Part shown: one piece after another, positions 1-32,218 of the stretch | How positions within the stretch are numbered: the first letter of the stretch is position 1 | Layout: each line of letters begins with the position of its first letter | Source of the DNA: Planctomycetota bacterium | Lineage (GTDB): Bacteria > Planctomycetota > Planctomycetia > Pirellulales > UBA7805 | Assembly (NCBI GenBank): GCA_014237955.1 | Contig: JABABY010000006.1 | Location: forward strand, 1-32,218 | Reading direction: 5' to 3' | Length of the DNA: 32,218 bases | Made by a program: the position numbers and the translations under genes | Notes under the pieces: model-generated | Seen by the model: only the letters and a program-made list of their open reading frames with translations | What the model was told of the DNA's origin: nothing | Database searches by the model: none

Positions 1-728
1 GCTAAATCTAGCCAACTACGAGACCACTTTTCTCCAAAACGAGGCGAGGCCAACAAACGGTCGACGACCGCCTCATATGCTGCGTTGGTCGGCTCCGCTA
101 AAAATGCCTCTACCTCGGCCACCGTTGGTGGCAAGCCGATCAGATCGAGATAGACCCGTCGCAAGCGTGTGGCCGGAGATGCGGCATCTGCCGGCGAAAT
201 GCCCGCCTTTTCGAGTCGGGCCAATACAAAACGATCTATCGGGTTGTGTGGCCAACTGCGATGCACAACCGGCGGCAACTCTGGAAGGGTTGGTGCAATA
301 TAGGACCAGTGGGGTTCTGCTACTTCGACTTGCGAGCCGATGTCCTCTGGCCACACAGCACCCTGGCTGAGCCATTGTCCTATGACTTGAATCTCTGCAG
401 GTTCGAGGGGATCTTCATCGAGGGGCATCCGCTCTGCCACCTCGGATGTTGTGATCCTTTGTTGCAACAAACTGTGGTGGCCCTGCCCACCCCGAGTCAG
501 TGGTCCAGAGACTCCACCCCGCTTAAATGCTGCTCGGGCATCAAGGCGCAGTTGCCCCTCTTGCTGCTCAGATCCGTGACAACCAATACAACGCTCTTGA
601 AAAATTGGCCACACATCTCGACCAAAATTGACTTGAGCACCCCTGCGAACGACTGGCTCTGCAAAGGTACGGTCGCAAAAAGCTGGCACGATGAGTACGG
701 AGCAAAGAAAAATTGCTGGAAACCGCAT
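1..728 (-). CDS. Planctomycete cytochrome c (PSCyt1) + DUF1549 (PSCyt2) domain protein; 3' end runs off the window
   Basis: Not in the ORF track. Manual translation from ATG at 728: [18 protein letters not shown]...[31 protein letters not shown] (CxxCH heme motif)...ERMP...[10 protein letters not shown]...HWSYIAP...[18 protein letters not shown]...[15 protein letters not shown]...[26 protein letters not shown], typical of PSCyt1-DUF1549(-DUF1553) proteins. Confidence 0.92.
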   Translation of the reverse strand, partial: [242 protein letters not shown]

Positions 729-992
729 GGCGCGCGTCCACAAAAGGAGGGGCTAGAGTCCCCATTCGTCATTTCACTTCTGTTATTCAATTTTAACCGA
801 TTTGGCATCCACTATCGATAGCCAATACGTTTCTTTGGGGTCGATAGTGACCCTTCTCGCAACCACTGCGAACCGGGCATTTTAGGCAGAAAGTGGTTGG
901 AACCCTTTTCCATTTGAGAAGATAAACCAATGTACTCTCCCGATTCATGGATCGAACGACATGATGCAACACTCTCAATCGATGAGATGATC

Positions 993-1189
993 CATTGAAG
1001 TCTGTGGACGACTCCTCTCGGCAGAGGCCCTACCGCCCGATGGAAACAACCTGTTCGCTTGGCTCCATCTAAAAAGATGTGGGGCTTTGTAAAAAGCGAG
1101 TGAGTGCCGTACAGGCAAATTGAGGATACATGGCGGGAGCACCTGCTAAAATTTTGGTGTTCCACTGGCGGGAAAACAGGCGTCCAATG
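993..1189. ncRNA. Candidate structured RNA (rod-like nested hairpin) in the long intergenic region upstream of dapL
   Basis: Nested complementary segments found by eye: CATTG/CAATG, GTCTGT/ACAGGC, GCAGAGG/CCTGC (bulged), CCGCC/GGCGG, CCTG/CAGG, TTCGCTT/AAGCGAG, CATCT-AAAA-AGATG. No family recognised. Confidence 0.25.
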
Positions 1190-1298
1190 CAGCGACGCTG
1201 GTAGCCATAAGAACCGGCCTCTTTCGAAGTGCTTATTTCTCGGGTAGGCTGTTCGTTTTTCCCAGGACACTAGGACATCTGGCTTTGGCAATTGAACC

Positions 1299-2531
1299 AT
1301 GAGTGATCCCTATTTCCAGCATCTTTTTGCCAGTCGCATTGGCGGCAGTGATTACGGCAAAAGCACTGACATTTACAAGTTTGAAAAAATTAAACGTGCC
1401 AAGCGCAAAGCGTTAGATGCACACCCAGAGAGGAAACTCCTCGACTTTGGAATCGGTGAAAACGATTCGATGGCTGCCAATTCTGTCCGGACGGTGATGG
1501 GCCACGAAATCAACCAGCCAGAAAATCGTGGCTATGCCGATAACGGGATTCCTGAGTTTAAAGAAGCGGTAGCCCGGTTCATGGCACATAGCCTTGGGGT
1601 CCATCTTGACCCGGCTACCGAAATCAACCATTCGATTGGTTCAAAACCAGCACTCGCCATGCTGCCCGCGGCCTTTATTGATCCAGGAGATATCACACTG
1701 ATGACGGTTCCCGGCTATCCTGTTGCCGGCACCCACACAAAATATTTGGGGGGCAGCGTCTATACCCTGCCCTTGCTCGACGAAAACGGATTTATGCCAG
1801 ATCTGGATTCCATTCCCGGTGATATTCTCCGAGCGGCAAAGCTACTCATTCTCAACTACCCGAACAGCCCCACTGGAAAGACTGCAACTCGAGAGTTTTT
1901 TGAGCAGGTTGTCGAGTTCTGTCAGAAGAATGCCATTGTGGTGGTCCAAGATGCCGCGCATATCATGCTTAGCTTTGACTCCGAGCCGCTAAGCTTCTTG
2001 TCTGTGGAAGGGGCGAAGGACGTTGGGGTTGAGGTTCATTCCCTATCCAAAGGCTTCGATATGATCGGATGGCGAATGGGATGGGTCTGTGGCAATGAAC
2101 GTATTGTGAATGCCTTTGCAGACATCAAGGACAACACCGATTCGGGACAATATATTGCCATTCAGAAAGCAGCCATTGCCGCTCTAGATGATGATAATAT
2201 TCCACGGGCTGTACGGAGCAAATATCAGCGGCGATTGAAAAAACTTGTCGAAATGCTCAATCGGTGTGGCCTACCGGCTAAAATGCCTGGGGGCACCTAT
2301 TTCCTTTACATCCCCAGCCCAAAAGGAGTGGCTGGGGGAGTGCCGTTTGATTCTGCCGAAGCAGCCAGCCAATATCTGATCACGGAACATTCGATATGTA
2401 CGGTGCCTTGGGATGATGCAGGATCGCACCTGCGATTTTCTGTCACCTATGAAGCGGATAATGAACAGCAAGAAGATTCTCTGATGGCTGAGACCGAAAA
2501 GCGGCTGCAAACAATCCAATTCGAGTTTTAG
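1299..2531 (+). CDS. dapL: LL-diaminopimelate aminotransferase (class I/II PLP aminotransferase)
   Basis: 410 aa. IYKFEKIKRAK N-terminus, DFGIGE, IGSKPAL, LNYPNSPTG, QDAAH, HSLSKGFDMIGWRMG (PLP Lys), DNTDSGQY. Confidence 0.85.
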   Translation: MSDPYFQHLFASRIGGSDYGKSTDIYKFEKIKRAKRKALDAHPERKLLDFGIGENDSMAANSVRTVMGHEINQPENRGYADNGIPEFKEAVARFMAHSLGVHLDPATEINHSIGSKPALAMLPAAFIDPGDITLMTVPGYPVAGTHTKYLGGSVYTLPLLDENGFMPDLDSIPGDILRAAKLLILNYPNSPTGKTATREFFEQVVEFCQKNAIVVVQDAAHIMLSFDSEPLSFLSVEGAKDVGVEVHSLSKGFDMIGWRMGWVCGNERIVNAFADIKDNTDSGQYIAIQKAAIAALDDDNIPRAVRSKYQRRLKKLVEMLNRCGLPAKMPGGTYFLYIPSPKGVAGGVPFDSAEAASQYLITEHSICTVPWDDAGSHLRFSVTYEADNEQQEDSLMAETEKRLQTIQFEF

Positions 2532-2680
2532 CTGATGAGACAAATCCATTTTTCCAGAGCAAACAACGGAAATCTATGATGCGTTAATGATTAGAATGTT
2601 CAATGGGAGCATGTGGTCGATCGAATCAGGATCTAACAACTACCTCATGTATCAACATAAGATGGGGAGGCGAGAGAGTA

Positions 2681-3604
2681 ATGCGACAGAATATTTCCCA
2701 AAACATAGCCTGTTTATTGGCCCTGTTATTAATGATCGCTATCGGAGGCTGTGGTGGTACTAGCGGCAAAAAAGCTCGCCCTCTCTCGGAACAGATGCAG
2801 GATGCCCGCGATCTAAATGACCCCGAGGAACGAAGCTTGGCTTTGCTCAAAGTTGCCAATGGCTATCTTGCAGCCGCAGACGACCTAGGAGCCAGCAACT
2901 GCCTGATGCTAGCCACCGATTCGGCAGATGAGATTTCTCTCAAGCGCGCTCCGGCTAAACGAGCATCCGTTTACATCCAAATTGCTGCGGGCTTTTATGA
3001 ATGTGGCCAATCACAGGATTGCAGAGATTGCTATAAAGATGCAGCCAAGGCAATTCGAAAAATTGACGACGCTGTAGACAAAACCGGCGCCTACACCCGA
3101 CTCGGCAAACTCAAAATCACAATCAACGAACCAAAAAGTGCTGCAAAGGATTTTAAAACGGCGATTGATGAAGCCAAGGGCATGAGCGATCCAATGGAAC
3201 GGGTCCGCCTTCTCGGTTTGGTTGCCCAGGGCTATGTCGATCTGGGGAACAAGGATGAAGCCGACCAGATCATGACGAGTACCATGGGGCTGTCCGAGTC
3301 GGAAAAAGACCCAGCCAAAAAAGCCCGTCTTCTGGTGTTGATTGGTACTCAGCAGATCCAATTACTCGATGATACTCAGGCGGGTATTGCTACGATCGAA
3401 CAAGCAAAGCAAGTGGCAAGTGGTATCGAGAACAATCCCAACCAGCAGGCGAATGTTCTGATTGATGCTGCAGCAACCTATTTGGACCTTAAGAAAAAAA
3501 AGGTGGCTCGTAGTCTGCTCAATGAGGCAGAAGCACTCTGTCGAGGACGGTCTGAATGTAAGCCAGCCATGAAGCGGATTGCCAAGCTTCGCGACCAAAT
3601 GTAA
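2681..3604 (+). CDS. Putative lipoprotein with TPR-like alpha-helical repeats
   Basis: Start at ATG 2681 after GGGGAGG. Hydrophobic signal ending IGG-C (lipobox). Repeated helical units of about 40 aa (DPEERSLALL, DAVDKTGAY, DPMERVRLL, DPAKKARLL, NPNQQANVL). Confidence 0.75.
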   Translation: MRQNISQNIACLLALLLMIAIGGCGGTSGKKARPLSEQMQDARDLNDPEERSLALLKVANGYLAAADDLGASNCLMLATDSADEISLKRAPAKRASVYIQIAAGFYECGQSQDCRDCYKDAAKAIRKIDDAVDKTGAYTRLGKLKITINEPKSAAKDFKTAIDEAKGMSDPMERVRLLGLVAQGYVDLGNKDEADQIMTSTMGLSESEKDPAKKARLLVLIGTQQIQLLDDTQAGIATIEQAKQVASGIENNPNQQANVLIDAAATYLDLKKKKVARSLLNEAEALCRGRSECKPAMKRIAKLRDQM

Positions 3605-3668
3605 CGACTCTTTGTTGTTACGATGGGCAAACGACAACCAACGATCTCATCCTAGCGGGATTCCAAGC

Positions 3669-4646
3669 GTGGCCGAATGCACTGAACGCCGTCAACTGGG
3701 AACCACGGACATCCAGATTTCACCCGTTGGCCTGGGGTGCTGGCCAATCGCTGGCATGACAAGCCTGAATGTCAATGATCGCGACAGCCTGGCCACACTG
3801 GAAGCCGGTCTCGACGCAGGTGTCAACTTTCTCGACACGGCCTATTGCTACGGAGCTGACGGAGAAAGTGAACGTCTAATTGCCCGGTGCATTCAAGACC
3901 AGCGAGATAATGTCGTCATCGCTACCAAGGGCGGGATCCATTGGACTGAAGCTGGCGAACGCATCGTCGATGGAAGTCCAGCCGTATTGCATCGCCAGTG
4001 TGAGGAAAGTCTACAGCGTCTCGAAACGGATCGGGTGGAACTGCTCTACCTGCATGCGCCTGATCCCAAGATCCCGATCGCAGAATCTGCAGGTGCCCTT
4101 CGGGAGCTCCTCGACGCGGGCAAAACGAGGTCGGTAGGCATCTCCAACGTGACGGTCCGTCAATTAGAAGAATTTCAGGCTGTCTGTCCCATTGCTGCAT
4201 TTCAGCCTCCCTACAACATGCTGCAGCGACAGATTGAACAGGACACCCTCCCCTGGTGCCAACAGCACAATGTCTCGGTCATCGTCTATTGGCCTTTAAT
4301 GAAAGGATTGCTGGCAGGCCGATTGTCTCGTTCCCATCAGTTTCTCGAGGGGGATGGTCGTCTAAAATACCCGATGTTCCAGGGCGAAGAGTGGGAAAAA
4401 AATCAGGACTTCCTGGATCGCTTAAGAGACATCTCCAAAGGGATTGGCAAAACGGTAGCACAAACCGTGGTCAACTGGACCATCCATCAACCCGGTATTA
4501 CGGCTGCCTTATGTGGCGCCAAACGGGCGGAGCAAATTCTGGAAACCCGTGGGGCAATGGGCTGGAAATTAAGTCCTCAGCACCAAGAGTTTATCGACGA
4601 TGCTCTCCGGGACCGCGGTCTGGCCATCACGCGTAGTGCTGTCTGA
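3669..4646 (+). CDS. Aldo/keto reductase
   Basis: RQLGTTDIQISPVGLGCW, NFLDTAYCYG, IATKGG, CEESLQRLETDRVELLYLHAPD, IGISN, QPPYNMLQR. GTG at 3669 is the likely start. Confidence 0.92.
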   Translation: MAECTERRQLGTTDIQISPVGLGCWPIAGMTSLNVNDRDSLATLEAGLDAGVNFLDTAYCYGADGESERLIARCIQDQRDNVVIATKGGIHWTEAGERIVDGSPAVLHRQCEESLQRLETDRVELLYLHAPDPKIPIAESAGALRELLDAGKTRSVGISNVTVRQLEEFQAVCPIAAFQPPYNMLQRQIEQDTLPWCQQHNVSVIVYWPLMKGLLAGRLSRSHQFLEGDGRLKYPMFQGEEWEKNQDFLDRLRDISKGIGKTVAQTVVNWTIHQPGITAALCGAKRAEQILETRGAMGWKLSPQHQEFIDDALRDRGLAITRSAV

Positions 4647-4683
4647 CGAAGGGCGTGGAAGAGCTTCCGGAACACAACGCACT

Positions 4684-5220
4684 TTACTCGACTTGGGTAT
4701 CCATCCCAGCCAACTTTTCAGAGGTATAGCGAAGGATATCACGGATTGAAACGATCCCGACCAAGTCATCACCTGAGACAATAGGGACGTGTCGGTAGCC
4801 CCCGAGTGCCATTTTGTGGACAGCAAAGATGACTTTATTGTCCATGGTGAGCGTATCGGGCGAGCAGGTCATAAATTCGGAGATAGGTCGATTGCGATAG
4901 TTGGAAAAATCCGCACCCAATCGCATTACCGCATCGCGCTCGCTAAAAATACCGATCAGCTTACCGTCATCAGTTATTAACATACTGCCGATCCCCTTTT
5001 CCTGCATCATTTGCAGCACCTTGGCAACGGGAGTGTCGGCAGACACAGCAATCGGCTGTCTGGGGTCAAGTGAAGCAATGCGGTCCCTCAGCATTGCATT
5101 GCCAATCGGTGATTGGGAATCTCCGGGGCGATTCAATCCCGTGAGGGAATGTTGGCAATTTTCACAGATGTCGGCACCATCAATGTTTTCATGACAGCAA
5201 GAGGGACAAATAATCGCCAT
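4684..5220 (-). CDS. Zinc-ribbon + CBS-pair domain protein
   Basis: N-terminal CPSCC-x8-CENC. Two CBS repeats (GKLIGIFSERD; GYRHVPIV...LVGIVSIRDIL). Confidence 0.88.
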   Translation of the reverse strand: MAIICPSCCHENIDGADICENCQHSLTGLNRPGDSQSPIGNAMLRDRIASLDPRQPIAVSADTPVAKVLQMMQEKGIGSMLITDDGKLIGIFSERDAVMRLGADFSNYRNRPISEFMTCSPDTLTMDNKVIFAVHKMALGGYRHVPIVSGDDLVGIVSIRDILRYTSEKLAGMDTQVE

Positions 5221-5343
5221 AATGTTAAGTCCTGTTGTTGGGTATGGAACAACGATGGATACTTATAAAAAACGCCAGTATCGGCACCCATTTTAAATCA
5301 AAACCCTTTGAATATTAAAAGACCAGCAATCCTAATCGGAAAA

Positions 5344-6366
5344 CTACTCCACAATCCAAGTATCGCCCGTTTGGAAAAGGGTATCTAGATCACCATCCCC
5401 CTGCTGTTCACGAGCGATCTCAATCTGCTGGTCAACCTCATCTTCGTATCGAGGTCGATCGACTGCGCGGAAGACCCCAATCGGCTCTGGAAACTCCGGT
5501 TGGCGCATCCGACTCAACAGGTAAGCCAAACTTGGCTCAGGGGCTTTTTCATCGTGAAATAAGAGGTCATCTTCGCTGATCCCCTTTCCCAATTGCACCA
5601 CCTCCGGGTCCATTCCATTAAGGCGAATACCTTTATCACGATTCTTTCCAAAGATCAAAGGCTTCCCATGTTCGAGTTCCAGAATAGTGTCTGATTTGGT
5701 ATCTCGATTGGTTGCGTACTGGAACGCACCGTCGTTAAAAACATGGCAATTCTGATACACCTCGACGAACGCGGTACCTTTATGCTCCGCCGCCCGCGCC
5801 AGCACATTCCCTAGGTGTTTGATATGAACATCAATGGAACGTGCGATAAACGTACCTTCGCAACCAATCGCAATCGAAAGTGGATGGAGTGGATTATCAA
5901 CCGTACCCATCGGTGTACTCTTCGTCACCTTTCCCAGAGGGGATGTTGGTGAATACTGTCCCTTGGTCAGGCCATAAATCTCGTTATTAAAAAGAATGAT
6001 GTTGATATCGAGATTACGACGGATTGCGTGTATCAGATGGTTACCACCAATACTCAGTGCATCTCCATCACCAGTAATCACCCAAACAAATAAATCAGGC
6101 CTTGCGGTCTTGAGACCAGTGGCGATCGCCGGCGCACGACCGTGAATCGAATGGACTCCATAGGTGTTCATGTAGTACGGAAAACGACTCGAACAGCCAA
6201 TGCCCGAGACAAACACCGTATTTTCTCGCGGAACACCGATTGTAGGCAGGATCTTCTTCAACTGCGCTAGAATCGAGTAGTCCCCACAACCAGGGCACCA
6301 ACGAACTTCCTGATCGCTAGCAAAGTCGGCGGCTTTCAGTATCGGCAAGGGTGTATCAGTACTCAT
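5344..6366 (-). CDS. korB: 2-oxoacid (2-oxoglutarate-type):ferredoxin oxidoreductase beta subunit
   Basis: WCPGCGD, SGIGCSSR, IHGRA, TPP motif GDGDALSIGGNH...NNEIYGLTKGQYSPT. Confidence 0.93.
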   Translation of the reverse strand: MSTDTPLPILKAADFASDQEVRWCPGCGDYSILAQLKKILPTIGVPRENTVFVSGIGCSSRFPYYMNTYGVHSIHGRAPAIATGLKTARPDLFVWVITGDGDALSIGGNHLIHAIRRNLDINIILFNNEIYGLTKGQYSPTSPLGKVTKSTPMGTVDNPLHPLSIAIGCEGTFIARSIDVHIKHLGNVLARAAEHKGTAFVEVYQNCHVFNDGAFQYATNRDTKSDTILELEHGKPLIFGKNRDKGIRLNGMDPEVVQLGKGISEDDLLFHDEKAPEPSLAYLLSRMRQPEFPEPIGVFRAVDRPRYEDEVDQQIEIAREQQGDGDLDTLFQTGDTWIVE

Positions 6367-6464
6367 GAGAAATAATCAAGATGGGCTGAGGGTGAAAATC
6401 TTGACAATTGAAAATCAAACGCTCTGCAAATCTTCATCGTTTGCAGAAAAAATATAAAAAAACC

Positions 6465-8342
6465 TTAAAGCAACTCCTTAATTTTGTTGACCAATTCACT
6501 GACCGTGAACGGCTTTCCCTGAACCTTATTATAAGCCACTGTATCAAGGAGAAAGCGACTCCGAATAAGCAAATCGAGTTGCCCCATATTCAACTCCGGA
6601 ATCAGCACCCGCTCATACTTTTTGAGCACACTGCTAAGATTTTTTGGAAAAGGATTAAGATATCGCAAATGGGCATGGGCTACTGAACCGCCCTCTTTTG
6701 CGACCTGCTGTACGGCAGTGGTGCAGGCACCATAGGTCCCCCCCCAACTGAGAACCAACAATTTTCCCTGTTCGGGGCCAGCCACCTCCTGCAACGGAAT
6801 TTTTTGAGCCACATTATCAACCTTTTGCTGACGCACGTTGACCATGTGCTGGTGGTTCTCGGGCTCGTAGTTCACGTTGCCCGTACCATCCTGCTTTTCC
6901 AAGCCACCCACTCGGTGCATCAATCCAGGAGTGCCCGGAATGGCCCAGGGGCGAACGAGCAGTTCATTCCGCTGATAGGGTAAAAAATGCTCGCCGCTGT
7001 TCGTTCCTTCTGGATGTTCGATCGTACGTTTTGGGATGCTTTTTGCAGTTGGAATTTTCCAAGGTTCTGAACCATTGGCGATGTAGCCATCGGTCAACAA
7101 GATCACAGGAACCATGAACATCGAGGCGATGCGCCAGGCTTCCTGAGCCACTTCAAAGCAATCTGAGGGACTGCGGGCCGCAATAATTGGGACGGGACAC
7201 TCACCATTACGTCCGTACATCGCCTGTAGCAAATCTGCCTGTTCTGTCTTGGTGGGCAGGCCCGTACTCGGCCCACCACGTTGAACATTGATCACGATAA
7301 TCGGCAACTCGGTCATCACTGCTAAGCCGATCGCCTCACCCTTGAGTGCGATACCCGGACCGCTAGAGGCCGTTACTCCCATAGCACCGGAAAAAGCCGC
7401 GCCGATCGTGGAGCATACCGCCGCAATCTCATCTTCCGCCTGAAAAGTTCGCACCCCAAAATTTTTGTGGCGGCTCAATTCATGAAGAATGTCGCTGGCC
7501 GGCGTGATCGGATAGGTACCATAAAAAAGATCCATATCGCTCGACTTTGCAGCGGCAATCAAACCCCAGGCAAGTGCTGTGTTGCCCATGATGCTACGAT
7601 ACGTACCCGGCTCGAGTTCCGCACGGGGCACCTCATACTGATTAGAAAAAGCTTCGGTTGTCTCACCGTAATAATAGCCGGCCTTGAGGGCCCGACGATT
7701 TGCCTCGGCAATGGCGGGTCGCTTTCCAAATTTTTCATCGATGTACCGCAACGTAGCGTCCATCGTCCGGTCATATAACCAGAACACCAACCCCATGGCA
7801 AAAAAGTTCCGGCAGCGATCCGACTCCTTGACGCTTAAATCCAAACCCTCGACAGCGGTTCGCGTCACCTTGGTCATGCTGACCTTAAAGAGCCGGTATC
7901 CATCGAGGCTTTGATCCTCCAGGGGATCGCTCTCATACCCTGCTTTTTTCAGATCTTTTTCCGTAAACCCGTCCTGATTGACAATCAAAATCCCCCCTGG
8001 AACCAAGTCCGAGAGATTGGTTGCCAATGCAGCGGGATTCATTGCCACCAAGGCGTCAACCCGATCGCCAGGAGTGTAAATCGTTGACGATGCAAAATGG
8101 ACTTGAAAGCCACTCACCCCAGCCTTGGTGCCTCGCGGTGCGCGAATTTCCGCGGGGAAATCCGGAAATGTGGCGACATCGTTGCCAAGCAACGCAGATG
8201 TCGTTGATAATTGCGTACCCGCCAACTGCATCCCGTCCCCGGAGTCGCCACAAAAACGAACCGTGGCAGTACTTAGTTCAACAACCGGTTTTTGAGAATC
8301 CACATCAGAAGATGTTTCAGAGGGAGTGGCTGCATCTGCCAT
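6465..8342 (-). CDS. korA: 2-oxoacid:ferredoxin oxidoreductase alpha subunit (gamma-alpha fusion)
   Basis: [72 protein letters not shown] 8342 is preferred over the TTG at 8363. Confidence 0.93.
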
Positions 8343-8430
8343 AGATGTACTCGGCTGCTTCAAACGTTTTGTTAATCAGGTCGATAAGGATCTAGTGGGG
8401 AACTAGTGACGAAATTCTAGGGCTGGCTTA

Positions 8431-8895
8431 TCAAGCACCTTCGCGTTCGGAAATGATTATGTTTGGTTCTGGTGGAAGATTAAAAACCGTTTGAGGAAAA
8501 TGCTCGACAAAATAATGGAGGATGCCGGAAACTTTCACGATACCAGTCAGTTTTTTTTCCCCTGAGACAATCGGAAGTCGCCGACAACGACCGGCAGCCA
8601 TGAGTTGAATGGCTTCCGCCAGTGGCGCACCTTCACCAATGGTCATAGGGCTCGCAACCATGACTTCTGAGATCGGCAGACGAAGATCGATATTGTCGAC
8701 CATCGCTTTAACCGCATCCCGCTCCGTATAAATCCCAACAAGCTTATTGTCCTCACAGATCAGTACACTCCCCACTTCGTGTGACTTCATAAGAAGAAAC
8801 ACCTCCTCGATGGATGTCGTGGGGGTGGTCACCACAGTGCTTTCCGCTTCGGCGACCTCGACTTGATCAGATTGTAAATTCAACTGGATCGTCAA
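8431..8895 (-). CDS. CBS-pair domain protein
   Basis: VGSVLICEDNKLVGIYTERD; CRRLPIVSGEKKLTGIV. First gene of the CBS-korA-korB-CBS run, TTG start. Confidence 0.88.
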   Translation of the reverse strand: MTIQLNLQSDQVEVAEAESTVVTTPTTSIEEVFLLMKSHEVGSVLICEDNKLVGIYTERDAVKAMVDNIDLRLPISEVMVASPMTIGEGAPLAEAIQLMAAGRCRRLPIVSGEKKLTGIVKVSGILHYFVEHFPQTVFNLPPEPNIIISEREGA

Positions 8896-9002
8896 ATTTG
8901 TATACCAATATGGATGAACGGGAAACTTCTACTAAAAAACGCGGGGCCCGATTCTGTCTGCTCCCATCGACGTATTTTGTTGCCCGACAAATCCAAGCCC
9001 TA

Positions 9003-9059
9003 CTTAACAAATCTTAACAAGAAGAGGGGCGCGATTGAACCACGAAACAAGCTTGTTTC
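9003..9059. promoter_or_regulatory. Candidate operator sites upstream of the CBS-korAB operon
   Basis: Direct repeat CTTAACAA-AT-CTTAACAA (9003-9020, 10-bp period) and perfect 16-bp palindrome GAAACAAGCTTGTTTC (9044-9059). Confidence 0.4.
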
Positions 9060-9117
9060 TGTGAATTTTCTGGCCCGGTCTCATGATCGATGGAAGGGCG
9101 GAGGCCTGCTGGTGATT

Positions 9118-9954
9118 TTAGGCCATAGGCTGCTCGTCCGGTGGATTGGGAGAGGCAAAATAACGCTCGATCTTGATCCCGCCCTTGGCCTCTTCTTCGG
9201 CCAGTTTCATCCGTTGTTCGAGCCGCTCCATGCGACGGGTGATCCGATCCAGGACCTCATGACTTTTATCGGCTGGGCGGGGTCGGGGAACCTCGGGATA
9301 TCCTAATTGCCGCTGGAGTGCGGCAAACAACAGCAAAGGATCTTTCATCCGATTAGCAAGCGCAATTCGCCCCTCTTTCTCACTAAAAAGGACCGCTATT
9401 GGTTCGTTCTCACCATTGCCATGCCGGGTCTTGTAGTACTCGGACCGCACATAAATGAGATCCGCTACGTCTACCAATCCCACCTGTCGACGCACCGTCA
9501 ATATCCAATCCCGCCACGGGAGAGGGAAGAATGGATCTTCAGCAGCAGCGGTGAGTCCGGGATCGTAGCGGAGACGATTGCGGCAAATCGATTCAAACTG
9601 GTAGAGGAATACACCCTGTGGGGATGGCTCGACCGCGCGGTATTCCGCATCGCGGCGAAGAATTTCCAACCCTGTTTTAATGTCAAAACTACCCTGTTCG
9701 TCCTCTGCTTCGGCCACAACAAAAGTCTGAAAAGGGGTAAAATAATGGCTGAGTCTCGCCATCGCCGGGGCAAAGCCGCCGTAAATCTGCAACTCACTGG
9801 CCATGAACTCGATCGCTTTGGGAAGATCTGTTGTTGCCAACACCTCTTCTTGAATCCCCGAAAGAACCTCCTGAATCGGTATCCCTTCGTCAGTACGCTC
9901 TAAGAGTGCTTTAAAAAAATAAGCCTGTTCAACCAATTCTTCGCGAGCCAACAT
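9118..9954 (-). CDS. Hypothetical protein with C-terminal coiled coil
   Basis: 278 aa ORF with protein-like composition (EELVEQAYFF, TTDLPKAIEF, HYFTPFQTFV, EKEGRIALANR, RRMERLEQRMKLAEEE). No function recognised. Confidence 0.75.
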   Translation of the reverse strand: MLAREELVEQAYFFKALLERTDEGIPIQEVLSGIQEEVLATTDLPKAIEFMASELQIYGGFAPAMARLSHYFTPFQTFVVAEAEDEQGSFDIKTGLEILRRDAEYRAVEPSPQGVFLYQFESICRNRLRYDPGLTAAAEDPFFPLPWRDWILTVRRQVGLVDVADLIYVRSEYYKTRHGNGENEPIAVLFSEKEGRIALANRMKDPLLLFAALQRQLGYPEVPRPRPADKSHEVLDRITRRMERLEQRMKLAEEEAKGGIKIERYFASPNPPDEQPMA

Positions 9955-10127
9955 GGTGTTTCACCCTGGATAGATACCAACCTCGGGGTATAATAACGGA
10001 GTATTGATGGGATTGGATCTACCCCATTATAAGGCAAGGTTCCTCCAATCGGAGGCGTTCAGGACGAGCTTTCCGATCTGGGAGCCGTTTTAGGAAATTC
10101 CCCCGAAATCGGTCCCAAAAACATCCT

Positions 10128-11342
10128 ATGACAAAACAATTTTCCACAATTGAAGAGACCATCGATGCCTTTGCTCGGGGTGAGATCGTTATCATTCTGG
10201 ACGCCGAGGACCGGGAAAACGAAGGGGACTTCATCTGCGCGGGTGAAAAGATCACGCCGGAAATCGTCAATTTTATGATTACGGTTGGGAGAGGACAACT
10301 TTGTATGCCCATTCTTCCAGCCATTGCAGACCGCTTGCAACTCAAGTTAATGGTTGAAGAAAATACCAGCCCTCTTCGCACGCCCTTTACCGTTCCACTG
10401 GATCACCGGACCAACAAGACGGGAATTACGGCCGGGGAACGGGCAACCACCATTAGGGCTATTGTCGATCCAAACACCACCCCCGCAGACTTCGTACGAC
10501 CGGGACACCTGTTCCCGCTGATTTCCAAAGAGGGTGGGGTACTCCGAAGGGCTGGCCATACCGAAGCGGCCGTCGACCTTGCCCGATTAGCGAACCTAAC
10601 CCCCGCCGGAGTGCTTTGTGAAATTTTGGAAGAGGGTGGAAATCGAGCCTCGCGCGATGAATTATTTGCCCTGGCCGCTCAGCACGACCTAAAAATCACC
10701 ACGATTGAGCAGTTGATTCGCTATCGCCGCGTTCGGGAAAAACTTGTCTATCGCATCACCGAAGCCCAACTTCCAACTCGCTATGGTACGGGAATGATCA
10801 TTGGTTATGGGGTCAAATACGAATCACAACAACCACTTGTTTTTGTGATTGGCGACCTCACAAAAACAAGTGTACCTCTCGTCCGTTTGCACTCTTCCTG
10901 CTTTACGGGTGATTTGCTCGGCTCTCTTCGATGCGACTGTGGCGATCAATTGGATATGGCACTCAAAATGATCGGCGACGAAGGAGCGGGGGTACTCGTC
11001 TATCTTCCCCAGGAGGGCCGTGGGATTGGATTGGTGGAAAAGTTAAAGGCCTACCAACTACAAGATCAAGGACTCGATACGGTCGAGGCCAATTTGGCCC
11101 TGGGTTATAAAGTTGACACGCGCGATTACGGCATCGGGATCCAACTGTTAAAAGATCTCGGGCTAACACAGGTACGCCTGCTCACAAACAACCCGAAAAA
11201 AACCGACGCTTTTATCTATGGCGGTTTTGATCTGGAGGTGGTGGATCAGGTGCCGATCATGCCCCCGATCAACGAACATAATGCCCGCTATATTGCCACC
11301 AAAAGAGACAAACTTGGGCATCAGATTCCGGACGAAATGTAG
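10128..11342 (+). CDS. ribBA: Bifunctional 3,4-dihydroxy-2-butanone 4-phosphate synthase / GTP cyclohydrolase II
   Basis: DRENEGD, RPGHLFPL, GGVLRRAGHTEA; RLHSSCFTGD, SLRCDCGDQL, QEGRGIGL, DTVEAN, LLTNNPKK. Confidence 0.96.
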   Translation: MTKQFSTIEETIDAFARGEIVIILDAEDRENEGDFICAGEKITPEIVNFMITVGRGQLCMPILPAIADRLQLKLMVEENTSPLRTPFTVPLDHRTNKTGITAGERATTIRAIVDPNTTPADFVRPGHLFPLISKEGGVLRRAGHTEAAVDLARLANLTPAGVLCEILEEGGNRASRDELFALAAQHDLKITTIEQLIRYRRVREKLVYRITEAQLPTRYGTGMIIGYGVKYESQQPLVFVIGDLTKTSVPLVRLHSSCFTGDLLGSLRCDCGDQLDMALKMIGDEGAGVLVYLPQEGRGIGLVEKLKAYQLQDQGLDTVEANLALGYKVDTRDYGIGIQLLKDLGLTQVRLLTNNPKKTDAFIYGGFDLEVVDQVPIMPPINEHNARYIATKRDKLGHQIPDEM

Positions 11343-11519
11343 CGGCAATGATCGGGAGTGGTTCTGAGACACATCTCCGGGCAGTCGGGCTCCAAGTCGT
11401 GGGTCTTTAGATAATGCGTTTGCCGAGGGTTCCATTCCAGAGTCGCCGAGCCGTTTCAAACCAAACAAGCATGAAATATCAGTGCGCTGCGAAGACGCAC
11501 ACAGCATCCTTGCCCAGAT

Positions 11520-12299
11520 ATGACCGTCTTACAAATCCTGATACTGGGCGTAGTGCAGGGAATTACTGAATTTCTCCCGGTCAGTTCCTCCGGCCATTTG
11601 GTTGTCGCGCAAAGCTTGTTCCGCCAACTTAGCGGACAGGTGTGGCCGGATATGGTCATGGTTAATGTCTTTCTCCACCTCGGCACACTCGCGGCCATTG
11701 TGCTTTATTACTGGCGCCGTATCGTCCTGTTATTCTCAAAAGACCGCCGCGTGCTACTGCTGCTAGTAGTCGGAACAATTCCTGCGGTAGTGGTCGGACT
11801 CACGCTCAAACGACTGGCCCCAAACATTTTGCAAAGTCCTTTGCTAAGCGGATTCATGTTTCTCCTGACCGGGGCTTTACTCATCTGGGGTGGCAGGCGA
11901 GATGGCAAATGGAATTATGAACAATTGACGCTTGCTCAGGCGATTGGTATTGGCCTCTTCCAGGCAGCGGGCCTTCTGCCCGGAATCTCCCGCAGCGGCT
12001 GGACGATTGCCGGAGCGATGCTTTTGGGAGTCCGCCGTGAGTCGGCGACCACCTTCTCTTTCCTGCTGGCAATCCCGGTGATTGCGGGGGGTTCGGTGTT
12101 AGAAATTTGGGATTTTCCGGGCAGCAAAGAACCCGTTTCGCTGCTCCTGCTGGCTGCGGGTGCTGCGATTGCCTTTCTTGTGGGACTCCTCTCGCTTTGG
12201 GCGGTGGTACGGATTGTCGAGCGGGGCCGTTTGGCCTGGTTCGCCTGTTGGCTTTTTCCTCTGGGACTGGGGGTTATTATCTGGCAACTGGCAACCTAA
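11520..12299 (+). CDS. uppP: Undecaprenyl-diphosphate phosphatase (BacA family)
   Basis: GVVQGITEFLPVSSSGHL, HLGTL, PGISRSGWTI, FSFLLAIP; multi-pass hydrophobic protein. Confidence 0.95.
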   Translation: MTVLQILILGVVQGITEFLPVSSSGHLVVAQSLFRQLSGQVWPDMVMVNVFLHLGTLAAIVLYYWRRIVLLFSKDRRVLLLLVVGTIPAVVVGLTLKRLAPNILQSPLLSGFMFLLTGALLIWGGRRDGKWNYEQLTLAQAIGIGLFQAAGLLPGISRSGWTIAGAMLLGVRRESATTFSFLLAIPVIAGGSVLEIWDFPGSKEPVSLLLLAAGAAIAFLVGLLSLWAVVRIVERGRLAWFACWLFPLGLGVIIWQLAT

Positions 12300-12312
12300 G
12301 TGGCCGATTAGC

Positions 12313-12318
12313 TATAAT
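12313..12318 (+). promoter_or_regulatory. Probable -10 element of the ssrA promoter
   Basis: Consensus TATAAT about 70 nt upstream of the tmRNA 5' end. No clear -35. Confidence 0.35.
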
Positions 12319-12386
12319 GGCGACAGACGCGAGGATGCGGGCCGCATCAGCGACTTGCCTGAGCGCCTGCTTGCCATCTCACTTTT

Positions 12387-12745
12387 GGGGGCGAACTGGG
12401 TTCGACCGGATAGCCTGAAGTGGAAGTGGCGTGCCGTGGTTGGTCAGTTGGCCACGTTAAAAGCTGACCACACTATTTATTTGCCGAAGGTAACTTCGCA
12501 ATGGCCGCCTAGAGATAGGCGTCCCTGGCTGATGGCTTTCGTCGGAGAGGCCTGAAAGCTGGTCACCAATTCCGAATCGCCTGAAGTCACTGCTGGGCAC
12601 GCTTCAGGTTAAACCAGTTCCCGGCTAGCGCGGGTGGCATCCTGTCGATTGGAGTCCACACGAGCGAGAATTAAACAATCGACTACGCACGTAGAAGCTT
12701 TCATGAAAATATCGCGGGACGCGGGTTCGATTCCCGCCGCCTCCA
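12387..12745 (+). ncRNA. ssrA: tmRNA (transfer-messenger RNA)
   Basis: 5' GGGGGCG pairs with 3' CGCCTCC-A, including the G3:U alanine determinant. GGTTCGAC near the 5' end, T-arm GCGGGTTCGATTCCCGC, internal tag ORF, 359 nt. CCA not encoded. Confidence 0.95.
12483..12512 (+). other. tmRNA proteolysis tag reading frame (A)AEGNFAMAA*
   Basis: GCC GAA GGT AAC TTC GCA ATG GCC GCC TAG after an AT-rich resume context, ending in Ala-Ala. Confidence 0.85.
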
Positions 12746-12832
12746 CTTGTAGGGATCCCTTCCTGTAAATACCGAACGCTCTCGCTCAGTTTGCGTGTGC
12801 GCCGAGACAATCTTTAATACTCGGAAGACAAA

Positions 12833-13447
12833 ATGGGATGGTATTCCGACGTCATCTTCCCCCGCGTCTATGACTGGCTGATCGATACTCCGCATTGGGC
12901 AACGTATCGCCAAGAACAGTTGGAGGCCCTCGACGGTGATATCTTGGAGATCGGCGTGGGTACCGGACTCAACTTGCCGCACTACCCCAAACACGTCCGA
13001 AAACTTACGACAGTCGACCCGAGTCCGGGAATGAACAAACTGCTGCAAAAACGGATCGATGCGACGGGAATCGAAGTTGATCAGCGAATCCTTGGTGGCG
13101 AAGAGCTTCCCTTCGATGGGGAAACGTTCGATTGCGTTGTCAGTACCGTGACACTGTGCAGCATTCCCGGTGTGCAGCAAGCAATGCGTGAATTGTTCCG
13201 AGTGCTGCGACCCGGTGGCCGATTTCTATTTTTGGAACATGGCGTCAGTCCCGATCTAAAAGTCTATAAGTGGCAACGCCGGTTGAACGGGTTGCAAAAA
13301 AAGTTCGTGGGGGGCTGCCAACTTGATGTGGATATCCAAGGATTACTCGAGTCGCAGTCCTTTGAGTCTCTCACAATAGATAATTTTTACATGGAACGAA
13401 TGCCTAGAACGCACGGGTATATGTACCGTGGCGTGGCCATAAAATGA
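12833..13447 (+). CDS. Class I SAM-dependent methyltransferase (Methyltransf_11-like)
   Basis: ILEIGVGTGLNL, ELPFDGETFDCVVST, LCSIP, RVLRPGGRFLFLEHG. Confidence 0.92.
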   Translation: MGWYSDVIFPRVYDWLIDTPHWATYRQEQLEALDGDILEIGVGTGLNLPHYPKHVRKLTTVDPSPGMNKLLQKRIDATGIEVDQRILGGEELPFDGETFDCVVSTVTLCSIPGVQQAMRELFRVLRPGGRFLFLEHGVSPDLKVYKWQRRLNGLQKKFVGGCQLDVDIQGLLESQSFESLTIDNFYMERMPRTHGYMYRGVAIK

Positions 13448-13513
13448 CCGGCTGTGATTAGGGCACCCCACAATTGAATCGGCAAAGCCTTGCCCGGATC
13501 GCTTCCCAATGTC

Positions 13514-14650
13514 TTAGCCACCAAATCCTGGAAAGAGTCGCGGTCGCCCCGGAAAGATGCGGAATAGATTTGGCAAAATGTGGCGATCACGCAGGTGCCC
13601 CACCTGCCAACTCGGCTTCACGGTCCGGACAACGACTTCGACCGTACTGTTGAAATTCCCTTCCATAGTCCAAACCTGTTTCCGATCCGGATCGTAGCTT
13701 AAGAGCATGAAACTGTGGCCCGGCATACGGACATAATCGCCGTGGATCGGTACTTGCGCACTCAGTTCGGGAATGTTGCTGCCAAGATTGTAGGGATGTT
13801 CTGTATCAAACAGGTTGTGTAACTGGGTGCGGCCATTGTTCGCGCCCACGGTACAAAATCCGGTAGCCCACATGTAGTAGGCGTAACAATCCATCGGATA
13901 GTTTTCTCCCGTTCGCCAACCATTGAGTCTGTAATAAAACTCTTTAAAGGTTCGCATCACAATTTTTTTCCTCGCGCGATCCAGTCGCGTCAATCCCGAA
14001 GTTGCCGTGTAATAAGGGTAAGGCACCCTGCCGATGAGCGTCTGTCTGCCCTGGCTTTCTGCCTTGCGGTGTAGATTGACAAACAAGCGATACACGTGGG
14101 CAGGCTGGATAAGCGGTTGTTCCCAAGACTGATTTTCTAGATCGAAAAAGGCATAGATCACAGCACCGCTTTTGGCGGGGGGACTTTTTTGTCGGTCTCG
14201 AAGGTGCGGCTTTTCAAGCGTGACCGGCACAAACACGCTCTGTTGGCGATCCGAGTTTTGAAGATCTGTAATCTGCACCTCAGCCACCAATGGTGTCTTC
14301 TGTTGAATCTCTGCAAACTCTCCAAGACAGAGGTGGACCCGCATGGAACCGTCAAAAAAACCTTCTTCCCCCATTACCGGATCGTAATGGTAACTGACCG
14401 GCAGGCCAGTATAGCTGTGCGTTGTAGGATCAAGCTTTGGTGCAATCTTCTTGGAGAGATATATCGTCGGCTCTGGTTCTTCGTCTATGGGGTTGTTGGC
14501 AGTGATATTGGTATTGGTGTTGTAGGTGGCCGTATTGTATTGGCGGTTCCCACGGCGGCGCCAAGCAGACGCTTGGTCGGTCGTGCCGAGTGACAAAAGA
14601 AATAGAACCGAAGCTACATACAATACTTGTCGCTTGCTCACGCTCAACAT
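13514..14650 (-). CDS. Secreted protein with putative C-terminal CHAP/NlpC-P60-like cysteine hydrolase domain
   Basis: Likely start MLSVSKRQ (14650), signal peptide ending ASA-WRRRG. C-terminal MDCYAYYMWA...GDYVRMPGHSFML...VWTMEGNFN resembles the CHAP Cys/His/EGN pattern. Confidence 0.6.
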   Translation of the reverse strand: MLSVSKRQVLYVASVLFLLSLGTTDQASAWRRRGNRQYNTATYNTNTNITANNPIDEEPEPTIYLSKKIAPKLDPTTHSYTGLPVSYHYDPVMGEEGFFDGSMRVHLCLGEFAEIQQKTPLVAEVQITDLQNSDRQQSVFVPVTLEKPHLRDRQKSPPAKSGAVIYAFFDLENQSWEQPLIQPAHVYRLFVNLHRKAESQGRQTLIGRVPYPYYTATSGLTRLDRARKKIVMRTFKEFYYRLNGWRTGENYPMDCYAYYMWATGFCTVGANNGRTQLHNLFDTEHPYNLGSNIPELSAQVPIHGDYVRMPGHSFMLLSYDPDRKQVWTMEGNFNSTVEVVVRTVKPSWQVGHLRDRHILPNLFRIFPGRPRLFPGFGG

Positions 14651-14915
14651 AAGGTTTCCTCGTCTTTTGGTGTCTTTAGCAGTTGGCGAGACCTTCGGGT
14701 AGGAACTCCAAAGTGGAGCAAGAAGGATATGTACTGAGTTGCACTGCCAATTCACGGTGGGTGGATTAACCGCGATTCTAAAAAATGAAGCGGAAAGGAA
14801 AAGACACCCCACCACTCTTTTATCACTTTCAAATTGAAACAAACAACGATGTTGGCACAGCAACAGATAAACATGCGTGATTTCCCCAGTGGTGGACTAC
14901 CTTTAGAGAAATTTT

Positions 14916-15383
14916 TTAGCGATGGCAGGGAAGAAGTCCCCCGTCCACAGTAAACGCCTGCCGGATTTTTTTCACGCGGTCCCGGTTTACCCCCAGGTCG
15001 GAGTATCCTCTACGCGACGCGGAGCGGATCTGAATCTCATGACCATTCGGCGCGACAAAAAATTCGAGGTCATCGACGAAACCAAACAGACGGCTTCGAC
15101 ATTCAAAATGCAAATATCCCTCCTGACGCACGACCAGCATCACACCTCGCATCTTCGTTGCTACCAGTGTGATGCGGTCCATTGCATCTTCAGCCGTTCC
15201 CTCAAATTGCAACGGCATAATGTGATGCTTCGAATCCGTTGCCTGTGTGGAAACACAATTGGGTGATTTTGGACACCCGGAAAGCCGACCATTCACTACC
15301 CCACAATGATCCCGACCCGATGAAAACATCTTGATAACTCCACAACCGGTAATAACAGAACCGGCCCCTAACAAATGGGCCAT
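14916..15383 (-). CDS. DUF1499 domain protein
   Basis: LSGCPKSPNCVSTQA, GYLHFECRSRLFGFVDDLEF, IRSASRRGYSDLGVNRDRV. Confidence 0.88.
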   Translation of the reverse strand: MAHLLGAGSVITGCGVIKMFSSGRDHCGVVNGRLSGCPKSPNCVSTQATDSKHHIMPLQFEGTAEDAMDRITLVATKMRGVMLVVRQEGYLHFECRSRLFGFVDDLEFFVAPNGHEIQIRSASRRGYSDLGVNRDRVKKIRQAFTVDGGLLPCHR

Positions 15384-15625
15384 CGCTGGCTACTCAGAGA
15401 TTGTTCCCATTCCGTATGCCACCATCTTACAAGTACCGACAGTTTCTAACAGGTCTTGGTAGAGAGGAGGCGAAATGAACCTGAGTACCTCTCGAAGGCA
15501 TCACTGACACTTTTTTTGGCAGAAAAGATCTCCAATATTGCACTCGGTCCAAATTGTTCTTATGGATGCCGATCGATTAGAATGGGGTAGTCGATTTCCA
15601 TACAATCCTACCGCTGACATATCGA

Positions 15626-16597
15626 ATGCCTTTGATCATCCCACCTCTCCGGCGTCGTGCATTCACGCTCGTTGAACTTCTCGTTGTGATTGCAGTTATA
15701 GGAATCTTGGCTGCCTTACTACTACCTGCGATCAACTCGGTACGAGAATCAGCACGCCGTGGTCAGTGTTCCAATAATCTGCGGCAAATTGGCATTGCTT
15801 GTCAGAGTCACGTTGGCTCTTTTGGCATCTATCCTTCAGGTGGCTGGGGCTATGCCTGGGTGGGAAGTCCTGAGATGGGCCATGGACAGAAACAGGCCGG
15901 GGGCTGGATCTATAATATTTTACCCTTTGTCGGCCAGGAAGCACTCCACGACATGGGCCGCGGACTGAGTGAGAATGATCGCCTTACAGAGGCGGCAAAG
16001 AGGATTCAGACACCAATCGATCTTTTCACATGTCCGACAAGACGTCCTTCCCGTGCTTGGCCCATTCAGGGAGAAGCGGCCCATCTCCGCAAGCCAATCA
16101 ATGCGGGAGAGGTCGAACGGGTCGCCCGCGCGTGCTATGCCATCAATGCTGGAAGCGTGATGGGGGACAATCCTCCACCCGGCCCCGATTCACTAGAAGC
16201 CGCCGATGGTTTTGCGTGGACCGATGTCAGTCAGTACAACGGCGTCAGCTATCAGCGGAGTACCGTTCGCGACAAACACATTAAAGACGGTAAAAGCAAA
16301 ACTCTTCTTGTGGCCGAAAAATATCTCCACAAACGTTTTTATGAAAACGGATCGGATAACGGAGATAATGAGAGCATGTACGCCGGTTACAGCATTGATT
16401 TAAACCGTTTTGCAACGAGTGAGCTCATGCCGTTTCCAGATGGCATCCACGATGGCAGTAGCTTAACCCGGCGATTTGGAGGACCGCACGCTGTGTGGAA
16501 TGCGGTCTTTTGCGATGGCTCTGTCCGCGGTCTCGATTTTGAGATCGATCCCATCATCCATGAACAGCAAGCCAATCGGGATAATTGGAGTCTTTAA
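15626..16597 (+). CDS. DUF1559 protein with prepilin-type N-terminal cleavage/methylation site and H-X9-DG-like motif
   Basis: RRAFTLVELLVVIAVIGILAALLLPAINSVRESARRGQCSNNLRQIG, IKDGKSKTLLVAEK, FGGPHAVWNAVFCDGSV. Confidence 0.93.
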   Translation: MPLIIPPLRRRAFTLVELLVVIAVIGILAALLLPAINSVRESARRGQCSNNLRQIGIACQSHVGSFGIYPSGGWGYAWVGSPEMGHGQKQAGGWIYNILPFVGQEALHDMGRGLSENDRLTEAAKRIQTPIDLFTCPTRRPSRAWPIQGEAAHLRKPINAGEVERVARACYAINAGSVMGDNPPPGPDSLEAADGFAWTDVSQYNGVSYQRSTVRDKHIKDGKSKTLLVAEKYLHKRFYENGSDNGDNESMYAGYSIDLNRFATSELMPFPDGIHDGSSLTRRFGGPHAVWNAVFCDGSVRGLDFEIDPIIHEQQANRDNWSL

Positions 16598-16702
16598 TTG
16601 TTCGATCTTTGCAACATGGTGACATGGAAAATCTCCAATCGACCGCAGAGACCAAGATGACAAAATCTGATCCAGTGGAGTGAAAACAGCTTGCGAGAGG
16701 AA

Positions 16703-17107
16703 ATGCCCCCACCAATACAGATACCGACCAATGAGACCGGAGTGATCATTGTGGATCACGGCTCGCGACGGAGTGAGAGTAATGAAATGCTCCTGGATAT
16801 CGTTGCCGCGTTTCGAGAAAGCAACGACTATCTGGCGGTCGAACCGGCCCATATGGAGCTTACGGAGCCTTCTTTAAAACAGGCATTTACCCGCCTCGTG
16901 CAGCAGGGTTCAAAGCTCGTTGTTATCCACCCCTACTTTCTCCTGCCGGGCCGGCATTGGGATGAGGATATTCCGACTCTTGCAGCAGAGGCTGCTGCGG
17001 AACACCCCGATATTCTATATCGGATTACCGCACCGCTCGGCGCACATCCGCTTCTAGGGAAGATTATTATGCAGCGGATTGAAGAGTGTCTCGGCCAGAC
17101 CTCTTAA
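16703..17107 (+). CDS. CbiX/SirB-family small sirohydrochlorin chelatase
   Basis: IIVDHGSRR, AHMELTEPSL, HPYFLLPGRHWDEDIP, PLGAHPLL. ATG at 16703 after GAGAGG. Confidence 0.85.
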   Translation: MPPPIQIPTNETGVIIVDHGSRRSESNEMLLDIVAAFRESNDYLAVEPAHMELTEPSLKQAFTRLVQQGSKLVVIHPYFLLPGRHWDEDIPTLAAEAAAEHPDILYRITAPLGAHPLLGKIIMQRIEECLGQTS

Positions 17108-17124
17108 AACGTCCTCTACATCGG

Positions 17125-17610
17125 CTATGTTGTGAGCCGTTCTATGAGCAGTCGCAGGGCGCTTTTGGCCGCCTCCCGCTGCCGCTCAGAGCGACTCTGC
17201 GTTACAAGCTGATGGCGAGTGATTTGGCAGTCGTCGTTTCCGCGCCACGCGATCGCAATGAAAAGAATGCCATCCTCTTCAACCGGCGCATCGGGTCCCA
17301 AATGCCCCGTAACCGCGACGGCCAAATCGGCTTCCGGTGTCATCGCAAGCACACCGCAAACCATCTCTTTGGCCACCTCCTCGCTCACCGCACTATAGCG
17401 GGTGAGTGAATTGGCCAAAACGCCCAACCACGCCTTTTTTGTCTCCTCACGATAGGTGACTGCAGAACCACACAACCACGCCGACGCACCTGGTACAGCG
17501 ACGAGTTCGGCAGCAATGCGACCGCCTGTACAGCTCTCCGTCAGTACCAAACGAAGCTTTTGCTCAGCAAGTAATTTCAATACATTGGCAGACTCATCCG
17601 AAAATGTCAT
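17125..17610 (-). CDS. CinA C-terminal domain / PncC nicotinamide-nucleotide amidohydrolase family protein
   Basis: TESCTGG, VPGASAW, AVTYREETK, AVSEEVAKEM, AVTGHLGP. Confidence 0.88.
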   Translation of the reverse strand: MTFSDESANVLKLLAEQKLRLVLTESCTGGRIAAELVAVPGASAWLCGSAVTYREETKKAWLGVLANSLTRYSAVSEEVAKEMVCGVLAMTPEADLAVAVTGHLGPDAPVEEDGILFIAIAWRGNDDCQITRHQLVTQSRSERQREAAKSALRLLIERLTT

Positions 17611-17647
17611 GTCCGTCTCTACCCTCTAGAAAGGCGGCCGTGAAAAA

Positions 17648-18418
17648 TCATTTCCGAGGCTGCAACTCGGCCGATGTTTCTGTATCGGGCGGATGGCCTT
17701 TTGCTGTGTTGTGTTCTGCCTCTTCCAGTGCCCGGGCCTGACCGAGGGCGGAGGTGACGATCGCTGCCGGTACGGCCACAATACCAACGCCAATCATCAA
17801 TACCAAAACAGTAAACAAGCGGCCCCCAAGAGTTACCGGGTAGACATCCCCATAACCGACCGTAGTGAGTGTGATTACCGCCCACCAGAGGCTATGAAAT
17901 ATTGAGGTGAATTTATCCGGCTGGGCATCCTTCTCAAAATAGTACGTTCCCACGGCAGCAACAAACAAGAGAAAGCCGGTAAGGGAGAAAAAAAGGGTGA
18001 TCTCTTCCTTAGAAATCAGGAACGCGTGATGAAACCGCTGGATGGCTTTGTTGTAGCGGACTAATTTCAAAATTTGAAAGATTCGCATCAAGCGGAAGGT
18101 TCGTAAGGGCCGCAAATCAATCCCCGCATTGAGATAGAAGGGGAGGATCGACATCAGATCAACGAGGCCAAAAAAACTGAAAATGTAACGCAGCTTATTG
18201 CGGGCAACAAAGATTCGGAGAAGGTATTCCAAGGTAAAGATTGTCACCACAATAATCTCTTCCCACCTTAAGATCTCACGGACTGTTGGCGAGAGGTTCG
18301 GTAGCGTACCGATCGCGAATGAAATGAGTGTTGCAAAAATGATAATCTGGATGCCCCAAGCAAACCGCCGGCCATTCGTCGTTTCTGGATTTTCAATAAT
18401 CTCACGCAAAGCATTCAT
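17648..18418 (-). CDS. Six-TM voltage-gated potassium channel-like ion transporter
   Basis: S4-like LRPLRTFRLMRIFQILKLVR; pore WWAVITLTTVGYGD. Likely start MNALREII. Confidence 0.92.
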   Translation of the reverse strand: MNALREIIENPETTNGRRFAWGIQIIIFATLISFAIGTLPNLSPTVREILRWEEIIVVTIFTLEYLLRIFVARNKLRYIFSFFGLVDLMSILPFYLNAGIDLRPLRTFRLMRIFQILKLVRYNKAIQRFHHAFLISKEEITLFFSLTGFLLFVAAVGTYYFEKDAQPDKFTSIFHSLWWAVITLTTVGYGDVYPVTLGGRLFTVLVLMIGVGIVAVPAAIVTSALGQARALEEAEHNTAKGHPPDTETSAELQPRK

Positions 18419-18684
18419 CAGAACAAACTTTCTTAAGCAACCAGAAGGGGGCAATACACCGCTCAACGATAGAAATATCCAAAGAGATTAATAATGATTG
18501 CAGAGCTTGGCAATACGAAACCATCTTCACGGGCGCAAAAAGTAGCAACTCCAGGACTTCGAAAGCGATGTTGGGGCCGAATGGGCAGCGGAGCAGTGAT
18601 TTTTGAGTGTGGCTTACAATTCGGCAACTTTGCGCCATAATCGGCTGCAGTTTTATGGGACCTTTTTCAAAAAAGCCTCCAAGT

Positions 18685-19158
18685 ATGTCTCTCACTGTTT
18701 TGCAGCAGATCGAACATCGGCTCAATGAGCAAGGGATCGTTTATGATGTTTTACGTCATGAACCGGTTTACACCAGTGCAGAGGCTGCAGCTGTAAGAGG
18801 AGCGCCCCTCTGTAGTGGTGCAAAAGCACTCATCTGCAAGTGTGATGCGACGATGGCGATGTTTGTCCTGCCCGCAGATCTGCGCCTGGCGAGCAAACAA
18901 ATCCGTCGTGAGAAAAACTACCGCAAACTACGATTCGCCACACCGGAGGAGGTTTGGGAACTCACCCAGCTCAAGCCGGGATCCATTCCTCCCTTCGGAA
19001 GCCTCTTCGATTTGCCAACGTTCTGCGACGTGGCGCTCTCAAAAAATGAGCGGATCAATTTCAACGCAGGGGACCATTCTGTTTCGATCAGCATGATTTA
19101 CACCGATTATTTGGCCGTCGAAAATCCTCATCTTATGCCGTGTGGTGACCCTGGCTAA
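18685..19158 (+). CDS. YbaK/ProX-family aminoacyl-tRNA editing domain protein
   Basis: HEPVYTSAEAA, GAKALI, LRFATPEE, PGSIPPFG, INFNAGDHSVSI. Likely start ATG 18685. Confidence 0.85.
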   Translation: MSLTVLQQIEHRLNEQGIVYDVLRHEPVYTSAEAAAVRGAPLCSGAKALICKCDATMAMFVLPADLRLASKQIRREKNYRKLRFATPEEVWELTQLKPGSIPPFGSLFDLPTFCDVALSKNERINFNAGDHSVSISMIYTDYLAVENPHLMPCGDPG

Positions 19159-19218
19159 GAAAAGACAAAAAGTGCAGTCAATCACAAATAATCTCTGCTT
19201 CATGATTGGAGGGCTGCT

Positions 19219-19641
19219 GTGAAAATATCTACACAAGAACTCTGGCTGGAGGTGCCCGAGCGACGGGCCATCGTCTCGCTCCACTCCGAGGTGGAGCGCC
19301 TGGTACAGGAGAGCGGGGTCCAGGAGGGTCTGGTGTTGGTCAACGCCATGCACATTACTGCCTCGGTCTTCATTAACGACAACGAAACAGGACTGCACCA
19401 CGACTATGAACTCTGGCTCGAGTCCCTCGCGCCGTTTGATGCTTCGCCACAGCGCTACCACCACAACCGCACGGGCGAAGATAACGCTGATGCCCACATG
19501 AAACGCCAAATCATGGGTCGTGAGGTTGTGCTGGCCATTACAGAGGGCAGGTTGCACCTCGGTCCGTGGGAACACATTTTTTATTATGAATTTGACGGAT
19601 TACGCAAAAAACGAGTGCTCGTCAAGATCGTGGGGGAGTGA
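19219..19641 (+). CDS. yjbQ: YjbQ (UPF0047) family protein
   Basis: [43 protein letters not shown]; GTG start. Confidence 0.9.
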
Positions 19642-19648
19642 ATCTCTC

Positions 19649-21475
19649 TCAGGTCTTTTTGCCCTCGGTCTCTCCTGTGTCGAGAACGGCCAGGAAAGCC
19701 TTTTGTGGAATATCGACACTCCCGATCGACTTCATCCTTTTTTTTCCTTCTTTCTGTTTGGCCCAGAGTTTGCGTTTTCGGGAAATATCGCCCCCATAAC
19801 ATTTGGCCGTCACGTTCTTACGGAGTGCAGAAATTGTTTCCCGGGCAATAATTCGCGACCCGATTGCCGCCTGGATGGGCACTTCAAACATGTGTCGGTC
19901 GATCTCCTTACGGAGCTTTTTGACCACCGCCCTTCCCCGCGGATCGGCATCCCGACGATCGCAAATAATACTCAAAGCGTCGACCCGTTTGTTGCCCACC
20001 AAGATATCGAGGCGGACTAAATCGGCCGGGAAATAGCCCAACAGTTCGTAGTCCATCGTACCAAAGCCTTTGGTGGCACTCTTGAGTCGGTCGTGCATGT
20101 CATAAATTACTTCGGCCAGCGCAATATCGTACACCAGCATTGCCCGGGTCGGTGATAGATATTCGGTGCGCACGTATTTGCCGCGCCGGTCCTCGCATAA
20201 TTTCATGGCCGGGCCGATGTAATCGACTGGCATGAGCAAGTTCACCCGGACAATAGGCTGCCGAAATTCTTCGATATCACCGGCCTCTGGAACCTCCTGG
20301 GGTGTGTGGATCTGCAATGTCTTACCCGCCGGTGTGTCAATTTCATACGTCACGTTGGGTGCGGTTTGGACGAGATCGAGATCCGACTCCTGCTCCAAAC
20401 GCTGCTGGATAATCTCCATGTGCAACAAACCGAGAAATCCACAACGAAATCCAAACCCCAGTGCATCGCTGGTTTCGGGTTCAAACTCAAAACTAGGATC
20501 ATTGATAGCCAATTTCTGCAGCGCATCGCGGAGTTCCTCAAAATTTTCTCCGTCCGAAGGGTAGAGTCCGCAATAAACCATTCGTTTGGGTGCCTGATAG
20601 CCGGTCAACGGTTGTCCGGCGGCATCCCCCGCCACGCTGACAGTGTCACCAACATGAACGTGTCCAAGCTGCTTGATATTGCAAATTAGGTACCCAACCT
20701 GTCCGGCTTGAAGTTTTTTTCCCGCCTTCCTCTGAGGAACAAAATGACCCAGTTCCAGCACTTCATGTTCTGATCCGGCCCGCAAAAAGCAAATTTTTTG
20801 TCCCTTCCTAATCGTGCCATTCATGACGCGGATGTAGGTAATTGCGCCGCGAAACTCGTCGTAATGCGAGTCAAACACCATCGCCTGCAACGGTGCTGCA
20901 GGGTCCCCTTCGGGCGGCGGAACCCGCTCGATGATCGTTTCTAGAAGTTCGTCAACGCCCTCACCTGTTTTGGCACTACAGCGAAGAATCTCTGCCGCGT
21001 CGTAACCAAGACTCTGTTCCAACTCTTCGGCCACCTCGTCAGGACGTGCATGGGTTACATCAATCTTATTAAGGACCGGAATCACTTCGAGATTGTGTTC
21101 CATCGCTGCATAGGCGTTGGCCACGGTTTGCGCCTCCACGCCTTGAAATGCATCAACGAGCAGCAAGGCGCCCTCACAGCAAGCCAGCGATCGCGAGACC
21201 TCATAATGGAAATCGACGTGTCCCGGTGTATCGATCAAGTTCAATTCGTACTCTTGTCCCTGATAGGTATGCCGCATTGTCACAGCGCGAGCCTTAATGG
21301 TTATCCCTCGAGCTCTTTCAAGCTCCATGTCGTCGAGCATCTGCTCATTGAGTTCTCTCAGTTCCACCGTATCGGTAGCCTGCAATAAACGATCTGCAAG
21401 CGTACTTTTGCCGTGATCAATGTGGGCAATAATCGAAAAATTACGAGTATGTTTACAGTCTGGCATAAAACACAT
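19649..21475 (-). CDS. lepA: Translation elongation factor 4
   Basis: RNFSIIAHIDHGKSTLADRL, LIDTPGHVDF, NKID, GFRCGFLGLLHMEI, RKNVTAKCYGGDISRKRKL. Start may be 21466. Confidence 0.98.
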   Translation of the reverse strand: MCFMPDCKHTRNFSIIAHIDHGKSTLADRLLQATDTVELRELNEQMLDDMELERARGITIKARAVTMRHTYQGQEYELNLIDTPGHVDFHYEVSRSLACCEGALLLVDAFQGVEAQTVANAYAAMEHNLEVIPVLNKIDVTHARPDEVAEELEQSLGYDAAEILRCSAKTGEGVDELLETIIERVPPPEGDPAAPLQAMVFDSHYDEFRGAITYIRVMNGTIRKGQKICFLRAGSEHEVLELGHFVPQRKAGKKLQAGQVGYLICNIKQLGHVHVGDTVSVAGDAAGQPLTGYQAPKRMVYCGLYPSDGENFEELRDALQKLAINDPSFEFEPETSDALGFGFRCGFLGLLHMEIIQQRLEQESDLDLVQTAPNVTYEIDTPAGKTLQIHTPQEVPEAGDIEEFRQPIVRVNLLMPVDYIGPAMKLCEDRRGKYVRTEYLSPTRAMLVYDIALAEVIYDMHDRLKSATKGFGTMDYELLGYFPADLVRLDILVGNKRVDALSIICDRRDADPRGRAVVKKLRKEIDRHMFEVPIQAAIGSRIIARETISALRKNVTAKCYGGDISRKRKLWAKQKEGKKRMKSIGSVDIPQKAFLAVLDTGETEGKKT

Positions 21476-21565
21476 GATCGCGGCTGAGGTTTGTCGCTGT
21501 TAAGAGGAGAACCGTAAAATAAGCAGATTGAATATTCTTGACGGATCGGAGCCCCATTTCACATC

Positions 21566-22597
21566 CTACGAGCTCTTCTGGTATGCAAGCCGGCCAATAC
21601 CCGCAGCGCCGATAAATCCCGCATCACCGCCAAGTGAAGCGAAATTGATGGAAGTGTTCTGAGCCAACACAGGAAAGGCTCGCTTGCGAACTTCGTCCAT
21701 AGTCGCCTCTAAAAAACGACGGCCAACGGCATTGTCGCGACCACCAAAATTCATTGCGCCACCAAGTACGACCGCTGCAGGATCGAGGATGTGCATCAAC
21801 GTAGTGATTCCAATACCAAGATAGCGGCCCGTGTCGAGAATGATTTCCAGGGCCAACGCGTCCCCGGACTCGGCAGCCTGATGAATATCTCGCGATGTCA
21901 ATGTCCTCTCAGGGCCACACTGCTCGGCAAGACTACTCTGTCGACCACCCGCAACCGCCTCGCATGCACGAGCAGCTACTGCGGTTGCGCTACAATAAGC
22001 CTCCAAGTGACCGCGGCCACCACAGCTGCACAACCGGGCCTCTTCGCTACAATCGATGATCATATGCCCACACTCTCCACCATGGCTATTTTCGCCTTCG
22101 AGTAAAAACTCTCCAATGATGATACCGCCACCCACACCTGTCCCCAACGTCAGCATGAGCATGCTCGGATACTGGCAACCGCTCCCTACCCAAAATTCTC
22201 CGTAAGCGGCCGCATTGGCATCATTGGCATAGGCAACTGGCAGACCCACATTTTGGCTGACGCGATCGCGAATGGGAAAATTCGACCCTCCTGGAAGGTT
22301 TGGAATATTGAGCAACAGCCCCGTTGGAATGTCCATCATACCGGGTGTTCCCAAGCCGACATAGGATACCTGCTCCATCTGCAGCCCTGCCTGGGAAAGG
22401 GCCTCCTTAGCGGCAAGAGCCATCCGGCCGGCACCCGCCTCCGGACCTTCCTGCACATGACTCGCAACTGTCGCATAGCCAAGGCAGCGACCCTTATTAT
22501 CCACCACACCACTCTTGATGTTCGTACCACCAAGGTCGATACCGATAAAATAGGGGGCTTCTGCTTCCGACACAGGGAAATGTTTACGAACAGACAT
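21566..22597 (-). CDS. ROK family sugar kinase (glucokinase-like)
   Basis: IGIDLGGTNIK, NDANAAAYGE, TLGTGVGGG, GECGHM, CSCGGRGHLEAY; no HTH domain. Confidence 0.92.
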   Translation of the reverse strand: MSVRKHFPVSEAEAPYFIGIDLGGTNIKSGVVDNKGRCLGYATVASHVQEGPEAGAGRMALAAKEALSQAGLQMEQVSYVGLGTPGMMDIPTGLLLNIPNLPGGSNFPIRDRVSQNVGLPVAYANDANAAAYGEFWVGSGCQYPSMLMLTLGTGVGGGIIIGEFLLEGENSHGGECGHMIIDCSEEARLCSCGGRGHLEAYCSATAVAARACEAVAGGRQSSLAEQCGPERTLTSRDIHQAAESGDALALEIILDTGRYLGIGITTLMHILDPAAVVLGGAMNFGGRDNAVGRRFLEATMDEVRKRAFPVLAQNTSINFASLGGDAGFIGAAGIGRLAYQKSS

Positions 22598-22809
22598 GGA
22601 TTAAAGCAGTGTGATACGTTTAGCTCACCACGAACGGGGTGAAATATCGGGGTGGCCTCGAGCGTCCAGAAATAGACCTTTGCAATTATATCTGCCGCCA
22701 AGCCTGCTCGATAGATATCCCACGAAGGATAAAGCGGCGAATGATTGTTCATGTATTGCGAACTACAAGCTAAACTAGAAATGGAAGGATAAAGACCCAC
22801 GACCCTGAT

Positions 22810-24297
22810 ATGCAACTACTTCGAAAAACCACATCCCATATTTTTATCACTGTGCTGATGGTCGGTCTCGTGGTTGGCTATTGCGCCGTTGCCAGAATCT
22901 CGTGGGCGACTGGAGAAGAGGAAAATACCAATCTCTATACCCAATACACGGCCAGTTTTCTGCAAAAAATAGGCCGCTTAGAAATCGAGGCGGATCAGGC
23001 CGGCGAGACTATTCTCGCGGAGAAAATTCGCAACTGGATGCCGCAACGAGGGTCTGAGAAAATATATCTATTTCATCCCGGTTCTCCTGCCACGAACGAA
23101 TCGCGGAAATCAAAACTTGAACAGGCGTTTGGAAAGCTATGCCTCCAGCACGGCGAGGACCTTCTCGAACTTTCGCGGCGACTCGCCACAGACGGGCAGG
23201 TGACAAAATCGGTAATGGTCCTTTCAGAAGCGCTCTACCACGCGCCCCAACTTTCCGAAGCAAGAGAACTTCTCGGCTACCAAAAACACGGAGACCGGTG
23301 GATTACTCCGGAAGCTGAAAAACAGTTGGCCGAAGGGAACATCTGGAGCGATCAATTTGGCTGGCTTCCCAAAGACCACCTCCCCCGCTACCAAACAGGT
23401 GAACGGTACTACCATGGCCGTTGGATCAGCCGCGAAAAAGATGCCCGCCTTCACGCAGATATCAAACGCGGCTGGAAAGTCGAAACAGACCACTATGAGG
23501 TCATCACCAACCATAGTCTTGAAGCAGGCGTACAAATCGCTTTGAAACTCGAGCAACTTTACAGCGTTTGGTGGCAAGTGTTTGCCAACTACCACATCTC
23601 TTCGGAAGAACTTAAAAAGATGTTTTCTGCCAACGGTATTCCACGAAGCTCTCTCAAGCGACATAAAGTGGTGTACTTTCGAGATCGCAAAGACTATGTA
23701 TCTGAGCTCGGACGACTGCAAGCGGGAATTGAGAATAGTTGGGGATTTTATTTTGAAAACAGAAAGACTGCCTATTTTTATCCGGAAGAAAAAGATTCCG
23801 AAAAAATCACTCTCTGGCATGAAGCGACCCATCAGCTTTTTTCTGAAACGAGAGCATCCCACAAAGTGGCCAGGCTAAAGAACAACTTTTGGATTACCGA
23901 AGGGATTGCCTGCTTCATGGAGTCCCTACAGCCCGGGGCAAATTTTTCGACGCTCGGCGGGCTGCAGGAGGGTCGCCTTCCGGCTGCCCGAGCGCGACTC
24001 GAGCAGACGCACTTCTATATCCCATTCGACCGTTTGGTTGCCCTCAGCGGTAGCGACATCCAGCGGGATCCGGACATTCAAAAGCTCTACTCCCAGATCG
24101 CCGGGCAAGCCACTTTTTTGATGGTGGCGGACAATGGGCAGTATCGGCAGGGGGTTACAGATTATCTACGCGCCGTGTATCGCGGCATCGCTAGACCAGA
24201 AACACTCGCCTTGAAACTGGGGGTGCGCCTTGCGGTACTCGACAATCAGTACCGAGATTTTTTGTTGGGACGCCAAACTACGAGGCCAGAGCCTTGA
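22810..24297 (+). CDS. Secreted DUF1570-like gluzincin-motif protein
   Basis: N-terminal signal/TM segment; TLWHEATHQL (HExxH) followed by WITEGIACFME. Confidence 0.75.
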   Translation: MQLLRKTTSHIFITVLMVGLVVGYCAVARISWATGEEENTNLYTQYTASFLQKIGRLEIEADQAGETILAEKIRNWMPQRGSEKIYLFHPGSPATNESRKSKLEQAFGKLCLQHGEDLLELSRRLATDGQVTKSVMVLSEALYHAPQLSEARELLGYQKHGDRWITPEAEKQLAEGNIWSDQFGWLPKDHLPRYQTGERYYHGRWISREKDARLHADIKRGWKVETDHYEVITNHSLEAGVQIALKLEQLYSVWWQVFANYHISSEELKKMFSANGIPRSSLKRHKVVYFRDRKDYVSELGRLQAGIENSWGFYFENRKTAYFYPEEKDSEKITLWHEATHQLFSETRASHKVARLKNNFWITEGIACFMESLQPGANFSTLGGLQEGRLPAARARLEQTHFYIPFDRLVALSGSDIQRDPDIQKLYSQIAGQATFLMVADNGQYRQGVTDYLRAVYRGIARPETLALKLGVRLAVLDNQYRDFLLGRQTTRPEP

Positions 24298-24310
24298 TGC
24301 GGGCAAACCG

Positions 24311-24340
24311 TTGACCGGACCCCCTGGGGACCATTATTAT
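24311..24340 (+). promoter_or_regulatory. Sigma70-type promoter for tRNA-His
   Basis: TTGACC-N18-TATTAT about 36 nt upstream of the tRNA. Confidence 0.55.
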
Positions 24341-24376
24341 ATCCAGGGTAGTGGAATGATCACTCACGCTTCAGTT

Positions 24377-24451
24377 GGTGGCTATAGCTCAGTTGGTTAG
24401 AGCGCCGGATTGTGGTTCCGGAGGCCGGGGGTTCGAGTCCCCTTAGCCACC
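24377..24451 (+). tRNA. tRNA-His(GTG)
   Basis: G(-1)GTGGCTA acceptor pairs with TAGCCAC-C. D-arm GCTCAGTTGGTTAGAGC, anticodon arm CCGGA-TTGTGGT-TCCGG, T-arm GGGGGTTCGAGTCCCCT. CCA not encoded. Confidence 0.97.
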
Positions 24452-24618
24452 CTCAGCGGGACGGCCCTCCCCCTGGAGTACTTATCACCCGCTCGCACAT
24501 AACCCGCATTGGAAGAGATACTACAATAAGAGAATGGGAGACTCCGAAACGCTGGGAGCTTCCCCCAATGGACACCATAATTAATCGCATACGTATGATC
24601 TCTAGCTGAAAAATCAAT

Positions 24619-25407
24619 ATGTCCACTGAAGAGCTGCAAATTTGGGAACGCGCTGAAGCGGAGCGGAGCAACTCTGAAGCATCAAAGATCAACACAGAGG
24701 AACTCCGATCGAAGGAAATTAATATTCAACGTTATCTCGATCCGCCTGCCGATACCTGGCATCCACTCGAATATTCCTTTCACCTTCTTGGTGACATCCG
24801 TGGCAAAACGGTACTTGAATATGGGTGTCACGACGGGGCCAATACCGTCGTCTTGGCGCTTCGTGGAGCAGAGGTCAAAGCGATCGATATTTCACCTGAC
24901 TTAATCGATATTGCTCGTAAGTGACTGATCGCTAATGAGGTAACGGCCGATGTGGAATTTATCGTCGGTTCGGCTCATGACGTACCCCTGCCAGACGATT
25001 CAGTAGACATTGTATTCGGCATGGCAATTTTGCATCACCTAGAGCTTGCGCTCTCCGCGCGTGAAGTAAAGCGTGTGCTACGGAAAGGTGGGCGGGCGAT
25101 CTTCCGGGAACCTGTCCGAAATTCGAAGATGGCACAATATCTTCGCAAGTTAATTCCGTATCAAGGTCGCAATGTGTCGCCTTTTGAGCGCCCTTTGACC
25201 GATAAAGAATTGGCTGTCTATGCGAGTGGCTTTGCTTCCTACCGCACTAAGGCCTTTAAGTTGCCAACAAGCGATTTGGTTGCAGTCATACCCCCACTGC
25301 GAAAATATTTTTCTCGAGCCACTCAGAAAATGGATGCTACCATATTAAAACATTGTCGTTGGCTCAATTATTATGCCGGAGTGCGAGTCATCGAGTTGGT
25401 TAAATAA
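24619..25407 (+). pseudogene. Class I SAM-dependent methyltransferase interrupted by one in-frame TGA (24922-24924)
   Basis: The two ORF-track pieces share a frame: ...VLEYGCHDG...AIDISPDLIDIARK*LIANEVTADVEFIVGSAHDVPLPDDSVDIV...RVLRKGG; 262 aa if read through. Confidence 0.75.
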
Positions 25408-25440
25408 TTTGCGCCTAGCGGCAACCGGCCGGAGAATGAC

Positions 25441-25878
25441 ATGGGTGATGCGAAAGAGGATAAACAGCTTTTATTAGCTGCGGTACGTATTGCCAGGGAG
25501 GGTCAACGAGAAGGAAATCAGCCTTATGGGGCTGTCGTTTTCAGGGCCGGCCAGATCATCGCAGAAGCGTACAATTCTGCGGCCACCAGTGGCGACCGTC
25601 TTTCCCACGCAGAGACCAATGCGTTGGATTCAGCATGCCGACGTCTCGGCACCTCATCGCTCGCAGACTGTACACTCTATTGCACCAGTGAACCTTGTAT
25701 CTTATGTGTCGGCGCGATCGCTTGGACCGGTGTTGGACGGGTTGTCTATGGTGTGGCAGATCCAATCGATGGTGCCATTGGCGAACTGCAAACGATCGAA
25801 ACCAACATTGCAACAACCCATCTCTCCTTTGATGAGTGTGACGAACTCTTTGCAGAAATTACCCAGAAGCAGCGTTAG
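25441..25878 (+). CDS. Zinc-dependent nucleoside/nucleotide deaminase (TadA/guanine deaminase-like)
   Basis: PYGAVV, SHAETNAL, LYCTSEPCILCVGAI. Confidence 0.9.
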   Translation: MGDAKEDKQLLLAAVRIAREGQREGNQPYGAVVFRAGQIIAEAYNSAATSGDRLSHAETNALDSACRRLGTSSLADCTLYCTSEPCILCVGAIAWTGVGRVVYGVADPIDGAIGELQTIETNIATTHLSFDECDELFAEITQKQR

Positions 25879-25928
25879 TGCTGGCGAGTAAAATTTTCAC
25901 CAGCGCAATTTTCCAAAAAAACAACACG

Positions 25929-26010
25929 GTTTTTCAGAAAAACTGCAATACCGCCCATGTGGAAAAAGTATATAATCGGTAGCGTTCGATCGATGCGTTT
26001 CATTTAGGAG
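25929..26010 (+). promoter_or_regulatory. Promoter/RBS region of the HMA gene with inverted repeat
   Basis: Inverted repeat GTTTTTC-A-GAAAAAC (25929-25943), TATAAT (25971-25976), AGGAG (26006-26010) 9 nt before ATG 26020. Confidence 0.45.
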
Positions 26011-26019
26011 ATCATTTCT

Positions 26020-26376
26020 ATGAAGCTTTTACACAACATGGCATTTGGCGGAGCCCTGTTTGCTGTTTTGGCCTTCCTGGGATGCGGGCAACAAGGCTCA
26101 GCACCAGAAGCGTCTTCGGCATCCGCAAACTTGAACAATGTGGCTGCGGCATCCAACCTGCCCAGCCTTACCCTTGCTATTTCCGGCATGACCTGACCAG
26201 TAGGTTGTAAGCCTCGGGTCGAGGCCGCGCTCAAAAAGGCACCTGGTGTCAAAAATGTACAGGTCGATTTTGCAACGAAAAAAGCAGTCGTCACCTTTGA
26301 CAACAAAGGTAATGATGGAAAATCGTTGATAGAATCTCTCAAAGAAGCCGGATTTGGTGGCGAGGTGGTCAACTAG
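26020..26376 (+). CDS. Probable selenocysteine-containing heavy-metal-associated (HMA; MerP/CopZ-like) lipoprotein
   Basis: Manual translation: MKLLHNMAFGGALFAVLAFLGCGQQGSAPEASSASANLNNVAAASNLPSLTLAISGMT(TGA)PVGCKPRVEAALKKAPGVKNVQVDFATKKAVVTFDNKGNDGKSLIESLKEAGFGGEVVN*. TGA (26194-26196, codon 59) sits at the first Cys of GMTC. Lipobox Cys22, RBS, SECIS-like hairpin. Confidence 0.85.
26194..26230 (+). promoter_or_regulatory. Bacterial SECIS-like element
   Basis: TGA, 14 nt, then GCCTC-GGGTC-GAGGC (26211-26225). The G-rich apical loop contains GGUC and begins about 20 nt after the UGA. Confidence 0.7.
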
Positions 26377-26470
26377 ATCAACAATATTCCATGCTGTCGT
26401 ACACGCCGACTCCAAGCGGTACCGCGGAAATCTCTCGCTGAGATGGATGGGTGCCGCTTTTTTCGTTTGA

Positions 26471-28537
26471 TTACTTCTTCGGCCGTTTTCGCTTACTCTT
26501 CCTCGGTTGCTGTCCGGATGAAGGCCTCTCCGGACGATAGCCCGCACCCGCCTTGTTGCGGGACTGACGTTTCTTTTTATTGGATGCTTTCTTGCCATCG
26601 ATTCCATGTACGTAATGGCCCTCGTGCTCCTGATTCGCTTTATGCCGCCGCCCCTCAATGGCCTCTCTCGGCGGCCGAGATGCAATTAGGGCGTCGCAAC
26701 CAGAGCCGATCAAATCCTGGCGACCCACTTTTTCGAGTGCTTTGCGTACCTGAAAATAGTTTTCCGGCTTGAAAAACTGCATCAGCGCCCGCTGCAACTT
26801 GCGATCCCGCAGGTGGCGCGCGATGTGGACTTCTTTTCCCGTAAAGGGATCGAGACCCGTGTAGTACATGGCGGTCGCCACATCGAACGGCGCCGGAATA
26901 AAATCCTGTACCTGATCGGGGCGATAACCGGTTCGCTTGAGAAAGACCGCCAGATCGATCATAGCATCCAAATCGCTACCCGGATGACTGGCGATGTAAT
27001 AGGGAATCAAGTACTGCTTCTTGCCCGCGCGCTTGGATTCGCCCTTAAAAATTTTGGCAAACTCCTCAAAATCATCGTTGGACGGTTTGCGCATCAGAGC
27101 GAGCACATGCGGATCCGTATGCTCTGGGGCTACCTTCAGGTGCCCCCCCACGTGATACCGGGTGAGATCACGCATGTATTCGGGGGACCGACGGGCGAGA
27201 TCCATCCGAATTCCGCTCGCTACAAGCGCCTTTTTGACTCCGGGTGTTTTGCGGACATCTTTCATCAACTGCACCAGCGGCCCATGGTCGGTTCCCAGTA
27301 ATTTACAAATCGTCGGATGCACGCACGATTGGCGACGACAAACGGCTTCGACTTCTGGTCGTACACACCGCATCTGATACATGTTGGCCGTGGGGCCGCC
27401 GATATCGCTGATCACTCCTTTGAACCCTTTGTCTTTCGTCATCGTGTCCACTTCGGTCTGGACCGACTGACCGGATCGTGATTGGATAATACGTCCCTGG
27501 TGGGTGGTGATCGAACAGAAGGTACAACCGCCGAAACAGCCTCGCATGATTGTGACCGAGTCCTTGATCATCTCAAAAGCAGGAATCGGTTCGCTGTAGG
27601 AAGAATGTGGTTTGCGGGTATACGGAAGTGCATAAATAGAATCCATCGAACGTTCAGAAATCGGCAGCGTGGGTGGATTGGCAACCACGGCCTGACGATC
27701 ATGCCACTGAATGAGACGCCGGGCGTTGTACGGATTTGTTTCGTTGTGGATGATCTTGGTCGCACGGGAAAAGGCTACTTTGTCATCAAGGACTTCTTCG
27801 TAACTCGGAATGGTAATGGCATCCTCTGGGGGCGTCTCCGAAGCCCCCATGGCATAGGCAACACCCCGCATGTCGCGAAGATCGCGAACTGTCTCTCCCG
27901 CATCCAGGCGCCGCGCGATCTGCAAAATCGATTCCTCTCCCATTCCAAAAGCGAGTATGTCTGCTTTGCAGTCAAGAAGAATCGAGCGCCGCACCTTATC
28001 ACTCCAATAGTCGTAATGGGCAAGCCGCCGCAGAGATGCCTCCACGCCACCGGCAATCACGGGAACCCCCTTAAATGCCTCACGAGCGCGTTGACAGTAG
28101 GCGAGCGTCGCCCGATCAGGGCGCATGCCAATCCGACCCCCCGGTGAATAGGCATCGTCATTACGAACCTTGCGGTTCGCCGTGTAGTGATTGATCATCG
28201 AATCCATGTTGCCCGCGCTAATTGCATAAAAAAGGCGCGGACGGCCAAACGTTTTCCACGGCTCACAGCTATGCCAATCGGGTTGCGACACAATACCCAC
28301 ACGAAAACCGGCCGCCTCTAACACGCGGCCGAGAATAGCGGCTGCAAAACTCGGATGGTCGATGTAGGCATCGCCTGTTACAAAAACAACGTCAACCTGA
28401 TCCCAGCCGCGATCGTTCATTTCGGCACGAGACATTGGCAGCGGCTTTGCTGCCTGGTCGAGCGCAAGATCTTCCAGGATTGCACCAGTCTGTCCGGCAG
28501 ATGCAAGAATCGGAAGTCGGTCCTGGGGAGGCAGCAT
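26471..28537 (-). CDS. ygiQ: YgiQ (UPF0313) family radical SAM protein
   Basis: [57 protein letters not shown] (CxxxCxxC), [24 protein letters not shown]. Confidence 0.93.
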
Positions 28538-28781
28538 CAGTACATCCTAAATGAAAATTGAATCTACCTATTCTAGTCTGGATATACGGCCCAAGGACTA
28601 TGAAGGATGCTAATTTTATTCAGTAAAACCGGCTCAAAAAGAGTGTTTGCAAAGCATTGAGGATGTTGCCGGAAATCGGGGGGAGATATACTGGCCAGAA
28701 CGTTCTGAACATCCAACGACATCGACCCCAAAGTAGCCAACCATCCCTTCTTAAATGCTGCTTGTGCGGGATAGAAACATT

Positions 28782-31700
28782 ATGGTACTTCCCAATCATC
28801 TTGTCCGATTCCGATGGATTGCACAACTGCTCGTTGCAATCACCGCAGCCGGAGCAATGGCATCTGCCGCTGACAGAGAGAGCGAACCGATAATACATTG
28901 GGATTTGACCTCCCCGCCTCTCTCGCACCATGCGCATGGGTTGCCCCGTGAGGTGATCCCATCGCAGTTGCACGGGCCACAATTCGGCAACACGCCCCCG
29001 CATGCCTTAATCTTCACCAGCAATCAACAACAAGTGACAACACGACTCACAAATGATCAAACAGCCTCCCTCCCCAAAACGGCCCTTTCCCTCGAAGTTT
29101 GGGTGCGCTCCGAAGAAAACAAGAAGCGCTTCGGTCTTATCTCGTGCAAAGGGGAAAAACGGATCGCCTGGATTTTGGGAGGAAATGCGGATCATTTTTT
29201 CTTTACCCTCGCAAGTGAGAAAAAAGAGCGATCCACACAGCTTACTGCCCGCCCCTTCTACCAAGTGGGACAGTGGTACCTTCTAACGGGAACCTATGAT
29301 GGGCAACGGCAGAAGCTGTACGTCGATGGCCATTTGGCGGCCGAAGCCTTTGAACAGCGCGAAAATATATTGCCGCTCAGTTCGCCCGAGATTCAAATCG
29401 GGATCCTTCCGGCACAGAATGAAAACAATCCAACTCAGACATTTTTTTCCGGGCAGCTTGGGTCGGTTCACATTTGGGATCGGGCTCTTACGGCAGTTGA
29501 GATCAAAAAACGCTTTGACGCACAACAAGCGAACTTTCCTGGTGCTCTCGCAGTCTACGACTCGACGCGTGATTGGCCCACATTTGGCCACGACAACTAT
29601 CGCAGCGGTCGGGCAGGTGCTGAACCGAGGCTGCCTCTACACCTGGCATGGCGCCGCAAAATGTTGCCCGCTCCAGAACCTGCATGGCCACCACCAGCCA
29701 AACAGGATTTTTGGAACAACAAGCAAAATCTTCAACCGAGGGTCAACTTCGACCGCTGTTTCGAGCCCGTTGTCTCCAAGGGACGAATTTACCTTGGCTC
29801 CTCGAGCAACGATCAACTCTATTGCCTGGACCTGGAAACCGGAAAGACACTCTGGCGTTTTTTTGCTGAGGGACCGATACGGCTTGCACCAACGGTCGCT
29901 GACGGACGGGTATTGTTTGGATCGGATGACGGCCGGGTGTATTGCCTCAATGCAACATCGGGCCAACAAATTTGGCGCTATGAGTCGGAGGGCAATTTTT
30001 TTCCCGGTAATGGACGGTTGGTCCATCCCGGGTTGGTCCGTAGCGGTATTTTTGTTGAAAAGGGGCGCGTCTTCTTCACCACCGGCTTGTTCCCACGCCA
30101 AGGCGTCCGGCTTGTATCACTCGATCTTCACGATGGAAAACGTATTCGCCAAAAACGACTAGCGAGCTCCCCGCAAGGTTATTTAGGACGTCGTGGAGGG
30201 CGATTGTTTGCCGCCACATGGCGCAACCTCCGGGGATCCGTGCTCGAATCACTCGACGCTTCAAAAAAAGATCCTTTTATCGAACTGCCCACTTTGTTTC
30301 CGCCGTTTGATCAAATTGTGATCGAGGCGGGTAACGTCATCTTCGGTGGAGGAGCGGGAGGTGTGGTTGCCTTTTCGCGCGAGGGGGGTAAACCACTTTG
30401 GGAGGCTTCAATCGAGGGTACCTGCACGAGTCTCCTACTGGCCAATGATCACCTACTGGCAAGCACGCAGGAGGGAGACCTTTATTGTTTTACGCCGAAG
30501 GCTCAAGAAACTTCTATAGTCCCCCCGGCACCGGCAAACAGACGCGGCGGTATATCGACCAAAAACAAGGCGGGCCGACAGGCTGCGAACATTCTTAACG
30601 CTAGTGGACTCCGGAAAGGATATTGTCTTTTGCTAGGGGAAGATTTGGGCGATCTGGCCGAAGCTTTAGCTCTCAAGTCGCAGATGCAGATTGTCGTCGC
30701 TGTTCCGCATGCTCAAAAAGCAGCCGCGCTGCGCGAGAAGCTCCACCAAAGGCAACTTTATGGAAAGGTCGTCGTTCATGATCTTGAGAACGCAAAAAGG
30801 CTTCCTTATGGAGATTGGATATTCAACATTGTGGTAGCCAATCGCAAAGATGGCTCAGAGTCGCTTCCACCAGAGGAGGAAGTGTGGCGCGTTATACGGC
30901 CCGAGGGAGGCTGTCTGTGGAATGGAACCGATCTGAAACCCACTTTTCGCAAACCACTCGATGGAGCGGGCGAGTGGACGCACCTTTACGGAAACGCTGC
31001 CAATACGGCCTGTAGCGGGGACATCCACGTTCGCGGCCCATTGGCCCTCCAATGGTTTGGGCTACCAGGACCGCAATCTATGGTCGACCGACACCATCGG
31101 AGCGCAGCTCCTCTGTACAAATCGGGAGTACTCTATGTCCCTGGAAATGAAAAAATATATGGGGTCGATGCGTATAACGGAACCGTCCGCTGGGAGGTCG
31201 ATGTTCCCGGTTCGCGGAGGATCGGTATGTTGCGGGATTGCGGCACGATGTGTGCGGCGCAAGAAGGGATTTTTGTTGCGGCCGGAAAAATGTGCACCTT
31301 ACTTTCCGCCACGGATGGAAAGCCTGTCTGGCAATTTGAGGTGCCTTCCTCAGGGGAACCATCGTCGCTCGAGTGGGGCCTTGTTGCGTGTGATGATGGG
31401 CTCCTTTTCGGTAGTGGTGTTCCTGCGGGTGGCATTCGTCGCGGCCATAGCCGGAAGTCGATCATCGAAGGCACTTACTGGGATTATCGTCCAATTGTTA
31501 TTAGCAATTCTCTGTTTGCTTTCGATCAAAAAACTCGGAAGAGACAGTGGCTCTATGCGCCGGCCAATCGTGTGATTCTCAATCCAACCATCACCTTAGG
31601 TGGAAAACAAATATACTTTGTTGAAGTTGCGAAACCGGTCAACCCGAAAACAACCGGTCGGGTGAAGATCGACAAGGCTCTCGACCGGGACGCAAAACTG

Positions 31701-32218
31701 GTGGCGATCTCTACAGCAACCGGTAAGATCGCCTGGGAGCAAGCGGTCGATTATGCGGCGATCGAGCACCACCTCTATGCCCTTTACGGCCAAAATATTT
31801 TGGTGACCGTTGGCTCGCGAAATCAGCCAAGGGGCAAGAAGGGTGAATCACAGGTCTGGTACGACCTACATGCCTACGATGCGAAGACTGGGAAGCTGCT
31901 CTGGAAAAAGTCGCAGAATAATAAAACTTCTTCTGGGGGCGATCATGGTGAACAGGACCACCACCCGGTCCTGATTGGCAACCGCCTTTTTGCAGAACCC
32001 TTTGCCTACCGCCTGCGGACTGGGGAGCCCGTGAGCGACTGGCAGTGGGATCAGAGGCATCGAGGAGGTTGTGGAACGGTTTCGGCATCGGGTGGGGCCT
32101 TCTTCTTCCGCGACTCAAATGCCGCGATGTTTGACCTCACAGACCAAAAGTACTTCAAGATCACACAGGTAAGCCGCCCCGGCTGTTGGATCAACATGAT
32201 TCCGGCCGGCGGTTTGCT
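28782..32218 (+). CDS. Large secreted LamG + PQQ-like beta-propeller protein with internal degenerate methyltransferase-like domain; runs off the window
   Basis: Not in the ORF track because no stop falls inside the window. Signal peptide MVLPNHLVRFRWIAQLLVAITAAGAMASA; LamG WYLLTGTYDG..LYVDG..IWDRAL; DWPTFGHDNYRSG; YCLDLETGKTLW; KGYCLLLG..LPYGD..EVWRVIRPEGG; GEWTHLYGNAANTACSGD; ends SRPGCWINMIPAGGL. Confidence 0.88.
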   Translation, partial: MVLPNHLVRFRWIAQLLVAITAAGAMASAADRESEPIIHWDLTSPPLSHHAHGLPREVIPSQLHGPQFGNTPPHALIFTSNQQQVTTRLTNDQTASLPKTALSLEVWVRSEENKKRFGLISCKGEKRIAWILGGNADHFFFTLASEKKERSTQLTARPFYQVGQWYLLTGTYDGQRQKLYVDGHLAAEAFEQRENILPLSSPEIQIGILPAQNENNPTQTFFSGQLGSVHIWDRALTAVEIKKRFDAQQANFPGALAVYDSTRDWPTFGHDNYRSGRAGAEPRLPLHLAWRRKMLPAPEPAWPPPAKQDFWNNKQNLQPRVNFDRCFEPVVSKGRIYLGSSSNDQLYCLDLETGKTLWRFFAEGPIRLAPTVADGRVLFGSDDGRVYCLNATSGQQIWRYESEGNFFPGNGRLVHPGLVRSGIFVEKGRVFFTTGLFPRQGVRLVSLDLHDGKRIRQKRLASSPQGYLGRRGGRLFAATWRNLRGSVLESLDASKKDPFIELPTLFPPFDQIVIEAGNVIFGGGAGGVVAFSREGGKPLWEASIEGTCTSLLLANDHLLASTQEGDLYCFTPKAQETSIVPPAPANRRGGISTKNKAGRQAANILNASGLRKGYCLLLGEDLGDLAEALALKSQMQIVVAVPHAQKAAALREKLHQRQLYGKVVVHDLENAKRLPYGDWIFNIVVANRKDGSESLPPEEEVWRVIRPEGGCLWNGTDLKPTFRKPLDGAGEWTHLYGNAANTACSGDIHVRGPLALQWFGLPGPQSMVDRHHRSAAPLYKSGVLYVPGNEKIYGVDAYNGTVRWEVDVPGSRRIGMLRDCGTMCAAQEGIFVAAGKMCTLLSATDGKPVWQFEVPSSGEPSSLEWGLVACDDGLLFGSGVPAGGIRRGHSRKSIIEGTYWDYRPIVISNSLFAFDQKTRKRQWLYAPANRVILNPTITLGGKQIYFVEVAKPVNPKTTGRVKIDKALDRDAKLVAISTATGKIAWEQAVDYAAIEHHLYALYGQNILVTVGSRNQPRGKKGESQVWYDLHAYDAKTGKLLWKKSQNNKTSSGGDHGEQDHHPVLIGNRLFAEPFAYRLRTGEPVSDWQWDQRHRGGCGTVSASGGAFFFRDSNAAMFDLTDQKYFKITQVSRPGCWINMIPAGGL

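What the first reader, a model, noticed from the sequence alone, without database searches (positions are those of the whole stretch)
26020..26376. Hidden selenoprotein: HMA metallochaperone-like lipoprotein with a GMT-U-xxx-C motif
Seen in sequence: an RBS-led 118-aa frame absent from the ORF track, with a lipoprotein signal (FLG-C22), an Ala/Ser/Asn linker and a complete HMA fold. Its single in-frame TGA falls exactly at the first metal-ligand Cys of GMTC, and the rest of the domain is intact. Established: HMA domains (MerP, CopZ, Atx1) bind Hg(II)/Cu(I) through GMxCxxC, and UGA plus a 3' SECIS encodes Sec in bacteria. Some Sec-containing MerP-like/HMA proteins have been reported. Inference: this is a membrane-anchored, extracytoplasmic selenolate metal binder with three-residue U-x3-C spacing and no cognate transporter next to it. 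It could be a stand-alone Hg/Cu/Ag scavenger or chaperone in a planctomycete, which standard annotation would drop or call a pseudogene.
Basis: partly seen in the sequence, partly recalled or inferred. Interest (0 to 1): 0.88.

Follow-up and report, generated by a model that had tools for sequence, protein, structure and literature searches.

The report
Selenocysteine metal-binding lipoprotein of marine Pirellulales
This is a real gene, cut in two by standard annotation, for a small membrane-anchored metal-binding protein that uses selenocysteine instead of cysteine as its first metal ligand; it is a new, well-conserved variant of a kind of selenoprotein that is already known.

Summary
Window 26020-26376 (+) is a 118-codon frame with one in-frame TGA (26194-26196). 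It lies at the first metal-ligand position of an HMA domain (GMT-U-PVG-C), behind a lipoprotein-type signal ending in Cys22.

The TGA is not a nonsense mutation.
- It sits at the same codon in all 7 orthologues found in the genus (41-93% identity) and in relatives from 6 further families of the order. Other homologues have Cys there.
- A hairpin starts 14 nt after the TGA (26211-26225). All its synonymous sites are frozen in 7 of 7 orthologues, while 18 of 19 other conserved degenerate codons vary.
- The 62.5%-complete genome has tRNA-Sec, SelB and SelD. SelA was found only in 3 of 4 genus relatives.
- TGA ends 6 of 19 long frames in the window, so the code is standard.

A second in-frame TGA in the window (methyltransferase, 24922-24924) aligns to Arg and is not conserved. 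It serves as a negative control.

Public protein sets hold the gene as 58-aa and 39-aa fragments.

Sec-containing HMA/MerP-like proteins are already known. The one-residue-longer U-x3-C loop, the lipid anchor and the Pirellulales family, which includes U-x3-U forms, appear undescribed. The bound metal is not known.

The parts
26006..26010 (+). Shine-Dalgarno-like AGGAG, 9 nt before the ATG
   Evidence: Read directly from the sequence. Similar GGAG motifs precede the start in orthologues.
26020..26376 (+). Full coding sequence of 118 codons plus TAG, with one in-frame TGA
   Evidence: The whole frame is conserved in relatives.
26020..26085 (+). Lipoprotein-type signal peptide: Lys2, a hydrophobic core, then L-G-Cys22 as lipobox and predicted acylated Cys
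   Evidence: G21 and C22 are conserved in at least 90% of 12 family members. The match was made by pattern only; no signal-peptide predictor was available.
26086..26163 (+). Low-complexity Ala/Ser/Asn/Gln linker (residues 23-48)
   Evidence: pLDDT is below 50 for residues 1-40. Length and sequence vary among orthologues.
26164..26373 (+). HMA (heavy-metal-associated) domain with a strand-helix-strand-strand-helix-strand fold
   Evidence: Pfam PF00403 at 48.9 bits, AlphaFold2 secondary structure, and Foldseek and PDB matches.
26194..26196 (+). UGA read as selenocysteine (U59), the first metal ligand
   Evidence: It aligns to Cys in homologues. It is unchanged in contigs of independent runs.
26206..26208 (+). 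TGT, Cys63, the second metal ligand, at the start of helix 1
   Evidence: Invariant in 12 of 12 family members when U is shown as C. The helix starts at residue 63.
26211..26225 (+). SECIS-like hairpin with a 6-bp G+C-rich stem and a GGU loop, starting 14 nt after the UGA
   Evidence: It is identical in 7 of 7 genus orthologues although it spans five degenerate codons.
26414..26463 (+). Intrinsic-terminator-like hairpin followed by a run of six U, 38 nt after the stop codon
   Evidence: Fold of -25.1 kcal/mol, z = -3.07, with 2 of 200 shuffles folding as well. The simple terminator scan did not list it because its loop is long.

Best explanation
Window 26020-26376 encodes a genuine selenoprotein. 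It is a small lipoprotein of a marine Pirellulales bacterium, exported and lipid-anchored at Cys22. A flexible linker tethers it to a single HMA domain outside the cytoplasm. The UGA at codon 59 is recoded to selenocysteine by SelB and tRNA-Sec, directed by a short hairpin that lies inside the coding sequence 14 nt downstream. The resulting selenolate (U59) and the thiolate of C63 form a two-ligand site for a soft metal ion, on a loop one residue longer than the canonical GMxCxxC. Shown here: the recoding signals, the fold, the export signal and the conservation. Inferred: the protein works as a high-affinity periplasmic binder or chaperone for a thiophilic metal. Cu(I) is the most likely metal and Hg(II) or Ag(I) are possible. 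The role looks like a housekeeping one, because the gene sits at a fixed chromosomal place in the genus and not in a resistance island.
For: (1) The TGA is at the same codon in the 7 genus orthologues (41-93% identity) and in relatives of other families; the Cys forms G034 and P0131 align exactly there. Of the 47 rows listed order-wide that cover the whole profile, 20 carry in-frame TGA and 27 carry none.
(2) Codons +5 to +9 after the UGA, which form the hairpin, are identical at every synonymous site in 7 of 7 orthologues. Of 19 other amino-acid-invariant degenerate codons, 18 vary. By my own hypergeometric arithmetic on that table, p is about 1.4e-4.
(3) More distant relatives carry a different hairpin a few nucleotides further on. 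There, 83.3% of 84 cells pair against 73.2 +/- 2.8% in shuffles (0 of 500 reach the observed value), slid controls give 23-49%, and 3 of 7 pairs show changes on both sides.
(4) Sec machinery in the genome: tRNA-Sec with anticodon tca at 69.5 bits, SelB at 403.8 bits and SelD at 239.5 bits. SelA scores 556-567 bits in 3 of 4 genus relatives.
(5) TGA is an ordinary stop here, ending 6 of 19 long frames. The other in-frame TGA in the window aligns to Arg and is absent from 5 orthologues.
(6) The HMA fold and domain are intact after the TGA.
(7) The lipobox is conserved.
(8) A run X2 contig covers 26034-26246 with no difference, and a contig from an RNA library (X19) covers 26053-26203 including the TGA.
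(9) In the genus, MerT was found in 0 of 5 genomes and no MerA hit passes the cut-off, but a Cu-type P1B ATPase passes the cut-off in 3 of 5.
Against: No selenium incorporation or metal binding has been measured. SelA was not found in the window's own genome, which is 62.5% complete. The hairpin's folding energy is no better than that of shuffled sequence: z = -1.10 for 67 nt and z = -0.80 for 28 nt, so support for it is comparative only. Rfam returned no match. Lipoprotein status rests on a pattern match, not a predictor. The genus hairpin never varies, so it shows no covariation. The frozen codons also encode the invariant K-P-R-V-E peptide, although amino-acid conservation alone does not explain frozen third positions. 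The metal assignment has no direct support. One paralogue-like relative (G027, U-x2-C) sits beside a MerB-domain gene, which points to mercury rather than copper for that one.
Confidence: 0.8

Rival explanations
1. Pseudogene: the TGA is a nonsense mutation or an assembly error in an ordinary Cys-type HMA gene.
For: The frame ends at 58 aa under table 11. Another gene in the same window, the methyltransferase, really does carry such a nonsense TGA. SelA was not found in this genome.
Against: The TGA is at the same codon in 7 of 7 genus orthologues down to 41% identity, with the downstream domain under clear purifying selection. It is also present in 6 other families of the order. An independent contig carries the identical sequence.
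Confidence: 0.02
2. The UGA is passed without selenocysteine, through near-cognate read-through inserting Trp or Cys, or it simply terminates to give a 58-residue lipopeptide. The HMA part would then be made from an internal start or not at all.
For: Public gene calls give separate 58-aa and 39-aa products. No biochemical proof of Sec exists. The hairpin's energy is unremarkable.
Against: The UGA aligns to Cys, the residue Sec replaces. tRNA-Sec, SelB and SelD are present. The hairpin is frozen at synonymous sites, as expected of an RNA signal. The 39-aa calls would lack both metal ligands and strand 1. Orthologues conserve the frame across the TGA.
Confidence: 0.05
3. It is a true MerP: the periplasmic Hg(II) receptor of a mer detoxification system that hands mercury to MerT and MerA.
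For: The best NCBIfam hit is MerP at 56.6 bits. MerP is among the best structural matches. The GOS survey lists 'Mercuric transport protein MerP' as a selenoprotein family (table passage). The G027 relative lies next to a MerB-domain gene. Selenolates bind Hg strongly (established chemistry, recalled).
Against: The score is below the MerP cut-off of 92.55. MerT was found in 0 of 5 genus genomes, one of them 99% complete. No MerA hit reaches the cut-off; the best is 374 bits against 454. MerB was found in 0 of 5, but the control genomes did not ring, so that result is uninformative. The protein is lipid-anchored with an x3 loop, unlike MerP. The neighbouring genes are a deaminase and a radical-SAM gene.
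Confidence: 0.1
4. The U-x3-C pair is a redox centre, cycling between selenenylsulfide and selenol/thiol, that acts on periplasmic substrates. It would not be a metal site.
For: Most bacterial selenoproteins are redox proteins with UxxC or CxxU motifs (reviews, passages seen). The site is exposed to an oxidising compartment. The spacing is not the canonical metal-binding spacing.
Against: The fold and sequence are HMA throughout, and no redox enzyme of this fold is known to me (recalled). The Gly-Met preceding the first ligand, typical of metal-binding HMA loops, is invariant. Relatives occur beside MerB and as N-terminal domains of P-type ATPase-sized frames.
Confidence: 0.08

Closest known systems
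[quoted passage not shown]
   Same: A small single HMA-type domain in which Sec replaces the metal-ligand Cys. The profile aligns over residues 50-117.
   Different: It scores 47.2 bits against a cut-off of 95, and five relatives score no higher than 47.3. The window's protein has one Sec, not two. Its ligands are three residues apart rather than two. It has a lipoprotein signal and a linker, which the 74-position family model does not cover.
MerP (TIGR02052), and the 'Mercuric transport protein MerP' selenoprotein family listed in the GOS survey (PMC2398784, Table 2 passage: 2 sequences)
   Same: An extracytoplasmic single HMA domain with thiolate or selenolate ligands. It is the best NCBIfam hit (56.6 bits) and a top fold match. 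It comes from a marine setting.
   Different: The score is below the cut-off of 92.55. No MerT or MerA was found in the genus. The protein is lipid-anchored and has an x3 loop. I could not see the GOS sequences because supplements are closed, so they could belong to this same family.
P1B-type cation-transporting ATPase selenoproteins (COG2217, UxxC) and the NF045683 MerT/CopZ fusion selenoprotein
   Same: Sec at the first ligand of an HMA metal-binding motif (review table passage).
   Different: In those proteins the HMA domain is fused to a transporter. Here it stands alone on a lipid anchor with no transporter gene beside it. Scores are far below their cut-offs.
CopZ/Atx1 cytoplasmic copper chaperones
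   Same: The same fold and the same Gly-Met-x-ligand loop. JGI names the 39-aa C-terminal fragments 'copper chaperone CopZ'.
   Different: CopZ is cytoplasmic, has C-x2-C ligands and contains no Sec. All CopZ model scores are below their cut-offs.
Unnamed Cys-type C-x3-C HMA lipoproteins of Pirellulales and Flavobacteriia (e.g. loci L044, L046, L047, L059-L063)
   Same: The same architecture (lipobox, linker, one HMA domain) and the same one-residue-longer ligand loop.
   Different: They have Cys at both ligand positions and no frozen hairpin. In Flavobacteriia the neighbour is a divergent EamA transporter gene in 3 of 3 loci.

Membership tests
Bacterial selenoprotein (UGA recoded to Sec) | In-frame UGA aligned to Cys in homologues | tested here: met
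   The Cys forms G034 (GMTC-PGG-C), P0131 (GMSC-QFG-C) and several other Pirellulales forms align at the U position.
Bacterial selenoprotein (UGA recoded to Sec) | UGA conserved in orthologues, with the coding frame conserved on both sides | tested here: met
   Met in 7 of 7 genus orthologues. Of the 47 full-length-like rows listed for the order, 20 carry in-frame TGA.
Bacterial selenoprotein (UGA recoded to Sec) | Stem-loop shortly downstream of the UGA with G in the apical loop (bacterial SECIS; criteria recalled) | tested here: met
   A 6-bp stem with a GGU loop starts 14 nt after the UGA. Synonymous sites are frozen in 7 of 7 orthologues. The hairpin of distant relatives covaries. Caveat: the fold energy is not better than that of shuffles, and bSECISearch was not available.
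Bacterial selenoprotein (UGA recoded to Sec) | tRNA-Sec, SelA, SelB and SelD in the genome | tested here: inconclusive
   tRNA-Sec, SelB and SelD were found. SelA was not found in this 62.5%-complete genome, but it is present in 3 of 4 genus relatives.
Bacterial selenoprotein (UGA recoded to Sec) | Selenium actually incorporated into the protein | not testable with these tools
   This needs 75Se labelling or mass spectrometry.
HMA domain (Pfam PF00403) | Profile score over the gathering threshold and a strand-helix-strand-strand-helix-strand fold | tested here: met
   48.9 bits against 24.8, the AlphaFold2 topology and Foldseek target TM-scores of 0.81-0.92.
HMA domain (Pfam PF00403) | Canonical GMxCxxC metal-binding loop | tested here: not met
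   The loop is GMT-U-PVG-C: Sec at the first ligand and one extra residue between the ligands. The extra residue is a family trait, also seen in the Cys forms.
MerP (TIGR02052 equivalog) | Score over the curated cut-off | tested here: not met
   56.6 bits against 92.55.
MerP (TIGR02052 equivalog) | Part of a mer system with MerT and MerA | tested here: not met
   MerT was found in 0 of 5 genus genomes. No MerA hit passes the cut-off. The neighbouring genes are unrelated to mercury.
NF041115 UxxU metal-binding (seleno)protein | Score over the curated cut-off and a UxxU motif | tested here: not met
   47.2 bits against 95. The motif is U-x3-C.
Bacterial lipoprotein | Signal peptide ending in a lipobox with an invariant Cys (pattern recalled, not from a call) | tested here: inconclusive
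   Lys2, an uncharged hydrophobic stretch and A-F-L-G-C22 fit the pattern. The G-C pair is conserved in at least 90% of 12 members. No SignalP or LipoP run was possible.

The most novel reading that the evidence does not exclude
A Pirellulales-wide family, with Cys cousins in Flavobacteriia, of lipid-anchored HMA domains carries an expanded (Cys/Sec)-x3-(Cys/Sec) site. In this family Sec and Cys have been exchanged repeatedly at one or both ligand positions, and the recoding hairpin has been re-invented at two different places in the same helix-coding segment. In the U-x3-U members a single hairpin appears to serve two UGA codons only 12 nt apart. The family would act as a housekeeping selenolate trap that captures trace Cu(I), or Hg(II), in the periplasm of small-genome marine planctomycetes and supplies or buffers it. 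It would not be a resistance determinant.
Probability: 0.35. Interest if true: 0.6.

Novelty: new variant of a known kind. Interest (0 to 1): 0.5.

Why it matters
It adds a well-supported, taxonomically broad selenoprotein family that current gene calling splits into meaningless fragments. Selenoproteome and metal-homeostasis inventories of marine Planctomycetota therefore undercount it. It is a natural Sec/Cys and x2/x3 series on the best-studied metal-chaperone fold. That makes it useful for asking what a selenolate ligand and a wider loop do to metal affinity, selectivity and transfer kinetics outside the cytoplasm. The two hairpin designs, and the double-UGA relatives, offer a compact test case for the spacing rules of bacterial Sec insertion.

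Tried and rejected
- **Fold energy as evidence for the hairpin.** The 67-nt stretch gave z = -1.10, with 30 of 200 shuffles as good. The 28-nt stretch gave z = -0.80, with 43 of 200 as good. Energy alone gives no support, so I relied on comparative evidence.
- **Rfam scan of 25900-26500 at E <= 1.** It returned 0 matches. I do not know whether Rfam holds a fitting bacterial SECIS model.
- **Sigma-70 promoter scan.** It found 0 sites. The terminator scan listed only a minus-strand site inside the gene and missed the plus-strand terminator, which I found by folding.
- **Near-length search of the 5.8-billion protein set.** No hit at E <= 1e-5. The 'shorter' search explained why: the gene is stored as fragments.
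- **Exhaustive profile search.** It gave 41,938 hits at E <= 0.001, but the top 150 are almost all multi-HMA proteins. It cannot size this family and yielded one useful full-length Cys form (P0131).
- **SelA in the window's own genome.** Not found with PF03841 or TIGR00474. The open frame upstream of selB on its contig has no Pfam match.
- **MerB search in the genus.** It found 0 of 5, but no control genome rang, so the result is uninformative.
- **G012:C469 and G017:C37 (rows with 2 TGA).** My motif scan of the one I fetched, G012:C469 (L053), did not resolve the ligand loop. G017:C37 was not fetched. I left both unclassified, although they are counted among the 20 TGA rows.
- **RNA-library contigs.** X18 covers only the deaminase gene. 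X19 covers 26053-26203 and 26281-26427. This shows presence in an RNA library, not proven transcription.
- **Run X7.** Its 881-nt contig is a diverged strain with 43 differences. No difference is listed at the TGA, but 18 rows of that table were not shown, so I do not count X7 as proof.
- **Methyltransferase 24619-25407 as a second selenoprotein.** Rejected: Arg stands at that position in 4 aligned orthologues, and none of 5 orthologues has a stop there.
- **Tools and files not available.** GOS Dataset S1/Table S1 and the Porphyra-planctomycete S9 Table may already contain members of this family.

Full report
**What is in the sequence.** Window 26020-26376 on the plus strand reads as 118 codons ending in TAG, with one in-frame TGA at codon 59, bases 26194-26196. 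Under the standard table the frame stops after 58 residues. AGGAG lies 9 nt before the ATG. The N-terminus has Lys2, an uncharged hydrophobic stretch and L-G-Cys22. By the lipobox pattern, which I recall rather than take from a call, this is a lipoprotein signal. A low-complexity Ala/Ser/Asn/Gln linker follows.

Residues 51-112 match Pfam HMA at 48.9 bits against a cut-off of 24.8. The AlphaFold2 model, built from a 12-row alignment, has mean pLDDT 64.7, with 72-83 across the domain and below 50 for residues 1-40. It shows strand-helix-strand-strand-helix-strand over residues 49-116. The best solved-structure matches are the PacS N-terminal domain, MerP and the ZntA N-terminal domain, with target TM-scores of 0.81-0.92.

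HMMER alignments to solved HMA domains place the TGA exactly on the first ligand Cys. They also need a one-residue gap in the target before the second ligand, so the site is U-x3-C and not C-x2-C. A hairpin followed by six U lies 38 nt after the stop codon (26414-26463, z = -3.07).

**Is the TGA a stop, a mutation or a Sec codon?** Six lines of evidence bear on this.

1. *Conservation.* In 41 related genomes the frame was found with the TGA at the same codon in all 7 genus genomes that have the gene. It was not found in two further genus genomes, which are 70-71% complete. The genus orthologues are 41-93% identical. The TGA is also present in other genera, whose loops read GMTUPVGC, GMQUPVGC, GMHUPVGU and GMTUAGC, while G034 has Cys there. 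A profile search of 251 genomes of the order listed 47 rows that cover the profile from position 15 or earlier to 110 or later. Of these, 20 carry in-frame TGA(s) and 27 carry none. The TGA forms fall in 7 families of the order, and 68 further matches were not listed. Cutting out 17 of these places showed many U-x3-U forms with both ligands Sec, and Cys forms that also have x3 spacing.

2. *The RNA signal.* A 6-bp G+C-rich stem with a GGU loop (26211-26225) starts 14 nt after the UGA and is identical in all 7 genus orthologues. A codon table shows that the five codons forming it (+5 to +9) use one codon each in 7 of 7 sequences, although they are 2- to 6-fold degenerate. Of 19 other amino-acid-invariant degenerate codons between -10 and +35, 18 show synonymous variation. 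My hypergeometric arithmetic on that table gives about 1.4e-4. The third base of codon +10, just outside the stem, does vary. The only full-length Cys form from the exhaustive search (P0131) has changed two of those residues, which fits a relaxed constraint. This is a single case and its DNA was not seen.

   More distant relatives carry a different hairpin, a 7-bp stem with a 5-nt loop at nt 22-40 counted from the first UGA. On all 12 sequences examined, 83.3% of 84 cells pair against 73.2 +/- 2.8% in shuffles (0 of 500 reach the observed value). Slid controls give 23-49%, and 3 of 7 pairs have changes on both sides. One caveat applies: I derived that structure from these same sequences.

3. 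*Sec machinery.* The genome is 62.5% complete in 284 contigs. It has a tRNA-Sec with anticodon tca (69.5 bits), SelB (403.8 bits) and a SelD cut by a contig end (239.5 bits). SelA was not found in it but scores 556-567 bits in 3 of 4 genus relatives, including the closest one.

4. *Genetic code.* TGA ends 6 of 19 long frames in the window, so it is an ordinary stop here.

5. *Internal negative control.* The methyltransferase frame 24619-25407 is also broken by a TGA (24922-24924). There, 5 genus orthologues have no stop and the 4 that I aligned have Arg at that position. That TGA is a plain nonsense change.

6. *Independent data.* A contig from a metagenome run (X2) covers 26034-26246 with no difference. 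A 151-nt contig from a metatranscriptome library (X19) covers 26053-26203 with one difference elsewhere. The latter shows presence in an RNA library, not proven transcription.

**Evidence against.** The hairpin's folding energy is not better than that of shuffled sequence (z = -1.10 and -0.80). Rfam gave no match. SelA is missing from this incomplete genome. No predictor of signal peptides or of bacterial SECIS elements could be run. Nothing here measures selenium or metal.

**Surroundings.** Upstream lie a DUF1570-like gene, tRNA-His, the broken methyltransferase and a cytidine/deoxycytidylate-deaminase-family gene. Downstream, convergent, lies a YgiQ-type radical-SAM gene. That radical-SAM gene is the downstream neighbour in all 6 other genus loci. 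The upstream neighbour varies and is a HAD hydrolase in two of them. No transporter gene is adjacent.

In two other families (G028 with Sec, G034 with Cys) an ATG22-like MFS transporter gene follows in the same orientation. In G027 a U-x2-C relative follows a MerB-domain gene. In the genus, MerT was found in 0 of 5 genomes, one of them 99% complete. No MerA hit passes its cut-off. MerB was found in 0 of 5, but the controls were silent. A Cu-type P1B ATPase passes its cut-off in 3 of 5.

**How it most likely works.** The following points are shown or strongly supported:
- SelB-dependent recoding of UGA59, directed by an in-frame hairpin.
- Export and lipid anchoring through a conserved lipobox.
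- An intact HMA domain.

The rest is inferred. The selenolate of U59 sits on the exposed loop, and the thiolate of C63 sits at the start of helix 1. Together they bind one soft metal ion. Sec is deprotonated at neutral pH and is more nucleophilic than Cys (established chemistry, recalled). This should give tighter and faster capture and hand-off in an oxidising compartment.

The fixed chromosomal position in the genus and the lack of mer genes argue for a housekeeping binder or chaperone rather than a mobile resistance function. Given the Cu-ATPase in the genus, I favour Cu(I), with Hg(II) or Ag(I) possible. My rough odds are 0.9 for a genuine Sec codon, 0.7 for an extracytoplasmic metal binder, 0.4 for Cu(I) and 0.25 for Hg(II).

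**Comparison with what is known.** Sec in HMA metal sites is an established kind.
- The 2022 review lists the ATPase (UxxC), a putative mercuric reductase (UxxU) and a MerT-like protein (PMC9312934, table passages).
- NCBIfam has NF041115 and the MerT/CopZ fusion selenoprotein NF045683.

The window's protein and five relatives stay below every curated cut-off. The best scores are 58.2 against 92.55 for MerP and 47.3 against 95 for NF041115.

In the passages returned by my term searches of those three papers, and of the BSepDB, deep-Sep, Haft preprint and Porphyra-planctomycete papers, I found no mention of an HMA lipoprotein selenoprotein, of U-x3-C spacing, or of this protein in Planctomycetes. 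I read passages only and no supplements. The two GOS 'MerP' reads could belong to this family. Public protein collections hold the gene as a 58-aa 'hypothetical protein' (24 contigs) and as 39-aa pieces that JGI twice names 'copper chaperone CopZ'. The full length is absent from the near-length search.

**Verdict.** It is a new variant of a known kind, distinguished by a lipid-anchored architecture, an x3 loop, a Pirellulales family with Sec/Cys and U-x3-U members, and two hairpin designs. It is not a new kind of system. Interest is 0.5.

Noticed in passing
window 24619-25407 (+), TGA at 24922-24924: A SAM-methyltransferase frame is broken by one in-frame TGA. Five genus orthologues (54-60% identical) have no stop, and the 4 aligned have Arg at that position, so this is a nonsense change or sequencing error, not Sec. 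G006's copy is also fragmented. The gene is missing from this site in G008's locus and no match was found in that genome (82% complete).
   Followed up: yes
L048-L052, L054, L029 (G087, G057, G093, G106, G153, G119, G036): Relatives have both metal ligands as Sec (U-x3-U, two TGAs 12 nt apart). They share a 7-bp hairpin with a 5-nt loop at a fixed distance, and it shows compensatory changes. One hairpin seems to serve two UGAs.
   Followed up: partly
L028:267-1394 (G027:C70): A MerB (alkylmercury lyase) domain protein lies directly upstream of a lipoprotein HMA relative that has canonical U-x2-C spacing. This is the only mercury-linked context seen.
   Followed up: partly
L024:3-1349 (-) and L025:1887-3218 (+): An ATG22-like MFS transporter gene follows the HMA lipoprotein gene in the same orientation in two different families, one with Sec and one with Cys. 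It is a possible partner in those lineages but is absent next to the window's gene.
   Followed up: partly
L044, L046, L047 (Flavobacteriia records): Cys-type lipoprotein HMA proteins have the same C-x3-C loop (GMTC-A[VF]G-C). Each sits beside a divergent EamA-family transporter gene in 3 of 3 loci.
   Followed up: partly
window 12387-12746 (+) and 24378-24452 (+): A tmRNA gene (tag peptide AEGNFAMAA) and a tRNA-His (gtg) were found by ARAGORN.
   Followed up: no
window 26471-28537 (-): A YgiQ-type radical-SAM gene (Radical_SAM_N plus DUF3362) lies convergent to the selenoprotein gene. It is its downstream neighbour in all 6 other genus loci. The terminator-like hairpin at 26414-26463 lies just past its stop codon, between the two convergent genes.
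   Followed up: partly
P0153-P0158 (public protein clusters): Public gene calls split this gene family into a 58-aa N-terminal 'hypothetical protein' and 39-aa C-terminal pieces, which JGI twice names 'copper chaperone CopZ'.
   Followed up: yes
L057 (G176:C379:1000-2000): The N-terminal region of a P-type-ATPase-sized frame (875 aa) was flagged with one TGA. In my reading that TGA lies upstream of two ordinary C-x2-C HMA repeats and is probably just the preceding stop codon.
   Followed up: partly
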